Shown here: one piece after another, positions 1-64,000 of the stretch
How positions within the stretch are numbered: position 1 is the stretch's first letter
Layout: every line of letters begins with the position of its first letter
Source of the DNA: a virus
Virus record (IMG/VR): IMGVR_UViG_3300027963_004416
Coordinates: 32,001-96,000 of that record
DNA: 64,000 bases
Reading direction: 5' to 3' (one strand)
Made by a program: the position numbers and the translations under genes
The notes under the pieces: generated by a model
Database searches by the model: none
What the model was told of the DNA's origin: nothing
The model's input: the letters and a program-made list of their open reading frames with translations, nothing else

Positions 1-2
1 TT

Positions 3-383
3 GAATTCAACGTTCCGATTGTTTCGGCTACTCAAACTACGCGTTCAGGTTATACTAATACTGATCTCGGTCTCGAAGACACTAGCGAGAGTTTCGGGCT
101 ACCGGCGACTGCCGATTTTATGTTCGCTCTTATATCGACCGAGGAAATGGAAGATCTTGGCCAAATACTGGTCAAACAACTTAAGAACAGGTACAATGAT
201 CCAAGCATGCATCGCAAGTTTGTGGTTGGTATTGACCGGGCGAAGATGAGACTTTATAACGTCGAGCAAGTCGCGCAAGACGATATTATAGATGATAAGC
301 CCCTTTTCGATCAGTCTTCTACAGGAGAGAGGTTGAGGGGAGAAAAGAAGTTTAATAAAGATATTTTTGATACATTTAAATGA
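3..383 (+). CDS. gp41: T4 gp41-like replicative DNA helicase, C-terminal part (truncated at window start)
   Basis: Frame 3 reads EFNVPIVSATQTTRSGY...TSESFGLPATADFMFALIS...KQLKNRYND, typical of the gp41/DnaB C-terminus. Confidence 0.95.
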   Translation, partial: EFNVPIVSATQTTRSGYTNTDLGLEDTSESFGLPATADFMFALISTEEMEDLGQILVKQLKNRYNDPSMHRKFVVGIDRAKMRLYNVEQVAQDDIIDDKPLFDQSSTGERLRGEKKFNKDIFDTFK

Positions 384-850
384 AATATTACAAATACGAT
401 TATGAAGAAGGAAAGCTGGCTAACTTTACTATTCGTGGTCGTAGTAGAAAAATTCTAAGAAATGCTGTGGAGTTTTTCGCTTCAAAGATTTTTACTCAGA
501 ACTCACTTTATAAGATACATTTCTTTATCAATGTAAAGAATAAACTTGAACAATCTGCTCTTGGTTATTGCTCGTTTAATAATGACTTTAATGAGCCGGA
601 GTTTGATATTGAGATACTAAATACTAAAGATATTGATGATATGCTTTCTACTCTGGCTCATGAAATGGTTCACGCTAGACAATATTATAGGAAAGAGCTT
701 AAATTCTCTAATAATAAGAATTATTGGAAGAAGCAAGAACATAGTGAGGATGACGGAATTAACAGTCCATGGGAACGAGAAGCTTATATTAACGAAAGAA
801 TCCTACTAGACCTTTTTAGAGATAATTATGACAGAAAAGAAAAAAGCTAA
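380..850 (+). CDS. Putative zinc metallopeptidase (HEXXH)
   Basis: LAHEMVHARQY and SPWEREAY motifs. Confidence 0.7.
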   Translation: MKYYKYDYEEGKLANFTIRGRSRKILRNAVEFFASKIFTQNSLYKIHFFINVKNKLEQSALGYCSFNNDFNEPEFDIEILNTKDIDDMLSTLAHEMVHARQYYRKELKFSNNKNYWKKQEHSEDDGINSPWEREAYINERILLDLFRDNYDRKEKS

Positions 851-1058
851 AGAAAAGTCATATCACCTTTATGTTTCTCTTAATTCAATTAAGGTTGGTG
901 ACTGGACTGTTAAAGCAAGTTCTATGGGTAGTAGAGGGATTCTTCTAATTCTTTTTAATGAAAAGACTATTGAATCTATTACTAGGTATTTTACAAATGA
1001 AATAGAGGCCGCTAGCTTTATGTCCGATCTAGGAGCTAGGGCCTCTAATAGAGCTTAA
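828..1058 (+). CDS. Hypothetical protein
   Basis: 76-aa ORF overlapping the upstream gene. Confidence 0.55.
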   Translation: MTEKKKAKEKSYHLYVSLNSIKVGDWTVKASSMGSRGILLILFNEKTIESITRYFTNEIEAASFMSDLGARASNRA

Positions 1059-1579
1059 TTAGCTAGAGGATTATCAAGAGCTTTCTTGATTTTATCATCT
1101 ACATCCTTACGAAGCTTTCTAAATTCACCATCATTCTCTTTATCGATTCTAGTCATCTCTGAGCGAAGATCCTTATCCAACTTGCTCATATCAGTTCTAG
1201 AATCTTTAACAGCATTATCCATATCACGCTGTGATTGTTTAGTATTTCTTTCGACCTGCTCAACTACTTCCTCTAGTCTACGAATATCAGCTTTGAGATC
1301 ATTTTTAATATCTCTAGTATAATCAGTAGATTTAGCAGAGTTTTCTTCTACTATAGCTAACTTCTTATCGATTTCAGATAAGTCTGGAGCAACGTAAGTT
1401 TGAATTGCTTCTTTCATATCCATATAATCTTTGTAGATTTCAAATCCACCCCAGAGAGTTCCTACAACAGCTGATACAATAGATCCAGCTAACATTAACT
1501 TCATTGGGGTAAAGCTAAAATTACCAATCTTTATTTCAGTATCAGCAATTTGTTCTTCTAAGTTTTTTTCTTCTAACAT
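1055..1579 (-). CDS. Membrane-anchored coiled-coil protein
   Basis: One hydrophobic segment (LMLAGSIVSAVVGTLWGGF) followed by a long charged helical region. Confidence 0.75.
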   Translation of the reverse strand: MLEEKNLEEQIADTEIKIGNFSFTPMKLMLAGSIVSAVVGTLWGGFEIYKDYMDMKEAIQTYVAPDLSEIDKKLAIVEENSAKSTDYTRDIKNDLKADIRRLEEVVEQVERNTKQSQRDMDNAVKDSRTDMSKLDKDLRSEMTRIDKENDGEFRKLRKDVDDKIKKALDNPLAN

Positions 1580-1580
1580 T

Positions 1581-3401
1581 TTAGTTACCTTTTAGTGAGT
1601 ATTGACTATCGATCATTTTTTCATGAAGCCTGTCACTACCACCTGATAAACCACGAAGCAAGCGTATATTATCAACATTATTTTGATTTTTATAAACTTC
1701 TACCTTCTTATAAAACTGAATATCTTTAAGAGTATTGTTTAAATAAGCATCAAACCCGGGAACAAATCCCATTGCTCCTATTACAATACCCTGATTATTA
1801 ATTTGTTCGTTCATTGATTTAGCTTGTCCCATGTTAGCAGCAGCTTGCGATCCTTTTTCAGCATTTGATTTCTGCGCAGATTCTTTAGCAGCGGCTCTAG
1901 CTGAAGCCATTTTAGCTGACTCAGGCTTGCTTTCAGTTTTAGTTTCTGACTTGGGTTCTGATTTAGACTCAGGTTTCGATTCTTGTTTACCAGGTTGACC
2001 TTGCTCCATCGGCGATTGCATTTGTGTAGACTGAGGCTGAGCTGTAAGGTTTACAGGAGCGGCTGGCGCAGCTCCTGTCGGTGCAGCGGTTGTAGCAGTT
2101 GATGTAATGGTCTGATTAACTACTGCATCAGGTACAAGGGCTACAGATGAAGGAGAGTTTGAAGAAGTCGAGACCGCAGTTGTTGACGCAGTTTCGGGTT
2201 TAGGAGTGTTTATTATATGTTGCTTGGCATATTCTTCAGCATACTTTGGACAGGTTCTATCGTATAGTCCATTAAGATTGCATTGTTGATTAAAGTAAGC
2301 AGTGCTGTACCCTGGGCAACCAGTATGATATAATGGATTCAACGAACATTGCTGATTGTAATACGCTAACTCATATCCCGGGCAACCAGTATCATAGAGA
2401 GGATTTAAAGAGCATTGATGGTTGTAATAAGCTTGATTGTAGCCAGGGCAACCAGTGTCGTATAAAGGATCAGTAGAACATTGCTGATTATAATATGCTT
2501 GTGTATACCCTGGGCATCCAGTATCGTACAGCGCGTTTAAAGAACATTGTTGAATATAATATGCTGCACCGTAACCGGGGCAGGAAGAACTAAACAGAGC
2601 AGTTATAGTGCACTGCTGGGCAAGATACGCTTCAGCATATCCCGGGCAAGAAGCATCGAATAGAGGATTAATTATACAAGGATTTCCTCCGCCTGTTCCT
2701 CCTAGTGCTTGCCATGAAACAGATCCACCTTGATTTATGTTTATCCCGCTCCCGTGATAGAATTGATAAAACTCACCCTTGCTTATATCTCCAATCATGC
2801 CTGAAGTAACCGGGCTTCCGGTTACAAGTGCTCCGGCTATTCTAGTATCAACAAGACCGGAAGCATCAATTTTTACTTCGAAGCTATTTCTATTATTAAT
2901 ATTTCCATACTGACTTACTCCGTACCACCCATATGTTAATGCATTAGCTTCGCGTAAGTAATAATGACTTCCTCCTTGATATGCTATTAAATCAGTCCAT
3001 AAAGGAACAATGGAATAATTGTATGCTGGGTTTCTTAAGGTGTTTAAGTTTTCTCCTGCGCAGCAAAAGCCTCCAGGAACATCTGGACCTTTAAAACTTA
3101 CTCCACCATTAGAATACATCCATGAGTTTGTAAAGCTTTGACCAAAGAAAGGAAAAGTAAACCCTAAAGGTATATTAACGTTACTATCATCACCCATAGT
3201 AACGTTAAAGGCTTGAGGGTTGTTTTTTATTTCAGCAAGAGGTATAGCATTTACACCTGTACCTACTGTTACGTTTAGTCCAGGTGCACCAGGAATAGGG
3301 ACGGTAATTATATCTGCTTTAGCAGGCTTAATAGCAGCTAATAATAAAACAGAGATAACAATTGCACCCCATAGTAAAAAGTTAATTAACTTATCTTTCA
3401 C
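1581..3401 (-). CDS. Secreted protein with NIDO-like domain, Cys-rich repeats and low-complexity linker
   Basis: Signal peptide (..PAKA/D); GDDSNVNIPLGFTFPFFG..YSNG..F..IVPLWTDL resembles nidogen-like domains; seven CxxxxLYxxxCPGY repeats. Confidence 0.7.
   Translation of the reverse strand: MKDKLINFLLWGAIVISVLLLAAIKPAKADIITVPIPGAPGLNVTVGTGVNAIPLAEIKNNPQAFNVTMGDDSNVNIPLGFTFPFFGQSFTNSWMYSNGGVSFKGPDVPGGFCCAGENLNTLRNPAYNYSIVPLWTDLIAYQGGSHYYLREANALTYGWYGVSQYGNINNRNSFEVKIDASGLVDTRIAGALVTGSPVTSGMIGDISKGEFYQFYHGSGININQGGSVSWQALGGTGGGNPCIINPLFDASCPGYAEAYLAQQCTITALFSSSCPGYGAAYYIQQCSLNALYDTGCPGYTQAYYNQQCSTDPLYDTGCPGYNQAYYNHQCSLNPLYDTGCPGYELAYYNQQCSLNPLYHTGCPGYSTAYFNQQCNLNGLYDRTCPKYAEEYAKQHIINTPKPETASTTAVSTSSNSPSSVALVPDAVVNQTITSTATTAAPTGAAPAAPVNLTAQPQSTQMQSPMEQGQPGKQESKPESKSEPKSETKTESKPESAKMASARAAAKESAQKSNAEKGSQAAANMGQAKSMNEQINNQGIVIGAMGFVPGFDAYLNNTLKDIQFYKKVEVYKNQNNVDNIRLLRGLSGGSDRLHEKMIDSQYSLKGN
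2217..2678 (-). repeat. Seven tandem 66-bp (22-aa) Cys-rich coding repeats
   Basis: Units such as CSLNPLYDTGCPGYxxAYYNQQ read directly from the translation. Confidence 0.9.
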
Positions 3402-3865
3402 TCTTTACTTTTTACTTTTTGAGGCTGGCGAGTTGGATTAGCTTCCCAAATTTCTCTAGCCTTTTCACCTATTTGACCATCAACAGGACAGGGCGTTCCA
3501 GCATTTAACATAGCTGAGAATACTCTTTCATCTTGACAGAGAACAGATACTGCAGCTACTTTCATGCCCATGTCATAAAGATTCTTAGCAAGCTTTAAGC
3601 GCTCACAATTCTTATCGACATAGGTAGAACCAATAGCAATGCCTAGGATTTGAGTTTGAGCTGCTCCAGAAATACCAACAGCGCATACATCGCTATTAAT
3701 ACTTGTGAAGGATGGAGCTACAGCGGTTGGAGGAGGTGACTTGACGGTAGTTTCGCTTTTAGAGTCAGAGAAGCTTCTTGTAGTCGAATCAGTAACGATT
3801 GGCTCAGCGAATGAAGAAGAAGCAAATAATATAGCCATAACCAATGCAAGAGTGTTTTTATTCAT
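3398..3865 (-). CDS. Secreted Cys-containing phage protein
   Basis: Signal peptide, SPPPTAVAP, four Cys; 4-bp overlap with the downstream gene. Confidence 0.8.
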   Translation of the reverse strand: MNKNTLALVMAILFASSSFAEPIVTDSTTRSFSDSKSETTVKSPPPTAVAPSFTSINSDVCAVGISGAAQTQILGIAIGSTYVDKNCERLKLAKNLYDMGMKVAAVSVLCQDERVFSAMLNAGTPCPVDGQIGEKAREIWEANPTRQPQKVKSKE

Positions 3866-3892
3866 GTTATTCCCTTGGGTTAGTTTACAGCG

Positions 3893-4504
3893 TTAGTATT
3901 TATTAAAGTTGTCAGCTGTGGACTTTGATCTCCCTAATCTATATCCTTCTGGTATCTTATCTGTGACTCTAATAACCTTTTCTTCTCCTGTGATAGGATT
4001 AAAACAGAAGGTCCATCCTTCCCTATGCTTGTTACCTATCTTTTTCTCTGCTATCTTTCGTTTTGATTCTTCAGTATGTTTTTTACCTGTGAAATTACTA
4101 GGTTGAGTCTTCTTTGTAGCGCTTATTTTCTGCTTATGCTCTTCAGTTAAGCCATTAGCATTTGGATGTAGTTCTTTGCTAAACTGTTTTCTTCTTCTTT
4201 CTCTATCTTCATCGGTAATCTTAAACTTAGTACCTGGTTTAGGACCGGGCTTTAACGGTTTTCTTAGAGGGTTTCTTAGAGGGGATACTTCTTTTTTGTC
4301 TAAGAAAGTTTTAACCGGGCATTTATATAACTTTCTTAGAGGTTCTATGCGGTTTCCCGCTATGAATTTGTCTTGATGTTTCTCTAATAATTCTATATGA
4401 AATAATCTAGGAGAATATTCTATGAAAACTGTCTTTTCTCCATCAAAGATATGGATTAACTTAGACTGAGTTAGCTTTTCAGTTATTAGATACACGCAGT
4501 ACAT
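3893..4504 (-). CDS. Free-standing homing endonuclease-like protein with NUMOD3 motifs
   Basis: N-terminal YCVYLI (GIY-YIG-like); LTEEHKQKIS and FTGKKHTEESKRKIAEKKIG NUMOD3 repeats; C-terminal IPEGYRLGR. Confidence 0.65.
   Translation of the reverse strand: MYCVYLITEKLTQSKLIHIFDGEKTVFIEYSPRLFHIELLEKHQDKFIAGNRIEPLRKLYKCPVKTFLDKKEVSPLRNPLRKPLKPGPKPGTKFKITDEDRERRRKQFSKELHPNANGLTEEHKQKISATKKTQPSNFTGKKHTEESKRKIAEKKIGNKHREGWTFCFNPITGEEKVIRVTDKIPEGYRLGRSKSTADNFNKY
3897..3904 (-). promoter_or_regulatory. Putative T4-type late promoter (AATAAATA)
   Basis: One mismatch to TATAAATA, about 30 nt upstream of the 3865 start. Confidence 0.5.
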
Positions 4505-4578
4505 AAGATAAGGTTATTAAAGCACTTTCGAAAATTGTTATCTATATCTATCTTGGCTAAAATCAGGGGAGAAAGTGG

Positions 4579-4607
4579 TTGACTTTTTTTCCGAGCGCTC
4601 GTAAAAT
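4579..4607 (+). promoter_or_regulatory. Early sigma70-type promoter
   Basis: TTGACT-17-TAAAAT followed by leader GGGAAACACACACAAGGAGA. Confidence 0.85.
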
Positions 4608-4645
4608 GATTGTGTTGTTAGGGAAACACACACAAGGAGACATAG

Positions 4646-5155
4646 ATGAGCAGCAACAAGACCGATATCAAAGTAGACGAAAACGTTTTCACTACCGTCC
4701 AGATCAATACCTACATGAAGGGTAACCTGGAAGTTTTTCGCAAGGTTGTCGCAGCAGCGAAGAAGGCTATCGAAGCTCCGTTGCGCGAAAAGCTGACAGA
4801 TGCAGGTAACGATGTTCGTATCATATACTACCTGAAGAACCTCAAGACCAAGCGCACGCACGGCAAGTGCATCCGTAGCAGTAACGGCAAGCTGATTACC
4901 GTACTGCTTAACGCAAAGGTTTTGCCGAGCTTCAAGGATATGGCTGAGACGCTCGGTCATGAGATGGTTCACGTTGAGCAGTACATGTCCGGGCGCCTTG
5001 CTCGCGACGGGTATCACCACGTCTGGAACGGTCAGAAGCATGTAGGTCGCGGTGCTACCTTCGAGAGCTATCGCAACCTGCCTTGGGAGATTGAGGCGTT
5101 CGATCGCCAGGCTGCCGAAGCTTCGAAGATCGTCAATGCGTACCACAAGGGTTGA
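4646..5155 (+). CDS. Early zinc metallopeptidase-like protein (HEXXH)
   Basis: LGHEMVHVEQY...LPWEIEAF; strong RBS. Confidence 0.75.
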   Translation: MSSNKTDIKVDENVFTTVQINTYMKGNLEVFRKVVAAAKKAIEAPLREKLTDAGNDVRIIYYLKNLKTKRTHGKCIRSSNGKLITVLLNAKVLPSFKDMAETLGHEMVHVEQYMSGRLARDGYHHVWNGQKHVGRGATFESYRNLPWEIEAFDRQAAEASKIVNAYHKG

Positions 5156-5180
5156 CTTTATTTCTGCGTGACGCTATCAT
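5152..5180 (+). promoter_or_regulatory. Early sigma70-type promoter
   Basis: TTGACT-17-TATCAT; the TGA of the -35 is the upstream stop codon; same leader as 4579. Confidence 0.8.
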
Positions 5181-5218
5181 GTATTGGTCGTTAGGGAAAA
5201 CACACACAAGGAGAGAAA

Positions 5219-6094
5219 ATGATTTCTGTGACTCAAGTCGGTAACAAGTTCGTCGGTTCGATCGACGGTGTCGAAGTTGTTCGTTCGGTGAACGCTTCGT
5301 ATGTCAACAAGAAGGTTCGCGAGATGAGCTCGTCAAGCTTCATACCTCAAGCTGCTGAACCGGTTTCGCAGTTCGGCATTAATCAGCGTTTTGACTTTAC
5401 TTCAGATCTCGTGACGATGGTCGCGAAGGGTCAGACTGCTTCGGCCGTTATTACTGGCGAAGGCGGTCTTGGCAAGTCGTTTACGGTAGTTGCTGCTCTG
5501 AAGGCCGCTGGTCTGAAAGACTTTAGCGAAAAGGAACCGGGTGAGGTTGCTGCTCCGCGTTCGACTTATCGCATCGTTAAGGGCTTTTCGACTGCGAAGG
5601 GTCTTTATCGTGTTCTGTATGAGAACCGTAACTCGATTATCGTTTTCGATGATTGCGATAGCATTCTGAAGGACGCTGATGCGCTTAACCTGCTCAAGGG
5701 TGCGCTTGATTCGTATGATCGTCGCATTATCTCGTGGAATACTTCGCGTATTGACGATCTGCCGCGTTTCTTCCAGTTCAAGGGCGGGGTCGTGTTCATC
5801 TCGAATATGCCGCAATCAAAGATCGATCAGGCTATTCGTTCGCGTTCGATGAACGTTGACCTGTCGATGACGACCGATCAGAAGATCGAGCGCATGGAGA
5901 CTCTCGTTATTACTCCGAGCTTTCAGCCGGATATGAATGCAGGTGTTAAGCGTGATGCTCTTGATCTGATTAAGCAGAAGCGTAATGAGGCTCGTGAGAT
6001 TAGCTTGCGTACGCTGCTGATGGTTGCGAAGATTCGTAACTCGGGTAAGCCGGACTGGAAGAGCCTGGCGACTTATATGCTGGTTAACGGTTAA
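5219..6094 (+). CDS. AAA+ family P-loop ATPase
   Basis: Walker A GEGGLGKS, Walker B IIVFDD, sensor VVFISN, arginine finger IRSR. Confidence 0.85.
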   Translation: MISVTQVGNKFVGSIDGVEVVRSVNASYVNKKVREMSSSSFIPQAAEPVSQFGINQRFDFTSDLVTMVAKGQTASAVITGEGGLGKSFTVVAALKAAGLKDFSEKEPGEVAAPRSTYRIVKGFSTAKGLYRVLYENRNSIIVFDDCDSILKDADALNLLKGALDSYDRRIISWNTSRIDDLPRFFQFKGGVVFISNMPQSKIDQAIRSRSMNVDLSMTTDQKIERMETLVITPSFQPDMNAGVKRDALDLIKQKRNEAREISLRTLLMVAKIRNSGKPDWKSLATYMLVNG

Positions 6095-6095
6095 A

Positions 6096-6320
6096 ATGAA
6101 CAACCGATTAACTGCATTGGTTAATGTTGCCACTAGAGCTACGGCAAACAAGCCAGAAACTATGCCAGCTCTTTTGGCGCAGCTTATTATTGAAGACTGT
6201 ATTAAGTTGTGTAATATAGATTCTGATAGTGATAAGACATGGGAAATTGATATTGGCAGAATGATGGCTGCTGCAGAGATTCAATTAAAAATAAAAAAGG
6301 CATATAAAGATAATGATTAG
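6096..6320 (+). CDS. Hypothetical protein
   Basis: ATG immediately after the ATPase stop. Confidence 0.55.
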   Translation: MNNRLTALVNVATRATANKPETMPALLAQLIIEDCIKLCNIDSDSDKTWEIDIGRMMAAAEIQLKIKKAYKDND

Positions 6321-6624
6321 TGTTCGTGAGATTACTAACTGGGATTGGAGTAATCATACCTATTTTCTTAATGACTCTCAAAACAAGCTATTAGGTTATC
6401 AAATAGATGGCGAGAAACCGGTCACGTTCACCTCGCCGATGGACTTCGATAAACGCGGGCGTAAGTTTGAAGTTATTAAAGCTGATACAGAAAAGAATAC
6501 TCGCATCATTCGAGGTTCAAAAGGTAGTGTTTATTATATTACTAATGTAAATGGCGTTGAACGATGTACGTGTACTGGATTTAAGTATCACGGCAAATGC
6601 AAACATATTAAGGAGGCAGTATGA
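6313..6624 (+). CDS. SWIM zinc-finger protein
   Basis: GSKGSVYYI...CTCTGFKYHGKCKH. Confidence 0.8.
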   Translation: MISVREITNWDWSNHTYFLNDSQNKLLGYQIDGEKPVTFTSPMDFDKRGRKFEVIKADTEKNTRIIRGSKGSVYYITNVNGVERCTCTGFKYHGKCKHIKEAV

Positions 6625-6776
6625 GTAAGTCACCGTTTGAAATTCGTCTAGATATTTTCCGTCAAGCATATCATATTACATGGGAAAATTCTAATAAGGA
6701 TGCTACAGCAGAAGAAGTAATTAACGCTTCTTTTGAACTAGCTGCACGTATTAAGGCCTTTGTGGATAAAAGCTAA
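6621..6776 (+). CDS. Small hypothetical protein (MSKSPFEIRLDIF...)
   Basis: 51-aa ORF not in the track; GGAGG RBS; overlaps both neighbours. Confidence 0.7.
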   Translation: MSKSPFEIRLDIFRQAYHITWENSNKDATAEEVINASFELAARIKAFVDKS

Positions 6777-7126
6777 TGAGCGATAATATTATTAAGCCTT
6801 TCGATCTTCAAGAAACTATTGACGATTTTATCGATTATTTCGATTGGGAACGCGTTAATGATGTGATGGAACATTTGGATTGGAGATGGGCTACTATCGG
6901 AAACGATATTCCTTCTATTCCTCAAATGAAGAAGCATGCTCGTAAATATCTTCGAGAAGTCGCTGAAGGAGTATTGAAGCAAGCAACTGAAAAACCAGAT
7001 CTTGATTCGGTAAACTATTATACTAGTACAGGTGGCTTTTATTACGAAGCTACCAAATACAAAGATAGCGATAAAATCTATCTAAAGATGCACTTCGCCG
7101 TATCGGAGTGGAGCAATTACGACTAG
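6776..7126 (+). CDS. Hypothetical protein
   Basis: 116-aa ORF coupled by TAATG. Confidence 0.7.
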   Translation: MSDNIIKPFDLQETIDDFIDYFDWERVNDVMEHLDWRWATIGNDIPSIPQMKKHARKYLREVAEGVLKQATEKPDLDSVNYYTSTGGFYYEATKYKDSDKIYLKMHFAVSEWSNYD

Positions 7127-7155
7127 TTGACTTTATTTCTTCGTCACGCTACAAT
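7127..7155 (+). promoter_or_regulatory. Early sigma70-type promoter
   Basis: TTGACT-17-TACAAT. Confidence 0.85.
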
Positions 7156-7180
7156 GTCTATGTTGAGTGAGGAGAACGAA

Positions 7181-7306
7181 ATGAAACCAAGGAACTTTTT
7201 TGCAGTGCATGCGCACTTCCGCAAGGGCGGTGCGCATGGTAAGACCAACAAGGCTAATCGCAAGCAAGGTAAGCAGAACCTTCAAAAGGAGCTTCGTAGT
7301 GTTTGA
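7181..7306 (+). CDS. Small basic early protein (MKPRNFFAVHAHFRKGGAHGKTNK...)
   Basis: 41-aa ORF behind a GAGGAG RBS and promoter. Confidence 0.7.
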   Translation: MKPRNFFAVHAHFRKGGAHGKTNKANRKQGKQNLQKELRSV

Positions 7307-7529
7307 TTCTCATGCTCGAGAACAGAACTTCGAGGAATCCGAGATGGGCCAGCTACATGCTATCCATCTAAGCGAGAACGCCGTAGCGAGGGTGAGAGCA
7401 GGTCTCTCCTATGCTCCTAGCCTGTCGCATTGTATTGACTGCGGAGAAGAAATTCCAGAAGCCCGGCGCAAAGCTGCATCAGGCGTATGTCGATGCATCT
7501 TTTGTCAAGAGGATTTCGAAAGGAGATAG
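7299..7529 (+). CDS. TraR/DksA C4-type zinc-finger protein
   Basis: CIDCGEEIPEARR...CRCIFCQ; GTG start with AGGAG RBS. Confidence 0.85.
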   Translation: MFDSHAREQNFEESEMGQLHAIHLSENAVARVRAGLSYAPSLSHCIDCGEEIPEARRKAASGVCRCIFCQEDFERR

Positions 7530-7530
7530 C

Positions 7531-7665
7531 ATGAGTCGTTATCGCTACTGGATGGACAATAGATGCCCTCGATTGCTAAAGTTCCTTGACCAGTTTACTT
7601 TCATAGAGTGGGCTTTTGTGGTTGCTTTAATTTCTTTTCCCCTGTATACTGTCTTTGTTAACTAA
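7531..7665 (+). CDS. Small membrane protein
   Basis: AGGAG RBS; hydrophobic C-terminus. Confidence 0.6.
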   Translation: MSRYRYWMDNRCPRLLKFLDQFTFIEWAFVVALISFPLYTVFVN

Positions 7666-7677
7666 GGAGACACACAC

Positions 7678-7866
7678 ATGACGAACTTGACGAACGATCA
7701 ACGCGGCGAAACTATCCTCAACCTCATCGAGGCTGGCGATATGGATATTCGCTTCATTGCCAACCGACTGGTTGCGCGCAATCCTGAGCAAGCAGCGCTG
7801 CTTGCCGACTTCCTAAACACCTACATTCAAATCTTTGACGTGAAGAACTCGCAGGAGGTTGCGTAA
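7678..7866 (+). CDS. Hypothetical protein
   Basis: AAGGAG RBS, 62 aa. Confidence 0.7.
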   Translation: MTNLTNDQRGETILNLIEAGDMDIRFIANRLVARNPEQAALLADFLNTYIQIFDVKNSQEVA

Positions 7867-8351
7867 TGTTTACTCTTACTAAAGAAGAGCAAGAGAGCAT
7901 TCATAATGGCATTTGTCGTCTTGAGAGCGCTATTCAAGAGCTTGAGGATGTCCTTTCGCCTCGTTTGATTAGTACTCTTCAAAAGGCCAAGCAGGGTATT
8001 GAAAAAGGCTTCAAAAACGTTCGCTTGCAGGAAGCCGAATGGTTTAATACTCAGATGGATGTTTTTGAACAGATTCGAATGGCTAACGGGCTTCATACTA
8101 CCTGGTCTATTTTCGAAGTCGAGAATATCTACGACGATTCTAAAATCCGAGGTACTACTTTGGTATTTGAGGGCTGGGAAAGTGATGCCGAGGTTCCCAT
8201 TACCTGTAATCCGATTAACGGTGAAGTGTCTTGGATGCATTTGTGGATGGCTGCCGATAAGGCTATTCAGGAATCTAACGATCATCATACCTTTATTGAG
8301 AAGTTCATTCCGATGTCCGATGGGCGCGTTCGTCTGATTTGTGGGAGCTAA
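7866..8351 (+). CDS. Hypothetical protein
   Basis: 161-aa ORF, GGAGG RBS. Confidence 0.75.
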   Translation: MFTLTKEEQESIHNGICRLESAIQELEDVLSPRLISTLQKAKQGIEKGFKNVRLQEAEWFNTQMDVFEQIRMANGLHTTWSIFEVENIYDDSKIRGTTLVFEGWESDAEVPITCNPINGEVSWMHLWMAADKAIQESNDHHTFIEKFIPMSDGRVRLICGS

Positions 8352-8352
8352 T

Positions 8353-8532
8353 ATGAACGAATATTTTAAGAAACAAATTGAAGAAGGTGCCACAAACCAG
8401 TTTTTCTATGCTATAATGCAAGAAGGTAACTTGACCATTCAGCGGCATCGTGGCACACTGGATACCTTGCCCATGTTAGAATATGTGCGGCACTTGACTG
8501 ATGGTGTGCCCCTGTTCAAGGAAACAAAATGA
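8353..8532 (+). CDS. Hypothetical protein
   Basis: GGAG RBS before ATG 8353. Confidence 0.55.
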   Translation: MNEYFKKQIEEGATNQFFYAIMQEGNLTIQRHRGTLDTLPMLEYVRHLTDGVPLFKETK

Positions 8533-8756
8533 ACCAACGAATTCGAGAACTTGCTGAACAGGCTGGATTTTATTATACTGACAAGACTGGGTTTATTACA
8601 CCTGCTGGTTGTAATCCTGCAAAGTTCGCCGAGTTGATTGTGCAGGAATGTTTAGGCATTGTAGACGATGCTGAACGAGGTGGTAGTAATGATATTTGGG
8701 ACAATGCCGTGAAGTTTATTAAACGAGATTTACAAGAACATTTCGGAGTTGAATGA
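8529..8756 (+). CDS. Hypothetical phage protein (MNQRIRELAEQAG...KFAELIVQEC type)
   Basis: Recurrent phage sequence pattern; ATGA overlaps. Confidence 0.7.
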   Translation: MNQRIRELAEQAGFYYTDKTGFITPAGCNPAKFAELIVQECLGIVDDAERGGSNDIWDNAVKFIKRDLQEHFGVE

Positions 8757-8971
8757 TGGGATTCTTTAATACTGGTATTCCTCGTTATAGTTACCGCGGT
8801 AGTAATGATCGTATTCCTTCGCGGGATGATAATTCATATTGCGCATACAAAGCTCCTGAGAAGCGTTATACTGGGAACAATATGGTAGGTATTACCATTA
8901 TGCACAAGAGCTGCCTTCAGCCTATCTTTAATGAAGAGTCGGCTATTGATGCTGCTACAATGAGACGTTGA
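8753..8971 (+). CDS. Hypothetical protein (YTG..GI..MHKS type)
   Basis: Pattern common in T4-like phages; overlap with upstream gene. Confidence 0.65.
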   Translation: MMGFFNTGIPRYSYRGSNDRIPSRDDNSYCAYKAPEKRYTGNNMVGITIMHKSCLQPIFNEESAIDAATMRR

Positions 8972-8996
8972 GTTATTATTCATTATAGGTCATAAT
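8968..8996 (+). promoter_or_regulatory. Sigma70-type promoter
   Basis: TTGAGT-17-CATAAT; ATG 6 nt downstream suggests a leaderless mRNA. Confidence 0.55.
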
Positions 8997-9002
8997 AGAG
9001 CT

Positions 9003-9311
9003 ATGTTATACGCCGATATTAAATTAGTTGACGGTTCCGTTACGCGGAAGTTTTTCGAGGACCGTGCGAAGGGTTATGGAGATTTTGGTTATGTTAAGTA
9101 TCTTCTTCGCAAAGAGTTTGGAAAAGATTCCACTCTATTATCCATTGGTGCAATTCCTGACGAACGAGTTCACGGATGGACACCTCCTAAGCCTCCTATC
9201 GATTATGAGTTTGAGAACATGAGGCATACAAAGTTTGCATTCGGACGAACAACGAAAAAGGTCATCGGTTTCGTTCCTCGCGACGACGACTTCGACGAGG
9301 AAAGTGCTTGA
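9003..9311 (+). CDS. Hypothetical protein
   Basis: 102-aa ORF. Confidence 0.65.
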   Translation: MLYADIKLVDGSVTRKFFEDRAKGYGDFGYVKYLLRKEFGKDSTLLSIGAIPDERVHGWTPPKPPIDYEFENMRHTKFAFGRTTKKVIGFVPRDDDFDEESA

Positions 9312-9336
9312 CTTAATTCTCGTGCCACGCTAAAAT
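9308..9336 (+). promoter_or_regulatory. Early sigma70-type promoter
   Basis: TTGACT-17-TAAAAT, leader TGAGAGAAAGGAG. Confidence 0.85.
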
Positions 9337-9367
9337 TAGTTCAACATTGAGAGAAAGGAGATGTGAG

Positions 9368-9541
9368 ATGGCTAAGGTAAACGTGGTGTACAAGACGGTT
9401 CTGTACTTCCAGCAGCAGGTCGAGGTTCCAGAAGACCAGCTGGACAACATCAAGCAATACATTCTTGATAACGACAAGCTCAACTTCGTTGATGAGTTCG
9501 ACAGCGACACGACTATCCTCAGCTACGGGGTTGCCTCTTGA
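9368..9541 (+). CDS. Small early protein
   Basis: ATG behind the cassette RBS. Confidence 0.7.
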   Translation: MAKVNVVYKTVLYFQQQVEVPEDQLDNIKQYILDNDKLNFVDEFDSDTTILSYGVAS

Positions 9542-9566
9542 CTTTATTTCCTCACCAGGCTATAAT
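9538..9566 (+). promoter_or_regulatory. Early sigma70-type promoter
   Basis: TTGACT-17-TATAAT, leader GAATCATCATTGAGAGAGAGGAG. Confidence 0.9.
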
Positions 9567-9596
9567 GAATCATCATTGAGAGAGAGGAGAAGCAAG

Positions 9597-9803
9597 ATGA
9601 ACACGAAAGAAGCACTGGCAATCATAGAACAGATCCAAGCGTTCCTGCAGCAGCACGTCAACAAGGATGCTGACTTCATCCATGCGATGGAGTACACGCG
9701 AGACAACCTCGAGAGTTGTTATCAGGAAGAGAAGGAAGCGTATGCCCACCTGGTCGTGGAGATGCGCAAGATGTTCGCAGCAGTCGAGTCCATCAGGGCT
9801 TGA
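9597..9803 (+). CDS. Small early protein
   Basis: ATG behind the cassette RBS. Confidence 0.7.
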   Translation: MNTKEALAIIEQIQAFLQQHVNKDADFIHAMEYTRDNLESCYQEEKEAYAHLVVEMRKMFAAVESIRA

Positions 9804-9828
9804 TTTTATTCTCGCGCCAGCTTATAAT
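9800..9828 (+). promoter_or_regulatory. Early sigma70-type promoter
   Basis: TTGATT-17-TATAAT. Confidence 0.85.
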
Positions 9829-9860
9829 TAGTTTAACATGATGAGAGAGGGGAATGCATA

Positions 9861-10100
9861 ATGAAAGTATCTAAACTGATTGAGCTGTTAGAAGGCTTCG
9901 ATGCAGAAGCCGAAATCCATTTTACGTATGGATACAATGACTATTGGCGCACGCAGGTCGCGCCGGCTGTTCGTGATGTATTCGAGGGAGAGGTTGAGTA
10001 TAGTGAATATCACAGAACGGACAAGCTGCTTGAAGACTATGAAGGTCCTCAAGACGATGACGACGACCGAGTAGTGAGAAAGGTCGTAGTTATTCAATAA
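9861..10100 (+). CDS. Small acidic early protein
   Basis: 79 aa, D/E-rich. Confidence 0.75.
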   Translation: MKVSKLIELLEGFDAEAEIHFTYGYNDYWRTQVAPAVRDVFEGEVEYSEYHRTDKLLEDYEGPQDDDDDRVVRKVVVIQ

Positions 10101-10291
10101 CGATTTTTGCGTTTGCGCTTGACAGTTGCAGGGGCGGTGAAGGCACCTGCAACTCTCTTAGCGATAGCCTTTTTGGTGACCGGCAGGAGATTGGTCGCGA
10201 TTTTGCCAATCCCCCTGAGTCGTTTAGACGCAACAGAGAGCCCGGTCAAGTCACCGATCAGGCCTTCGTTGAACTCTCTGAATGTCTTCAT
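10094..10291 (-). CDS. Putative capsid-internal protein
   Basis: N-terminus MKTFREFNEG resembles the T4 internal-protein capsid-targeting sequence; basic C-terminus. Confidence 0.6.
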   Translation of the reverse strand: MKTFREFNEGLIGDLTGLSVASKRLRGIGKIATNLLPVTKKAIAKRVAGAFTAPATVKRKRKNRY

Positions 10292-10629
10292 GGTGCAGGG
10301 TCGTTTTCGTTAGCTGCATCCATTTCAGCTTTTTGGTTTAGCGCATGTGCAACGCCGGCCATAGCAGCTTCCTTGCCGGTTCCCGCAAGCATGATGCCCG
10401 AGAGCGTGCCGCAAAGGAATGTAGCAACGGGGATGATTAGCTCGAAGAACTTTTGATCGATGGGCGAAATAGCCCCAAGCGGTTGCGTTACAAAGATGAT
10501 TGAGTACAGGACCACGAACACGATGCCGATTAGCGTCAATGCCAGGCACATGCCAATGAAGAACTTCAGACGAACCATCAATTCTTCTGATGTATATCTT
10601 TCGCCTCTTTTAGATGAAACTTCGCTCAT
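10288..10629 (-). CDS. Two-TM membrane protein
   Basis: Two hydrophobic helices. Confidence 0.75.
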   Translation of the reverse strand: MSEVSSKRGERYTSEELMVRLKFFIGMCLALTLIGIVFVVLYSIIFVTQPLGAISPIDQKFFELIIPVATFLCGTLSGIMLAGTGKEAAMAGVAHALNQKAEMDAANENDPAP

Positions 10630-10829
10630 TTTTTAGCTCCTTGTTCACTAGGAAGAATCTGCATCACTTCCGGTTGTGATTCAAAAATATATTTAGGACA
10701 GTCCCGATTTATTTCACATACAGGCGCCTTACATTCAGGCTTTTTCCAATTCTCATTATCTTGGCAAGGATACCGAAACTCAGCATCACAGCCACTTAAC
10801 AATAGCATAGTTAACATTATTCTTTTCAT
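10626..10829 (-). CDS. Cys-rich lipoprotein
   Basis: MKRIMLTMLLLSGC lipobox; four further Cys; GGGGGA RBS. Confidence 0.75.
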   Translation of the reverse strand: MKRIMLTMLLLSGCDAEFRYPCQDNENWKKPECKAPVCEINRDCPKYIFESQPEVMQILPSEQGAKK

Positions 10830-10858
10830 ATTCCCCCCTTTTAAGTCAACATGCCTTT

Positions 10859-10866
10859 TATTTATA
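10859..10866 (-). promoter_or_regulatory. T4-type late promoter TATAAATA
   Basis: Exact consensus about 30 nt upstream of the lipoprotein start. Confidence 0.75.
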
Positions 10867-10876
10867 GAGAAAGAAC

Positions 10877-11056
10877 ATGGTAATATATTATGTAGTACTA
10901 ATGACGCTGTCCGGTTCCCAGAACCTAACGCTAAAAGAATTCTCCACACATACTGAATGTGAATCGTATATGAAGAGCAACCATAAACGATTAACTAAAG
11001 TGTATTATGTGGAGAACAAACAACGAATGACCGGATCAGGATGTAGAAACAAATAA
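10877..11056 (+). CDS. Hypothetical small protein
   Basis: 59-aa ORF read by hand. Confidence 0.4.
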   Translation: MVIYYVVLMTLSGSQNLTLKEFSTHTECESYMKSNHKRLTKVYYVENKQRMTGSGCRNK

Positions 11057-11057
11057 T

Positions 11058-11222
11058 ATGATATTGCTTCTCCTAATAGGATTGATAATACTAGGATGCA
11101 TGTTCGAAACTATATTGAGCATTGTGTTTCATATAGCTATCATTGCAATGCTCATGATGGGATTCGGAGTAATGGCAGCAGGAGTATACGCCCTATTGGT
11201 TACTCTGGTAGTTCTTAGCTGA
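11058..11222 (+). CDS. Very hydrophobic small membrane protein
   Basis: 54-aa ORF MILLLLIGLIILGCMFETILSIVF... Confidence 0.45.
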   Translation: MILLLLIGLIILGCMFETILSIVFHIAIIAMLMMGFGVMAAGVYALLVTLVVLS

Positions 11223-11357
11223 TTTATTAGCGAGTTTCATAGAGATATATTTTGTTAAACTGAATCGTCAAAATGTATATGGATCGCTATGATATAAGAG
11301 AATGCGTTCAATAGCGAGGTGCTGAGAAGGTCTCTGATATATTCTCTCGCTGTTTTT

Positions 11358-11436
11358 CTCTATGAAATACTCTATGAAATACTCTATGAAATACTCTATG
11401 CATTCCCCGCTATGAAACCGCTATGAAAACTCTATG
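11358..11436. repeat. Iteron-like 12-bp tandem repeats (CTCTATGAAATA x3 plus degenerate CTATG copies)
   Basis: Perfect units at 11358, 11370 and 11382; partial copies continue to about 11436; non-coding. Confidence 0.85.
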
Positions 11437-11571
11437 CATTATCGCGCCGCGCTACTATGTACAGCAAATGATTTGCAGCATTATACTACCGCAATAATCT
11501 TTCGCAAATCACTATCGCAAACAGATACAGCTAGTCATTAGCGCATTCAGCTTTCGCGCACATGATCTTCC

Positions 11572-11600
11572 ATTATGCCTGATCTCTGAAATTAAATCAA
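11572..11600 (-). promoter_or_regulatory. Leftward sigma70-type promoter into non-coding DNA
   Basis: TTGATT-17-CATAAT on the minus strand. Confidence 0.65.
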
Positions 11601-11691
11601 CTCAGATCAGTAGCGCAATTTGTTTGCGGTGCTAGGGCTGTGGGCCACCCGTCCCGTCCATCCCAGGCGTGCCTTTCGAATCATTAAAGAC

Positions 11692-11720
11692 ATTGTACTG
11701 GGGCGCGGAAAAAAAAACCA
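11692..11720 (-). promoter_or_regulatory. Leftward promoter divergent from 11744
   Basis: TGGTTT-17-TACAAT with the same TTTTTTCCGCGCC spacer as the 11744 promoter. Confidence 0.55.
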
Positions 11721-11743
11721 GCACTTTTGGGGCGAGAAAGTTG

Positions 11744-11772
11744 TTGACTTTTTTTCCGCGCCAGGATATAAT
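11744..11772 (+). promoter_or_regulatory. Early sigma70-type promoter
   Basis: TTGACT-17-TATAAT, leader GAATCATCATGAGAGAGAGGAG. Confidence 0.9.
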
Positions 11773-11800
11773 GAATCATCATGAGAGAGAGGAGTGAGAA

Positions 11801-12028
11801 ATGATCTACACGGAATCGATGATTGACCATATGATGGGCCTCGATGCACTGAGTATCGAAAAGGGCTTTCGCAATGCAGAGTACTTCGATATCAAAATTA
11901 AGTCAAGCAAGTTCGTTGGTCTGAATAGCGATGGCCATTTCGTATATAAGTGCGAGTTCTCAGAAGGAATGAAGCAAAACGTTTTCGCTACTCTTAACGA
12001 GAACTCGAAGCTGATGTGTGAATTTTGA
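11801..12028 (+). CDS. Small early protein
   Basis: ATG behind the cassette RBS. Confidence 0.75.
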   Translation: MIYTESMIDHMMGLDALSIEKGFRNAEYFDIKIKSSKFVGLNSDGHFVYKCEFSEGMKQNVFATLNENSKLMCEF

Positions 12029-12030
12029 GC

Positions 12031-12059
12031 TTGACTTAATTTTCGCGTCAGGATATAAT
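12031..12059 (+). promoter_or_regulatory. Early sigma70-type promoter
   Basis: TTGACT-17-TATAAT, same leader. Confidence 0.9.
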
Positions 12060-12087
12060 GAATCATCATGAGAGAGAGGAGAGAGAA

Positions 12088-12303
12088 ATGAGCAATCAAC
12101 GTGAGATGGTTCTTGACAGTCAGATGGATGTTCTGGATAGCGCAATCATCGCCATCGGTCGTGCGATTCAAGAACTGGATAGCGGTGATCGCTGGTGCGA
12201 TTTGGATACCAATGATGCGATCTTGAAGCTCGAAGCGATTCGTCAAGAACTGACAGATCAGTACATGCTTATCGAAGACGAATTGCGTCAAATCGAGGCT
12301 TGA
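12088..12303 (+). CDS. Acidic helical early protein, paralog 1
   Basis: MSNQREMVLDSQ...; aligns along its length with 12358. Confidence 0.8.
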   Translation: MSNQREMVLDSQMDVLDSAIIAIGRAIQELDSGDRWCDLDTNDAILKLEAIRQELTDQYMLIEDELRQIEA

Positions 12304-12328
12304 CTTTTTTTCCGGGCTCATGCATAAT
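12300..12328 (+). promoter_or_regulatory. Early sigma70-type promoter
   Basis: TTGACT-17-CATAAT. Confidence 0.85.
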
Positions 12329-12357
12329 GAACGTACATTAAGAGAGAGGAGTAGGAA

Positions 12358-12579
12358 ATGAACAATCAACGTGAAATGATTCTCGAAAGCCAATTGAGCA
12401 TCCTGACCAACGCAATCGTTGCATTGAGTCGCACGATCAATGAACTGGATGAAGCTGATCGCTTTCCGGATCTGGATACGAAAGAAGCTATCGCTAAACT
12501 CGAAGACGTTCGTCAGGATCTGGAAGATCAGGTGATGGGTATCGAAGAAGAGTTGAACGAAATCGAAGATAGCTTTTGA
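12358..12579 (+). CDS. Acidic helical early protein, paralog 2
   Basis: MNNQREMILESQ...DLDT.EAI.KLE. Confidence 0.8.
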   Translation: MNNQREMILESQLSILTNAIVALSRTINELDEADRFPDLDTKEAIAKLEDVRQDLEDQVMGIEEELNEIEDSF

Positions 12580-12589
12580 ACGAAGTCGC

Positions 12590-12618
12590 TTGACTTAATT
12601 TCCGCGGCAGGATATAAT
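12590..12618 (+). promoter_or_regulatory. Early sigma70-type promoter
   Basis: TTGACT-17-TATAAT, same leader. Confidence 0.9.
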
Positions 12619-12643
12619 GAATCATCATGAGAGAGAGGAGAGT

Positions 12644-12832
12644 ATGATGACGGAACTGAAACAAATCACGCTGATGCTTAACGCCGATGAAGCCGAGTTC
12701 TTGGCGCAGGCGTTGGAGATTCACGCAGACAAGTACGCAGGCAGAATCTCGTTTGTTGAGGAGCTTGATCGCTACGTGCGTTCGACTCTGCAGACGAAGT
12801 TCGATCCGGCTTTCGCGGAGGACGTAGAATGA
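12644..12832 (+). CDS. Small early protein
   Basis: ATG behind the cassette RBS. Confidence 0.75.
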   Translation: MMTELKQITLMLNADEAEFLAQALEIHADKYAGRISFVEELDRYVRSTLQTKFDPAFAEDVE

Positions 12833-12990
12833 CTGAGCAACAAATTGAGCTGGTCGTTGAGAAGTGGTTCGATCGCATCGACCGCCAGTATATGGGCAAC
12901 GAGTTATCCTATCAAGACTACATGGCAGAGGTCGAGGCCGTGCGCCTCTGGGCTGATGCAAAGTATGCTGAGATGACGGCGTTGCATTAA
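12829..12990 (+). CDS. Small early protein (MTEQQIELVVEKWFDRID...)
   Basis: 53 aa; GGAGG RBS; ATGA overlap. Confidence 0.7.
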   Translation: MTEQQIELVVEKWFDRIDRQYMGNELSYQDYMAEVEAVRLWADAKYAEMTALH

Positions 12991-13010
12991 TTTCCTCAGG
13001 AAGCTACAAT
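12982..13010 (+). promoter_or_regulatory. Early sigma70-type promoter
   Basis: TTGCAT-17-TACAAT, leader GAAGTACATTGTGAGAGAGGAG. Confidence 0.8.
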
Positions 13011-13039
13011 GAAGTACATTGTGAGAGAGGAGAAAGACG

Positions 13040-13207
13040 GTGTACGATGCAGATGGATGGGATAGCTACGCCGCGTACGCTCATGAGCAGATGCTCGAGC
13101 TGATGTTCAAGGAGTCGGACGATTGCGTGGAGTTTGTCAACAAGTGGATCCAGGATCAGCTGGCCACGGCGGTTCCTACGGAAGTGTTTCAGGAGATTGA
13201 GCAATGA
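13040..13207 (+). CDS. Small acidic early protein
   Basis: GTG start behind the cassette RBS, 55 aa. Confidence 0.65.
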   Translation: MYDADGWDSYAAYAHEQMLELMFKESDDCVEFVNKWIQDQLATAVPTEVFQEIEQ

Positions 13208-13398
13208 GTGCAATGAGTGATCTGGATATCGTCAAGCAAGAGGTCTTCGAGTTCTTGGATGACCTGCGGTTGAGCGGTGAGACCAACATGTTTGGAGCTG
13301 CACCGTACATCGTCGAGGAGTTTGGCATGAACAAGGCTGAGGCGCGCGTCCTGTTGAGTGCATGGATGCAGACGTTCAGCGAGCGTCACGCAGCGTAA
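13204..13398 (+). CDS. Conserved small phage protein (LRxSGxTNMFGA motif)
   Basis: FLDDLRLSGETNMFGAAPYI pattern. Confidence 0.8.
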   Translation: MSAMSDLDIVKQEVFEFLDDLRLSGETNMFGAAPYIVEEFGMNKAEARVLLSAWMQTFSERHAA

Positions 13399-13400
13399 GA

Positions 13401-13587
13401 ACCGACCAGGTGGTGTACGGCTGCCAAAGCCACCGGGTGACTATGAGCAGGGTCGAGCCTGGGACATGACCCAAAAACAGGCAACGATTTCCCCCGGTGG
13501 CCTCGGCTCCTCTCTCACTCTCCGCAGAGGCCACCACCCAACCTGTCGCCCGCGTGCGACCCCGGACCAGTAACCGGGACCTTTTCT
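13401..13587 (+). ncRNA. Candidate structured antisense RNA
   Basis: Intergenic; four hairpins plus an H-type pseudoknot; loop CTCCTCTCTCAC complementary to early-gene leaders; ends in a CCCGG/CCGGG hairpin and T-run. Confidence 0.55.
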
Positions 13588-13589
13588 GG

Positions 13590-13618
13590 TTGCGTTTATT
13601 TCCTGAAGACGTCATAAT
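13590..13618 (+). promoter_or_regulatory. Early sigma70-type promoter
   Basis: TTGCGT-17-CATAAT, leader identical to 12982. Confidence 0.8.
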
Positions 13619-13648
13619 GAAGTACATTGTGAGAGAGGAGTGAAAGAA

Positions 13649-14020
13649 ATGCAAGCAACCTACACCTTCGACGAAAACATCGTCAGCGACCTGCACAAGG
13701 ATGCCTACGGCTTTCGTCCGAGCCAGTCGTTCTGGGAGTACTGGACAGGTGCCGACGACGACCGCAAGCAGCGGATCTGGGACGACCTGCTGGGTGCCCT
13801 GGATCGTGAGATGGAGTACCAGCGTCAGCGTGAAGCTGAGGCCGTGGAGGATTTCGATGAGATGCTCGATCGACTGTACCGGGCCGGTGCGAAGGACTTC
13901 ACGATGGCGATCAAGTGGGCACATGATGCGCACGATACGGACGGGGACGATGAGTACCTGGAGTACACCCTCGGTCTGCCGTTCAACCACATCCGCAAAG
14001 CACGCGAGGCCACGAAGTAG
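13649..14020 (+). CDS. Acidic early protein (SDLHKDAYGFRP motif)
   Basis: Recurrent phage motif; cassette RBS. Confidence 0.8.
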   Translation: MQATYTFDENIVSDLHKDAYGFRPSQSFWEYWTGADDDRKQRIWDDLLGALDREMEYQRQREAEAVEDFDEMLDRLYRAGAKDFTMAIKWAHDAHDTDGDDEYLEYTLGLPFNHIRKAREATK

Positions 14021-14049
14021 TGGCCTTATTTTCGTGTGGCGCCGATAAT
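14021..14049 (+). promoter_or_regulatory. Early sigma70-type promoter (degenerate)
   Basis: TGGCCT-17-GATAAT, leader GAATCATCAAGAGAGAGAAAGAGGAG. Confidence 0.65.
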
Positions 14050-14082
14050 GAATCATCAAGAGAGAGAAAGAGGAGTAGGGAA

Positions 14083-14172
14083 ATGAAAGAACTGATCTTT
14101 GTTGCATTCTGCGTTATGGGTGGTTACGGTCTGCATGACATGGTTATCACTTTGAGCAAGCTGGCTCACTAA
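14083..14172 (+). CDS. 29-aa hydrophobic peptide
   Basis: MKELIFVAFCVMGGYGLHDMVITLSKLAH behind the cassette RBS. Confidence 0.6.
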   Translation: MKELIFVAFCVMGGYGLHDMVITLSKLAH

Positions 14173-14184
14173 GGAGAGAGAGAA

Positions 14185-14457
14185 ATGAGTCTAGAATGGG
14201 AATTGAGCTGTTACGGTGTTGCTGAGAAGCACCTCGAAGAGACCTTCAAGTCGTCGTACGTGCAGATGGTCGGTATCGACATGTACGTGGCAGGCATCAT
14301 GAGTGACTGTCAGGAGATCCTGGAGCACTATGATGACAAGGAGGGCAAGGAGGCTGTCCGTCAGCTCCTGAATCGGGCGAAGTACTATCTGAGCCGTCGC
14401 TATGATGAGCAGCGTCAGGCTGCTGATGAAGACTTCCGGAAGCGGAGGGTTGCATGA
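14185..14457 (+). CDS. Hypothetical early protein
   Basis: AAGGAG RBS, 90 aa. Confidence 0.75.
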   Translation: MSLEWELSCYGVAEKHLEETFKSSYVQMVGIDMYVAGIMSDCQEILEHYDDKEGKEAVRQLLNRAKYYLSRRYDEQRQAADEDFRKRRVA

Positions 14458-14663
14458 TGGAGTACAGTGTCGAGTTGTATGAGGACCCGGACCAGTGGTC
14501 CTTCTGGGAGGTGATCGAATGGGGTCCTCATCCACATCCAGAAGACACCGTACGTCGACGGACCGGCATGATCCTCCATCGTGTCCGTGGCAATGACTGG
14601 GTATCTGAAATGGCTGCTCGTGAGTGGCTACACATCTACAAAAAGGAGAATGGAATTGAATAA
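14454..14663 (+). CDS. Hypothetical early protein
   Basis: ATGA overlap. Confidence 0.65.
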   Translation: MMEYSVELYEDPDQWSFWEVIEWGPHPHPEDTVRRRTGMILHRVRGNDWVSEMAAREWLHIYKKENGIE

Positions 14664-14745
14664 TGGTGACATGTACGTGGGTTACGCCCTCTGGTTCGTG
14701 GCAGGCTTCCTGCTAGGCTACATCGTGTTAGGTGCACTAGTATGA
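14650..14745 (+). CDS. Small membrane peptide
   Basis: MELNNGDMYVGYALWFVAGFLLGYIVLGALV. Confidence 0.5.
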   Translation: MELNNGDMYVGYALWFVAGFLLGYIVLGALV

Positions 14746-14885
14746 TCTACTTACAGTACGTAGTGACACTAGTATGTGCACTGCTGGTGCCGGTGTTCGT
14801 AGTGCGTGGTGACACGTACCATGCCGTCATCTTCTCCATCATGGCCGGCGTCAACCTGGTCATGATACTGGACCGTCGTACATGA
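14742..14885 (+). CDS. Small two-TM peptide
   Basis: 47-aa hydrophobic ORF, ATGA overlap. Confidence 0.5.
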   Translation: MIYLQYVVTLVCALLVPVFVVRGDTYHAVIFSIMAGVNLVMILDRRT

Positions 14886-15143
14886 GGCACTAGTGTACAG
14901 TGATTGCAGAATTAGTACTAGTAGGGTACATGGGTACAAAAATAGTTGGTACGTTAACGAAGATTTAACCGTGTAATTTTTTGCGTGCTCTCATAACCTC
15001 TTTATCCCTCCCCCAGTACAAAAATAGTGCGTGCCTCTGAGATTTTTATCCGCGGGAAAATCGCGCGCGCAAAAACCCCGTAGAATTGCTTTTCTCAGAG
15101 ACCTATATTAATATACAGTATTATTCTTCACTCAGGAGGTGTC

Positions 15144-15296
15144 ATGACACTGGCAGATAATCTTAAAAATCTTCTTCAGAAAAAAAACTCTTCATCTCAT
15201 GTAGACAAGAAGAGGGGTAGTGGTGTTGACGTAGTCTCCAAGAGTCAGGTGAACGTCAACAAGCCTCAAAGAAAGAGTGCAGGGAGGGGTCGATGA
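15144..15296 (+). CDS. Small basic protein (ends KSAGRGR)
   Basis: AGGAGGT RBS, 50 aa. Confidence 0.7.
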   Translation: MTLADNLKNLLQKKNSSSHVDKKRGSGVDVVSKSQVNVNKPQRKSAGRGR

Positions 15297-15412
15297 AGCA
15301 AGTCAAGGTGGTAAGAAACAAAAACGGGACGACTCGTAGTTACATACGTACTCAGACTGGCAAATGGCAGAAGTGTGGTCAGAGTACGTACAACAATAGG
15401 AAGAAGCGGTAG
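15293..15412 (+). CDS. Small basic protein
   Basis: 39 aa, GGAGG RBS, ATGA overlap. Confidence 0.5.
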   Translation: MKQVKVVRNKNGTTRSYIRTQTGKWQKCGQSTYNNRKKR

Positions 15413-15457
15413 GGAAAATTTTTTGGCCTAAGGCTGTGAGATTCAAAGGAGAAGGAA

Positions 15458-15703
15458 GTGAAAAGAGAACAGATAATTGAAATGGCATATCAGTATAAGT
15501 TTGATGGTAGTGACGGTGTATTCCAGTGGAACAATGAAGAACACTTTAAAGCCGGTTTTCTGTCTTTTGAGAGGTTTGTGAATGACTTCGAAGAGCGAAT
15601 CAGGCTTGAATGTGCTAACCTGGCCGATGAGTTGGGTTCGTACGAAGTAGCCAGCGCAATTCGTACTCTTGCATACAATGATGAGAGAAGCGATCGTTAT
15701 TAG
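15458..15703 (+). CDS. Hypothetical protein
   Basis: GTG start with GGAG RBS. Confidence 0.6.
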   Translation: MKREQIIEMAYQYKFDGSDGVFQWNNEEHFKAGFLSFERFVNDFEERIRLECANLADELGSYEVASAIRTLAYNDERSDRY

Positions 15704-15754
15704 CCGAACCGGCGCTCTATCTAAATACCTTAGTGTAGAGCATAGGTAGGTAGC

Positions 15755-16474
15755 ATGTCGGCTAAATCAGATCAGTACGAAAAAGACGTAGCATCATATA
15801 TTAATAGCATCCCTGGGATTAAGGCTACTCGGCCACCTGGGGATACTGGCTATTCTGATGTCTTGATCTACTACAAGAACAAAAAAGAATGGCTAGAAGT
15901 CAAGATGAATCACACCGACAATCTAGCAAACCCGCGCATGTTCTATTCTGATGGTAGATGGAAAGCATCTTATAGTACACCATCAGCGACAGCAGCCGTT
16001 AATATCTTAAATTCTTCATCACAAACTAAAAAGTTTGTTGAAGACTTGGCTATGTTTGCAAAAATACCTCTTAAAGAAATAAAAATTCCAACTACAAAAG
16101 GTGGTCTGAAAGAACCCGGTGCGGTGCCTCTCAGCGTAATGAAAGCATACTTTGATCAGCCAGGCAAGAATCGGTACATTGCTAGTAAAGAAAGCAATCT
16201 AGGATCTGTAGTTATTAATCACTACACCAAAGGTAAAAAAAGTCCTGCATACTATATGCAGGCCGGTGATGATTTTTTTCTTATCTCTAATGCCGATCCT
16301 TTGGGAATTGGTCAAGGAGTTCCGCAGCTGAAAGGCACGGGTGAATTTAAAGTTCGCGTGTCGACTCGTTCAGAATTCTATGAAGTACAGGCTGAAATTA
16401 AGATCATAAATATGGGTACTAGTAAATACTCACTCAAGCCCGGTACAAAAAAATTGAACCCGTTTCTAAGATGA
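15755..16474 (+). CDS. PD-(D/E)xK nuclease-fold protein
   Basis: QYEKDV...YSDV...WLEVK; preceded by a TCTAAATA late-promoter-like site near 15720. Confidence 0.55.
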   Translation: MSAKSDQYEKDVASYINSIPGIKATRPPGDTGYSDVLIYYKNKKEWLEVKMNHTDNLANPRMFYSDGRWKASYSTPSATAAVNILNSSSQTKKFVEDLAMFAKIPLKEIKIPTTKGGLKEPGAVPLSVMKAYFDQPGKNRYIASKESNLGSVVINHYTKGKKSPAYYMQAGDDFFLISNADPLGIGQGVPQLKGTGEFKVRVSTRSEFYEVQAEIKIINMGTSKYSLKPGTKKLNPFLR

Positions 16475-17664
16475 TCACATTTAAAAATTTCCTTACCGAA
16501 GCCGTTTCGGATGAATCGAAGCTAACTCACCTTGAGCATGCTGAAGATCATGTTATAAATGCCGGGAAAAAGGCTTCGGCGCATGCCTATCATAATCTTA
16601 CTGACGTGCATGATAAGCTTAAAGGCAAGCACAACAGCACAACAGTTACTACTAAGTATGACGGTTCACCTTCTATTGTGTTTGGACATCACCCTGAAAC
16701 GGGTAAGTTCTTTGTTGGTTCAAAATCAGTTTTTAATAAGTCACCAAAAATTAACTACTCAAATGAAGACATCGATAAGAACCATGGTCATGCACCGGGG
16801 CTTGCCGAGAAGTTAAAAACTGCATTGAAGCACCTTCCTAAAGTGACGCCTAAGCATGGCGTCTTTCAAGGGGATGTGATGCATTCTGGCGTCAAGTCAA
16901 AATCTACCCCTCACGGTGATGTTGAAGAACATGGCGGCAAGTTTCACTTCAAGCCAAATACAATCTCTTATTCTACAAAGACCGGATCAGAAGAAGGTAG
17001 GAAGATTGCTAAGTCAAAGTTTGGTGTTGCGGTTCATACTGCATATCATGGTTCAGACTTAGAGAACATGAAAGCACATTATAACGCTGATACATCTCAC
17101 TTTAAAGAGCATCCCGATGTTCATGTGATATCAACACATCACGACTTTAGTAAATCACATTATCCAAAAGAAGAGCAAGATAAGTTCGAGCATCATATTA
17201 AAGCTGCTGTAAAAGCTTTTCACGACTCACCAAAAGATTTTCACAAAGCTATTGAACCACACACAGAGCATTTAAAGACTTATATTAATAAGACTGTACG
17301 GGAAGGCACTAAACCTACAGTCGCCGGCTATAAGCAGCATCTAAAAGATCATTTTACTAAAGAGATTGGTAAAGTCAAAACATCAGCTGCTATAGAGAAG
17401 AAGAAAGGTGTTATGGATCAACACCTTGCTCACGTAGATAAGCACCCGGGACATTTTCAAAGCACACTTAACATGCATAAGCATTCAGCCGCTGCTAAGG
17501 ATGTTCTTGTTCACGCTATGTCAAAAGATCCTAAGTTTGAACATCACATTGGTGGTCAAGCTGCTAAGCCAGAAGGCTTTGTATCCGTTAGAGGTAACCG
17601 ACCAACTAAATTAGTAGATAGAAGCGAGTTCAGTAGAGCTAACTTCCTTGCAAGGGAAAGATAA
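16471..17664 (+). CDS. His-rich polynucleotide (RNA) ligase-like protein with capsid-targeting N-terminus
   Basis: MITFKNFLTEA; KYDG (motif I), FQGD, PEGFV (motif IV), TKLV (motif V). Confidence 0.6.
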   Translation: MITFKNFLTEAVSDESKLTHLEHAEDHVINAGKKASAHAYHNLTDVHDKLKGKHNSTTVTTKYDGSPSIVFGHHPETGKFFVGSKSVFNKSPKINYSNEDIDKNHGHAPGLAEKLKTALKHLPKVTPKHGVFQGDVMHSGVKSKSTPHGDVEEHGGKFHFKPNTISYSTKTGSEEGRKIAKSKFGVAVHTAYHGSDLENMKAHYNADTSHFKEHPDVHVISTHHDFSKSHYPKEEQDKFEHHIKAAVKAFHDSPKDFHKAIEPHTEHLKTYINKTVREGTKPTVAGYKQHLKDHFTKEIGKVKTSAAIEKKKGVMDQHLAHVDKHPGHFQSTLNMHKHSAAAKDVLVHAMSKDPKFEHHIGGQAAKPEGFVSVRGNRPTKLVDRSEFSRANFLARER

Positions 17665-17691
17665 TGGCGCCTGGCTTGAGCAACTATAAGG

Positions 17692-17699
17692 TATAAATA
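17692..17699 (+). promoter_or_regulatory. T4-type late promoter TATAAATA
   Basis: Exact consensus. Confidence 0.8.
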
Positions 17700-17742
17700 C
17701 CTTTACGGATAAGTCTACGGAAAACTCCGATAAGGATAAAAT

Positions 17743-19470
17743 ATGGCATTAGATGATCAAGTTACGTCATTCCCTAACAAGGGAAAGAAGGTAAAGGTAC
17801 CTTCTACAAAAAAAGACAAGATAGTAGTCAACCCAAAAGTGGTTGACACTAACATTAATGAAGAGAAAGACTCTACAGCTGTCATGGCCTTTGGTAGGTT
17901 TAATCCACCTACAGTTGGTCATGAGAAGCTAATTCATAAAGTCGCACAAATTGCTAAAGAGCATGGCGGTACAGCTCATGTCATAGCAAGTCATAGCGAA
18001 AACAAACCAAAAGATCCTCTACCTCAAGATAAGAAGATTCAACATCTCAAGAAGGTAGCTCCCTCCTCAGTTCATGTCAGCGGCTCTTCTAAAGAAGCAC
18101 CGTCGTTCCTGCATGCCGCTAAGAAACTTCACGAAGCCGGTCATAAGCATCTAGTCATGGTTGCAGGTAGTGATAGAGTTAATGAATATAAAGAAAGACT
18201 CAATCACTACAATGGTAAGGAAGGTCACTATAACTTTAAATCTATTAAAGTAGTTTCATCTGGTGAGAGAGACCCGGACGCTGAAGGTGTTGAAGGTATG
18301 TCAGGTACCAAGATGAGAGCTCATGCAAGAGCTGGTGAAATGGATAAATTTAAATCTGGGCTTCCTAAAGCACTACACTCACACGCTAATGAAATAGCAA
18401 ACCATATTAGATCTGTTAAAGAAGAATTAGATCTTAATGAATCGTTTAAGGCAAGATTTTCTTCAAATATTACATTTGAACACTTTAATAAAATCTATGA
18501 TTTTGTAGAAGACTACAAGCCTTCCAATCAAGGTGTTAATTCACTCTTTAAAAAATCTTCTGAATATAACATTCCTCTTAAGACAATAGTTGAGGTCTAT
18601 CAAAGAGGAGTAGAAGACTGGGTTAAATCTATGCCTGAAGATAAAACAGCGCAGCAATGGGCATTTGCTAGAGTTAATTCCTTTATTAATGGTGGAAAGG
18701 CTCTTGAAGAGGATACTGACTTATTTGAAAGTCTAAAGGATGCTTCTGACAATCCATGCTGGAAAGGATACAAGCCGGTAGGTACTAAGAAGAAAAACGG
18801 AAAAGAAGTTCCTAATTGCGTGCCTGAGGAGAGAAATATGGATCTTAATCGAGAATTTAGTCGGGCCTTTCAACTGCAAGAAGGACAAGCAGACTCTAAG
18901 CCCAGACCAGGTGCTTATGAAGTAGCTATTCATCATGGCCAGACAGATGAAAAACTAAGACACTACAAGATTAAGCATGCAGAATCAGTTTTCCATGCAC
19001 AAAATATTGCTGGCAAGATAGCTAAAAAAGATCCAGAATTAAAGTGGTATAAGGTTAAGGTTGTAAGTAAGCCTGACCTCAAAGAAGACGTAGAACAGAT
19101 TGATGAGATATCAACTAGTACTAGAATGAGATATGTTGCTAAAGCGGCTACATCAACTCACGAACCAAAAGATAATGAGTCTCAATCTCAGTATCTAGAA
19201 AGACTCCATAAGAGAATGAGTGGAATTAAGAAGGCTCTATCTAAGGTATCTCCAGCTTCTAGATTTCAGAAAGAAGCCGTACAAATACCCGACAATACAG
19301 TGAGACATCTTAAGAAGGTTACTAAGCAGCTGGATAAATCAGTTAAAACGCATCACCAGCAAAGCGTACTGCTTAAAAAACTTGTTAATGCAGACACACC
19401 GGATATAAAAGAGAACAGAAACTGTGGTTGTGGTCAAACTCCGTGCAAGACCTACGGGGCTGTAAAATGA
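17743..19470 (+). CDS. Cytidylyltransferase-like (HIGH) nucleotidyltransferase fused to multiple small domains
   Basis: FGRFNPPTVGHEKL, VAGSDR, GMSGTKMR; repeated (I/L/V)xE sites; CWKGY..VPNCV module. Confidence 0.8.
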   Translation: MALDDQVTSFPNKGKKVKVPSTKKDKIVVNPKVVDTNINEEKDSTAVMAFGRFNPPTVGHEKLIHKVAQIAKEHGGTAHVIASHSENKPKDPLPQDKKIQHLKKVAPSSVHVSGSSKEAPSFLHAAKKLHEAGHKHLVMVAGSDRVNEYKERLNHYNGKEGHYNFKSIKVVSSGERDPDAEGVEGMSGTKMRAHARAGEMDKFKSGLPKALHSHANEIANHIRSVKEELDLNESFKARFSSNITFEHFNKIYDFVEDYKPSNQGVNSLFKKSSEYNIPLKTIVEVYQRGVEDWVKSMPEDKTAQQWAFARVNSFINGGKALEEDTDLFESLKDASDNPCWKGYKPVGTKKKNGKEVPNCVPEERNMDLNREFSRAFQLQEGQADSKPRPGAYEVAIHHGQTDEKLRHYKIKHAESVFHAQNIAGKIAKKDPELKWYKVKVVSKPDLKEDVEQIDEISTSTRMRYVAKAATSTHEPKDNESQSQYLERLHKRMSGIKKALSKVSPASRFQKEAVQIPDNTVRHLKKVTKQLDKSVKTHHQQSVLLKKLVNADTPDIKENRNCGCGQTPCKTYGAVK

Positions 19471-19658
19471 TCTCCTTTAAACTTTTCTCAGAAAACTTTA
19501 TGAACGGTAAGAATCCAGAAGATAAAGGTGACATGGCTAGGCATGGTCTTAAAGGAAAGTCGATTACTCAGCTAAAGAAAATTCGCTCATCAAATTCTGC
19601 ATCACCAAGAACAAAACAGCTTGCTCACTGGTATATTAATATGCATAAGAAAGACTAA
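19467..19658 (+). CDS. Small putative internal protein
   Basis: MISFKLFSEN capsid-targeting-like start. Confidence 0.7.
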   Translation: MISFKLFSENFMNGKNPEDKGDMARHGLKGKSITQLKKIRSSNSASPRTKQLAHWYINMHKKD

Positions 19659-19659
19659 C

Positions 19660-19953
19660 ATGCTAACTTTTAAAGAATTTATTTTAGAGTCTGCGGCTTG
19701 GCAAAGAAAAGAAGGTAAGAGCCCTACCGGTGGTCTTAATCAAAAAGGTATTGCAAGTTACAGAAGAGAGAATCCAGGTAGTAAGCTTTCTATGGCAGTA
19801 ACTACAAAGCCTTCTAAGCTTAAAAAAGGTAGTAAAGCTTATAACAGACGCAAGTCGTTTTGTGCTAGAATGGGTGGAGCAAGAGGTCCTATGAAGGATG
19901 AAAAAGGTCACCCGACGCGCAAGGCTCTTGCATTAAGAAAGTGGAATTGCTAA
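19660..19953 (+). CDS. Basic putative internal protein (AWQRKEGK..GGLN..RRKSFCARM)
   Basis: MLTFKEFILES start. Confidence 0.8.
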   Translation: MLTFKEFILESAAWQRKEGKSPTGGLNQKGIASYRRENPGSKLSMAVTTKPSKLKKGSKAYNRRKSFCARMGGARGPMKDEKGHPTRKALALRKWNC

Positions 19954-20378
19954 TGAAAACATTTTTACAGCACCTAATTGAGAAAGAAACAAGCTGCCCT
20001 GCTGCCACTTTTGATCTTTCGCTTAATTTAGAAAATAGACAGCGAGCTATTGATGAGTACGGGTATGGACCTTTAAACCCTATGGAGCCATCGAATGAGT
20101 TTTGGAGTGCTAAAGCAAAGATGTGGAAGGTCGCTCCTGAATATGCAAAAACAGCTAGATGTGGCAATTGCGCTGCATTTAATATAACAGACAAGATGCG
20201 TGAGTGTATAGTAAATGGTCGTGCTGATAAAGACGATGCTGGAGAAGTAGATAATTTTGAATCTACAGTAGATAAAGCTGATCTAGGGTATTGTAATATA
20301 CTTCATTTTAAGTGCGCCGGTACAAGAACATGCGATGCATGGCTTACCAACGGGCCGTTAGATAACAAGGATGTATGA
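19953..20378 (+). CDS. Cys-rich putative internal protein
   Basis: MKTFLQHLIE start; CGNC and GYC...FKC...TCDAW. Confidence 0.75.
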   Translation: MKTFLQHLIEKETSCPAATFDLSLNLENRQRAIDEYGYGPLNPMEPSNEFWSAKAKMWKVAPEYAKTARCGNCAAFNITDKMRECIVNGRADKDDAGEVDNFESTVDKADLGYCNILHFKCAGTRTCDAWLTNGPLDNKDV

Positions 20379-20827
20379 TGGATGAATTAGTTAATCAAAT
20401 GAACAAGCTTTTAGCTGATGCGTTTACGCTCTATCTTAAGGCTCATTACTATCACTGGAACGTTGAGGGTAGCAACTTTCCTCAATATCATGAGTTCCTT
20501 GGTGAGCTCTATGAAGAGATTTTTGGATCGGTTGATAATATAGCAGAACACATCAGAGCATTGAATGCCTATGCTCCTGGCACCCTTACTAGATTTAAAG
20601 AGTTAACAAGCATCACTGAAACTATATCGGTCCCTTCGGCAGAAGCTATGTTTCTGGACTTGTTTAATCAGAATAAGCAATACCTGGGTATGCTAATGAC
20701 CGTGTATGTTCTTGCAGACAGATTCAATGAATTAGGCTTAGCTAATTTCTTACAGGATAGAATGGCAGCTCATAAGAAACATGAATGGATGCTTCGCTCT
20801 ATTCTTAAAAAGGCAGAAAATGAATAA
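20375..20827 (+). CDS. dps: Dps family ferritin-like DNA-protection protein
   Basis: LKAHYYHWNVEG..F..YHEFLGELYE...DNIAEHIRAL. Confidence 0.92.
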   Translation: MMDELVNQMNKLLADAFTLYLKAHYYHWNVEGSNFPQYHEFLGELYEEIFGSVDNIAEHIRALNAYAPGTLTRFKELTSITETISVPSAEAMFLDLFNQNKQYLGMLMTVYVLADRFNELGLANFLQDRMAAHKKHEWMLRSILKKAENE

Positions 20828-21449
20828 GTATAAATCACTGATATCAGTGTATAGAGACTCTCAAAAAGGTCTTATTGAGACTAGTTCAAGGGCATCGCTT
20901 GTAAATTCTATTAAGAGAGTAATCTTAGGTGAGCAGCCGCATTATATAGAAAAGCATGTTAAGGATCAAATAGTAGCTGGTACATACCATACCAAAAACT
21001 TCGAGCAAGCACCTAAAGCGCAGATTCTCTACACCAAGCTACCTAAAGACACTCCCCCAGATGTTGCGGAAAAAGCTGCCATATTTCAAGATCAACTATT
21101 TGCTATAGAAAAACAAGTTCTTGCTACTAGCAGAGCCACTCCTGAAGATGTTGAGAGTGCACGCGTACTGGTAGATAAAATTATGCACATGGCAAGTATG
21201 ATGAACCTTAAAGATGAGCATTCATATGTTAATGATAGCTTTGCAAAGATACAAAAATACGCTTCTCAAGATTCAAATGTCGTTGATCAAAACAAGTTAG
21301 ATCTTAACAAAGAGGTCGAGCGTAGATTCGGTGTACCTCCCTATGAAGAAACACCTGAAAGACGTGATATGGACATCGACAATTCTAAGTTTTTGCTAAG
21401 TAGAAATTTAAAAGCTCAACGCAAGTTAAAAATTATTGATAACGACTAG
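20820..21449 (+). CDS. Hypothetical late protein
   Basis: Long ORF overlapping dps. Confidence 0.7.
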   Translation: MNKYKSLISVYRDSQKGLIETSSRASLVNSIKRVILGEQPHYIEKHVKDQIVAGTYHTKNFEQAPKAQILYTKLPKDTPPDVAEKAAIFQDQLFAIEKQVLATSRATPEDVESARVLVDKIMHMASMMNLKDEHSYVNDSFAKIQKYASQDSNVVDQNKLDLNKEVERRFGVPPYEETPERRDMDIDNSKFLLSRNLKAQRKLKIIDND

Positions 21450-21458
21450 GAGACAGAA

Positions 21459-22694
21459 ATGTTATTTAAAGGCCCAAAATCATTGTTAGACTCGATTACA
21501 AATGTAATCAAAGAAGAAAGAGTTCAGTACGCTAAAGAGCAAGCTGAAATGGATAAGCTTGTAGCAGAAAAAATGCTTTCACCAAAGCAAAAGAAGATTG
21601 CTAAGGTCGCCGGAGATCCAGATAAGATGGATGCTGCTGATTTTGCTGCTCTTCGTTCAGGTAAGAAGATGAATAGTGAAGGCTATAATGCCAAGAGAGA
21701 GCATGAGCTAAACATGGATGCAGCTCAAAGACATATGGATCGCAGAGCAGCTGAAGGCGAAGACATGACTGGTGCTAAAATTCATCCTAAGACATATGAA
21801 ATTATTATGCCTAAGAGTAATACTAAGAAAATGGCCAAAGAAGAAGTAGAGCAAGTTCAGGAAGGAGACCCTTCGTACTACAAAGGAAAGAGCACCACTG
21901 GTAATGCTTTACCACCTCCAGGTTCTTTTGCAGACAGAAAGCGAACTGGCAATACTTTTTTGAAGGGATTTAAGTCCAATCCGCAGCCAATCAAGCCCTA
22001 CGTAGCCCCTAAAAGCAAAAATGAAGAAATTGAGCATCTGGACGAACTCTCCGTAGATTTACTTAAAAGAGCTCGTGATAAAGCAGAAAGAATTTCTGGC
22101 GATTCACTTGGTAAAAATCCAATAAAGATGAAAGCATATCAGCGCCAAGCAGACACATTTACTGATGCACTTCACAAGAAATATAAGGCACAATTGTCAT
22201 CTGGTAAAAGAAAGTATGTTGAAGAATACGAACATATTGATGAAACTTTAGGTGCAACTTCAAGTAAATATGGTCCTGGCTTAGATGTTCCTAGCTTAGG
22301 AAAAGAAGAATTGAAAAAAAAATACTTGGATGCCGATACTCGCACTAGATATACTTTAGGTAAAGCTCCTGAAAATCATACTGATGCATTAAAAGGATTA
22401 GCAAAAATAAACAAACGCGGTGAAATAGCTAACAAAGTTCGTCAGAGTCTTAAAAATGAAGCTACTGATACTCCTGGAAACGGTCGCGAGCATCAATGCG
22501 CTATTCATGTTAAGAATGAGCAATTCGGTGAAGGTAAGACTCTTACAACACAACATGCTGAGCCTGATGAGAACGGGGATATTGCTTGGTATGATGTCAT
22601 GTTCGATCATGGTATTGAGCGCGTAATGACTGAAGATCTTGATATTTTAGTTTCAGAAGCTCATGTTCACAATAAGCCAAAGAAGGGAATGTAA
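21459..22694 (+). CDS. Modular putative prohead-core/internal protein
   Basis: Repeated EEVEQVQE, EEIEHLDELS and HIDE motifs typical of gp21-processed proteins. Confidence 0.65.
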   Translation: MLFKGPKSLLDSITNVIKEERVQYAKEQAEMDKLVAEKMLSPKQKKIAKVAGDPDKMDAADFAALRSGKKMNSEGYNAKREHELNMDAAQRHMDRRAAEGEDMTGAKIHPKTYEIIMPKSNTKKMAKEEVEQVQEGDPSYYKGKSTTGNALPPPGSFADRKRTGNTFLKGFKSNPQPIKPYVAPKSKNEEIEHLDELSVDLLKRARDKAERISGDSLGKNPIKMKAYQRQADTFTDALHKKYKAQLSSGKRKYVEEYEHIDETLGATSSKYGPGLDVPSLGKEELKKKYLDADTRTRYTLGKAPENHTDALKGLAKINKRGEIANKVRQSLKNEATDTPGNGREHQCAIHVKNEQFGEGKTLTTQHAEPDENGDIAWYDVMFDHGIERVMTEDLDILVSEAHVHNKPKKGM

Positions 22695-22696
22695 TT

Positions 22697-23248
22697 ATGG
22701 ATAAGCCACCATTCGAACCTGATAATAATCCTAAAAAGATAGCTGTTGCTGGTAAAAAAGGCTATGGAGCATCGGCAGCAGCCCACTTAGCTAAACAAGG
22801 TATGCAGAGTGTGATGAAGAAAAAAGAAGAAAAGAATATGAAAGAAGAAAGACAACTCCTTACCTTAAGACAGATTTTAGAGGGCCGCGGCCGTCCCCGC
22901 AAGAACCCAGATGATCCTAAATGGCAAAAGAAACCAGCTGCTGCGGCCAAAGGTAACGATGATCATGATGAAGAAGATCATGGACCGGCTAGGCCAGATA
23001 GCCCTCACCTTAATACTGAGCCGGATAAGCATATTTCAGTACAGCTAAAAGTAGCTCATGATATGAAAGATGAAAAAGGTGGATCTGATGTTAAATTTGC
23101 AAATGGCAAAACACACTTCGTCAAGCACGATGTAGCTGGTAAAGTACTACACGCTCTTGATAAGCTTAAGCCCGCCGACAGAGCAAAAGTACATGATCAT
23201 ATGGCACAGTCTCATGAAAATCTAATGGCGGTCCATAAGGTGCTCTAA
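22697..23248 (+). CDS. Late protein with AT-hook
   Basis: GRGRPRK motif. Confidence 0.65.
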   Translation: MDKPPFEPDNNPKKIAVAGKKGYGASAAAHLAKQGMQSVMKKKEEKNMKEERQLLTLRQILEGRGRPRKNPDDPKWQKKPAAAAKGNDDHDEEDHGPARPDSPHLNTEPDKHISVQLKVAHDMKDEKGGSDVKFANGKTHFVKHDVAGKVLHALDKLKPADRAKVHDHMAQSHENLMAVHKVL

Positions 23249-23619
23249 TGCCATTAATAGTAGGCGGTCAAAAAACACAACCTGAAAAACCAAAGGCACC
23301 CATAGAAAAGTCTATAAGTTTTTCTGAACTTAGAGCTTCTTTAAAACCTAGAGAAGAAGTGCAAGAAACTATAGAAGTGCAAAAAACACAACCTGAAAAA
23401 CCAAAGGCACCCATAGAAAAGTCTATAAGTTTTTCTGAACTTAGAGCTTCTTTAAAACCTAGAGAAGAAGTGCAAGAAACTATAGAAGTGCAAGAAACTA
23501 TAATAGAAGCAGTAAAAGAAACTGAGCTTTTACCACCGCCGCATGCTACAATTAAAGAGCAGATAGAAAAGAACAAGCATTCAGATTTTCTACTTGACAT
23601 GTTTACTTTAGACGAATAA
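23248..23619 (+). CDS. Hypothetical protein with internal 37-aa duplication
   Basis: TAATG-coupled ORF. Confidence 0.65.
   Translation: MPLIVGGQKTQPEKPKAPIEKSISFSELRASLKPREEVQETIEVQKTQPEKPKAPIEKSISFSELRASLKPREEVQETIEVQETIIEAVKETELLPPPHATIKEQIEKNKHSDFLLDMFTLDE
23269..23490 (+). repeat. Perfect 111-bp tandem duplication
   Basis: 23269-23379 equals 23380-23490. Confidence 0.95.
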
Positions 23620-23651
23620 TAAATAACTAAGTTAAAACAAGGAGAAGTAAA

Positions 23652-24491
23652 ATGGGTACACAATGGGGTAAATCAGACGCTGCTTCTAACAGCGTTATTT
23701 GGGCGCCAACAAGCGTTAAGCTTTCGCCCAATACAACAAATAGAAATAACCTATATTCTAATGTAACTCCAGATGCTTTCATTACAGGTGTTACTGAAGG
23801 TATGTTTGCTGTAGATGCAACCGAATCAGCAGTTGGATCAGGCAATGTTGCTCAGATTACTGTAACATTTGCTGGATCTGGATACACTGGAAACGCTACA
23901 GTATCATTCTCAGGTGGTGGTGGCTCATCTGCCTCCGCTAACGCATTTGCTAATCTATCAATCGGAAAGATTACGACAGTTAATATTACAGCAGCTGGTT
24001 CAAGCTACGAAACAAATCCAACCGTTGCAATATCAGCTCCAACAGCTATAACATTTAATGCGCTATCAGCTGTTTCAAACACCAATGATACCATTGCACT
24101 TACGACTGCTAATAGCAAATTTGTTGTTGGAGATAGACTTACATACACAGTAGCAGCTGGTAATACGGCTGTTGGTGGGCTAACAACAGGTACACAGTAT
24201 TACGTTGTTGCAGCTAATACAACAACTATTAAGCTCTCGAGCACCGCATCCGGTAGCGCAATCGATCTAACAGCTGGCGTTACTGAGACAGGTCATAGTC
24301 TCACAGGCGAAACTGCTACTGCTACTGCTGTGGTCGGTGGAGCTCAAAACAAGGGTGTTCAGCATGCCGGTTGGGTTCTACGTACAGTAGGAACTGGTGG
24401 TCGCGCAGGCCGTGTTCAATACGAAACCTTGGTTGCTATGGGATCGATAGCTACTGATAGTTCTGATGATTCAATACTACCTGACGCATAA
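23652..24491 (+). CDS. Virion structural protein
   Basis: T/G/A-rich beta-strand composition; HAGWVLRT..GGRAGRVQYETLVAM C-terminus; AATAAATA upstream. Confidence 0.75.
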   Translation: MGTQWGKSDAASNSVIWAPTSVKLSPNTTNRNNLYSNVTPDAFITGVTEGMFAVDATESAVGSGNVAQITVTFAGSGYTGNATVSFSGGGGSSASANAFANLSIGKITTVNITAAGSSYETNPTVAISAPTAITFNALSAVSNTNDTIALTTANSKFVVGDRLTYTVAAGNTAVGGLTTGTQYYVVAANTTTIKLSSTASGSAIDLTAGVTETGHSLTGETATATAVVGGAQNKGVQHAGWVLRTVGTGGRAGRVQYETLVAMGSIATDSSDDSILPDA

Positions 24492-24886
24492 TGACTGATA
24501 GAGCTAAAAAAGTATCAGAGCTCACTGCTCTTACTAATGCCACCGCGGATGATCTACTATTAATTATAGATGATCCCGGTGGTACTCCTGAGTCAAAGAA
24601 GATAACCATTGCTAATTTCTTTGGCAATGTTTCTACTAATGCAGTTTTTAAGAATACTTTAACTGTTAACGGTTCAATTACGTTAGCAGGTAATACAACA
24701 ATTAACAAGCCAGTTACGCTTTCTAATACTGCTACTGTAACAGGTAAATTAGTATTATCTGTAGCAGCTCCAACCTCTAATACAGACACAGGTACAGCCG
24801 GTGAGATAAGAATAGATTCTAACTCTCTGTATGTTTGTATTAATACTAACTCATGGAAGAAAGTAGACTTAACTGACTTTACTTAG
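24491..24886 (+). CDS. Putative structural/fibre-like protein
   Basis: KKVSELTAL N-terminus; GEIRIDSNSLYVC..NSWKK C-terminus. Confidence 0.65.
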   Translation: MTDRAKKVSELTALTNATADDLLLIIDDPGGTPESKKITIANFFGNVSTNAVFKNTLTVNGSITLAGNTTINKPVTLSNTATVTGKLVLSVAAPTSNTDTGTAGEIRIDSNSLYVCINTNSWKKVDLTDFT

Positions 24887-24887
24887 T

Positions 24888-25283
24888 ATGCATATTGAAA
24901 AATTAGATGAGTCCAACTTTTTATTATACGCTGCAAAACATTACGATAACCCGTCATGTTTTGACACTATAGAATTTTATGAAGATCTTAATAGGTTCAA
25001 GTATATAAAAAGACTCTTTAGTAGATACGAAGAAACAGGCGAGCTTAAAGAAAGACTGATTTTAAATCATATAATTATACTTTATAATTTATTTGGTACC
25101 GTTGCTGCTACTAGAATGCTATTCTTAAAGTTAAAAGGCCATTATCATCTATTAAAGCCGTTTTTAGTCTTTTTAGAGTACTGCCCTGATAAAGTAGATA
25201 GAATAGGAATAGAAGGAACTAATGTTATTACATCTGATATTGTTATGGATGAAAGTGTAGTCTACGCTCTAAGGAAAATTTAA
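24888..25283 (+). CDS. Conserved T4-like hypothetical protein
   Basis: EFYEDLNRFKYIKRL...ERLILNHIIILYN. Confidence 0.8.
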   Translation: MHIEKLDESNFLLYAAKHYDNPSCFDTIEFYEDLNRFKYIKRLFSRYEETGELKERLILNHIIILYNLFGTVAATRMLFLKLKGHYHLLKPFLVFLEYCPDKVDRIGIEGTNVITSDIVMDESVVYALRKI

Positions 25284-25780
25284 TGTCATCTAGACCGCTT
25301 GATCTGCTTTATACCTATCAGTTCTTAAAAAGACTTGCTACTCCTTTTAAGGAGTGGGATGCCTTTAAGCTCGGTATTATTGACGAAGATGGTAAAGTTC
25401 TTAGAAAGAGTTCTACTTTAAAGACTGTAGAAGAAAAAAATGCCTGGGGTAATTTTGATAGGTTAGTTGCTAATTTGAAAAAGCTATTAGGCAAATTACC
25501 CTTAGGTAAAACAAGACTAGCATCATACGCTGCGGCATTGCTTTTACTAAAAGAGTCCAATAATAAAGAGTTAGAAAGATTAGATGAAGAAGAGCTTAGT
25601 CTTGCGGTTAATAAATTGTTTGAGAAGGTATATTACAGCTTAGAAGAAGATATTGCAAATGTAGCTGGTGCGGGTAATATAGCTGGGATTGGTATTGGAC
25701 CGCAGGGTGAGCCTCCAAAGAAAAAGAAAACTCTAGTGATAAAGAATGTTATTAAACGAAAGGCGCCTGTAAATGTATAA
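25283..25780 (+). CDS. Conserved T4-like hypothetical protein
   Basis: PFKEWDAFKLGIIDEDG motif. Confidence 0.8.
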   Translation: MSSRPLDLLYTYQFLKRLATPFKEWDAFKLGIIDEDGKVLRKSSTLKTVEEKNAWGNFDRLVANLKKLLGKLPLGKTRLASYAAALLLLKESNNKELERLDEEELSLAVNKLFEKVYYSLEEDIANVAGAGNIAGIGIGPQGEPPKKKKTLVIKNVIKRKAPVNV

Positions 25781-26171
25781 GTTAATTCCTCTTATCTTTC
25801 TTTTGACAGGTTGCGCTGTAATAGATGCCTATAGAATGGGTAAATATGATGTAATTGAACATGATAAAATTAATAACATTCGTTCTTCTGCTGAGTTGTC
25901 AATTCCATACTGCGGTGATAATGATACAGTAAAAGTTATTTCAACTAACCTTTACAATAAAAGTGTTGAGCTAAAGAATTATTCCTCAACATTGCCTAAC
26001 AACAAAGAAGCTGGCGAATTAAGTGGAATGCTAGTCGAGGTGACTGGTAGTATGATGAAGGCGTATCAGGAAGACAAACCTCATAGCAAGGTATTCTGTG
26101 AGCTAAAGCTAAAAAATGTTGAAGACTCTGCTATAAAAATTCAAACTGTTATAGCAAGGAAGCCAAGATGA
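25773..26171 (+). CDS. Lipoprotein
   Basis: LLTGC lipobox. Confidence 0.75.
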   Translation: MYKLIPLIFLLTGCAVIDAYRMGKYDVIEHDKINNIRSSAELSIPYCGDNDTVKVISTNLYNKSVELKNYSSTLPNNKEAGELSGMLVEVTGSMMKAYQEDKPHSKVFCELKLKNVEDSAIKIQTVIARKPR

Positions 26172-26416
26172 ACTTCAAAGAAGCTCTAGATCCATTCATA
26201 AAAAGTAATGACTTAATAATCTGCACAGTTGCTGCAAAAGCAGAATCATATACTGATGAGTTTAAAAAAGGAAACTTAAGCTTAAGTGAGTATAAAGATC
26301 TTATGAACGATCTTACTATACTAAAGAGGATTGATGAATCTGCTGATTTACTTCAGCAGAGAATTAGTTTAAACACTGCTATTAATGGACTTATAGCTGC
26401 TGCATCTTTAGTATAA
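26168..26416 (+). CDS. Hypothetical protein
   Basis: Coupled ORF. Confidence 0.65.
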   Translation: MNFKEALDPFIKSNDLIICTVAAKAESYTDEFKKGNLSLSEYKDLMNDLTILKRIDESADLLQQRISLNTAINGLIAAASLV

Positions 26417-26703
26417 TGCAGGAAAATACTGAAGACTGGATGACAAAAAAGTGGAGGCCTATGATGGCCGTCACATATATGGCTATAAATATATGTGATT
26501 TTATTATTTTTCCAGTTATGCATACGTTTGTGTTTTTTTGGAATAATCCGGCTAACGTTGCTACTTTCAAGCAGTGGGAGCCGATCACATTACAATATGG
26601 TGGATTAATACACTTGGCTTTTGGAGCAATTTTGGGCATTTCTGCATGGACGCGAGGTCAAGAGAAAGTAGCAGCAATTAATAAAAATAATAATCAGGTA
26701 TAG
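26416..26703 (+). CDS. Putative holin (GTA 3TM-holin-like)
   Basis: KWRPMM...hydrophobic helices...LGISAWTRGQEK. Confidence 0.65.
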   Translation: MQENTEDWMTKKWRPMMAVTYMAINICDFIIFPVMHTFVFFWNNPANVATFKQWEPITLQYGGLIHLAFGAILGISAWTRGQEKVAAINKNNNQV

Positions 26704-26705
26704 AG

Positions 26706-26936
26706 ATGGAAACATTCGATACAAATTCAAGGATTGCAGTGCTAGAAAACGAAGTCAAAAACATAGCCTCGGACATCAAGGAGCTTAGATTGGAACAAAA
26801 AGAGCAACACGATGCTCTGATGAAGCATTTTGTTTCAATTGAGGAAAGATTAACTAATCTTGAAAAATGGCGCTGGATGGTCGTAGGCGGAGCTTTGGTT
26901 GTTGGCTTCCTACTTTCACACATAATAAAATATTAA
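26706..26936 (+). CDS. XhlA-like coiled-coil protein with C-terminal TM
   Basis: RIAVLE...LEKWRWMVVGGALVVG. Confidence 0.6.
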   Translation: METFDTNSRIAVLENEVKNIASDIKELRLEQKEQHDALMKHFVSIEERLTNLEKWRWMVVGGALVVGFLLSHIIKY

Positions 26937-26940
26937 ATAG

Positions 26941-26969
26941 TTGAATTAAGTACCTGTTTCGTATATAAT
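26941..26969 (+). promoter_or_regulatory. Sigma70-type promoter of primase
   Basis: TTGAAT-17-TATAAT. Confidence 0.75.
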
Positions 26970-26992
26970 GAATTGTTGACAACAGGTACTAT

Positions 26993-28009
26993 ATGCTGTA
27001 TATTGATCTTAAGTATATCGGTCTTATTTCTAATCGCTTAGAACGTCTCAAGCGAAAAACTAACAATATATTCAATTGTAGATGCCCTTTGTGTGGCGAT
27101 TCCAGATCTGATCGCACAAAGACGCGTGGCTACCTATTCGAGAAGAAAGGCAACATGCTGTACTTTTGCCACAACTGTGGTGCATCGATGTCGTTCGCTA
27201 ATTTCCTTAAATCTATAGATGGTGAGCTATACAAAGAATATGCTCAAGAGACGTTCATTGAGAAATATTCTAGCAACACCACTGTACAGCCGGTAGATAT
27301 TACTAATCCTTCACCTCCTAAATTCATGAAGGATTCGCCGCTTAAACAACTGAAAAAAATCTCACAGCTACCGTACAATCATCCGGCAAAGCTGTATGTG
27401 GAGAAGCGTAAAATACCACCGGCTTCACATTATAAACTATTTTATGCACCAAAATTTAAAACCTGGGTGAATACTTTTATCCCGGATAAGTTTGCAGTAG
27501 AAATTGATGAGCCTAGACTGATACTCCCGTTCCTGGATAAGGAAAAAAACTGCTTTGGGTTTCAAGGTCGAGCCTTTGCGGCGTCTGCACTGAGATATAT
27601 CACTATAATGTTAGATTCAGATAAGCCCAAGATATTTGGCCTTGACTCGCTTGATATAACGCGACCGTTTTATATTACCGAAGGTCCAATCGACTCACTC
27701 TTTTTACCTAATGCGATTGCAATGGCCGGTGCCGACGCCAGCATTGATTGGATCGATCCTTCGTATAGAAAAAATAGCGTATATGTTTACGATAATGAAC
27801 CACGTAATAGTCAGATAACAAGCCGAATGGAAAAGGTTATCGACAAGGGATATAAGGTTGTAGTGTGGCCATCAGAAACGAAAGAGAAAGATATAAATGA
27901 TATGGTGCTAACTGGTAAACCACTACCCGCGCTAAAGGACATTATAGATAGTAATACATTTGAGGGATTGAGCGCCAAGCTTGCCTTTACAACATGGAAA
28001 AAAATATGA
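26993..28009 (+). CDS. gp61: DNA primase (T4 gp61-like)
   Basis: CPLCGDS...CHNCG zinc finger; TEGPIDSLF; YDNEPRN; KDINDM. Confidence 0.95.
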   Translation: MLYIDLKYIGLISNRLERLKRKTNNIFNCRCPLCGDSRSDRTKTRGYLFEKKGNMLYFCHNCGASMSFANFLKSIDGELYKEYAQETFIEKYSSNTTVQPVDITNPSPPKFMKDSPLKQLKKISQLPYNHPAKLYVEKRKIPPASHYKLFYAPKFKTWVNTFIPDKFAVEIDEPRLILPFLDKEKNCFGFQGRAFAASALRYITIMLDSDKPKIFGLDSLDITRPFYITEGPIDSLFLPNAIAMAGADASIDWIDPSYRKNSVYVYDNEPRNSQITSRMEKVIDKGYKVVVWPSETKEKDINDMVLTGKPLPALKDIIDSNTFEGLSAKLAFTTWKKI

Positions 28010-28671
28010 ACGTTAAAATTATAAGCTATTCGCAGCCCCCTGTAGGTACATCACTCGGACTCAAAAGCGCACAGGAGCTAGTAGCATATTGCGCTAGAGT
28101 ATCAAATCCATCAAATCAGCTTAATACGGAAACGTCAGACAAGCTTATTAAATATCTCGTCAAGAATAAACACTGGTCACCACTTGAAATGGTATCACTA
28201 TGTTTAGAGGTTAACACAACGAGAGACATAGCGAGACAAATTCTTAGACATAGGAGCTTCTCGTTTCAAGAGTTTAGTCAGAGGTATGCTGACCCTGTCA
28301 AAGAGCTTAGTTTTATTACTCGGGAGGCTCGACTTCAAGATCTTGAGAATCGTCAAAATTCTATAGAGATACATAATAAGCTGTTACAAGAGCAATGGGA
28401 ATTACATCAAAAGGAAGTAATAGAATTAGCTAAGTCAAAGTATGAATGGGCAATAAAGTCCGGTATTGCAAAAGAACAGGCGCGGGTAGTTCTTCCAGAA
28501 GGCTTAATTGAATCAAAACTTTATGTAAATGGAACTTTGAGGTCATGGGTTCACTACATACAGCTCAGATCAGGTAACGGTACGCAAAAAGAACATAAGG
28601 AAATAGCTCAAGCTTGCGCTAAGGTTATTGCTGATGTGTTCCCTATTATAGAAGACTTTAATGATATGTAG
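28006..28671 (+). CDS. thyX: Flavin-dependent thymidylate synthase
   Basis: HWSPLE, RHRSFSFQEFSQRY, TQKEH. Confidence 0.96.
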   Translation: MNVKIISYSQPPVGTSLGLKSAQELVAYCARVSNPSNQLNTETSDKLIKYLVKNKHWSPLEMVSLCLEVNTTRDIARQILRHRSFSFQEFSQRYADPVKELSFITREARLQDLENRQNSIEIHNKLLQEQWELHQKEVIELAKSKYEWAIKSGIAKEQARVVLPEGLIESKLYVNGTLRSWVHYIQLRSGNGTQKEHKEIAQACAKVIADVFPIIEDFNDM

Positions 28672-28679
28672 AGGTAACT

Positions 28680-29276
28680 ATGTGGTTAATTAATTTTATA
28701 CCAGACTGGGTTTTTCATTTAGCAACTTTAGCGGGGATTCTTCTTTTAGTTACCTCAATTGTCTTAGGCTTTATTCCTTTCATTTCAAAATTTAAAACCC
28801 CTTTGCTTGTTTTAGGGGTAGTAGTGATGAGTGCGGGATTATTTTTTGAAGGTACCTTATACTGTAATGCTCAATGGAATGAAAAGGTAGCAGAGCTAGA
28901 GCGCAAGGTAGCAGCGGCAGAAGTTGCATCGGCTAAGCAGAATACTAGAATTGTCACTAAGTATATAACGAATGTAGAGAAGATAAAGGATACAACGGAT
29001 GAAAATATTAAACTCGTCGAGCAGCATGTTACTGGTGATGATAGCAAGTGTACTGTCCCTAACTCTGTCGTCGTGCTCCACGACAGTGCCAGTAAGAATC
29101 AGCTTCCCCCAAGCACCGGAGGAGCTTATGAAGGAGCCTCCGATGTTAAAATCAGTGAACTCACAACAACCGTCGTTGAAAACTACGGAACCTACTACCA
29201 AATCTCCGAGCAATTAAAAGCGTGGCAAGAGTGGTATAAAACTCAAAAAGATATTTTCGAAAAAGCTTTTAATTAA
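28680..29276 (+). CDS. Inner-membrane spanin (Rz-like)
   Basis: N-terminal TM helices, periplasmic coiled coil, nested lipoprotein ORF. Confidence 0.75.
   Translation: MWLINFIPDWVFHLATLAGILLLVTSIVLGFIPFISKFKTPLLVLGVVVMSAGLFFEGTLYCNAQWNEKVAELERKVAAAEVASAKQNTRIVTKYITNVEKIKDTTDENIKLVEQHVTGDDSKCTVPNSVVVLHDSASKNQLPPSTGGAYEGASDVKISELTTTVVENYGTYYQISEQLKAWQEWYKTQKDIFEKAFN
28999..29217 (+). CDS. Outer-membrane spanin (Rz1-like), nested in +1 frame
   Basis: LSSC lipobox followed by Pro-rich STTVPV..FPQAPEELMKEPP. Confidence 0.7.
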   Translation: MKILNSSSSMLLVMIASVLSLTLSSCSTTVPVRISFPQAPEELMKEPPMLKSVNSQQPSLKTTEPTTKSPSN

Positions 29277-29284
29277 GAGGTAGC

Positions 29285-31081
29285 ATGAACAATATTGTAC
29301 ACGGTATTACGGTAGACTATTCGCGTGATTCTTTGTTTGACGAGTTAGGAATTAAGCGACTAAAAGAATCATATATGACAGATGAAGAGGTATCCCCTCA
29401 GGAGAGATTTGCTTATGTATCAAAAATCTTTGGATCGAATCCTGAACATTCTCAGAGACTTTATGACTATAGTAGTCGGCATTGGCTATCTTATAGTACT
29501 CCTATCCTTTCATTTGGCCGTAGTAAGCGGAGTCTTCCTATATCATGTTTTTTACCTTATTTACACGATAGTGCGGAAGGCTTGGTTGACTGCTTATCAG
29601 AAGTAAACTGGCTATCAATGCTTGGAGGTGGGATTGGAATTGGTCTTGGTATTCGCAGTGCTGATGATAAGTCTGTTGGTATTATGCCTCATCTTAGAAC
29701 TTATGATGCATCCTCTCTTGCATATCGTCAAGGCAGGACTCGTCGCGGTAGCTATGCTGCTTATCTTGACATATCTCACCCGGATATTTTGATCTTTCTA
29801 GAGATGCGCAAGCCTACCGGTGATCAGAACATGCGCTGTTTGAACTTGCATCACGGCATTAATATCACGGATGACTTCATGCAGATTATTGAAAAGTGCA
29901 TGATTGATCCTACAGCAGAAGATACCTGGGAACTAAAAGATCCTCATAATAATGAGGTGAAGGAAAAAGTATCTGCACGTGAGCTTTGGCAGCGTATTCT
30001 TGAAATGCGTATGGTTACGGGTGAGCCATACTTACATTTTATTGATACAAGCAACAATGCATTACCAGAGTCACAAAAAGCTTTAGGTCTTAAGGTCAGG
30101 CAATCAAACCTATGTTCAGAAATTGTTTTACCAACAGATAAAGATAGAACCGCAGTATGCTGTCTATCATCTGTAAATCTGGAGTATTACGATGAATGGA
30201 AAAATGATCCTAGATTTCTTCGGGATATTGCGGAAATGCTTGATAATGTGCTACAACACTTTATTGATAATGCTCCAGATGTTATTCACCGTGCTCGTTT
30301 TAGCGCCGCTCGTGAGCGAAGTATTGGTATCGGAGCTCTTGGTTTCCATGCGTACCTTCAAAAGACGAATGTTCCCTGGGAGTCGCCGCTAGCAGTTAGC
30401 GCTAATCACCGTATTTTTAAGTACATGAAGGAGCAGGTAGATGCTGCAAATAAACAGCTTGGTGGTGAACGCGGCGAAGCTCCAGATGCTGCTGGTACTG
30501 GAAACCGCTTCTGCCACCTTATGGCTATCGCGCCTAACGCCTCATCATCAATTATCATGGGAAATACTTCGCCAAGTATTGAACCGTACCGTGCTAATGC
30601 CTATAGACAAGACACTCTCTCCGGATCGTTCTTAAATAAAAACAGATATCTTGATAAAATCATTAAAGACGCATCCGAAAAAGATAACAAGATAGATTAC
30701 CATGAGACATGGTCCAGTATTATTGCGAATGATGGCTCAGTACAGCATTTAGAATGGATGGACGAGTGGGTGAAGGATGTATTTAAGACGTCCATGGAGA
30801 TAGATCAAAGATGGATTATTCAGCATGCTGCTGATCGTCAACCGTATATTGATCAGGCCCAGTCGTTAAATCTCTTCTTCAGACCGAATACAAACGTTAA
30901 GTATTTACATGCGGTTCATTTTATGGCCTGGAAACAGGGTCTAAAGACGCTTTACTATTGCCGATCTGAAAAAATTGGTAAAGCAGATAAAGTAGCAAAA
31001 AAGATTGAAAGACAGGTTATCGAAGAATTAGATCTTAAACAAATAGCAGAAGGCGAGGTTTGCCTTGCATGCGAGGGATAA
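29285..31081 (+). CDS. nrdA: Ribonucleotide reductase class I alpha subunit
   Basis: ISCF, SNLCSEI, KTLYY, C-terminal CLACEG. Confidence 0.97.
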   Translation: MNNIVHGITVDYSRDSLFDELGIKRLKESYMTDEEVSPQERFAYVSKIFGSNPEHSQRLYDYSSRHWLSYSTPILSFGRSKRSLPISCFLPYLHDSAEGLVDCLSEVNWLSMLGGGIGIGLGIRSADDKSVGIMPHLRTYDASSLAYRQGRTRRGSYAAYLDISHPDILIFLEMRKPTGDQNMRCLNLHHGINITDDFMQIIEKCMIDPTAEDTWELKDPHNNEVKEKVSARELWQRILEMRMVTGEPYLHFIDTSNNALPESQKALGLKVRQSNLCSEIVLPTDKDRTAVCCLSSVNLEYYDEWKNDPRFLRDIAEMLDNVLQHFIDNAPDVIHRARFSAARERSIGIGALGFHAYLQKTNVPWESPLAVSANHRIFKYMKEQVDAANKQLGGERGEAPDAAGTGNRFCHLMAIAPNASSSIIMGNTSPSIEPYRANAYRQDTLSGSFLNKNRYLDKIIKDASEKDNKIDYHETWSSIIANDGSVQHLEWMDEWVKDVFKTSMEIDQRWIIQHAADRQPYIDQAQSLNLFFRPNTNVKYLHAVHFMAWKQGLKTLYYCRSEKIGKADKVAKKIERQVIEELDLKQIAEGEVCLACEG

Positions 31082-32068
31082 ATGATTAAAAAAACAAAAT
31101 CAAGACTTACCGATGAGCGGGAATCATTTAAGCCATTTAACTACCCTTGGGCATATGAAGACTGGCTCAAGCATGAACAAGCTCACTGGCTCCATACAGA
31201 GGTGCCAATGCTTGAGGATGTAAAGGATTGGAAAAACAAACTTACAGACCCACAGAAGCATTTCCTTACAAATATTTTTAGATTTTTTACACAAGGTGAT
31301 GTTGATGTAGCAGGTGGATATGTAAAAAATTATTTACCTTACTTTCCGCAACCGGAAATAAGAATGATGTTGATGGGATTTGCTGCCAGAGAGGCACTAC
31401 ATGTAGCGGCCTACTCACATCTTATAGAGACACTAGGCATGCCAGAATCGACTTATGCTGAATTTCTGGAATATTCGCAGATGCGTGACAAGCATGATTA
31501 TTTTGTAGATCTTTCACATAAAAATGGCACTGCAGCATCGGTAGCAGCAAATATTGCTGCTTTTTCAGCCTTCACTGAAGGTATGCAACTATTCAGTTCA
31601 TTTATTATGTTGCTTAATTTTCCTCGACATGGGCTTATGAAGGGTATGGGTCAAATCGTGACATGGTCTATTGTAGATGAAACCATGCATGCTGAATCAA
31701 TGATCAAGCTTTTCAGAACATATATAGAAGAAAATAAGGAATTGTGGAACGATGAACTTAAGAGTACAATTTATACCATCGCTGAAAAGATGGTTGAGCT
31801 TGAGGACAAATTTATTGATCTTGCTTTTAACATGGGTGATATGCCAGGTCTCACAGCGGACGACGTTAAGCGCTATATTAGGTATATTGCTGACCGCCGG
31901 CTTATATCTCTCGGTCTCAAGGGAATATTTAAAGTTAAGAAAAATCCTCTCTCGTGGGTAGAGGAAATGATTAATGCACCAACCCACACTAACTTTTTTG
32001 AAAATAGAGCCACCGACTATGCTAAAGGTGCGCTGACAGGAACCTGGGAGGATGTATGGGCCGCTTAA
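31082..32068 (+). CDS. nrdB: Ribonucleotide reductase class I beta subunit
   Basis: REALHVAAY, EGMQLF, DETMH, NFFE..ATDY. Confidence 0.97.
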   Translation: MIKKTKSRLTDERESFKPFNYPWAYEDWLKHEQAHWLHTEVPMLEDVKDWKNKLTDPQKHFLTNIFRFFTQGDVDVAGGYVKNYLPYFPQPEIRMMLMGFAAREALHVAAYSHLIETLGMPESTYAEFLEYSQMRDKHDYFVDLSHKNGTAASVAANIAAFSAFTEGMQLFSSFIMLLNFPRHGLMKGMGQIVTWSIVDETMHAESMIKLFRTYIEENKELWNDELKSTIYTIAEKMVELEDKFIDLAFNMGDMPGLTADDVKRYIRYIADRRLISLGLKGIFKVKKNPLSWVEEMINAPTHTNFFENRATDYAKGALTGTWEDVWAA

Positions 32069-32475
32069 GTTTAATTGCATTATTTTTTGTACCATTAGTA
32101 TCTTATGCCAACCATCATGATTGGAAAGTTACAAGGGTTGTTGACGGGGATACAGTGGAATTTGAAGCTAAGTTCTTACCAGTAGAGCTCGGAGATAAGC
32201 TAAAGATTAGAGTACTAGGAGTTGATACTCCAGAAAAGGCTCCTAGAGCGAAGTGCGAGAAAGAAGCTCAAATGGGCCAAGCTGCTACGGATTATACAAA
32301 GAAGATGATTGCTGGTGGTAAAAAGATTCAAATAGAGATTAAGGAATGGGATAAATTTGGTGGAAGAGTATTGGGAGATGTTATTGTTGATGGTAGCAGA
32401 GTATCGGAATCATTAATTAAAAACAATCTTGCTAGACCTTATCACGGAGAAGCCAAACAATCATGGTGCAACTAG
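32056..32475 (+). CDS. Thermonuclease (SNase-like) with signal peptide
   Basis: RVVDGDT, IRVLGVDTPE, DKFGGRVLG. Confidence 0.9.
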   Translation: MGRLSLIALFFVPLVSYANHHDWKVTRVVDGDTVEFEAKFLPVELGDKLKIRVLGVDTPEKAPRAKCEKEAQMGQAATDYTKKMIAGGKKIQIEIKEWDKFGGRVLGDVIVDGSRVSESLIKNNLARPYHGEAKQSWCN

Positions 32476-32654
32476 AAGAACTTCACTACTGTAATAATTG
32501 TGATGCTGAATTTAGTGTATACTCAAGTTTTGAAACTGATGACTTAATATCATTTTGTCCTTATTGTGGTTCAGAGATAGAAGATATTGATGAAGAAATA
32601 GATGATTTTGATATGGACGATGATGAGTCAGAGGAAGATGACTACAAAGAATAA
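32463..32654 (+). CDS. Zinc-ribbon protein with acidic tail
   Basis: CNNC...CPYCG. Confidence 0.7.
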   Translation: MVQLEELHYCNNCDAEFSVYSSFETDDLISFCPYCGSEIEDIDEEIDDFDMDDDESEEDDYKE

Positions 32655-33214
32655 TGATCTGCGCAGGGATTGATCTCTCACTAACATCTCCTGCGATATG
32701 CATTAATCTTAATGAAGAGCATTTTGATTATGAATGTTGTATGTTTAAGTACTTGACTGATCAGCCGAGGAGGATATGCACCTATGAAAAATTTAATGGT
32801 ACGCTTTTTCCGGAGTATGGATCTCAGTATGAGCGATATCAAAATATTTCTCGTTGGGTTATTAATAGCCTTGATTATTATGGAATTAGATCTGTATTCT
32901 TAGAAGATTATAGTTACGGTTCTACTGGCAGGGTATTTCATATAGCTGAAAATACCGGTATTTTAAAGTACATATTGTGGCAAAATAATATTAATTTAAT
33001 TACTATACCACCCACAGTAGTTAAAAAAATTGCTACTGGTAAGGGCAATGCTAATAAAGAGCTTATGCAGTCGGCCTTCGTTATGGAAACTAATGTAGAC
33101 TTAAAATCTATGCTTGGCCTATCAGCTAAACAATGGAATCCTTCATCAGATCTCATTGATAGTTATTATATCTGTAAGTATGGTGCCCTGCAGTACGAAA
33201 AAAGAGTAGATTAG
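32654..33214 (+). CDS. RuvC-like nuclease/resolvase
   Basis: GIDLS, LEDY, TGKGNANK, DLIDS. Confidence 0.8.
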   Translation: MICAGIDLSLTSPAICINLNEEHFDYECCMFKYLTDQPRRICTYEKFNGTLFPEYGSQYERYQNISRWVINSLDYYGIRSVFLEDYSYGSTGRVFHIAENTGILKYILWQNNINLITIPPTVVKKIATGKGNANKELMQSAFVMETNVDLKSMLGLSAKQWNPSSDLIDSYYICKYGALQYEKRVD

Positions 33215-33252
33215 AAATTTTATTTAAGATATAATAATGTACAGGAGGCGAT

Positions 33253-33480
33253 ATGGCTACTAAAGACTACGGCTACAGTTACGATTATTCGAATCAAAAA
33301 CCTTTGCATACGTTTGTAAATAATACAAACAAGTCGAGTATTTCAGTATTTAAAGAATATTCTTCATACATTATTCTTCAGAAAGATAGCAAGGGGTTTC
33401 AGCAAAGGCTTAAAGTTGACGAAGTAAATCTTAGTAGTATGATGACTAGGCTTATTAATAACGGATGGATAGATGCCTGA
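33253..33480 (+). CDS. Hypothetical protein
   Basis: AGGAGG RBS. Confidence 0.65.
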   Translation: MATKDYGYSYDYSNQKPLHTFVNNTNKSSISVFKEYSSYIILQKDSKGFQQRLKVDEVNLSSMMTRLINNGWIDA

Positions 33481-33796
33481 ATTTGTACAAATTTTAGCAT
33501 ATACTAGTCTATGTTGGGTATTAATTAATTTTTTAGTTAGAATTTACTTTAGCATTAAAGATCAGCAAGAAGATGAAGAAGAATTATTAGTAGATGAAAA
33601 CTGGATTTTCCCTATACATTTAGAATATACTAATGACATGTGGTATGCATGGGATATTGATAATAACTTCATCAGACAGGCATCTTCAAAAGAGCAGCTT
33701 ATTACTGATATTCTTAATCAATATGATATTTCGCCTCGACGCATCGAAATTAAAAGTGAGAAACTATTAAATGAAACCGCAAAGGCAGCAGTATAA
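33473..33796 (+). CDS. Membrane-anchored hypothetical protein
   Basis: N-terminal TM. Confidence 0.65.
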   Translation: MPEFVQILAYTSLCWVLINFLVRIYFSIKDQQEDEEELLVDENWIFPIHLEYTNDMWYAWDIDNNFIRQASSKEQLITDILNQYDISPRRIEIKSEKLLNETAKAAV

Positions 33797-33962
33797 AATT
33801 AAAGAAAATGTTACCTTAAAAAATATTTTTAATACTGGAGATATTATAGGGGATATTATTAATGAAGAAGAAATAGAAGGTAAGCCTTTCTATGTTGTTC
33901 GTAGTAACAACCGAGTTCTAAAATTATCTAAAGAAGCATATTTAATTAGGAAAACTAAATGA
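33771..33962 (+). CDS. Hypothetical protein
   Basis: Overlapping ORF. Confidence 0.6.
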   Translation: MKPQRQQYKIKENVTLKNIFNTGDIIGDIINEEEIEGKPFYVVRSNNRVLKLSKEAYLIRKTK

Positions 33963-34129
33963 GTAAGACGCAGTTTAATCTTTCAAAGTCTGCAAAAAGA
34001 ATGATGTCATTAACATACAATGCAAGCAAAGCTAATATGTTTAAGAAAGTTTTTATCGATGCGGAGAAAGCTGAAGCTGTTGCAAGGCAACAACGAAGCA
34101 CATCTAAAGAATCAGCAGATAATAGCTAG
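33959..34129 (+). CDS. Small basic protein (MSKTQFNLSKSAKRM...)
   Basis: 56 aa, AGGA RBS, overlap with upstream gene. Confidence 0.6.
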   Translation: MSKTQFNLSKSAKRMMSLTYNASKANMFKKVFIDAEKAEAVARQQRSTSKESADNS

Positions 34130-34163
34130 TACTAGTTTTTATTTAAGTGAATAAGCTATAATT

Positions 34164-34184
34164 AGGGGGCTAGGCCCCCTTTTT
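34164..34184 (+). terminator. Rho-independent terminator
   Basis: AGGGGGC-TAG-GCCCCCT followed by a T-run. Confidence 0.75.
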
Positions 34185-34197
34185 ATTAGGAGATATA

Positions 34198-34470
34198 ATG
34201 AGCGCATTTACGGAAGTACCTGACGGCAAAGAGTGGTTAACAGGATTGCTTAGGCAAGGTCCAGTCACAGTTAAGTTTAAGAAAGTTGATGGAACAGAGC
34301 GTACCATGAAGTGTACCCTTAGTGAAGATTTAATTCTTCCGTATCCAGTTTCAGAAAGCAAACGTGAAAAAAAGCAAAATGATGAGGTTTTAGCGGTTTA
34401 TGATTTAGAAAAAGAATCGTGGAGATCATTCCGCCTAGATAATATTATTAGTGTTGAGTTTGGATTATAA
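34198..34470 (+). CDS. WYL_2/SH3-like fold protein
   Basis: VKFKKVDGTERTMKCTL...VYDLEKESWRSFR. Confidence 0.85.
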   Translation: MSAFTEVPDGKEWLTGLLRQGPVTVKFKKVDGTERTMKCTLSEDLILPYPVSESKREKKQNDEVLAVYDLEKESWRSFRLDNIISVEFGL

Positions 34471-34886
34471 TGAGAATTGGATTTACATGTTCATCATTTG
34501 ATTTATTGCATGCAGGTCACATTGATATGCTTAGACAAGCAAAGGAGCAGTGTGATTATTTAATTTGCGGGCTTCAAGTGGATCCCAGCATAGACAGACC
34601 TGCAAAAAATAAACCTTCGCAGACTATCGTAGAGCGATACATTCAGCTTGAAGCTGTTAAGTACGTTGATGAGATCATTCCCTACGTAACAGAGTCTGAT
34701 CTAGAAGACCTTCTCAGTATTCTTCCTATAAACGTAAGAATCGTAGGTGAAGAATATAGAGAAAAAACCTTAACTGGCCGAGAAGTTTGCATGGCGAGAA
34801 ACATTGATATCTTTTATAATAAAAGAGAGCACAGATTTAGTTCATCTGAGCTAAGAAAAAGACTCGGTGAGATATGGAATACATAG
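34470..34886 (+). CDS. Cytidylyltransferase-like protein (TagD/RfaE-II family)
   Basis: FDLLHAGH; REHRFSSSELR. Confidence 0.9.
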   Translation: MRIGFTCSSFDLLHAGHIDMLRQAKEQCDYLICGLQVDPSIDRPAKNKPSQTIVERYIQLEAVKYVDEIIPYVTESDLEDLLSILPINVRIVGEEYREKTLTGREVCMARNIDIFYNKREHRFSSSELRKRLGEIWNT

Positions 34887-35875
34887 CAATTACAGGTGCT
34901 GCAGGGTATATTGGATCAGTATTAGCTAAGCATTGTAAAGAAAGAGGTTATGGTGTAATAGGTGTAGATTATAAGTACGGATCTGCAGGCACTAATATAC
35001 ATTATAATAAATTTCCTAATGTTGATGTTGCGTTAGGAGCTTGTATTTCAAGTCATGATTTTGCATCGCTTTGTCAGCATTATCAAGTTAGAAAGGTATT
35101 CCATCTAGCAGCTTCTGCAGATGTAGAATTAAGCCAACGACTTCCGTTTCATTTCTATGAAAATAATGTTGGTAATACAGCCGCGATGCTACACAATCTT
35201 ATTAACACTGGGTGGTTGGATAGACATCCTCAGATAATCTATTCAAGTACTGCTGCGGTTTACAAAGAAAGCTCGCATCCCGTTTCTGAGTATAGTGATA
35301 AAGGCTCACCCAATGCGTATGGTAGAAGTAAGCTTCAATCTGAAGATCTGTTTGTAGAAGTATTTAATTTTTTTAGAGTTCCGTCTGTAACTTTTAGATA
35401 CTTTAATGTAGCCGGTTCCCGCGGGGATACCGGGGATCACTTACAGTCACATCATATAATTCCTGTTCTTTGCAAATCTGCGTACAGCGGTACCCGATTT
35501 AAAATATTTGGCGATGATTATCCTACGATTGACGGTACTTGTGTTCGCGATTATATTGATGTTAATGATGTTTGCAGGGCACACTTTACAGCTTGCGAGT
35601 ATCTTTACAGCACCCCTGGTAGGCATATTTTTAATCTAGGTACACAAAATGGAACGTCTATCTTAGAATTAATTCGTAAATTTGAAGATGTAGTGAGTAT
35701 AGATCTTAACTATGATATTTGTAAAAGAAGAAATGGAGATCCAGCCTTTTTAGTTGCTGATCCTAATAAGTTTATTAATGAAACTGGATTTCAATATTCG
35801 TCTAACTTACAATTAATGATAAAGTCTGCGTGGGAATATTACTGTTTAAAACAAGAGGATAAAAATGGCATTTGA
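34874..35875 (+). CDS. galE: NDP-sugar 4-epimerase (GalE-like)
   Basis: TGAAGYIG, SSTAAVY, YGRSK, RYFNVAG, DGTCVRDYI. Confidence 0.9.
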   Translation: MEYIAITGAAGYIGSVLAKHCKERGYGVIGVDYKYGSAGTNIHYNKFPNVDVALGACISSHDFASLCQHYQVRKVFHLAASADVELSQRLPFHFYENNVGNTAAMLHNLINTGWLDRHPQIIYSSTAAVYKESSHPVSEYSDKGSPNAYGRSKLQSEDLFVEVFNFFRVPSVTFRYFNVAGSRGDTGDHLQSHHIIPVLCKSAYSGTRFKIFGDDYPTIDGTCVRDYIDVNDVCRAHFTACEYLYSTPGRHIFNLGTQNGTSILELIRKFEDVVSIDLNYDICKRRNGDPAFLVADPNKFINETGFQYSSNLQLMIKSAWEYYCLKQEDKNGI

Positions 35876-36863
35876 TGAGAATGAAGTATCAGTAGCTTCA
35901 CAAGGAGGCACTGAGATGATGAAGAGAGGTCTGGCGGATAGACTACCTGAAGGTCTAGCTGATGATTTTCAAATTATTTGTTCCCGTGTGCGCGAACTAG
36001 ATGATTCAAAAATCAGAGTCTATTGGCTACATGATTTACCTGAAGACCCTGAAACAAATCATTTAAGAGATGTTTACAGTCGAAACAGATTTCACAAGTT
36101 TGTTTTTGCAGGCCAATGGCAATATTATCGATATCAGCATATGCTTGGTATGCCTTATGATACTAAATCAATTATTATTGAGACTGCTATCGATCCAATT
36201 AAACCTCAGGAGAAGTCTAAAGATGAAATCCGACTAGTTTATTCATCTACTCCACAGAGAGGTCTTGCAATACTATTACCAGTATTTGAAAAGCTAGCAG
36301 AGAAGTACGATAATATCGTACTAGATGTATTCTCTAGCTATAAGATTTACGGTTGGGATGATGCAGATAAGCAGTTTGAGCCTCTCTATGAAAGATGTAG
36401 AAATCACCCCAAGATTAACTATCATGCATTTGCACCAAATGAAGTTGTAAGAGAAGCTCTTGCTAAAGCACATATTCATGCATATCCTAATATTTGGACT
36501 GAATGCAATAGTAGAAGTGTTATTGAGGCTATGTCGGCCGGTTGTCTTTGTGTTCATCCTAACTTTGGCGGTCTTATCGATACAGCCGGGGGTATGAACT
36601 ATATGTACCAAGGTCATGCTGACCACAATCAGCATGCTAATATCTTCTATCACGCTCTTGATAATGCAATTCAGGTTGTAAATACTGAAGATGTTCAAAA
36701 TTATCTTAAGCTAGTTAAGATGTATGCGGATAGTAGATATAACTGGAAAAAGATTACTCAACAGTGGGTAGACTTACTGACTGGTCTTAAGGAACAATTT
36801 CCTGATGCTAGCAAGCGCAAGTCAATCTCCGGGCCTGTCTTTACTTACAACACTGGCGTATGA
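35865..36863 (+). CDS. GT-B glycosyltransferase (GT4-like)
   Basis: GGTE, YSSTPQRGL, E...SVIEAMSAG. Confidence 0.85.
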   Translation: MAFDENEVSVASQGGTEMMKRGLADRLPEGLADDFQIICSRVRELDDSKIRVYWLHDLPEDPETNHLRDVYSRNRFHKFVFAGQWQYYRYQHMLGMPYDTKSIIIETAIDPIKPQEKSKDEIRLVYSSTPQRGLAILLPVFEKLAEKYDNIVLDVFSSYKIYGWDDADKQFEPLYERCRNHPKINYHAFAPNEVVREALAKAHIHAYPNIWTECNSRSVIEAMSAGCLCVHPNFGGLIDTAGGMNYMYQGHADHNQHANIFYHALDNAIQVVNTEDVQNYLKLVKMYADSRYNWKKITQQWVDLLTGLKEQFPDASKRKSISGPVFTYNTGV

Positions 36864-37825
36864 TACTAGCTAAAACCCCTCTAAGAATCTGTTTTTTTGG
36901 CGGTGGTAGTGATTTACCGCATTACTACGCCGAGAAACCAGGATTCTGTTTGTCTACTACAATCGACAAATATATGTATGTAACAGTATGCGAGACTTCA
37001 GTTAGCGGTATCAAAGCAGTATATAACGAAGTTGAGCATGCTGATGTATACAGTATTAAGCATGATAGAATTAGAGAAGGACTTAAGCATTTTAATTTCC
37101 ATACAGGATTAGAGATTTCGTCTTATGCTCAAATACCTACGAAGGGAACGGGTCTAGGATCTTCTTCTACGTTTACTGTAGGCCTAGTTAACGCGCTTAA
37201 TAAGCTTAAAGGCATTAGTGTTAATAGAAGAGATCTAGCTGAACAAGCATTTGATATAGAATTTAATAGGTGTAAGGAATACCTAGGTAAACAAGATCAG
37301 TATGCCGCGGCATTCGGAGGATTTAATGCGCTGTATTTTAATAAAGATAATGTCAAGGTAGAGCCGGTTAGTATATCTCAAAGTGAATTAAATGAGCTTA
37401 ATTCAAACCTTCTCATGTACTATACAGGGATTACGAGAACCGCATCGACTATCCTAAAAGATTATAGCACTGATAAAAAATATGACCCGCTTGAGCGAAT
37501 GGTCCAGATTGGATATGAAGCATTAGATTCTCTAAATTCTAGAGACTTTGATAGGTTTGGTTTGTTTTTAGATGAGACATGGAAAGAAAAACGATTAATC
37601 TCTAAAGGCATTTCCTCACCAGAGCTAGATAGAAAATATGCCTATGCTATCGATAGTGGCGCACTAGGGGGCAAAATTCTCGGTGCAGGTGGGGGTGGAT
37701 ACTTCTTATTTTATGTCCCAAAAGCCCGTCAATCTAAGTTTAGAGATAGGATGATAGAAAGTGGAATGGTTGAATTTAGATTTAACTTTAGCGATGAAGG
37801 AAGCAAAATAGTTTATGCGGATTAA
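36860..37825 (+). CDS. hddA: GHMP sugar kinase, D-glycero-D-manno-heptose 7-phosphate kinase-like
   Basis: PLRICFFGGGSD, GTGLGSSS, GKQDQYAAAFGG, GGKILGAGGGG. Confidence 0.85.
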   Translation: MILAKTPLRICFFGGGSDLPHYYAEKPGFCLSTTIDKYMYVTVCETSVSGIKAVYNEVEHADVYSIKHDRIREGLKHFNFHTGLEISSYAQIPTKGTGLGSSSTFTVGLVNALNKLKGISVNRRDLAEQAFDIEFNRCKEYLGKQDQYAAAFGGFNALYFNKDNVKVEPVSISQSELNELNSNLLMYYTGITRTASTILKDYSTDKKYDPLERMVQIGYEALDSLNSRDFDRFGLFLDETWKEKRLISKGISSPELDRKYAYAIDSGALGGKILGAGGGGYFLFYVPKARQSKFRDRMIESGMVEFRFNFSDEGSKIVYAD

Positions 37826-38402
37826 ATCATTCGTTAGTGATTATACTAATAATCTTAAACAGGCCTTAGACGCTGTTGATGTAAGTAGTTTAGAAAGGGC
37901 GGTAGACATACTAGAATGCGCGTTTCTTAGTAATTCCACAGTATTTGTATGTGGAAACGGCGGTTCAGCTGCTATAAGCGATCATTTTATGTGCGATCAC
38001 TCAAAATGTATCTATTCTGATACGAAGTTTATTCCTAAGATTTTTAGTCTACCTTCAAATATGTCCTTATTAACAGCTATTGGTAATGATATTAGTTATG
38101 AAGATGTGTTTTCTTATCAGGTAGAAATGTTTGGCCAAACTGGTGATGTTTTAATTGCAGTATCATCAAGCGGCAATTCACCAAATATTTTAAAAGCACT
38201 TAAGTCCGCCAAGGATAGTGGATTACAGACTATTGCATTAGTAGGATTTGAAGGCGGTAAAGCAAAGGAACTGGCTGATGTGGTTATACACGTACCAGTA
38301 AATAATTACGGTATATCAGAAGATGCGCATCAAGCACTAATGCATATACTTGCTCAATATATTAGAGTTAAACATAGAAACAAAGTTGATATTAAACTCT
38401 GA
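37815..38402 (+). CDS. gmhA: Phosphoheptose isomerase (SIS domain)
   Basis: CGNGGSAA, TAIGND, SSSGNSPN, EDAHQ. Confidence 0.9.
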   Translation: MRIKSFVSDYTNNLKQALDAVDVSSLERAVDILECAFLSNSTVFVCGNGGSAAISDHFMCDHSKCIYSDTKFIPKIFSLPSNMSLLTAIGNDISYEDVFSYQVEMFGQTGDVLIAVSSSGNSPNILKALKSAKDSGLQTIALVGFEGGKAKELADVVIHVPVNNYGISEDAHQALMHILAQYIRVKHRNKVDIKL

Positions 38403-38414
38403 GCTTCTTATAAT
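38386..38414 (+). promoter_or_regulatory. Sigma70-type promoter of rnh
   Basis: TTGATA-17-TATAAT, 6 nt before ATG. Confidence 0.7.
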
Positions 38415-38420
38415 TAAAGC

Positions 38421-39272
38421 ATGATACTCTTAGATTTAAACCAGGTGTGCATTTCTAACCTAATGGCACAGCTAGGTAATTATACAAATGCCAAGGTCGA
38501 TGAAGATTTACTAAGGCATATGGTTCTGAACACTATACGTTCTCTTAAAGTAAAGTTCGCTGAATATGGCGAGCTTGTTATCTGTTGTGATGATAAAAAG
38601 GTCTGGCGCAAAGACGTTTTTCCTTACTATAAAGCTAATAGGAAAAAATCAAGAGAAGATTCAGAGCTTGATTGGAATTTAATCTTTAGCACCCTCAATA
38701 AGATTAGGCAAGAGCTTAAAATATATTTTCCGTATAGAGTAATTCAAGTTGAAGGTGCGGAAGCAGACGATGTAATTGGTACGTTAGTTATAAAAAATGG
38801 ACATCTGCTAAATACCTGTAATAAGATTCTTATTTTGTCCGGTGATAAAGATTTTGTTCAATTACAGGTTTTTGGTAACGTAACACAATATGATCCTGTT
38901 CGTAAAAAGCCCATTGCTACAGATGACCCTCTAATGTTTACTAGAGAACTTATTATTAAGGGTGATCGCGGCGATGGCATTCCAAATATTTTATCTCAAG
39001 ATGACTGCTTAGTTTCGGGTGGTCGGCAGAAACCCGTTCGTCTAGATAGGTTTGCAGGCCTCACTAATCCTCATAATGAGCTTTCTGGTGAATTACTTAG
39101 AAATTGGATTAGAAATGAGCAGCTAATTGATCTCACATTTACCCCAGAGCACATTCAATCTAGTATTATCAGTGAGTTTGATAACCAGGAAGGCAAGTCT
39201 AAAGAAAAACTTTTAGAATTCTTAACTAGTAAAAAACTTAAAACCCTTGTTGAACATATAAATGAGTTCTAA
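38421..39272 (+). CDS. rnh: T4-type RNase H (5'-3' exonuclease)
   Basis: YYKANRK, EADDVI, SGDKDF, GDRGDGIPN. Confidence 0.95.
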   Translation: MILLDLNQVCISNLMAQLGNYTNAKVDEDLLRHMVLNTIRSLKVKFAEYGELVICCDDKKVWRKDVFPYYKANRKKSREDSELDWNLIFSTLNKIRQELKIYFPYRVIQVEGAEADDVIGTLVIKNGHLLNTCNKILILSGDKDFVQLQVFGNVTQYDPVRKKPIATDDPLMFTRELIIKGDRGDGIPNILSQDDCLVSGGRQKPVRLDRFAGLTNPHNELSGELLRNWIRNEQLIDLTFTPEHIQSSIISEFDNQEGKSKEKLLEFLTSKKLKTLVEHINEF

Positions 39273-39697
39273 TGCTTAAATCTATATCGTCTATTCTTAG
39301 TGCATGCGCCAGCAAGCCATCCAGAGCTGAAATTATTGAAGCTTTAAGAAATAATAATCATCCAATTATTAGGCAACTGTTATTTTACGTATACTCACCT
39401 TCAGTAAAATTTCTTTTACCTGAAGGTGCACCACCTTACAAGCCCTGTGATTATCTAGATCAAGAAAGTAGACTTTACACAGAGGCTCGTAAACTATACC
39501 TGTTTATTGAGGGCGGCAATCCTAATTTAAGCAAGGTAAAGCGTGAGGTACTTTTTATACAATTAATCGAGTCGGTCAGTAAAGACGATGCAATCCTTTT
39601 AATTAACATTAAAGACAAAAAGTTACCTTATAGTACTATCTCTGAGGATGTAGTAAGGGAAGCTTTTCCAGATCTTTTACCGGAGGTTGAAGAGTAA
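39272..39697 (+). CDS. Conserved T4-like hypothetical protein
   Basis: LPEGAPPY...KREVLFIQLIE pattern. Confidence 0.8.
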   Translation: MLKSISSILSACASKPSRAEIIEALRNNNHPIIRQLLFYVYSPSVKFLLPEGAPPYKPCDYLDQESRLYTEARKLYLFIEGGNPNLSKVKREVLFIQLIESVSKDDAILLINIKDKKLPYSTISEDVVREAFPDLLPEVEE

Positions 39698-39698
39698 G

Positions 39699-39866
39699 AT
39701 GAGTAAGTCTCAACGTAAAAATAATTATTATGACGACTTTGAAAAAACACATCATCAAGCAAAGCAGTATAAGAAAGTTAAAGAAAAGAAATCCTATAAG
39801 AAGCTAGAAAGCGTCCTCAGATCTAAGGATGTTAATAAGCTACTTAATATCGAAGAAAACTATTAA
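39699..39866 (+). CDS. Small basic protein
   Basis: 55-aa ORF read by hand. Confidence 0.55.
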   Translation: MSKSQRKNNYYDDFEKTHHQAKQYKKVKEKKSYKKLESVLRSKDVNKLLNIEENY

Positions 39867-39875
39867 GGATATATT

Positions 39876-40004
39876 ATGCATTGGTTCTGGAATAGCACAT
39901 TAATGGACAGGTTAGAGAAATGGCTTGTTACACTTACTAATTACATTTGGAATAAGCGCAGGACTTACGAGAAGCAGCTCGCAAATTCTATTAAGAGAAA
40001 ATGA
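39876..40004 (+). CDS. Small hypothetical protein
   Basis: AAGGA RBS, 42 aa, ATGA overlap. Confidence 0.5.
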   Translation: MHWFWNSTLMDRLEKWLVTLTNYIWNKRRTYEKQLANSIKRK

Positions 40005-40294
40005 TTTATACCTTTAAAAATGTTAAGACAGACGAGGTATTTGATATTTCTTTAAGAGTATCAGAATATGACAGTTATCTTAAAAACAATCCAGATATAA
40101 TCCGGTATCATGCACCAGGCGGAACACTTACAATTGTAGGCGGGGTCGGTGGTATTAAAAACGATGCCGGATGGAAAGAGGTTCTATCTAAGGTAGCAGA
40201 AAGACACCCTTCCAGTCCGTTAGGTGAAAAAACATTATCAAGATCTTCTAAGCAGGTAAAGATTGATAATATAGTTAGTAAGTATAAAACATGA
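40001..40294 (+). CDS. Conserved T4-like hypothetical protein (FmdB-like N-terminus)
   Basis: YTFKN...YLKNNP...GWKEVLSKV..RHP. Confidence 0.7.
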   Translation: MIYTFKNVKTDEVFDISLRVSEYDSYLKNNPDIIRYHAPGGTLTIVGGVGGIKNDAGWKEVLSKVAERHPSSPLGEKTLSRSSKQVKIDNIVSKYKT

Positions 40295-40947
40295 GGTTTA
40301 AACATCTACCATTTGATAGAATAGAATTAACATCTATTGAAAAGAACGGCAAGCGGTTCTATGATGTTAATGGTGACCTATTTCCTTCAGTTACAACAGT
40401 TCTTTCTTCCCTTAGTAAGGATGGGATTAATGAATGGCGTGCACGTGTAGGAGAAGAAAAAGCAGAAAGAATTAAAAATTCAGCAGCTGCTCGAGGAACT
40501 AAACTTCACTTAATGTGTGAAGATTATGTTGATAACAAAGAAGACTTTATGAAAGGCAGAATGCCTACAACTGTCGATTTGTTTAAACAAATTCAACCTT
40601 ATCTAGATGAAAATCTAGAGTCAGTATATGCAATAGAGGCCAGCCTTTATTCTAAGAAGTTACGGGCAGCTGGAAAATGCGATCTTATTTGTAGGATGCA
40701 TGGCGTGAACTGTATAGTAGACTATAAAACTTCTACTAGTCTCAAAAAGGAAGAATGGATAGAAAGTTACTTTCTTCAAGAAACTGCTTATGCTATGATG
40801 GTAGAAGAACTATACCAGATCCCTATTTACTATATAATTACATTAATTGCCACTGAAGAGGGAACCCTTCAGTTCTTTGTTAAACAGCCTATAGATTATG
40901 TAAATAAAGTTATTAATACATTTAACGTCTATCATTTAAACAACTAA
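40291..40947 (+). CDS. PD-(D/E)xK exonuclease (Cas4/RecB-like)
   Basis: PSVTTVL, RGTKLH, AGKCD, IVDYKT, QETAYA. Confidence 0.9.
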   Translation: MRFKHLPFDRIELTSIEKNGKRFYDVNGDLFPSVTTVLSSLSKDGINEWRARVGEEKAERIKNSAAARGTKLHLMCEDYVDNKEDFMKGRMPTTVDLFKQIQPYLDENLESVYAIEASLYSKKLRAAGKCDLICRMHGVNCIVDYKTSTSLKKEEWIESYFLQETAYAMMVEELYQIPIYYIITLIATEEGTLQFFVKQPIDYVNKVINTFNVYHLNN

Positions 40948-41432
40948 TGCGACATCTTCTTGCAGCGTTGTTAATTTTAACATCCCTGCCTACTTACGCA
41001 ATTGACGGATACAAGCCTCCAGATCAATTCATCAATCCTCTAATAGACGATCTTTTGTCAGAGATTAAGCTTTTATTGGATTTAAAGATACCTGAGAACC
41101 GACCTGAAGTATTCCTCACCAATAAAGAGCAACTTATGAATGCTTACTGTGAAAATAAAAAGTCATGCGGAGTAGCAGCTGTTACTGACAAGGATACCGG
41201 TATAATTTATCTAGATGCTATGATGGAGTTTAACAATGTATATAATGCTAGCATTTTTTATCATGAGCTTGTACACTATGTACAAGTAAGGAATAATATG
41301 TTTGTAGGTCTAAGTGAGTGTGAGAGATGGGCAGCCTCTGAAATGCATGCATATCGTGCTCAAAGTAGCTGGCTAGAATATCACGGGGCTAGAGGGTTCA
41401 AAGTTCCCGATCTTTCTGCCCAATGCCATTGA
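40947..41432 (+). CDS. Secreted HEXXH protein
   Basis: Signal peptide; HELVHYVQ...EMHAY. Confidence 0.7.
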   Translation: MRHLLAALLILTSLPTYAIDGYKPPDQFINPLIDDLLSEIKLLLDLKIPENRPEVFLTNKEQLMNAYCENKKSCGVAAVTDKDTGIIYLDAMMEFNNVYNASIFYHELVHYVQVRNNMFVGLSECERWAASEMHAYRAQSSWLEYHGARGFKVPDLSAQCH

Positions 41433-41463
41433 GATTATTTAATACTTAAGCTATAATTATATC

Positions 41464-42012
41464 ATGAAACGAAAAAAGTCAAAAGTAAAGTTTGAATCCG
41501 GCCCTCTGTTCACGGAAGTACAACAATCTGCAGGGGATCTTCTTAAAAAATTTGGTATAACTGTCAATACATCTCGTCTGGTTATGATCCAAAGAATTAG
41601 AGAGTACATTGACAATCAACCTAACCCGCATAGAACATGCAATGCTATCCTTTTAAAACTAGGTGTAAAAATTCAATTGGATAACTCTATGCGCAAAGCT
41701 AGAGTGTATGCTATGACTGCGTTTGACGAAGCTCTACGTCAAGGTACTGAATTTGACCCTTCAACAGTTCTCAGTATTGCTGATACTCGCTTAATAAAGA
41801 TTGAAAGATATCTTGGACGCGAAGTGATAGTAGATTACAATACAGTCGAGAAAAAAACAGTATCTAAATCTGAAATTGCAAGAAAAATTTATTCAGAGAA
41901 TCAAGATAAGCCTGGTAAAGAGGTTGCTGCTATCATTGCTGAAGAGCTAGGAATAGAGAGGCAAGCTGCACTAGGATATTATTATAGTGCCCGAAGATCC
42001 CTAACTGTATAA
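41464..42012 (+). CDS. Hypothetical protein with C-terminal HTH-like segment
   Basis: TTGAGA-17-TATAAT promoter at 41429; IAEELGI..AALGYY. Confidence 0.65.
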   Translation: MKRKKSKVKFESGPLFTEVQQSAGDLLKKFGITVNTSRLVMIQRIREYIDNQPNPHRTCNAILLKLGVKIQLDNSMRKARVYAMTAFDEALRQGTEFDPSTVLSIADTRLIKIERYLGREVIVDYNTVEKKTVSKSEIARKIYSENQDKPGKEVAAIIAEELGIERQAALGYYYSARRSLTV

Positions 42013-42037
42013 AAAAGCGCCTTTCGGCGCTTTTTTT
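42011..42037. terminator. Bidirectional Rho-independent terminator
   Basis: AAAAAAGCGCC-TTTC-GGCGCTTTTTT. Confidence 0.85.
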
Positions 42038-42066
42038 ATATCTAAATATCAAAAAAGGGAGGCCAT

Positions 42067-42258
42067 ATGGACTATAATCGTGCTTCAGAACTAGAAGAAA
42101 TGATCCAATCAGAAACCTTCTATGGTATTCCTATTTCGGATATAGAACCTTATATGCTTGACGAACTGGATACTGATGATCTTAGAACCCTATATGTAAT
42201 AGTTAACATGCTGCACTGGCAAGCTATCGATAAAATGGTCATGATAAAAAGTAGTTGA
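42067..42258 (+). CDS. Small hypothetical protein
   Basis: GGAGG RBS; TCTAAATA upstream. Confidence 0.6.
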   Translation: MDYNRASELEEMIQSETFYGIPISDIEPYMLDELDTDDLRTLYVIVNMLHWQAIDKMVMIKSS

Positions 42259-42283
42259 TTTATTTTCGTCGCGAGAATAAAAT
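42255..42283 (+). promoter_or_regulatory. Early sigma70-type promoter
   Basis: TTGATT-17-TAAAAT overlapping the upstream stop. Confidence 0.8.
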
Positions 42284-42315
42284 ACATATGTCATTTGAAA
42301 AAGGAGATATATGAC

Positions 42316-43248
42316 ATGGCACATTTGATCGAAACTATGGCTTACGCTGGTGAAGTACCTTGGCACGGTCTTGGCAAGGAAGTCCCTTCCGATCTGTCAC
42401 CTGAGCAAATGCTCAAGACTGCTGACCTTGATTGGACTGTTAATAAGGTTCCTACCTTTATCGACCTCGAAGGTGTTAAGACTGCTACCGGGCGGCATGC
42501 GCTGGTTCGGTCGTCTGATAATAGCATTCTTGATGTTGTTACTACGGACTGGAACCCAGTTCAGAATCAAGAAGCATTTGAATTCTTTGACGAGTTTGTT
42601 CATACCGGTGATATGGAAATGCATACTGCCGGTTCGTTGAAGAACGGTCAAGTTGTATGGGCCCTGGCCAAGATTAAGGACAGCTTCGAGCTGTTTGGCG
42701 GCGATGAGGTTAAGGGTTACTTGCTCTTCACTAATCCTCATAAGTTTGGTCAATCGATTGATATTCGCTTTACTCCTATCCGTGTTGTTTGCAATAACAC
42801 TCTTACCCTCGCCCTTGATACTAAGGCTGCTAATTCCTACAAGATGAATCATCGTCGTACGTTTGACGGGGATGTCGCTAAGGAGATGCTTGGCATTGCT
42901 AAGGATAAGCTGCAAACTTACAAGGAGATGGCTGCATTCCTTGGTAGCAAGCGTTATAGTGAAGAGAAGGTCAAGGAGTACTTTGCTACTATCTTCCCGA
43001 CCCTGTCTAAAGAGGACGGTAAGATCTCTCGTAATGCTATTCAGGCTCTTGATGTTCTAGAGAAGCAACCTGGTGCTAAGTTTGCTCAAGGTAGCTGGTG
43101 GCAGCCGTTTAATGCCGTTACGTTCATGACTGATCATCTGCTTGGCCGTACTAACGAAACCCGTATTCAGTCGGCCTGGTTTGGACCTAACAAGTCTCTT
43201 AAAATCAAGGCTCTTGAGAAGGCAGTTGAATTTGCTGAAGCTACTTGA
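42316..43248 (+). CDS. DUF932 / TIGR03299 phage-plasmid protein
   Basis: PWHGLG, PVQNQEAFEFF, TAGSL..G..VW, TPIRVVCNNTL. Confidence 0.9.
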   Translation: MAHLIETMAYAGEVPWHGLGKEVPSDLSPEQMLKTADLDWTVNKVPTFIDLEGVKTATGRHALVRSSDNSILDVVTTDWNPVQNQEAFEFFDEFVHTGDMEMHTAGSLKNGQVVWALAKIKDSFELFGGDEVKGYLLFTNPHKFGQSIDIRFTPIRVVCNNTLTLALDTKAANSYKMNHRRTFDGDVAKEMLGIAKDKLQTYKEMAAFLGSKRYSEEKVKEYFATIFPTLSKEDGKISRNAIQALDVLEKQPGAKFAQGSWWQPFNAVTFMTDHLLGRTNETRIQSAWFGPNKSLKIKALEKAVEFAEAT

Positions 43249-43670
43249 TGTCAAATGAATACGAAAAGATCTTCAATCCACCTGCAGATCTTAACGTAGC
43301 CGGATTAAATCGCAACTCACTCCCCTACCCGACTGAGGTGGGGAGTGCTTACTTTCCTCCTGTAAAAATAGAGGATTTAAAATCTTATAATCTAAGTCAG
43401 TCTGTGAACAGGTACAACGAAAAGGTTGCCTTTTTACAGAAACAAGCTGATATTATTAAACAGGAATATGAGAAAATAAGGGCTAGTATGGAGCTCGCCT
43501 TTCTTATTGATCAAGCAAGATATGCCTTCAAGCCAGTACCCGGTAATATATACTTCCTTCAGAAGGACTATGCCGGGAGACTAGTTCTTAACCTGTGTCA
43601 CATCACGTATAATGAGTTTATACATAAGGTTCAGTATAGAGCAGACGGTGAGTGGATTACCATTGAGTAA
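43248..43670 (+). CDS. Hypothetical protein (DUF2452-like)
   Basis: LPYPTEVGSAYF.P...FKPVPGNIY..DGEW. Confidence 0.65.
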   Translation: MSNEYEKIFNPPADLNVAGLNRNSLPYPTEVGSAYFPPVKIEDLKSYNLSQSVNRYNEKVAFLQKQADIIKQEYEKIRASMELAFLIDQARYAFKPVPGNIYFLQKDYAGRLVLNLCHITYNEFIHKVQYRADGEWITIE

Positions 43671-43704
43671 TGATAATCGATACTAACACTTAATGATCAA
43701 GAGA

Positions 43705-43733
43705 TAGATTTTTCTAGTCTTCTTAGCTAAAAT
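43705..43733 (+). promoter_or_regulatory. Putative promoter of pqqA
   Basis: TAGATT-17-TAAAAT. Confidence 0.55.
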
Positions 43734-43776
43734 ACTATAGTAGGATACCCCTACGTGAATAATAAAGGAGAAGTAT

Positions 43777-43848
43777 ATGTGGACAAAGCCAATTGCTCAA
43801 GACAAGCGTTTCGGGTTTGAAGTCACGATGTATATTGCATCGCGATAA
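43777..43848 (+). CDS. pqqA: Pyrroloquinoline quinone precursor peptide PqqA
   Basis: MWTKPIAQDKRFGFEVTMYIASR: MWxxP start and R-x-G-x-E-x-x-x-Y core; AAGGAG RBS; not in the ORF track. Confidence 0.92.
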   Translation: MWTKPIAQDKRFGFEVTMYIASR

Positions 43849-43899
43849 TAAGTAATATATAATATGCCCGGGGCCTCTGCGAAAGTACGCCTCGGCTCT

Positions 43900-43921
43900 A
43901 GACCGCTAGCGGTCTTTTTTT
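43900..43921 (+). terminator. Rho-independent terminator after pqqA
   Basis: AGACCG-CTAG-CGGTCT followed by a T-run. Confidence 0.8.
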
Positions 43922-43973
43922 ATAGTTGATTTTTATTTAGCCTAACATATATAATGTCTTGTAGGAAAGAGTC

Positions 43974-44153
43974 ATGATTATCTGTGTTTGTAGAGAAATT
44001 TCGGATAACGATTATTCTTCTGACGAGGAACTTAAAAATCGTATCATGCAGAATGATTTTAAATGTGGTATTTGTCAGACTAAATATATTATGAACGATG
44101 AGCTTTTATCTGTACAACCAGAAGCTTATCAAAAGAATTGCTGTATGAAGTAG
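43974..44153 (+). CDS. Bfd-like [2Fe-2S] ferredoxin
   Basis: MIICVC...CGIC (CxC...CxxC); AGGA RBS; TTGATT-18-TATAAT promoter at 43926. Confidence 0.65.
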   Translation: MIICVCREISDNDYSSDEELKNRIMQNDFKCGICQTKYIMNDELLSVQPEAYQKNCCMK

Positions 44154-44444
44154 AAGGAAAGGTGTTCTGGACGCGAGTTCGATTCTCGCCATCTCCACCA
44201 TAAGCGTATTGCCTGGTATGAGTGCCTATAGGCTTAATCAGAGTCCAATAAGTAATACGCTTATGATGGGGATGTCAAGGTTTCGACAGGGCAATGAGTA
44301 CAGATATGGACAGCACGTCAGGCGATCGACGTTAATGAAGCAGAACTAGTAAACGCAAACGATAGCGATTACAACATGGCTCTTGCTGCCTAACAGCTAA
44401 GACCGGAGTCTTGATAGTTGAACTTGGCAACAGAATCAACTATC
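44140..44444 (+). ncRNA. ssrA: Permuted two-piece tmRNA
   Basis: Acceptor piece with T-arm GCGAG-TTCGATT-CTCGC and CATCTCC-A-CCA (ends 44200) precedes coding piece GGGGATG (44268; G3.U pair); tag ANDSDYNMALAA* at 44355-44393; intervening hairpin 44199-44265; 5' boundary approximate. Confidence 0.93.
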
Positions 44445-44468
44445 ATTTATTTCTATGAGGCTAAAAAT

Positions 44469-44756
44469 ATGACAAAAGACGAGATTTATAATCTAATTAT
44501 AGTAACAATGAAGAAGGATTATGATATCGATATTAGCGGCATGCCTGCCAATACACCTATATCTACTATTAAGGAGATGGCTCCAAAGCTAGACTCGTTG
44601 GAATATCTTCAGTTTATTTTTGGTATGGAAGACAAGACGGGCATTGAATTACCTGAAGGCAGCCCGGTGCCAGAGACAATAGGAGATATTTTAGATGCTT
44701 TTGTCACAGCTTTGGGAAATAGACTTAATATATCAGTTAATTATAAGATGGATTAA
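44469..44756 (+). CDS. Acyl carrier protein
   Basis: LDSLEYLQFIFGMEDKTGIELP with phosphopantetheine Ser; TIGDI C-terminal helix; GAGG RBS. Confidence 0.85.
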   Translation: MTKDEIYNLIIVTMKKDYDIDISGMPANTPISTIKEMAPKLDSLEYLQFIFGMEDKTGIELPEGSPVPETIGDILDAFVTALGNRLNISVNYKMD

Positions 44757-44759
44757 GAA

Positions 44760-45497
44760 GTGATTTTAAAATCACATCCATTTACTAATCGGTTTGTTAG
44801 CTTAGCAAATATTATTATTGCTTTAGTGGGAACATTTTTCATAGTTCCCAGTATTAAAATACTTATTTTATCATTATTTTTATTTTTTATTTTATTCTGG
44901 TTTGGTCATAATATAGGGCAGCATAGGTATCTATCACACGAATACTTTTCTCTTAGCAGACCAGTGCATTATGTCATAGTTTATCTAGCAAATGCAGTTG
45001 GGTATGGCTCGGCATTTGGCTGGGCTACCTTTCATCGCAATCATCATCTAACTAGTGATACGGGAAAAGATCCGTATCACTTTGATAGCCCCTTGAAAGC
45101 TTTTTTAAACATTACTAATTATGATCATATAAGGTATTTTAGAAGTAAGCTCTTAGGTGATCGTTTTGTAGTTTTTACACATAAATACTATCATCCATTT
45201 TTGATAGTTAATAGTATAGTACTGTTTTTAATAAGTCCTGTTCTATGGATCTCGTACCACTACTCGGTCATTATGTGTTATTTTGCATTTATCTGGACCG
45301 CAGTCTTTTCTCACAAAAAGACAATATTTTCATATAAGAACTTCGACGGCCCGGCTTATAACGATTTTATATACGGCTACATTTTAGGTGATTGGCACAA
45401 TAACCACCATACCAACCCACATATTCAGAATCAAAAAGTAAAATGGTGGGAATTTGATATAATCGATTTTTTTATTAGGAAAATTAAAAGTGTATAA
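44760..45497 (+). CDS. Membrane fatty-acid desaturase 1 (delta-9/DesC-like fold)
   Basis: His boxes HRYLSH, HRNHH, WHNNHH; WWEFD; TM segments. Confidence 0.9.
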   Translation: MILKSHPFTNRFVSLANIIIALVGTFFIVPSIKILILSLFLFFILFWFGHNIGQHRYLSHEYFSLSRPVHYVIVYLANAVGYGSAFGWATFHRNHHLTSDTGKDPYHFDSPLKAFLNITNYDHIRYFRSKLLGDRFVVFTHKYYHPFLIVNSIVLFLISPVLWISYHYSVIMCYFAFIWTAVFSHKKTIFSYKNFDGPAYNDFIYGYILGDWHNNHHTNPHIQNQKVKWWEFDIIDFFIRKIKSV

Positions 45498-46263
45498 ATG
45501 GCCTTTAGATTTTATTTTTAAGTCTCGCGATCACTTACAAAAATATATTATTACAATGCAATTCGTGCTCGCAGTTGTCGCATTTAGCACGTATGGGGCA
45601 AATGCATGGTTTATAAGTTTAAGTTTTCTATGGTACCTTGTAATGCTACATGTAGGACACAACGCAGGGCTTCATAGATACTTCTCGCACAGCTCATACA
45701 AACTATCGAAGCCCTGGCATATCTTTATTACGTTCATTTCTACACTAGTGGCGTTCGGCTCACCGCTTGGATACGCTATAATTCACAAAACCCATCATCG
45801 CTACTCAGATACCCCTGATGATCCACATCAACCTAAAAAACCCGTAAAGACTTTTTTCTTCATGTTTAATTCAAGTGATGAAAAAATATCACCGCTTTAC
45901 GCGAGAGGTCTTAGAGACTACTGGATAAGCTTTACTCATAGCTACTACTTACTAATACTTGTCACTTTTTATATTGCGTTATTGGCTATAGATCCAATAG
46001 TTGCGCTTTCCTATAACGTAGGAATTTGTGGAATTTTACTTGGAACAGGGTGGGTTAATGTTGTGAATCATACTAGTAATTTTCTTTCGTATAGAAATTT
46101 TCAAACTAAAGATAAATCAAACAACGATTTAGTAGCAGGGTATTTACTAGGCGAATGGCATAACAATCACCACGCTAATCCGACGTCTTATACTCAAAAA
46201 GTAAAATGGTGGGAACTAGATATACCTACATTTATTATAAAGTCTATAAAGAATGAAGATTAA
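45490..46263 (+). CDS. Membrane fatty-acid desaturase 2
   Basis: HRYFSH, HKTHH.YSDT..DPH, GEWHNNHH, WWELD. Confidence 0.92.
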   Translation: MYKWPLDFIFKSRDHLQKYIITMQFVLAVVAFSTYGANAWFISLSFLWYLVMLHVGHNAGLHRYFSHSSYKLSKPWHIFITFISTLVAFGSPLGYAIIHKTHHRYSDTPDDPHQPKKPVKTFFFMFNSSDEKISPLYARGLRDYWISFTHSYYLLILVTFYIALLAIDPIVALSYNVGICGILLGTGWVNVVNHTSNFLSYRNFQTKDKSNNDLVAGYLLGEWHNNHHANPTSYTQKVKWWELDIPTFIIKSIKNED

Positions 46264-46984
46264 AAGATATATTTTATTTCTAGGAATTTTTCTTACCGGG
46301 CTTTATTTTTTAATTGACTCTGTTATAAATGACAGCCCCATTAATTACTATTTGTTAACATTTCTAGTTTACATACAGATCGTCTTTAATCAATTAGTAC
46401 TTCATAGAATTTTTAGCCACCGCGCTTTTAAAATATCCTGGTATCTTAGAGATATTTTCTGTTGCTTTACACTTTTAAGTATGTTTAGTTCTTCAAGAAC
46501 CTACATTGCAATGCATAGATTACATCACAGATATACAGATACCGAACTAGATCTGCACGGACCACACCAGGGGTTCTTTACTCTTATAGATATGCATATC
46601 GTTGACTCTAAGCTTATAGGTAAGATTGACAAGAATGAATCAAGAATAGAAACATTCATTAACACATACTACTATGAGCTTACATATGGCACTATATTTT
46701 TATCCTTGTTAATTAACACCGTTTTCTTTAAATACTTAATTCTTAGTGTAATGTTTAATTATATCTGTATTGATGTATTTAATTATTTTTCACATAAAAA
46801 AACACCGTTTAACTATAGAAACTACGACACCTTAAATAACTCTCACAATAATTTATTTTTAGGTATATTTGGTGGTGACTGGCATAATAATCACCATGCC
46901 TTCCCTAACGAGCCTAATCAAAGAAAACGCTGGTGGGAATTCGATCCGATATTCTATTTTGGTAAAGTATTAGAAAAGATATGA
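46253..46984 (+). CDS. Membrane fatty-acid desaturase 3
   Basis: HRIFSH, HRLHH.YTDT..DLH, WHNNHH, WWEFD. Confidence 0.92.
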   Translation: MKIKRYILFLGIFLTGLYFLIDSVINDSPINYYLLTFLVYIQIVFNQLVLHRIFSHRAFKISWYLRDIFCCFTLLSMFSSSRTYIAMHRLHHRYTDTELDLHGPHQGFFTLIDMHIVDSKLIGKIDKNESRIETFINTYYYELTYGTIFLSLLINTVFFKYLILSVMFNYICIDVFNYFSHKKTPFNYRNYDTLNNSHNNLFLGIFGGDWHNNHHAFPNEPNQRKRWWEFDPIFYFGKVLEKI

Positions 46985-48159
46985 GAAGAGTAGTTATAAC
47001 AGGCGCCGGCGCGATAACACCTATAGGTGGTGATTTAGATACAATAGAACACAGGCTATACAATAGTATTTCAGGTCTAAAATGGAACGATAGCCATAAT
47101 ACCGTGAGCGGCTCGGTAGATGAAAATATTGACTCTATGTTCTCATCATCAGATACAAATCTTACGGATAAAGTAACTAAACTCTCCTGGATTTCCTATG
47201 AGAGGGCCCGTGATGATTCAGGTATAGTACCTGAAGGTATATTTTATGGAGTAGGGTTTGGCGGAGCCCTTACAGTGGAAGAATGCTATAGTAATATTTC
47301 TAACGGTAAGAAAATTAACCCTATCTCCATTATTAAAGCGATGCCCAATCAGGGTGCAAGCTATATTTCTTTGAGAGAAAAAATCACCGGGCCGTGCATC
47401 TCATATACCACAGCGTGCTCATCGTCCGCCGTAGCATTAGGAGAGGCATATTTAAGAATAAAGAGTGGTGCTTTAAAAAACGCCGTAGCAGTTGGCTCGG
47501 AATGCTTAAATACCAAACTTAACGCCAGCTGGTGGCGCGGTATAGGCGCAATTAATGAAGATAAGGAATATAGTTTTAATGCGGTTAGACCATATTCAGC
47601 AGATAGAAAAGGGACAGCCATATCAGAAGGATCAGTATCATTAATCTTAGAAGATTTAGAATACGCTTTATCCCGTAAAGCCAAAATATACTGTGAGATT
47701 ACGGGGTATGGCTTATCTACAGGGACAGAAACATTTACCAAGCCCTGCAGGTCTTCCCAAGCACGAGTAATAAAAGAATGCTTAAAAGATTTAAATACTA
47801 AAGATATATCTTATATTAATAGTCATGGTACAGGGACCCCGGTAGGTGACTTAATAGAACTTCAAGCTATAGAAGAAGTATTCGGCAAAGAAGTAGTAAA
47901 TATACCTATCTCTTCAACTAAATCCCTCACTGGCCATCTATTGGGTGCAGCTGGTACCTTTGAAACTCTAGCTTGTATTTTTGTTATAAAAAATAATAGA
48001 ATTATACAAAATAACTTTATTAATGGGTTAGATGCAGATATAAGTAGTAATATATTCTTACCTACCATACCTGTGTTTAACCCTATTAATACTGTACTAA
48101 ATAATTCCTTTGCATTCGGTGGTACTAATGTATGTCTTGGATTAACAAAATGGAAATAA
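46981..48159 (+). CDS. Beta-ketoacyl-ACP synthase (FabF/NodE-like)
   Basis: RVVITG; catalytic TACSSS, HGTGT and KSLTGHLLGAAG; NSFAFGG. Confidence 0.95.
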   Translation: MRRVVITGAGAITPIGGDLDTIEHRLYNSISGLKWNDSHNTVSGSVDENIDSMFSSSDTNLTDKVTKLSWISYERARDDSGIVPEGIFYGVGFGGALTVEECYSNISNGKKINPISIIKAMPNQGASYISLREKITGPCISYTTACSSSAVALGEAYLRIKSGALKNAVAVGSECLNTKLNASWWRGIGAINEDKEYSFNAVRPYSADRKGTAISEGSVSLILEDLEYALSRKAKIYCEITGYGLSTGTETFTKPCRSSQARVIKECLKDLNTKDISYINSHGTGTPVGDLIELQAIEEVFGKEVVNIPISSTKSLTGHLLGAAGTFETLACIFVIKNNRIIQNNFINGLDADISSNIFLPTIPVFNPINTVLNNSFAFGGTNVCLGLTKWK

Positions 48160-48764
48160 GACCTAGAAAGTTTAGCTTTAAATTAACAAAATACTGGTTT
48201 GATAATAATAAATTTAAAACTTTTTTTTGGAATGCTAATTCATTATTATTTGAGCAAAATGAATACATCTTCTGCAGACTTCTAAGTTTTTACAAAAAGA
48301 AAGTTAAAGACAAAACATTATTAGCTGAAATAGATATTTTATTCGGACAAGAAAGCTGGCATAGTTATAATCATAAAGCATTTAATGAACAATTATCATT
48401 AAACTACGATATAAGCTCTATTCAAAATAAAGCAAAAAGGCTAGCCGGGCGCGTTCTTATCTTAAAAAATAGTGATAAGCTATCGTATGCAGTTTGCTTT
48501 GAAGCTATGATAGTTAGAGTATGTAAGCTTTTACTAAAGGAAAAATTTACAAATACTGACCCTGAAATCAAAAACTTCTGGCTTTGGCATACTCAAGAAG
48601 AAATAGAACACGGCTATATTGCACGTAAACTATACAGATATTTTAAGTTTTCAAGATTACTAAATATAATACACATGCTCAAGCTTCTTATACTATACAT
48701 TGACTTTATAGTTTTTTCTTTAAAAGAATTTTACTTACAGGATAGACGACATGCAATTATCTAA
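48150..48764 (+). CDS. Predicted metal-dependent hydrolase family protein (COG3687-type), ferritin-like diiron motifs
   Basis: IRPRK..F....W...T.F.NA.S.LF; QESWH...H; FE; WLWHTQEEIEH. Confidence 0.75.
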   Translation: MEIRPRKFSFKLTKYWFDNNKFKTFFWNANSLLFEQNEYIFCRLLSFYKKKVKDKTLLAEIDILFGQESWHSYNHKAFNEQLSLNYDISSIQNKAKRLAGRVLILKNSDKLSYAVCFEAMIVRVCKLLLKEKFTNTDPEIKNFWLWHTQEEIEHGYIARKLYRYFKFSRLLNIIHMLKLLILYIDFIVFSLKEFYLQDRRHAII

Positions 48765-49218
48765 AAACTTTACCTTAGAAGAATTTACCAAGAGCGACAC
48801 AGCAACAAAGAAGGGTATTGATAATACCCCTCAGGGTGTCCATATGGAAAACTTAAAGAACTTAGTAGAAAAGGTTGTGCAACCTGTTCGAGAGCATTAC
48901 GGGAAGCCCGTAAAGGTAAACTCAGGGTATAGAGGTGCTAAGCTTAATGAAGCTGTAGGTGGCGCTGCAACAAGCCAGCATTGCAACGGTGAAGCGTGTG
49001 ATATTGAAGTCCCCGGCATTCCAAATGCTGATTTAGCTGCTTACATTAGAGATAACTTACCCTTTGACCAGCTTATTCTCGAATTTTATACACCAGGTAT
49101 TCCAGACTCAGGGTGGGTGCATGTTTCACTCAAGAAAGACGGCCCACAACGTAAGCAATGCCTTACAGCACTTAAAGAAGGCGGCAAGACCGTTTACAAG
49201 CCAGGATTTTTAGCATAA
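48751..49218 (+). CDS. Peptidase M15A endolysin
   Basis: LSKNFTLEE, NSGYR, SQH..GEACD, WVHVS; ACTAAATA late site at 48659. Confidence 0.9.
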   Translation: MQLSKNFTLEEFTKSDTATKKGIDNTPQGVHMENLKNLVEKVVQPVREHYGKPVKVNSGYRGAKLNEAVGGAATSQHCNGEACDIEVPGIPNADLAAYIRDNLPFDQLILEFYTPGIPDSGWVHVSLKKDGPQRKQCLTALKEGGKTVYKPGFLA

Positions 49219-49851
49219 TTGTTTACTGTAATTAAAGTTCATGTAGATAGTAACCCTACCTGCAGCGAAACAGTAAATGCCGGTCTTTTAAGCAAAGAGA
49301 GTGTTAAATACTTTGATAAAGACGGCTTTGAGCTTACCCCTTTAGAGCAAGCTTACTACTGCGCTGCAGGATATCAGAATAAGATTGGTAACGGGTGCTT
49401 ATACCATACCTGCTGGCAAGAACCCTGGTTTGATATAAGCAAGGAAGATCCATTTTTTATAGATCACACTATGATACTACATAGATGTGATTTTACTGAT
49501 GAAGCTGCAATACAACTACACAAGTATCAAAAAAGACTCCCACAACTTAACTATCTTATTAATTGTAAGAAGAAATGGGGGTTAGATTTTAGTTTAGATT
49601 ATTTAAATCATGATGATGATAGAGTGTATGAAATAGTTCATATAGAACAAGATTCAAACTCATATGAACACTTTATCAACCTTAAAGGTCAGTTTGAAGA
49701 ATTTGTTATATCCACTGACTGGAACCACGCAGCTAAGGTACTACTTAAAGAGAAGCACCGTTGGCTACCTCTCGAAGGAATGGCTCGTAATGACTGGAAA
49801 GCTAAGTTTTTTGGCTATGGTCAGGCTGAGAGTACCATCAAGTCAGTATAA
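49219..49851 (+). CDS. Hypothetical protein
   Basis: 210-aa ORF with TTG start. Confidence 0.7.
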   Translation: MFTVIKVHVDSNPTCSETVNAGLLSKESVKYFDKDGFELTPLEQAYYCAAGYQNKIGNGCLYHTCWQEPWFDISKEDPFFIDHTMILHRCDFTDEAAIQLHKYQKRLPQLNYLINCKKKWGLDFSLDYLNHDDDRVYEIVHIEQDSNSYEHFINLKGQFEEFVISTDWNHAAKVLLKEKHRWLPLEGMARNDWKAKFFGYGQAESTIKSV

Positions 49852-49902
49852 CTGGCTTTAATATTCCTTTACATCTATAATCAGAAAAATTTAGGAGATA
49901 GC

Positions 49903-50454
49903 ATGGATAATATCCAATCTATTACCAAAGGTCTTCTGTATTTTACTCTAGGTGTTATGTTTGTCAATTCGTTCTTTGTTTTTGGCCACTATCTTACAAC
50001 TTTATACACAAGTAAAATTACTAAGCCGGTACCAGAAGTAGCTGTTACAAAGGATACACTAGCTACACCAAGACAGCTTGAATGTCTTACCAGAAACATT
50101 TATTATGAAGCAGCAACTGAACCTTTTGAAGGTAAACTTGCAGTAGCACAGGTAACTGTAAATCGTGCTAGGAGCGATACATTCCCTAACGATATTTGTC
50201 AGGTTGTGTATCAAAAAACTTACAAGAATAATAAAAAACCAGTCTGTCAATTTTCGTGGTATTGTAAGCAAACCAATATGCCTATTTACTATGATAATTA
50301 CCTAGAATCAGAAAAAGCGGCTAGAAAGATACTTATGGAAGGGTTTATGTTAGAAAAGGTGAAGGGTGCTTTATATTATCACGCTGACTATGTTCACCCT
50401 AACTGGAATAAACAGAGAGTAGCAAAAATAGGGAGACATATTTTTTATAAATGA
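49903..50454 (+). CDS. SleB-like cell wall hydrolase (Hydrolase_2) with N-terminal TM
   Basis: CLTRNIYYEA, AVAQVTVNR, CQFSW, YYHADYV, IGRHIFY. Confidence 0.92.
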   Translation: MDNIQSITKGLLYFTLGVMFVNSFFVFGHYLTTLYTSKITKPVPEVAVTKDTLATPRQLECLTRNIYYEAATEPFEGKLAVAQVTVNRARSDTFPNDICQVVYQKTYKNNKKPVCQFSWYCKQTNMPIYYDNYLESEKAARKILMEGFMLEKVKGALYYHADYVHPNWNKQRVAKIGRHIFYK

Positions 50455-50690
50455 CAGAAGATATTTTTGGAATAAAAACTCCTACAGAGTTCATGGGAGA
50501 AATAGATAAGCTATCTCTAGAAAAAAGAATTTCGTATCTGGATGCGGTGGTGCTTTACTGCGAGCAAAATAATATAGAAATAGAGACTGCGGCTTCTTTA
50601 ATTAAAGGCAGCACTAAAATGAAAGCGCGAATTCAAGATGATGCGGAAGATTTAAATTATTTACCTAAAACAAGGAAACTACCTATATGA
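50451..50690 (+). CDS. gp33: Late transcription co-activator gp33
   Basis: SYLDAVVLYCEQNNIEIE...AEDLNYL; position before gp59 and gp32. Confidence 0.9.
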   Translation: MTEDIFGIKTPTEFMGEIDKLSLEKRISYLDAVVLYCEQNNIEIETAASLIKGSTKMKARIQDDAEDLNYLPKTRKLPI

Positions 50691-51256
50691 CTACTTTACC
50701 CGGGCACCTAGGCGGCCATGAAAATGAAACGCACGTTGATGAAGGCGCAATTAATTATTTAATTGAGAATCTGGAAGTTAAGTCAGTTTTAGATATTGGA
50801 TGCGGACCTGGCGGTGTAGTTGAACTCTGCAAGAATAAAGGTCTAGATGTACTAGGAGTGGACGGTGACTTTACAGTAGAACGACCAGAGAGCATTAAGG
50901 ACAATGTAGTTATCCATGATTATTCTAAGGGTCCTTTTATTCCAGAGAAGAAGTATGATTTAGCCTGGACAGTAGAGTTTGTCGAACATGTTGATGAAGA
51001 ATACATGCCTAACTTCATTGAGACTTTTAAATCTTGCAAATACGTTATCATGACTCATGCACTACCAGGTCAACCTGGTCACCATCACGTTAATTGTCAG
51101 CATGCAGGCTACTGGTTAAATGTGATGGAAAAAAATGGGTTTAAGCCTATGCCCTTTACTTTACAACAAGTGCGAGAAGCGTCTACTATGCGGGAACGCT
51201 ACATTAGACAGCAAAGCCTTTTCTTTAAGAACCTAAATTTTGATGGATGCGTTTGA
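50687..51256 (+). CDS. Class I SAM-dependent methyltransferase
   Basis: VLDIGCGPG, GVDG, EFVEHV, PGQPGHHHVN. Confidence 0.85.
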   Translation: MTTLPGHLGGHENETHVDEGAINYLIENLEVKSVLDIGCGPGGVVELCKNKGLDVLGVDGDFTVERPESIKDNVVIHDYSKGPFIPEKKYDLAWTVEFVEHVDEEYMPNFIETFKSCKYVIMTHALPGQPGHHHVNCQHAGYWLNVMEKNGFKPMPFTLQQVREASTMRERYIRQQSLFFKNLNFDGCV

Positions 51257-51824
51257 AGCTTATAAATTATATCTTGCTTTAAAGAACCATTTTACGAGTA
51301 AAACATATGACTACTTTAAATATGGCGGGCGAACTAAAGCCTCCCGTACAACATTTGAAAAAAGATCTGACAAGTACTTTTTCCACAAGCTTTCAAAGCG
51401 AAAAGATCCCGTTGAGTTTCTCGTATCCAATTTTGTATACAGCGGCGACAACTGGATCGGGGATTTGGTACACAACACAGAATCTGAAAGGCTATACAAG
51501 CAGTTCTTAAAGGTAAAAGAATCTCTTTCATATACCTTTAGTAATGACTTGGATAAATTAGAGTCAGAATTCGATTCTAATTTTTTAGTAGTAGACGGTC
51601 AGCATCCATTACTATTAAAGCTTCTTCTTCGGAACGAAATAACAATAGAGACGTTTGTTATACTAGATGAGCTGGTAAGTTTTTCTAGGAAGTGGAGTAG
51701 ACGTATAGAGGAAACAGTAGTTTGGCCACAAGTAAATTTAAAGTGCAAGAAATACAGGCAGTTTTTAGAGTTTGATAGAGATAAGATGAAAAAAATTGTG
51801 CTGGATAAATTTTCACAAAAGTAA
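51243..51824 (+). CDS. gp59: Helicase loader gp59
   Basis: YKLYLALKNHF...YDYFKY.G...F.KR.DKYFF.KL. Confidence 0.92.
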   Translation: MDAFEAYKLYLALKNHFTSKTYDYFKYGGRTKASRTTFEKRSDKYFFHKLSKRKDPVEFLVSNFVYSGDNWIGDLVHNTESERLYKQFLKVKESLSYTFSNDLDKLESEFDSNFLVVDGQHPLLLKLLLRNEITIETFVILDELVSFSRKWSRRIEETVVWPQVNLKCKKYRQFLEFDRDKMKKIVLDKFSQK

Positions 51825-51901
51825 TATAATATATACTATATCGTCATGAGTAAGTGGATACGACGTTATACTTTAATACAACGCTAATAAGGAGCAAATA
51901 C

Positions 51902-52798
51902 ATGGCAGTCGATTTTTCTCAACTTAAGAAGTCCCGTCAAAATCAGTTCGATCAGCTTACTAGCGAACTGACCAAGCTTAACACTCAACAAACCGCTAAC
52001 AGTTCAGACGATAATCGTTTCTGGAAGGCTGAAGTAGATAAAGCAGGTAATGGCTATGCGGTAATCCGTTTTCTACCTGCACCTACCGGTGAAGATGTAC
52101 CTTTCGTGCGCGTTTGGGATCACGGATTCCAAGGACCTGGCGGCTGGTACATTGAGAAATCTCTTACCACTCTAGGTCAAAAAGACCCGGTATCAGAGTA
52201 TAATACTCAGCTTTGGAATTCAGGGGTTGAAGCAAATAAGGAAATTGTTCGTAAGCAGAAGCGACGTTTGAGTTTTGTCTCAAATATCTACGTTGTTAAG
52301 GATCCTGCGCACCCTGAGAATGAGGGTAAGGTTTTCCTATACAAGTATGGTAAAAAGATTTTCGATAAGCTTAATGAGACTATGAATCCTCAATTTGAGG
52401 ACGAGAAGCCAGTAAACCCGTTTGATCTATGGGAAGGTGCTAATTTTAAGCTTAAGATTCGAAATGTTGAAGGCTATCGTAACTATGATAAGTCAGAGTT
52501 TGAATCTCCATCACCTCTTTTAGATGATGATGAAAAACTTGAAAAGATCTGGCATTCAGAACATAAGCTGCAGCCTTTCCTTGATCCTTCTAATTTTAAA
52601 TCGTATGATGAGCTCAAGGATAAGCTTAACCGAGTACTTGGTTTGACTGGTACAGTCAAACCTCAAACACGTGCTGAGGATAGCCCACCTTGGGAAGAAG
52701 AAGCAGCGCCGGTTATTAAGTCCAAGCCTGCTCCAGTCATGGAAGAAGATGACGATGAGTCAATGGACTTCTTTAAGAAGCTGGCAGAAGAAGATTAA
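51902..52798 (+). CDS. gp32: Single-stranded DNA-binding protein gp32
   Basis: GNGYAVIRFLP, HGFQGPGGWYIE, YGKKIFDK, GANFKLK, acidic tail. Confidence 0.97.
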   Translation: MAVDFSQLKKSRQNQFDQLTSELTKLNTQQTANSSDDNRFWKAEVDKAGNGYAVIRFLPAPTGEDVPFVRVWDHGFQGPGGWYIEKSLTTLGQKDPVSEYNTQLWNSGVEANKEIVRKQKRRLSFVSNIYVVKDPAHPENEGKVFLYKYGKKIFDKLNETMNPQFEDEKPVNPFDLWEGANFKLKIRNVEGYRNYDKSEFESPSPLLDDDEKLEKIWHSEHKLQPFLDPSNFKSYDELKDKLNRVLGLTGTVKPQTRAEDSPPWEEEAAPVIKSKPAPVMEEDDDESMDFFKKLAEED

Positions 52799-54492
52799 GC
52801 AGATGCACTATGAGTGGTTCCAATATTAAGTGAACCACGAGAAGCGATAGGTGATGGAATGGGGGCTTGCATATCTGGAACTTTGCTGCCCCCTACTCCT
52901 TTGGTTTTTGACATATCAACATTATTAATTACCGGGGCAGTCTGCTTAGCCTCTACAGTTTTTTGCTTGACGTCTTGAGTCATTTCGGATATTTGCTGAC
53001 CTTTACCAGGGCGCGCTACTTCCAACTGCGGTGCACTAGCACTTTCCGGGGAAGGCGCTGCAGCGCTACCAGCATCCGCTAGTTTACTATCACTACTAAA
53101 CTCTGCAAAGTATTTTTCTCTTTCTTCAAGACCATTATATCCGCCATTGACTACTTTAGTCACTGCTTTAGTATCCCCCCAGTCTTTTATTCTTCGGGCA
53201 TTAAATGGTCTTTTTAAAAACCAGAGAGCTGATTCTGCTGCATATTTTGGATCAGATAACTTATCAGGATCTTCAACAAAATTATAGCCTAAATCTTTTG
53301 ATATAGCGGCATAATTACTTCTACCAGTTATCTGTAAGAATCCACGACCCTTATACTTGATACCATCACCAGGTTCAACGTTGCCTAAATCTTTTCTGCC
53401 TTCATAGGCCTGCCCGCTTGCAAGCTCTTCAGAATATTTAAATCCGCCCGACTCGTGAGCTGTTTGAGCTAAAATTTGCGCACGGGCTACAGGATTTGTT
53501 ATTCCTTCTTTAGAAATAGCAGAATTCATAGCTGATACGCCTGCATTAAACCCTGGTCCCTTTTTAGGTGAGCCTGGCTTAGCTGCCTTCTTTTCTTTAC
53601 CTTCGGCGGTTTTACCGGGCAGCTCTACTCCTGCCGAAGTAGTAGCTGCGGCAGCTGGTTTTTCTTCCGGGGTAGCAGCAGACCCGGAGGTTGCTTCTTT
53701 TCCTGCTTCTGGTTTAGCTGTTGGCTCCTTACCACCTTCATCTTTTTTGCCGCCTTCACCTTCCTTGCCGCCCTCTTTATCTTCTTTCATCTTATCTGTA
53801 GCATAATCTACTGCTACTGCACCAACGGTAAGAGCAGCTGCAGCTTTTCCTAGCTTGCCCATCTTACCAATACGTTTACCAATTTTGACCATACTGGTAA
53901 TCATATCAGTTATATTCTTAACGAACTTACCGCCTATAAAAAGTGCAAGTCCCCCGGCAGCAACTTTTATTGCTGTACCTAGGTTACCCATTTCATCTAC
54001 ATTTGTGCTAAGCTTATCAGTAAACCCACCAAACAGGGCATTTATTTTCTTCTGTACATCCTCTGGTAATACTGCATAAACTATACCAGCAAGAGCAGCC
54101 ATGAAAGCTGGATTAGAGAACAGTGAAGATGCCTCTTCTTTAATACTTGTTGGCTGCTCTGCTTGTGGAGTTTCAGGCTTACGGGCTTCTAACGTTTTTT
54201 CTTCTTGCTCATAAGCACCTTTTTGAGATCGACTTTTAATAGTATTATTAATATCTTTTAAAGATGAAGCGATAAGCTTCATACTCTCTGCCACTTTATC
54301 TAGACCAGAGAATGATAAAGGAGTCTTGGTAATAGTTTGATAAAATTCCGGGGCATTATCCCCTGCGTCGCTTTTTGATACGAATCTTCCACCCTTACCT
54401 CTATAGACGCCCCCTGAATGCATAAGATCATTTACCATCCCTAAATTCTGGACGGTCTCTTTACCTGCTTTAGTTTTAGTTTTATTATCCAT
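52795..54492 (-). CDS. Tail/baseplate-hub (tape-measure-like) protein with GH19 lysozyme-like domain
   Basis: AQILAQTAHESG, YKGRGFLQITGRSNY, VNGGYNGLEER; position in the tail module. Confidence 0.8.
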   Translation of the reverse strand: MDNKTKTKAGKETVQNLGMVNDLMHSGGVYRGKGGRFVSKSDAGDNAPEFYQTITKTPLSFSGLDKVAESMKLIASSLKDINNTIKSRSQKGAYEQEEKTLEARKPETPQAEQPTSIKEEASSLFSNPAFMAALAGIVYAVLPEDVQKKINALFGGFTDKLSTNVDEMGNLGTAIKVAAGGLALFIGGKFVKNITDMITSMVKIGKRIGKMGKLGKAAAALTVGAVAVDYATDKMKEDKEGGKEGEGGKKDEGGKEPTAKPEAGKEATSGSAATPEEKPAAAATTSAGVELPGKTAEGKEKKAAKPGSPKKGPGFNAGVSAMNSAISKEGITNPVARAQILAQTAHESGGFKYSEELASGQAYEGRKDLGNVEPGDGIKYKGRGFLQITGRSNYAAISKDLGYNFVEDPDKLSDPKYAAESALWFLKRPFNARRIKDWGDTKAVTKVVNGGYNGLEEREKYFAEFSSDSKLADAGSAAAPSPESASAPQLEVARPGKGQQISEMTQDVKQKTVEAKQTAPVINNVDMSKTKGVGGSKVPDMQAPIPSPIASRGSLNIGTTHSASA

Positions 54493-55830
54493 TTAGTTCA
54501 GAATGCAGAAAGTAGGTGCTGAAGTAGTTGACGGTAAGCCTTGCTTACCGGGCGAAGCCATAGTTATATTCTTACTATTATTAATATTAGTAATTGAAAC
54601 TTGTTGTACATTAGTCATCTCATCTTTAAAAGCAACATCCTCGGAAGACTGCGCGATAGGCTCTGCTGCAGAACTAGGGGTAGATGTTTCAAGAGTAGCT
54701 GAAGGGGAAGAAGACGACCCTGCTGATGCAGCTTTAGTAGGAGTAGCAGGTGCAGTAGAATTGCCAGCCGCGGCCGGCTTACCAGAAGCTGCTGCAGGCG
54801 CTGATGATTTTTTCCCTACCGCAGTAGCAGCAGCCGGGGCTGCACTTACACGTTGCTGCGTAGCAGCATTTGAAGGAGCTGCACTTTTTTTAGGCTCCGG
54901 CTTGACCTCTTTTTTACCTTCGTCATCATCGCCAGTAAACACATCATAGATGTCAGATCCTATTGACCATAAATCATATAAAATAAGACCTAGACTTAAT
55001 AAAGTACCTACGCCCGGTATAGCTTTAAGAAAATTTTTACCTAGACTAATTAATTTTGGAATAATTTTATCTTTTAATACTTTAAATTTTTTTAAGAAAC
55101 TAAATTTGCCAAGTTTTTTAGCTTCTTTCATATCCTTCTTAGCATCTTTTATACCGGACTTAGCTTTATCACTAGCTTTACCTAAACCCTCTTCTAGGTC
55201 TTTTTTTTCCTTTACAAATTTACCTTTTTCATCTCTAAGTCTACCTTGTTTATCTCTTAATTCCTTCTTTTCTGTGTCAATAGAAGAGGCTTGTTCATTG
55301 GTTGACTCGGCTACTAAACCTGTTACTCTTGCAAGCTCCATTATGGAATCAAATGCACCCTTAACTGATTGAAAGACTTTAAACCCGAAATATGTAATTA
55401 AGATTTTATCTAGGTTCTGCACAGCAAGTAACACTGCATCGACTATAGGTTTGGCCACACCTAAATTACTTAAGAACTTTTCAAAGAATCCCCCTACTAG
55501 CGCCTTAACTTTATCATTCATTAATAAAGGAATTAATAGTGCAAGTTTAGCAATACTTAGTCCCGCTTGAGCAGTTGATTCGCCTGCAGCTTTAATAGTA
55601 TCGCCAATACCTGGCTTTTGCTCCGGAGTTTGTTCTGGGGACGGGGCAGGAAATAAAAGTGAAATTATGTTCTCTTTAAGCTTCTTAAGTTCTATTTTTA
55701 TCACTGCAGAACTTTTTTCTATTACTTGAGCTGTAGAGTTAGCGTGCTGCTTTTCCTTAGCAGCACCCATGGTAATACTCTTCTTCATAGAAGCAATGTT
55801 TTTAACTGATGCTGCTTTACTATCTGCCAT
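54493..55830 (-). CDS. Tape-measure/hub-like (gp29-like) protein
   Basis: Helical with hydrophobic segments and Ala/Ser-rich linker; downstream of gp26/gp51. Confidence 0.6.
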   Translation of the reverse strand: MADSKAASVKNIASMKKSITMGAAKEKQHANSTAQVIEKSSAVIKIELKKLKENIISLLFPAPSPEQTPEQKPGIGDTIKAAGESTAQAGLSIAKLALLIPLLMNDKVKALVGGFFEKFLSNLGVAKPIVDAVLLAVQNLDKILITYFGFKVFQSVKGAFDSIMELARVTGLVAESTNEQASSIDTEKKELRDKQGRLRDEKGKFVKEKKDLEEGLGKASDKAKSGIKDAKKDMKEAKKLGKFSFLKKFKVLKDKIIPKLISLGKNFLKAIPGVGTLLSLGLILYDLWSIGSDIYDVFTGDDDEGKKEVKPEPKKSAAPSNAATQQRVSAAPAAATAVGKKSSAPAAASGKPAAAGNSTAPATPTKAASAGSSSSPSATLETSTPSSAAEPIAQSSEDVAFKDEMTNVQQVSITNINNSKNITMASPGKQGLPSTTSAPTFCILN

Positions 55831-56002
55831 TTGATTGCTGTCTTAACCTTTCCTGTTCTCTTTCTAAGTATTCTCTTAGCATATCAACATAAAGATCCCG
55901 CTCAAATGGTATTAAGTCTTCTATTTCAGTTATTGACCATTTATGATACTGAGCCAAGCTAAAAATTAACTGATAATAGTTAGCTAAGGTATTATGACTC
56001 AG
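55820..56002 (-). CDS. gp51: gp51-like baseplate hub assembly protein (no canonical start codon)
   Basis: LSHNTLANYYQLIFSLAQYHKWSITEIEDLIPFERDLYVDML; not in the ORF track. Confidence 0.8.
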   Translation of the reverse strand: MSHNTLANYYQLIFSLAQYHKWSITEIEDLIPFERDLYVDMLREYLEREQERLRQQSNGR

Positions 56003-56709
56003 CCCAGCGTAAAAAAATCACTCAAACTCGTTAGCTTAATTGTTCTTTCATTACCAAGACTATTAACATACTTTAGTTCATGATAAAGTCTTGGCATAGT
56101 ATTAAAAAACTCTTGAATTTTTTTAAATGTATTAACATCTAGTGATTGAATAAATTCTTCTAGTTCTTGCTCTGTTGAATCAACAGCACTAAACTCTTGA
56201 CCATCTAATATTACCTTATCCAGACAATAAGTAAGAATTTTAAAGAATACATCGTATTCTTCTTCAACTTCTAATAAAAGCTTTGCTAGATCAGATCTAG
56301 GATATCTCATAATTAAAGTAAGACTATCATCGGCTTTAATAGTTTTAGTATGTTCCGGATCTTCTTTAACTTCTATTTCGTCCAAGTTAATTTCAAACTC
56401 ATACCTCTTATTATCTTCAGTGTCTCTATATGCTAGTTCTATAATGTTATTAACTGATTTAGATCTTATCTTCAAGAAAATATACTCTAAATCAAATGTA
56501 GTAAAATCATCAACTGAGACTGTATCACTAATAATACAATTATTAAGTACTTGCTTAACTGCGTTAAGCACCTGGTTAGAATCTTCACTTGATTGTGCTA
56601 TTAAAAGAACCTTTTCTTCTTTAACTAGGAAAGGTCTAAATTTAAGCTTATCTTTTGTTGATGGTAATGTTAATTCAAATATAGGATGATTAATTTTAGG
56701 TAATGCCAT
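55999..56709 (-). CDS. gp26: Baseplate hub assembly protein gp26
   Basis: MALPKI..P, FRPFLVKEEKVLL, DLEYIFLKIRSKSV, FFNTMP. Confidence 0.9.
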   Translation of the reverse strand: MALPKINHPIFELTLPSTKDKLKFRPFLVKEEKVLLIAQSSEDSNQVLNAVKQVLNNCIISDTVSVDDFTTFDLEYIFLKIRSKSVNNIIELAYRDTEDNKRYEFEINLDEIEVKEDPEHTKTIKADDSLTLIMRYPRSDLAKLLLEVEEEYDVFFKILTYCLDKVILDGQEFSAVDSTEQELEEFIQSLDVNTFKKIQEFFNTMPRLYHELKYVNSLGNERTIKLTSLSDFFTLG

Positions 56710-56721
56710 TATAAACTCCAA

Positions 56722-57702
56722 TTAAAAATTATTAAGTCCAGAAGAAACAATTCTTGCGTTATTTACTACGTTAATAATATCTGCAACACCGGTGGGCTTT
56801 CTAGTTGATGCTAGTACTTGTACAGCAGATCCTACCTTCATTATTTGTTGTAGAAGACTGCTTTGTTTAGGAGTATTATCGAGCAGAGGTGCAACATTAA
56901 GCTCATCAAGCTTCCAGTTAGAGAAGGTGAAAGTAACTGGAAATCTAACAAAAGAATCATTTTCTGCCCAGCTTAATTGTACGTCACCGAGGAAGATTGG
57001 ATATGCATCCATAAGTGTAAGTGTGTTAATTTTTCTATTAGTTTCATCTATCATCACTATCTGGATATCGACAGTATAAAGAGGTCCAAGCTCGTCTCTT
57101 TTATATTCTACTTGAAATGGGCTAAGTTCATAGCTTACAGTATTATCGCGATGGCGTCCATCATATCTAACTATACTGTTCATCCACCTGTAAAAGAATT
57201 TGTGAATTTTACCAGTATTATCACCTATAAACGTAAATGACTGATCTGTGAAGGTAGGCAGGTAAGGTTTTTTCTCTGCCACACCGTAACCATATCTTCT
57301 TATTTCAGTAGTATTTAATGATACACCAGGTAGGCTACACGATTCACATAGCAATCCTATTTCCCTCATTTCTGTACCACCGCCTGTAGCGTCCAGGCTT
57401 ACTTCATTTCTACCAGTACCTACATTAGTAGAGGCATTTCTAATACGCGACAATTTTCGAGGCATAGGAATGTTTACATAGAAATGACTCGTTCGCTGAA
57501 CACCTCTTAATCTATTAAGATTTGCAATGAAGTTTGAAACATTTTTTGGATTATCACCTGAAGGGGTCTTACTATCAATGCCAAATAACTTCTCTAAAGG
57601 TCCTTTTATAGAGGGCGGCAAAAAGTCCTTTACAACATTAACGGTACCAGCAATATCTCTGCCTCTTGATAGTACACCATTAACCTGTTCTGAAATTGTC
57701 AT
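56722..57702 (-). CDS. gp54: gp54-like baseplate-tail tube initiator (gp19 fold)
   Basis: CESCSLPG, FFYRWM, LMDAYPI, FPVTFTF; gene order. Confidence 0.7.
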   Translation of the reverse strand: MTISEQVNGVLSRGRDIAGTVNVVKDFLPPSIKGPLEKLFGIDSKTPSGDNPKNVSNFIANLNRLRGVQRTSHFYVNIPMPRKLSRIRNASTNVGTGRNEVSLDATGGGTEMREIGLLCESCSLPGVSLNTTEIRRYGYGVAEKKPYLPTFTDQSFTFIGDNTGKIHKFFYRWMNSIVRYDGRHRDNTVSYELSPFQVEYKRDELGPLYTVDIQIVMIDETNRKINTLTLMDAYPIFLGDVQLSWAENDSFVRFPVTFTFSNWKLDELNVAPLLDNTPKQSSLLQQIMKVGSAVQVLASTRKPTGVADIINVVNNARIVSSGLNNF

Positions 57703-58298
57703 TATCGTCTCTTAATTATATTTTTTGAGTCTCTATAGACATTAGTTACATTAGTATTAAATCTTTGAAGTGGTAGAAATAATGCAATGTTCCACTCATC
57801 AGGGGATATGTAAATAAATCTAGACTTGATATGTTTATTTAGATAGTGCTTGACACAAGGCGCAAAATATTTAAGTTTAGAGGTTCTATCGAGTATAGAA
57901 TATGATATCCTTAACCTTGTCGTTTCATTCATTTTATCGTTATTCAACAACGGATATAGGTTATCCATTAGAATTGCTCTGTAAGGATAAGGAAGGTAAT
58001 GAAGGTTTAGTCCTAAAAATCCATCCTTAACTTTCTTAAACGGAAATATTAGCGGGTATCTGTCATAATAAGGTAAAGTATCTTTATGTTTTGCATCATA
58101 GTTAAATAGATACATTTGACCTGTCAAAACAGCCGTTCGTCCGCGATCAGAATTTAATTTAATTAATCTGCTAGGATCAGTTGTCTTCTCTTCCGCAGCT
58201 CTAGATCTAAGCCAGGTGCTTGCATCGACGATGTTTTTAGGGTCGATTCCGCTTATACTTGCATCTCTTAAGATGTTTGAAAAAACTGTACCTTTCAA
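57702..58298 (-). CDS. gp2: DNA end protector gp2
   Basis: YDAKHKDTLPYYDRYPL, GLNLHYLP, CVKHYL. Confidence 0.93.
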   Translation of the reverse strand: MKGTVFSNILRDASISGIDPKNIVDASTWLRSRAAEEKTTDPSRLIKLNSDRGRTAVLTGQMYLFNYDAKHKDTLPYYDRYPLIFPFKKVKDGFLGLNLHYLPYPYRAILMDNLYPLLNNDKMNETTRLRISYSILDRTSKLKYFAPCVKHYLNKHIKSRFIYISPDEWNIALFLPLQRFNTNVTNVYRDSKNIIKRR

Positions 58299-58738
58299 TT
58301 TTTTATACCTAGCTCTTTTTCTGTTAGTTTAACAAACTTCCACTTTCTATCTTCGCAGAAAGCAGTAGCAGCTTTCCATTTAGCTTCATTAATACCGTAA
58401 GTAACTACTTCCCGTATATACCTTCTTGACTTATTGTTCTTTTTTACTTCAGGGGGCCTTGTCTGTGATGCAGGTTTTATTTCTATAACTAAAACCTCTA
58501 TAGTACCATCCATATTTTTCTTCTTCACATAAAAGTCAGGAAAATAGCGATGAATTTTATTATCTACTGGTGATCTATACGGTATGCAGAACTCTTCGCT
58601 AGCCCATTCTATAATGTTAGGGTGCTTATCTAAATAAAGCATAAACTTTAGCTCGTAAGAACTACGATAAATAATATTAGTAGGATCACCTCTGTACTTC
58701 TCTGGGTGCACGGGCTTAAAATAACCTTTATAACTCAT
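58295..58738 (-). CDS. gp4: Head completion nuclease gp4
   Basis: KYRGDPTNIIYRSSYE, WASEE, HRYFPDF, EIKP, NEAKWKAA. Confidence 0.93.
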   Translation of the reverse strand: MSYKGYFKPVHPEKYRGDPTNIIYRSSYELKFMLYLDKHPNIIEWASEEFCIPYRSPVDNKIHRYFPDFYVKKKNMDGTIEVLVIEIKPASQTRPPEVKKNNKSRRYIREVVTYGINEAKWKAATAFCEDRKWKFVKLTEKELGIKN

Positions 58739-58748
58739 AAGAGTATTT

Positions 58749-59963
58749 ATGGCAGATATCGACACAAACAATTATGTACAGAATGGAAACTTCTACGATC
58801 AGTTCAGGTCAAACGGTGGCCAGTCTACACCCGGGTCTATTGAGTCTTTCAACGGTGATGTTAACAAAGCGTTAAGTACGGTATCAGGTGGTTTTTCTCT
58901 TAGCGGGCTTACTAGTAAGATTTCATCTATTGGTTCAGTTGATACTGTGAATAAATTTCTGTCAGTCTCTAAATTTAAAGATACATTTGGCTCGCCACCT
59001 GCAATACCTGGCCCTACGCCTGATGAAGTTACAAGCAAGTCTGTCAAACCACCATCGGAACTAGTTTATCCAGAAGATCTAGCTGATTATTTTATTACCT
59101 TCAAGTTCTTTGAGCGCTATCAAAAAAGCCCCATACAGCCGGTTGTTACATTGCCTGAGGTTAATATATCTCTTCCATTACCAGCTAATTTAAAAGAAAA
59201 TTTTCAGGCAACATACTCGGAGAAGCAGTTAGGTATATTTGGTATATTAGAAGAAGCAGGTATGCTTAATCCAGAGACCGCCGGTGAATTGTTTAGCGGC
59301 AGCAATACTAAAGAAGCAATATCTAGTTTTTCAGATAAAGGTGGCGCACTCGCCGATGTACTTACTAAGGGTGGAAATAAAACACAAAATTCTATTCTAG
59401 CTGTCAGGGGTCTTATATCAGGCACTGAAGCCGGGGCAGCTCTAGACCGGGCTACAGGTGCAGTATTTAACCCACATCAGGCTCTGCAGTTTGAAGGTGT
59501 CACTTTAAGAAAGCATAGCTTTAGTTTTAGATTATCACCGTCAAGTGAAAAAGAATCGAGAAAATTAAAGGCCATTTTACTACAGCTTAAAAAGAGAATG
59601 CTACCTGAAAAGACAGGTTTAGCATTAAGGTTTCCTAATCAATGCTCCATAACTATTACTACACCTGCCGGGGAATTTGCAGGGGATAAGCCCTCAATGG
59701 GAGGTTATGATTCATACATTATAATAAAAAAATGTTACCTAGAATCTATGTCAATTAACTATGCACCTGCAGGTGTACCATCATTCTTCTCAGGCGGTAG
59801 GCACCCAACAGAAATAGAAGTAGAACTTAATTTTGGTGAGATTGAGCCTGTAGTTCAAAATGACTTTACCGGTGCGTCCGGTCCCGCTCTCTCTTCCAAA
59901 GAAATAAGTGATATAAGAACTGCATCCACAACGAGCCCTACAAATAACAATACAAGCAAATGA
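58749..59963 (+). CDS. gp48: gp48-like baseplate tail-tube cap
   Basis: NPHQALQFEGVTLRKHSFSF.LSP.SEKES, CYLESMSINY, LNFGEIE. Confidence 0.8.
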   Translation: MADIDTNNYVQNGNFYDQFRSNGGQSTPGSIESFNGDVNKALSTVSGGFSLSGLTSKISSIGSVDTVNKFLSVSKFKDTFGSPPAIPGPTPDEVTSKSVKPPSELVYPEDLADYFITFKFFERYQKSPIQPVVTLPEVNISLPLPANLKENFQATYSEKQLGIFGILEEAGMLNPETAGELFSGSNTKEAISSFSDKGGALADVLTKGGNKTQNSILAVRGLISGTEAGAALDRATGAVFNPHQALQFEGVTLRKHSFSFRLSPSSEKESRKLKAILLQLKKRMLPEKTGLALRFPNQCSITITTPAGEFAGDKPSMGGYDSYIIIKKCYLESMSINYAPAGVPSFFSGGRHPTEIEVELNFGEIEPVVQNDFTGASGPALSSKEISDIRTASTTSPTNNNTSK

Positions 59964-60835
59964 TTAATTTATTCGATAAATTTCCTAAAGTATCTTATGG
60001 CAATAATATTGCAATTAATATACTTACTTCAATAAAATTTAATGATATTGCAAAGAGAAATAATTTTGTCTTCTATCCCTACGTAGTTCAAGAAGGGGAG
60101 AGAGCAGATATAATATCTGCAAATTATTACGATGATGCAAAATATTCTTGGGTAATATATGCCGCCAATGATATTATAGATCCCTTTTATGATTGGCCGT
60201 TAAGTGAGAATGATTTTAAAACGTTTATTATTAAGAAGTATAGTTCTGCACAAGCAGCTATAGAAAAAATAGTATACTATACAACAAATTGGGAAGATGA
60301 TGATAGCATGCTATCTACGTCAGCATATCAAGCACTACCTGCAAGTCTAAAAAAATACTGGCAACCAATTGCAGGTATCAACAACAATATAGTTTCCTAT
60401 GAAAGAAAACCGCTTTCATTAATTAAAGAAACTAACAAAACGATTTATATTAATGTTGGTAATTCTAGTATTTTTAAATTAGAAGATAAAATACTTCAAT
60501 CAAACAGTACTTTAATAAGCACCGGCTTCGTCAAGAGTATCTCAGGTAATACAATATCGGTTCAACATATAGAAGGTTTATTTAATTCAACGTCAAATGT
60601 ATCTCTTTTCACAGACATAAACTCTAATACATCTGTTAGTGAGGTGATTAATTACATTGAAGATAGCTCTGGTAATTATATTAATTTAAATATACCAGAT
60701 AACGAGCTTGTTTACTGGAAACAAGTTAGTGCATATGATAGTGAAATAGAATTTAATAACTCAAAAAAAACTATTAAACTGCTTGATAAAGTATACCTTG
60801 ATCAAGTAGAAAAAGAACTTAAAGAGCTGCTGTAA
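59960..60835 (+). CDS. gp53: Baseplate wedge gp53
   Basis: FDKFPKVSY, GERADIIS..YY....WVI..ANDIIDP..DWP. Confidence 0.88.
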   Translation: MINLFDKFPKVSYGNNIAINILTSIKFNDIAKRNNFVFYPYVVQEGERADIISANYYDDAKYSWVIYAANDIIDPFYDWPLSENDFKTFIIKKYSSAQAAIEKIVYYTTNWEDDDSMLSTSAYQALPASLKKYWQPIAGINNNIVSYERKPLSLIKETNKTIYINVGNSSIFKLEDKILQSNSTLISTGFVKSISGNTISVQHIEGLFNSTSNVSLFTDINSNTSVSEVINYIEDSSGNYINLNIPDNELVYWKQVSAYDSEIEFNNSKKTIKLLDKVYLDQVEKELKELL

Positions 60836-62085
60836 TGGAGAAGTTTGATCTAGGCGACGTAAAGATACTGTCAGTAAAAATAATTCACTTCGACGGTACT
60901 ACTACTGTTGATATAAGGCAGCAGATAGGGTCAATTTCAATCTATGAAGATCTTCAACAACCTACAGTATATGCAGAAATTTTAGTAAATGATGCAGTAA
61001 ATCTAGTAAAAGACTTTCCAATAATAGGCAACGAAACTATTGAAATAAGTTTTAAAACTCCTACTAGAGATGATTTTGCAACTTATAAACTTAAAGTATA
61101 TACGGTTGAAGGTCAAGGTACAAGAAACTCCGGGCAAGCCACCGCCTACGTGCTGAAGGCAGTATCAGAAGAGCATTTTAAAAATACAGATTTTAATATT
61201 ACATCATCATATAAAGATACTATCGACAATATGGTATATGATATGATAAAGAATCAACTAAAAACAGATAAGCCGCTCTTTATAGAAAAAACGAGAGGTC
61301 TTAATTCTATATCATTTGCACGCGACACTCCCTTTGCATGTATTGATCTTCTTAGAAAAAGAGCTATTAACTTTACTCCATTTGGTGGTGTGTTTTACTT
61401 TTTTGAAAATCAATATGGGTTTCATTTTAAGTCGGTAGATAAGATGATTGAAGAAGGTAAAAAGACTATTCAATCTAAAGAGTTCTATTATGAGCCTACA
61501 GTCAGCACAGATAAAATTAGATCAGCTTATCAATTTAGAAACTTAATTAGGTTTGAGCATTTAAAAAAAGCAGATACAGCTTTAGATCAGATATCCGGGA
61601 TGTTTAGTAATAAAGTCTCTTCTTTTGATATTTTCACTAAAAGCTTTTCAGAAACTAAGTTTAATTTAAGTGAGCAGAAAAGAAATATAACAACTGGCCA
61701 GCAAGGAAAAACTGAACTACCATATGATGCAAAATTTATGAACAATAAAAGTAATGCAAATCAGCTTAATTTGTTTGTACCCTCAGATACAGAGAGAGGT
61801 AATGACTATATTAAAGACTTACTAGGACATAAGCATTCGCTTTTGCAAATACTTAATTTAAACATAGTTAGAGGTATGATTTACGGCGATAATATTATAT
61901 GTGTAGGAGATATGATTAAGCTTAATTTACCTGACACTTCAAGCTTTAATGAAAAAGAAAAATATGACTCTAGATTTTCAGGTAACTACATTATTCAGAA
62001 ATTAAGGCATTTAATAATACCGGAAGATAATAGATTTAAATATTACATTGCATTTGATGCTAACAAAATAGGAATTACAGGATGA
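60835..62085 (+). CDS. Baseplate hub protein (gp27-like)
   Basis: FYFFEN..GFHFKS, SGNYII..LRH; lies between gp53 and gp5. Confidence 0.65.
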   Translation: MEKFDLGDVKILSVKIIHFDGTTTVDIRQQIGSISIYEDLQQPTVYAEILVNDAVNLVKDFPIIGNETIEISFKTPTRDDFATYKLKVYTVEGQGTRNSGQATAYVLKAVSEEHFKNTDFNITSSYKDTIDNMVYDMIKNQLKTDKPLFIEKTRGLNSISFARDTPFACIDLLRKRAINFTPFGGVFYFFENQYGFHFKSVDKMIEEGKKTIQSKEFYYEPTVSTDKIRSAYQFRNLIRFEHLKKADTALDQISGMFSNKVSSFDIFTKSFSETKFNLSEQKRNITTGQQGKTELPYDAKFMNNKSNANQLNLFVPSDTERGNDYIKDLLGHKHSLLQILNLNIVRGMIYGDNIICVGDMIKLNLPDTSSFNEKEKYDSRFSGNYIIQKLRHLIIPEDNRFKYYIAFDANKIGITG

Positions 62086-62786
62086 CATCGCGACTATTAG
62101 GGCAAGAAGGATTTAGATGGTTTATAGGGGTAGTAGAGGATAGAGAGGACCCTAAAAAATTAGGAAGAGTAAAGGTAAGAGCTTTAAATACATATTCTGA
62201 CAGTAAAGCATCTGCTCCTACTGAATCCCTGCCTTGGGCTACAGTAATGCAACCTGTAAACAGCGCTGCTTATAACAAAATAGGTATTTCACCTACTGGT
62301 ATATTAGTAGGTTCAACAGTTGTAGGGTTTTTCATGGATGTTAATGAATGCAATTATCCAGTTATTCTAGGGACTATTGCAGGTATACCTGGCAATGATA
62401 TTAACAATCATGATGTACCTTATGAGGCAAGAGAAATAAATAAAATTATTAAGTCGCCAATAGGACCTGAGCCTGAATCTCCTTACGGTACCAAATATCC
62501 ATATAATAAAGTAATTAGAACAGAGAGCGGCCATGTAATAGAAGTTGATGATACTCCAGACAACGAAAGAATCCACATATATCATAAATCCGGCACCTAT
62601 TCAGAAATTAACAATGAAGGTAGAAAGACAGATAAAGTCGTTGGAGATCATATAGAAGTAGTACTAAAAGATAATACGGTGCTGGTAAAGGGGAATGTTA
62701 ATATACTAGTAGAAGGCACTTATACAGTAGAATCTAAAGGTAATATGAAGTTTATAGCCCCTAGAATAGACTTAAATCCTAACTAA
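62082..62786 (+). CDS. gp5: gp5-like central spike (OB-fold and beta-helix, no lysozyme domain)
   Basis: WFIGVVEDREDP..LGRVKVR, LPWA, YPYNKV..TESGH..E.DDTP..ERI. Confidence 0.9.
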   Translation: MTSRLLGQEGFRWFIGVVEDREDPKKLGRVKVRALNTYSDSKASAPTESLPWATVMQPVNSAAYNKIGISPTGILVGSTVVGFFMDVNECNYPVILGTIAGIPGNDINNHDVPYEAREINKIIKSPIGPEPESPYGTKYPYNKVIRTESGHVIEVDDTPDNERIHIYHKSGTYSEINNEGRKTDKVVGDHIEVVLKDNTVLVKGNVNILVEGTYTVESKGNMKFIAPRIDLNPN

Positions 62787-62787
62787 T

Positions 62788-63081
62788 ATGACTAATCCGG
62801 TTCATCGAGATACAGACTCAAGAGTGTGTGGAGCTACTACTACGAGTCAGCAAGGTAAGCAGGTATATGTCAATAATCTCCTATGGGCTATAGACGGGGA
62901 CCCTAATTCACACGGAGGAGGGTCTTTAATAGCTGCTACTAATAGTGTCTATATTGGAGGAGTTGCAGTTGTTAATACCGGTGATCATGCATCTGCCGAC
63001 TCTCTTTGCGTCCCAGTAGGGCCCCCGCATTGTGATCCTGTAGCTTCACAAGGGTCATTAAACGTATTTGTAGGAGATTAA
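62788..63081 (+). CDS. PAAR-like spike tip (gp5.4-like)
   Basis: HRDTD..CGA..., HGGG, HC.P.ASQGS.NVFVG. Confidence 0.8.
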   Translation: MTNPVHRDTDSRVCGATTTSQQGKQVYVNNLLWAIDGDPNSHGGGSLIAATNSVYIGGVAVVNTGDHASADSLCVPVGPPHCDPVASQGSLNVFVGD

Positions 63082-63082
63082 A

Positions 63083-63511
63083 ATGGCGTTAGTTAAACAG
63101 ACTAATAGAACAAAAAGCACAGTAGTACAAGAAGTAAAGTATTCAGATTTTACTAATAATATTCAGTCATTTTATGGTTCTAATGACGTAGCTCTAATTA
63201 AAAATGAAGATGCAGTTTCAAACTCTATTAGAAACTTACTTCTTCTTAATAGAGGAGAAAGATTCTTTGCTCCCGAAATAGGAAGCAATATTAAAGCCCT
63301 TTTATTTGAAAACATTACACCTATCACAACAAGCGCGCTTAAAAGTTACATTATTGAAACTATAGATAATTTTGAACCTAGAGCAAAATTAATAGATGTA
63401 ATAGTAGATGCTTCACCAGATGAAAACTCCTACTCAGTTACTGTGTATTTTTCTACCATAAATAAAACTGAACCTACAGTTATTGAACTATTACTTAACA
63501 GGATAAGGTAA
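63083..63511 (+). CDS. gp25: Baseplate wedge gp25
   Basis: SIRNLLL..RGERFF.P.IGS, NFEPRA. Confidence 0.92.
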   Translation: MALVKQTNRTKSTVVQEVKYSDFTNNIQSFYGSNDVALIKNEDAVSNSIRNLLLLNRGERFFAPEIGSNIKALLFENITPITTSALKSYIIETIDNFEPRAKLIDVIVDASPDENSYSVTVYFSTINKTEPTVIELLLNRIR

Positions 63512-64000
63512 TGGCAAACACTAGTATTAACCTAGTGTCTTTAGATTTTGAAAAAATCAAAGACAACTTAAAACAATACCTTCAGAGAAGTGATTCTCCG
63601 TTCAAGGACTATCTGTACGAAGGTTCAAACATTTCACAGCTTGTAGATCTACTTGCGTATAATGCATATCTACAATCCTTTTATACCAATATGGTTGCTT
63701 CTGAAATGTTCCTTGACTCGGCTCAACTAAGGGATAGCGTTGTCTCGCATGCTAAAGAGCTAGCTTATGTGCCCAGATCTTTTAGATCTGCTGTAGCCGA
63801 AATATCTTTTGTTGTAACACCAACTATCACTTTAGGTGCTCTCCTTATACCAAAGGGTACTACTTTTACATCAAAAGTAGGTAGTAATACTTTTTCTTTT
63901 GCTACAGAAGAAAATATAGTTGTACCTGCCAATACTGATGGGAAGTTTTATTCAAATATTAGCATTTACGAAGGTATTTACACATCAGACTCATTTGTAG
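63511..64000 (+). CDS. gp6: Baseplate wedge gp6, N-terminal part (runs off window)
   Basis: LDFEKIKDNLKQYL...EGSNIS.LVDLLAYN...EMFLDSAQLRDSVVSHAKEL.Y.PRS. Confidence 0.93.
   Translation, partial: MANTSINLVSLDFEKIKDNLKQYLQRSDSPFKDYLYEGSNISQLVDLLAYNAYLQSFYTNMVASEMFLDSAQLRDSVVSHAKELAYVPRSFRSAVAEISFVVTPTITLGALLIPKGTTFTSKVGSNTFSFATEENIVVPANTDGKFYSNISIYEGIYTSDSFV

Follow-up and report, generated by a model that had tools for sequence, protein, structure and literature searches.

A covarying structured RNA at the end of an early gene array in an uncultured freshwater phage presents a loop complementary to early Shine-Dalgarno leaders

Introduction

To our knowledge, post-transcriptional shut-off of early genes in large lytic phages is known mainly through proteins such as RegB, the T4 endoribonuclease that inactivates early messages class-wide via their GGAG ribosome-binding sites. 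RNAs that control phage genes by antisense pairing include c4 of phages P1 and P7 and the CI RNA of P4, which belong to the Rfam C4 family and come from temperate phages, where c4 controls one immunity operon. In bacteria, CpxQ and SroC are small RNAs (sRNAs) derived from 3′-UTRs that share the terminator of the parent mRNA, and RNAIII and RsaE are anti-Shine-Dalgarno (anti-SD) sRNAs with C-rich loops. In the icaR mRNA of Staphylococcus aureus, a UCCCCUG motif in the 3′-UTR pairs with the SD of the same mRNA (PMC3868564), and composite terminator/promoter motifs of the PeSL type are known from T4-like phages (PMC2839356, PMC4122927).

Here we describe a structured RNA element in the genome of a large, tailed, uncultured freshwater phage. 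The window, the whole stretch of DNA that was analysed, has 64,000 nucleotides and corresponds to bases 32001-96000 of a 145.7-kb IMG/VR virus record that is about 85% complete. The element occupies window 13405-13604 on the plus strand, is non-coding and has 61% GC. As in icaR, an anti-SD pyrimidine motif in a 3′-UTR is complementary to the 5′-terminal SD region of one and the same transcript, here 13507-18 to 13021-32 (12/12) within predicted transcript limits, and an icaR-like outcome is predicted, with the initiation complex blocked and a double-stranded nuclease substrate formed. Unlike icaR, to which it has no sequence relation, the element belongs to a phage early operon and holds its 12-nt motif in a large hairpin loop, and the leader is common to at least seven cassettes, so that one 3′ end could reach many messages.

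The downstream end of the element is built like PeSL: the hairpin at 13570-93 overlaps the -35 at 13590, an arrangement found again at 14006 and 9782, so that a stem-loop lies over the next early promoter repeatedly between small early ORFs, and relatives differ by swaps at such joints. In contrast to PeSL motifs, which are short joints, a 190-nt RNA of P1, pseudoknot and P4 with an anti-leader loop is additional here. With c4 and CI RNA, whose loops pair with the downstream ribosome-binding region of the operon, the element would share co-transcription of a structured phage RNA with its target; unlike them it has a different fold, matches no Rfam model, and would address an early cassette family in a large, probably virulent phage. 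The position of the seed upstream of the terminator of the parent mRNA recalls CpxQ and SroC, and a pyrimidine loop masking the SD recalls RNAIII and RsaE, but the targets here would be the phage's own sibling messages. The purpose would parallel that of T4 RegB, which is a protein nuclease, whereas the element would use RNA pairing. An RNA supported by covariation, with exact antisense to a common early leader, would offer a simple form of feedback through RNA on all genes of one temporal class and, if true, would extend to phages the pairing of 3′-UTR with 5′-UTR known from icaR.

Results and Discussion

Genome context and the early cassette array

The genome has an overall GC content of 38.5% and carries genes for ribonucleotide reductase (RNR), primase, baseplate, tail and endolysin; the phage is large and probably virulent. 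The label "T4-like" in the original prediction stands only in a loose sense, through the large size and the RNR, primase and baseplate genes. At window 44091-44484 (plus strand) the phage encodes a permuted (two-piece) tmRNA (Rfam tmRNA_permuted 141 bits, beta_tmRNA 108 bits) with the tag peptide ANDSDYNMALAA by ARAGORN, and this tmRNA hints at a betaproteobacterial-type host.

Window 9300-14100 is an array of small early cassettes, each composed of a near-consensus sigma-70-type promoter (TTGACT-N17-TATAAT or TTGC[AG]T-N17-[TC]A[CT]AAT), a short leader with GAGAGAGGAG at its end, and between one and a few small ORFs. The cassettes usually abut, the stop codon of the upstream ORF lying in or adjoining the next -35; the exception is a 190-nt gap at 13399-13589, the GC peak of the region (61-64%). 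The GAGAGAGGAG motif occurs seven times on the plus strand, each time as a leader (9580, 11785, 12072, 12342, 12631, 13023, and 13631), and once reversed, at 13507-13516; shuffles predict 0.09 occurrences. In window 12700-14800 the early cassettes have 50-61% GC against 38.5% for the genome, which suggests a GC-richer source for these cassettes and the structured RNA. Tandem 12-bp repeats (CTCTATGAAATA, 3-4 copies, with an inverted partial copy) lie at window 11358-11440 and 11208-11245, in an ORF-poor block adjoining divergent promoters. The promoters and leaders concerned are:

11785-12640, plus strand: four more leaders with the 10-nt core (11785, 12072, 12342, 12631), all within the terminator-free array of promoters; a fifth is found at 9580
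12982-13010, plus strand: early promoter TTGCAT-N17-TACAAT of the operon ending in the element, assigned by sequence and by repeat family D1/D2
13021-13032, plus strand: leader/SD GTGAGAGAGGAG of the element's own operon, which the P4 loop complements over 12 nt (-24 kcal/mol for the duplex, 0.5 for opening)
13590-13618, plus strand: next early promoter TTGCGT-N17-CATAAT, from the promoter repeat survey
13629-13640, plus strand: leader/SD GTGAGAGAGGAG of the next cassette, the second 12-nt target (duplex -25.5 kcal/mol)

The element had been proposed to be made from the early transcript of the 12982 promoter, and it does lie downstream of this promoter, at the 3′ end of the early array; we infer a transcription start of the operon near 13018. 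A search of the plus strand from promoter 11744 to 13561 found no terminator-like site, and RNAs started at any of five promoters (11744, 12031, 12300, 12590, and 12982) are for this reason expected to have the element at their 3′ end; each would contain one to five leaders and one anti-leader. Together with the terminator-like hairpin that follows, this would place the element on the same RNAs as its targets. The two 12-nt matches are in the 5′ leader of the last operon of the array and in the first cassette beyond it, whose 122-aa gene starts at ATG 13650.

The small proteins on either side received no function or name from Pfam, PHROGs or Atlas. The 64-aa protein upstream (window 13204-13398, motif NMFGAAPYIVEEFG) is one of a family that occurs widely among uncultured phages; a homologous-protein search with the 122-aa protein returned none.

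Fold, strand, and covariation

All stems and motifs named in the original prediction were found where it had placed them, and further parts could be added. From 5′ to 3′, the element consists of:

13409-13434, plus strand: P1 hairpin, 6 bp (13409-13414/13429-13434), conserved loop ACGGCUGCCA; 4 compensatory pairs in variant L007
13450-13482, plus strand: candidate H-type pseudoknot with S1 13450-54/13468-72 (GGGTC/GACCC), S2 13457-61/13478-82 (GCCTG/CAGGC) and an A5 loop at 13473-77; S1 changes
13483-13495, plus strand: linker AACGAUUUCCCCC, the module boundary; variant L049 diverges right after the C run
13496-13535, plus strand: P4 hairpin, 9 bp (GGTGGCCTC 13496-13504 / GAGGCCACC 13527-35) plus a 2-3 bp extension, loop of 16-22 nt; compensatory changes in the L006 type
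13507-13518, plus strand: anti-leader CUCCUCUCUCAC in the P4 loop, identified by complementarity; core 13508-13516 invariant in 4 variants
13545-13560, plus strand: P5 hairpin, 5 bp (GTCGC 13545-49/GCGAC 13556-60); stem invariant, loop varies
13561-13578, plus strand: P6 hairpin, 5 bp (CCCGG 13561-65/CCGGG 13574-78); invariant, competes with the terminator hairpin
13570-13603, plus strand: terminator-like hairpin (13570-77/13586-93) with a U-rich tail GUUUAUUUCC, a PeSL-like unit whose 3′ arm holds the -35 of the next promoter; 3 one-sided changes, all of which keep pairing

In three IMG/VR contigs and several JGI metagenome contigs, relatives of the element are flanked by the same pair of genes and give four distinct full-length variants; with the partial L049, five distinct variants come from lake viromes and metagenomes. 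Roughly 15 DNA runs contain parts of the region. In these relatives the proposed structure is paired in 98% of cells, with six pairs changed on both sides, a level reached by 0/500 shuffles; slid controls are 26-49% paired (four full-length variants). The compensatory pairs are distributed over P1 (4), pseudoknot S1 (1), and P4 (1, plus two repairs). Most extensive is the change in L007, where the P1 stem is wholly rewritten from GGTGGT/GCCACC to CATCGG/CCGATG and is 100% paired, around an unchanged ACGGCUGCCA loop. The P4 stem of the L006 type has a compensatory C-G to U-A change, a G.A mismatch that became A-U, and a C-G to U.G change; with changes at 6/40 positions, P4 is the most changed segment in this type, and every change is paired, wobble, or outside the core. 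The stems of P5 and P6 show no variation among the variants.

The pseudoknot as such is only probable because S2 never varies in the five variants; S1 has one compensatory change (U-A to A-U) and one wobble change (G-C to G.U), both seen in L007 and L049. A nested alternative offered by RNAalifold is broken by the same U-A to A-U change. We also dropped a pairing of 13423-40 with 13490-507 and the outer helix of the minimum free energy (MFE) fold, both of which are lost in L007. The MFE of the whole element is unremarkable (z about -1 on either strand), and that of its parts reaches z -3.6 for P4 alone and z -3.4 for 13488-13604. Substitution rates in the element equal those at third codon positions, and the relatives have diverged too little for a rate-based demonstration of purifying selection.

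The structured RNA proposed for the plus strand is thus borne out by covariation in relatives and by G.U pairs. Wobble pairs are found on the plus strand only, and since the complementary strand would have A.C in their place, folding is assigned to the plus strand. We therefore give almost no weight to the idea that the locus is a relic inverted cassette, a minus-strand gene, or an element acting as DNA (origin or recombination site), for which one can point to a mechanical minus-strand ORF at 13376-14107 and to the mobility of cassettes. G.U pairs would be A.C in DNA as well, 1-nt indels among near-identical relatives break every frame and exclude an ORF across the element on either strand, no nearby minus-strand promoter was found, the reversed SD has no start codon at a working distance, and homology to the cassettes stops at exactly 12 nt. 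A minus-strand promoter or ORF pointing to a relic cassette, which the original prediction had named as evidence against itself, was thus sought and not found.

Rfam covariance models (at the gathering score for the window, and to an E of 10 for 13300-13700) and ARAGORN gave no match to the element, whether to riboswitch, ribozyme, tRNA-like, or sRNA families; the Infernal comparison included the C4 antisense RNA model, the family to which the element had been likened, and the lone Rfam matches nearby are at chance level (E 4-5). The element has no protein match, and none by blastn in the phage GenBank collection. P1, the probable pseudoknot, and P4 make up a new structured RNA family without an Rfam relative. 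DNA pattern scans with AAAAACAGGCAACGATT and with the P1 loop gave just chance matches beyond the known relatives, and a scan with the P4 loop gave three known relatives only; a match among genome contigs, in L168 (one record with L047), falls within a long Rhodospirillaceae MAG ORF and was set aside as chance. More distant phages with homologues of the 64-aa/55-aa proteins (L008-L016, L172) carry neither the element nor the GAGAGAGGAG leader, and promoters or genes directly follow these homologues there.

At window 14006-14027, another terminator-like hairpin overlaps both the stop codon that ends the 122-aa gene and the promoter that follows it. A link between this hairpin and P4, with which it has 7-8 nt in common (GAGGCCAC/GTGGCCT), was rejected, as the two show no joint change in the L006 type.

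Modular composition

In the metagenome contig L049, the 64-aa gene, P1, the pseudoknot, and a linker (AACGAUUUCCCCCC) are followed directly by a different promoter cassette, and P4, P5, P6, and the terminator are absent. A homologue of the 122-aa gene is found 2 kb further on, behind another promoter, and homology to the window resumes within its leader (GAGGAG|TGAAAG), which marks the recombination point; the leaders of L049 are heterogeneous. L007 has a different layout, in which about 65 extra nucleotides, with two small hairpins, separate P1 from the stop codon of the 64-aa gene (L007:935-1003). From the layouts of L049 and L007, the region is composed, at the level of sequence, of at least two separable modules exchanged at cassette joints. 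On the minus strand of the L049 contig, positions 11522-8300 form a mosaic of module A and then other cassettes, with a conserved AACAAAGTAGTTGCAC promoter joint.

The anti-leader loop

The loop sequence CTCCTCTCTCAC is perfectly complementary (12/12) to two leaders, those at 13021 and 13629, as originally proposed, and its 10-nt core is complementary to five more early leaders (9580, 11785, 12072, 12342, and 12631). Complementarity ends sharply at 12 nt, and the flanks have no similarity to any cassette. When dinucleotide shuffles of the element were compared with ten leaders, a complement of at least 12 nt arose in 2/3000 and one of at least 10 nt in 51/3000. Over the ensemble computed for the element, the unpaired probability of the loop bases is 0.6-1.0, and opening would cost 2.5 kcal/mol for 13507-18 and 0.3 kcal/mol for 13508-17, to be set beside -20 to -25.5 kcal/mol for the loop-leader duplexes and 0.3-3.8 kcal/mol for opening of the leaders. 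The large P4 loop is in this respect a conserved antisense to the early leader/SD with predicted accessibility.

The leader is invariant across all carriers of the element. Two substitutions fall in the 12-mer of relatives, C13507U (L006) and A13517G (L007), and both preserve pairing as G.U with the unchanged leader; co-variation of loop and leader has no variable material because the leader is identical in all carriers. In sequence terms these loop features favour selection on pairing, each point being weak individually, with P4 represented by only four distinct variants, all of one clade. When the 22-nt loop region was run against the whole genome with RNAduplex, the result lacked specificity, leaders making up 3/12 of the top matches. 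For the P1 loop, exact complements of 10-11 nt at other genome positions are as frequent as expected by chance.

The P4 loop is a low-complexity CU sequence, and the main alternative, possible if somewhat unlikely, is that the element serves only as a structural 3′ end, in termination and exonuclease protection as part of a PeSL-type joint, the anti-leader being a coincidence of the CU loop. The overlap of the terminator hairpin with the next -35, repeated at 14006 and 9782, would be expected of such an end and agrees with the composite terminator/promoter motifs of T4-like phages (PMC4122927); recombination swaps modules, module A occurs without P4, and the MFE of the whole element is ordinary. 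Against this, the other cassettes here are joined without a 190-nt spacer, keeping a loop of 16-22 nt open above a covarying stem would be expensive for a hairpin whose role is structural alone, the 12-mer has a shuffle p of about 0.001, and the substitutions preserve pairing.

Composition has a second possible meaning. Module B has 39% C and 24% G, the GC skew is negative here only, and the stretch is untranslated and lies behind the last gene of the operon, all of which would suit a loading site for Rho (rut-like, C>G) or for a protein such as S1 or another RNA-binding protein on the pyrimidine loop. We regard this as quite improbable: rut sites are unstructured, whereas module B folds strongly with covariation, and the exact 12-nt register with the leader would go unexplained.

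Proposed function

The reading we prefer, tentatively, is that of a 3′-UTR antisense module that would mask the early SD leaders in cis and/or in trans. The early promoter array 11744-13600 would have the element as its structured, untranslated 3′ end, built from two separable modules. Module A (P1 and the probable pseudoknot), tied to the 64-aa gene, would most likely stabilise or delimit the RNA. Module B (P4, P5, and P6/terminator) would offer CUCCUCUCUCAC in its open 16-22 nt loop to the purine leader/SD, with 12 bp to its own 5′ leader and that of the next cassette and 10 bp to at least five others. Within the infected cell, the loop-leader duplex would block 30S binding and might create an RNase target, and the outcome would be a negative feedback on early translation, whether in cis (3′-UTR to 5′-UTR), in trans, or both. 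Judged from sequence, pairing in cis with its own 5′ leader, as in icaR, may fit the 12-nt match at least as well as pairing in trans. Several observations weigh against the masking of leaders: L049 keeps module A without P4, which is thus dispensable there, the loop is of low CU complexity, the duplex scan is not leader-specific, and the P4 variants are few and from a single clade.

The sequence AGAGAGGAG also pairs with the CUCCUUUCU tail of many 16S rRNAs, which the P4 loop resembles, and the long purine leader may be explicable through ribosome binding alone. In effect, the loop imitates the 16S tail. Speculatively, and we think this unlikely, the phage may use the element to imitate the 3′ tail of 16S rRNA, through a stable RNA released where the transcripts of the multi-promoter array end together, which out-competes ribosomes for all early "super-SD" leaders; the element would then be an RNA-only timer that closes the early phase, and one example of anti-leader hairpins that would form an undescribed class, widespread among large uncultured phages. 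If true, this would make it an RNA counterpart of T4 RegB.

RNA-library evidence and a possible processed RNA

A lake metatranscriptome contig spans 13358-13615 at 100% identity, which, with DNA carry-over possible, is to be read as presence in an RNA library only. Contig depth is 7.3 over the element against 2.6-6.6 for its neighbours, a measure that is unable to rank RNAs. The contig ends at 13402/13409 (two other runs) and 13030/13626 (others) were rejected as RNA ends; they coincide with repeats or strain variation.

The original prediction went further than masking by a 3′-UTR and saw a discrete small RNA, processed and stable, that would accumulate and, acting in trans, switch the whole early class off at the passage from early to late, perhaps with an effect on host SD sites too. 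The layout is that of an sRNA derived from a 3′-UTR, with a seed loop, P5, and a terminator hairpin with U tail; five promoters feed one 3′ end, and the 10-nt core matches seven leaders. From its sequence, a GA/UUU in the linker 13483-13495, at the module boundary, resembles an RNase E site, and a cut there could free an RNA of roughly 115 nt from P4 to the terminator. We nevertheless hold such an off-switch to be improbable: the best match (12 nt) is limited to the two flanking leaders, P4 is absent from one relative, the contig depth is near that of the neighbours, and occlusion of host SD sites would depend on about 5 nt only.

In two studies, contigs from RNA libraries connect 14143 back to 13660, 52 other letters intervening (regions at window 13660-13719 and 14097-14143), which indicates a strain with a different cassette order.

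Follow-up and report, generated by a model that had tools for sequence, protein, structure and literature searches.

An intact phage cassette encoding an acyl carrier protein, three membrane desaturases, a ketosynthase and a predicted di-iron oxidase in a T4-like freshwater myophage

We identified a cassette of six same-strand, overlapping genes at positions 44469-48764 of the window (the whole 64-kb stretch of viral DNA that was analysed), which encodes an acyl carrier protein (ACP), three SCD1-type membrane desaturases, a FabF/FabB-like ketosynthase (KS) and a protein of the PF10118 family. The cassette is a genuine phage gene set, being intact, conserved and under purifying selection, and sequence comparison places its lineage as virus-specific, without a close cellular counterpart. 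Our preferred reading, to which we give about an even chance, is that a T4-like freshwater myophage carries it as a real and intact auxiliary lipid module, which expands a virus-specific ACP-desaturase-KS core and would carry out ACP-linked multi-desaturation on host FAS II. From their sequences and structural models the proteins are predicted to be catalytically competent, and unusual unsaturated fatty chains would probably be made in the infected cell.

The initial annotation had described six tightly packed co-directional genes, joined by a 3-nt gap or overlaps and lying directly behind a tmRNA, and the reading frames and junctions were present as claimed. The genes are as follows:

44469..44756, + strand: acyl carrier protein, 95 aa (weak NCBIfam ACP matches, KLDSL serine motif, upstream ribosome-binding site)
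44760..45497, + strand: membrane desaturase Des1, 245 aa, GTG start (NCBIfam DesA match at 8e-7, nine His, its own orthogroup)
45490..46263, + strand: membrane desaturase Des2, 257 aa (PF00487 at 8e-12, SCD1 by sequence and fold)
46253..46984, + strand: membrane desaturase Des3, 243 aa (PF00487 at 1.5e-13, orthogroup support 98)
46981..48159, + strand: predicted FabF/FabB-like elongating ketosynthase, 392 aa (PF00109 and PF02801, invariant catalytic residues)
48150..48764, + strand: predicted PF10118 ferritin-like di-iron oxidase, 204 aa (PF10118 at 119.9 bits, ligand pattern, AF2 fold)

The ACP gene is preceded by a GAGG ribosome-binding site at a distance of 8 nt. The 3-nt gap separates ACP from Des1, and the subsequent Des1/Des2, Des2/Des3, Des3/KS and KS/PF10118 junctions overlap by 8, 11, 4 and 10 nt. 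The PF10118 gene itself runs 14 nt into the M15 peptidase gene, in agreement with the reported overlap of the last gene with the endolysin gene; its most likely start is 48150 (MEIRP, conserved in homologues) rather than 48132. The six genes are probably co-transcribed. On its two sides the cassette is bracketed by a permuted tmRNA, immediately upstream, and the M15 endolysin. gp33, gp59 and gp32 follow directly downstream, and RNR, primase and baseplate genes are found elsewhere in the window, which bears out the assignment to a T4-like phage. The cassette is AT-richer, as had been noticed, but modestly so (GC 33.8% versus 38.8% for the window, within the lowest 1% of 4.3-kb windows), and its RSCU correlated with that of the other phage genes at r = 0.84 (control split, 0.94). 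The supposed ferredoxin at 43974 did not hold up: it had no Pfam match at E<=10, overlapped the tmRNA 5′ end and was not kept beside the cassette in relatives.

A synteny search, which had been suggested as a check, showed that the cassette recurs whole, between the same phage flanks, in assemblies made independently. We found full cassettes at L023/L024, L025 and L123 and partial copies at L026, L027 and L122, and these copies stem from different samples and assemblers. The flank shared with the full cassette comprised the M15, 210-aa, SleB-like, gp33, methyltransferase, gp59 and gp32 genes, and in L023 and L025 a 2OG-Fe(II) oxygenase gene lay directly upstream of the cassette. All three desaturase orthogroups were retained in relatives despite permuted order and a desaturase number of 1 to 4. 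All reading frames were intact, and no catalytic residue varied, whether in the ACP, desaturases, KS or di-iron protein. Against the 94% identical relative L122, the KS gave a dN/dS of 0.098, and the 3′ end of Des3 showed synonymous change only against the same locus (protein 100% identical, 9% synonymous differences). The higher AT content of the cassette would be in line with a chimeric assembly, contaminating host DNA or the recent capture of a host operon now decaying. However, the same cassette is flanked on both sides by phage genes in independent assemblies, no frame is broken and no catalytic residue lost, and cellular relatives never exceeded 38% identity, the closest cellular desaturase, from a search of 185,579 species genomes, being 32% and the best cellular KS 38% identical. 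The dN/dS of 0.10 and the conserved synteny are the opposite of a decaying host copy with dN/dS near 1 and no synteny. A chimera or decaying host copy was ruled out by this recurrence, the invariant residues, the dN/dS and the low cellular identities, and its probability is negligible.

The phage ACP gave weak NCBIfam ACP matches only (5e-4), far below the curated ACP cutoffs. Its phosphopantetheine serine lies in KLDSL, and the serine of the motif K-(L/V/I)-D-S-(L/M) was kept in all eight phage homologues, so the LDSL serine noted at first is invariant among them. The KS matched both KS domains, PF00109 and PF02801, and scored 277.2 bits against the TIGR03150 fabF model, below its equivalog cutoff of 493.75; by sequence it is a divergent member of the FabF family, not an orthologue. 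Its closest solved relatives were FabB 7pps (2e-55) and FabF. Cys146, His282, Lys314, His319 and Phe379, which provide the Cys-His-His triad, the catalytic Lys and the gating Phe, were invariant in ten phage KS, and the triad is intact as first reported. Triad, Lys, gating Phe and both domains assign the predicted enzyme to the elongating (decarboxylating) FabF/FabB type. Against plasmid sequences, ordinary FabF proteins headed the ranking (31-33% identity), with matches to rhizobial records further down. By this ranking the phage KS stands no nearer to rhizobial plasmids that carry NodE than to ordinary FabF.

Des2 and Des3 matched PF00487 (E ~1e-12), and Des1, which is 36% identical to Des2, had no Pfam match and was recognized through NCBIfam DesA. 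Nine His, arranged as HX4H, HX2HH, a lone His after N-x3, and HX2HH, were invariant in 22 of 22 aligned phage desaturases, which agrees with the earlier description of three distinct enzymes each keeping all His boxes. Des2 matched SCD1 by sequence (4.5e-13), and its AF2 model (pLDDT 92) matched SCD1 in Foldseek with a TM of 0.73 (E 5e-8). Based on the nine His ligands and the SCD1 fold of the Des2 model, Des1-Des3 are classed as predicted delta-9-type (SCD1/DesC/OLE1) membrane di-iron desaturases. Des1 formed an orthogroup with L023, L025 and L027 (SH-aLRT 100) and Des3 another with L023 and L025 (support 98); the Des2 orthogroup had a support of 100, and the Des2 type is the one always linked to ACP and KS in other phages. 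For the polyyne side of the tree, five desaturases from Burkholderia/Ralstonia ligase-ACP clusters served as comparators. The phage desaturases formed a virus-only clade with a support of 95, separate from the branch uniting these five with DesC and acyl-CoA desaturases. At the best 80 cellular desaturase loci, no ACP or PF10118 gene was adjacent; at one of them, L045, a distant KS-like match of 25% identity lay some 2 kb off. The usual substrates of SCD1/DesC-type desaturases are acyl-CoA or lipid-bound chains, so it is gene linkage only that points to the use of acyl-ACP here.

The last gene had been noted for its two ExxH motifs, and the evidence points to a di-iron enzyme. Its PF10118 match scored 119.9 bits against a Pfam gathering threshold of 33.2, and E38, E68xxH71, E118 and E151xxH154 were invariant across 73 sequences. 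The fold of its AF2 model (pLDDT 96) agrees: VIA-align retrieved CmlI (Z 14.3), RNR R2 (14.1), AurF (13.8) and R2lox (12.3), Z alone being modest evidence of di-iron kinship because the fold is a helical bundle. The Atlas rows gave a TM of 0.89 for PF10118, 0.76 for FA_desaturase_2 and 0.71 for AurF, and one PF10118 member also gave a weak Pfam AurF match. AurF/CmlI, R2lox and the soluble acyl-ACP desaturases have the E/ExxH/E/ExxH ligand set and the helical-bundle fold in common with the PF10118 protein, but their sequence identity to it is about 10-13% and it is shorter (204 aa). By ligand pattern and modelled fold, the PF10118 'metal-dependent hydrolase' is misnamed and is a predicted ferritin-like di-iron oxidase. 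We found no solved or characterised member of PF10118, and among 1.8 billion representatives only 4 clusters of the phage-type clade fell below 1e-30. The PF10118 allele was only 38% identical between two cassettes that are otherwise near-identical, and this sharp divergence suggests that its role may be loosely coupled to the cassette. In L028, a different phage, the PF10118 gene lies between two desaturase genes, and another T4-like phage carries a PF10118 gene by itself.

The phage record spans 145.7 kb and is 85% complete. Across it we found no AMP-binding ligase (PF00501, E<=0.01) or other loading enzyme, no thioesterase (PF00975) or other release enzyme, no rubredoxin (PF00301, E<=1), no AcpS/PPTase with either PF01648 or the L002 AcpS-like protein as the query, no PlsC or other encoded acyltransferase, and no reductase or dehydratase; the cassette holds no alpha/beta hydrolase, and no acyl-AMP ligase was seen in the cassettes of relatives. 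The lack of acyl-AMP ligase, PPTase and thioesterase that had been noted for the window extends to the record, and the suggested reliance on host AcpS and FAS II is supported. The missing PPTase, loading enzyme, reductase, dehydratase and release enzyme, like the low ACP scores and the divergent PF10118 allele, nevertheless count against our preferred reading. An AcpS-like gene directly adjoins the cassette in L002 and L016.

We propose that the phage ACP would be activated by host AcpS and malonylated by host FabD. The phage KS would join a host-made acyl chain to malonyl-phage-ACP, thereby transferring the growing chain to the phage's private carrier, and the cycle would be completed by host FabG, FabZ and FabI. 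This KS-based carrier loading would stand in for the acyl-AMP ligase of bacterial ACP-desaturase cassettes. Double bonds would be inserted with O2 by the three SCD1-type membrane di-iron desaturases, as three separately conserved types, and the PF10118 ferritin-like di-iron oxidase may add a further O2-dependent step, desaturation or hydroxylation. The modified acyl-ACP would be used by host acyltransferases, altering the lipids of the infected cell, which is its simplest fate since no thioesterase or acyltransferase is encoded.

The ACP-desaturase-KS core recurred in five further viral contexts, and its tightly packed triad of ACP, Des2-type desaturase and KS lies among phage genes in L002, L007-L010, L011, L012 and L015. 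Among about 20 IMG/VR contigs of this desaturase clade, 8 had an ACP-KS pair beside the desaturase; the remaining contigs, some short or cut, had one to three desaturases, and the DNA fetched for them showed no KS, so the desaturases can work without carrier and KS. That more than half of the viral contigs have desaturases without ACP or KS in the DNA fetched fits a reading that we regard as possible, if doubtful: a loose set of helpers for membrane fluidity and lipid supply rather than a thiotemplated pathway. The desaturases would act on host phospholipids or acyl-CoA like DesC/SCD, the ACP and KS would sustain host FAS II after shut-off, and the di-iron protein would have an unrelated redox role. 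The lone PF10118 gene of another T4-like phage also speaks for this reading, the His boxes and fold match delta-9 acyl-CoA/acyl-lipid desaturases, and single viral desaturases are known as fluidity genes (cyanophage vFADs, PMC5776448; Baikal Nitrospirota viruses, PMC7678222). However, the ACP, Des2-type desaturase and KS genes remain overlapping neighbours in no fewer than six different phage contexts, with identities of 40-57%, three separately maintained orthogroups are hard to square with simple delta-9 fluidity control, and the second architecture, in L028, embeds PF10118 between desaturases. Private ACPs are also typical of dedicated pathways.

The modified acyl-ACP might instead be passed to a specific acceptor (lipid A/LPS or a lipoprotein), remodelling the envelope, for example in superinfection exclusion or lysis timing. 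The cassette lies directly upstream of two cell-wall hydrolases, the M15 peptidase and the SleB-like protein, sugar-nucleotide and LPS-type genes occur elsewhere in the window, and no thioesterase is encoded, so that acyl-ACP itself must be the donor. We consider this improbable, as the record encodes no acyltransferase, the L028 variant has a hexapeptide transferase next to it that belongs with the NeuD/PglB-type sugar acetyltransferases and not with LpxA/LpxD, and nearness to lysis genes may reflect only a hypervariable region. A polyyne or terminal-alkyne fatty acid serving as toxin, signal or anti-grazer compound, like those of cay/pgn/ccn or JamABC, is quite improbable. An ACP with three membrane desaturases does fit the carrier-bound 'designated desaturase triad' (PMC9828172), and the phage enzymes and the five Burkholderia/Ralstonia desaturases share one broad delta-9-like family. 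The bacterial polyyne clusters (cay, pgn, ccn, col) and JamABC also combine a dedicated ACP with several delta-9-like membrane desaturases, and they offer a precedent for thiotemplated membrane desaturation, with three desaturases acting together in the polyyne clusters (PMC9828172, PMC8406139). However, the seven-gene polyyne core includes a ligase, a thioesterase, a rubredoxin and a JamB-clade desaturase (PMC8406139); the first three are all absent from the 145.7-kb record, where the cassette has a KS instead. The virus-only clade stands apart from the five bacterial ligase-ACP-cluster desaturases, and desaturase number varies among relatives. Membership in these pathways, which the initial annotation had considered, was not borne out. 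It is rather unlikely, in our estimate, that the virus-specific desaturase trio and PF10118 oxidase on a private carrier yield a fatty acid made by no cell, whether polyunsaturated, acetylenic or oxygenated, the product being a lipid signal, toxin or envelope modifier and not a fluidity adjustment; if true, this would be the first function for the PF10118 family.

In rhizobia, the dedicated ACP NodF and FabF-like KS NodE borrow host FAS II for an unusual polyunsaturated chain, and the phage cassette likewise pairs a dedicated ACP with a FabF-like KS and would take the remaining FAS II from the host. However, NodFE forms double bonds without desaturases, and the plasmid matches showed no special closeness of the phage KS to NodE. 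For freshwater pelagimyophages PMP-D, fabF, a stearoyl-CoA desaturase and a 2OG oxygenase have been listed (Zaragoza-Solas et al. 2020, PMC7029224), in one annotation sentence that names neither ACP, PF10118 nor a cassette; the listed oxygenase has its parallel in the gene upstream of the cassette in L023 and L025. Compared with that listing, the cassette has three conserved desaturase types instead of one, and the PF10118 di-iron oxidase. The claim that no phage system of this composition had been described is therefore too broad as to fabF plus desaturase; of the form with triple desaturase and PF10118 we found no description. What is new here is the three conserved desaturase types together with the di-iron oxidase, and the kind itself is not wholly new. 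Single viral desaturases (cyanophage vFAD, Baikal, Pelagibacter phage Mosig) are likewise phage-borne, delta-9-type and regarded as lipid auxiliary genes, and those of cyanophages (PMC5776448) and Baikal Nitrospirota viruses (PMC7678222) are single genes described as close to host genes. The cassette, in contrast, has three paralogues in a virus-only clade with linked ACP, KS and di-iron oxidase, and the Mosig desaturase was 26% identical and placed elsewhere in the tree.

The source IMG/VR virus record (145.7 kb, estimated completeness 85%), of which the window covers bases 32001-96000, comes from a T4-like phage; genes for the RNR large subunit, primase, baseplate tube cap and one tail protein also lie in the window. 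The six-gene cassette was initially annotated as tightly packed, co-directional and placed directly behind a tmRNA. We found that its junctions consist of one 3-nt gap and otherwise 4-11-nt overlaps, and both ARAGORN and Rfam place the tmRNA at this position. Directly downstream lie the genes for the late-transcription coactivator gp33, gp59 and gp32. The locus is arranged as follows.

44108-44484 (ARAGORN) or 44091-44445 (Rfam), + strand: permuted two-piece tmRNA, 5′ neighbour of the cassette
44469-48764, + strand: cassette, beginning with the ACP gene
44760-45497, 45490-46263 and 46253-46984, + strand: desaturases Des1, Des2 and Des3
46981-48159, + strand: ketosynthase (KS)
48150-48764, + strand: PF10118 protein
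48751-49218: M15 endolysin, 3′ neighbour of the cassette
49219-49851, + strand: 210-aa protein without family, between the M15 peptidase and a SleB-like hydrolase

The cassette DNA, described earlier as AT-richer than its flanks, is indeed somewhat AT-richer than the remaining window, as expected of a mobile phage module. No convincing promoter or terminator was found in the cassette interior; the nearest sigma-70-like site is located at 43926-43955, 5′ of the tmRNA, and such sites are not more numerous than in shuffled sequence. It is therefore from the packing alone that we infer co-transcription of the six genes. The ferredoxin annotated at 43974 could not be upheld, as this 59-codon CxC...CxxC ORF (43974-44153, +) has no Pfam match and is not recognisable as a ferredoxin. 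It overlaps the tmRNA 5′ end, and no counterpart adjoins related cassettes.

The active sites attributed to the cassette enzymes were conserved among their phage homologues. The 95-aa ACP gave only weak NCBIfam ACP matches; the serine of its LDSL motif, within K-(L/V/I)-D-S-(L/M), and the acidic residues of helix II were invariant across eight phage homologues. Des2 and Des3 passed the Pfam FA_desaturase model, whereas Des1 did not, yet is clearly homologous. All three had been credited with complete His boxes, and nine His residues (HX4H, HX2HH, N-x3-H, HX2HH) were retained in 22 of 22 aligned phage desaturases, in a pattern equal to the SCD1 ligand set. Consistently, the AF2 model of Des2 (pLDDT 92) matched SCD1 (TM 0.73, E 5e-8) far ahead of other matches. 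A complex prediction of Des2 with ACP scored 0.03 without control pairs and weighs neither for nor against binding. Both KS domains are present in the ketosynthase, the best solved relatives of which are FabB and FabF, and its score lies far under the curated FabF cutoff. Its Cys146, His282, Lys314, His319 and Phe379 were invariant in ten phage KS proteins (41-94% identity), so that the reported Cys-His-His triad (Cys146, His282, His319) is intact.

The last gene, most likely starting at 48150, had been read as a two-ExxH di-iron protein. We identified E38, E68xxH71, E118 and E151xxH154 as invariant in 73 PF10118 family members. Its AF2 model (pLDDT 96) was best matched in VIA-align by CmlI, RNR R2, AurF and R2lox (Z 12-14), and it aligned with the PF10118, FA_desaturase_2 and AurF clusters of the Atlas. 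The ferritin-like assignment came from these two comparisons; Foldseek matches were weak, and a PF10118 profile search of solved structures gave no match. Ligands and predicted fold indicate that the protein is a ferritin-like di-iron oxidase and not a hydrolase. Nothing was found in the literature on the function of PF10118/COG3687. The phage-type clade comprised four clusters (below 1e-30) among 1.8 billion representatives. A 236-aa ORF 3′ of the KS gene in L002, a related phage locus, was compared and is not a PF10118 relative.

That the cassette belongs to the phage and is no host chimera was established by independent assemblies with the same phage-gene flank.

L023/L024 (ENA and Logan): full cassette (ACP, three desaturases, KS and PF10118) followed by the common flank
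L025 (different sample): the same gene content, flank included
L123 (different sample, 5′ end cut): three or more desaturases followed by KS, PF10118 and the common flank

The common 3′ flank carries the M15 peptidase, the 210-aa protein, the SleB-like hydrolase, gp33, a methyltransferase, gp59 and gp32; partial cassette copies were found in L026, L027 and L122. The cassette is thus a phage module and not an artefact. L023 and L025 encode versions of the 210-aa neighbour at 64-70% identity, a 210-aa gene occupies the equivalent position in L123, and an Atlas search with this protein was without matches. The desaturase clade was found on about 20 IMG/VR contigs. On eight of these, ACP, desaturase and KS genes form an overlapping triad in the midst of phage genes, so that the synteny search in viral metagenomes added to the full cassettes of L023/L024 and L025 five distinct triad contexts (L002, L007-L010, L011, L012 and L015). 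Desaturase order and number vary: L023 and L025 have the order Des3′-Des1′-Des2′, L027 has four desaturases and triad-only phages have one. An IMG/VR scan with a single KS protein gave no matches, and the KS relatives there were reached via the desaturase loci. No INPHARED phage carried the cassette; the KS matches in that collection were host-like FabB and FabF from contaminated or prophage records. A different phage (L028:8587-11370), which also has SAM synthetase, DHFR and ThyA, carries PF10118 between two desaturases, with a NeuD-like hexapeptide transferase next to the first desaturase; the row includes neither ACP nor KS. LpxA/LpxD identity was rejected for the transferase.

When placed in a tree together with references, the cassette-linked desaturases all fell into one virus-only clade (support 95), within which Des1, Des2 and Des3 formed three orthogroups (support 100, 100 and 98); ACP and KS are always accompanied by the Des2 type. 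The clade stood apart from DesC, acyl-CoA desaturases and five desaturases of Burkholderia/Ralstonia ligase-ACP clusters. Two of these clusters, on Burkholderia gladioli BSR3 plasmids bgla_4p and bgla_1p (L035, L037), contain an acyl-AMP ligase, desaturases and ACP, and one also has PKS, P450 and hydrolase genes; the two clusters served solely as a source of reference desaturases. In a scan of one genome per species across 185,579 species with an alignment of 11 sequences, cellular desaturases did not exceed 32% identity. At none of the 80 best loci did an ACP or PF10118 gene lie beside the desaturase; about 2 kb from one of them (L045) there was a distant KS-like match. KS identity was 47-94% within phages versus at most 38% in cells. 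By these comparisons, the cassette appears to be without a close cellular counterpart. Nor is it a decaying host copy, for which a dN/dS near 1 would have spoken: KS was 94% identical to that of the close relative L122 with a dN/dS of 0.098 (values at 55-75% identity were saturated and left out), and the 3′ end of Des3 was identical in protein (100%) with 9% synonymous change. On the same L122 contig, the PF10118 gene (L122:1483-2100 versus 48150-48764) was only 38% identical, and the KS/PF10118 junction marks a sharp recombination boundary, indicating that this gene was exchanged by recombination and still retained.

The cassette was first proposed to be a self-contained route to a polyunsaturated or acetylenic fatty acid. 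The reported lack of an acyl-AMP ligase, PPTase and thioesterase extends to the whole 145.7-kb record (85% complete), from which AcpS, AMP-binding ligase, thioesterase, PlsC acyltransferase and rubredoxin are absent. Small AcpS-like genes (97-113 aa) directly adjoin desaturase cassettes in two related loci (L002:1391-1732 and L016:8711-9001); their products are 46% identical, and the L002 copy weakly matches holo-ACP synthase (TIGR00556, 4.5e-6). The suggested likeness to polyyne or terminal-alkyne pathways was not supported, since ligase, thioesterase and rubredoxin are three of the seven genes defining polyyne clusters (PMC8406139), and the desaturase phylogeny gave no support for such a link among the references compared. 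As the main alternative, the desaturases would work on membrane lipids, the usual substrate of their family, while ACP and KS merely sustain FAS II. Given that the genes are linked, that their active sites are intact and that thiotemplated desaturation has a precedent (PMC9828172), we consider desaturation on the phage ACP, with use of host acyltransferases, the most economical reading. KS would condense host acyl chains with malonyl-phage-ACP and so move them onto the phage carrier, a transfer standing in for the ligase by which JamABC-type systems load theirs. The three desaturases would then act on the ACP-carried chain, followed by the di-iron oxidase, and host acyltransferases would use the product.

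The earlier statement that no such phage system has been described needs narrowing. Single viral desaturases have been published (PMC5776448, PMC7678222), and, for freshwater pelagimyophages, PMC7029224 names fabF, stearoyl-CoA desaturase and a 2OG oxygenase as unique genes in a single sentence. The statement stands for the fixed set of three desaturase types with a PF10118 di-iron oxidase and for the virus-only ancestry of all cassette parts, neither of which we found described in the literature. To our knowledge, phage lipid genes have to date been regarded as single, host-derived fluidity helpers. The cassette represents a predicted multi-enzyme, carrier-protein-based lipid pathway evolved within phages; its hallmarks are clades confined to viruses, desaturases gained and lost in modular fashion, and a di-iron gene exchanged by recombination. 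With six genes in 4.3 kb, it is a small, directly testable system for the discovery of new lipid products, suited to asking whether SCD1-type desaturases accept acyl-ACP, and a route to function for the uncharacterised PF10118 family, putative di-iron oxidases by sequence and fold.

PF10118 may also be a wider phage auxiliary gene. A lone 257-aa member adjoins phoH, with gp59 and gp33 near, in the T4-like phages L030 (8001-8774) and L031, and the lone phoH-adjacent gene was found on 23 contigs. In bacteria, PF10118 proteins (P0131, P0143, P0163) also occur as fusions, the partner being an alpha/beta hydrolase, GH15 glycosidase or class I methyltransferase, the last with a weak CMAS match.

As for the host, the tmRNA scored 141 bits with tmRNA_permuted and 108 bits with beta_tmRNA (gathering score 84), and its tag is ANDSDYNMALAA; this type suggests a betaproteobacterial host. 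A stand-alone 23-codon pqqA (43777-43848, +; PF08042, 35.3 bits versus a cutoff of 21.1) is accompanied by a terminator-like hairpin at 43900-43915, and no pqqB-E were seen nearby. This lone pqqA points tentatively to a host that uses PQQ and is possibly a methylotroph.
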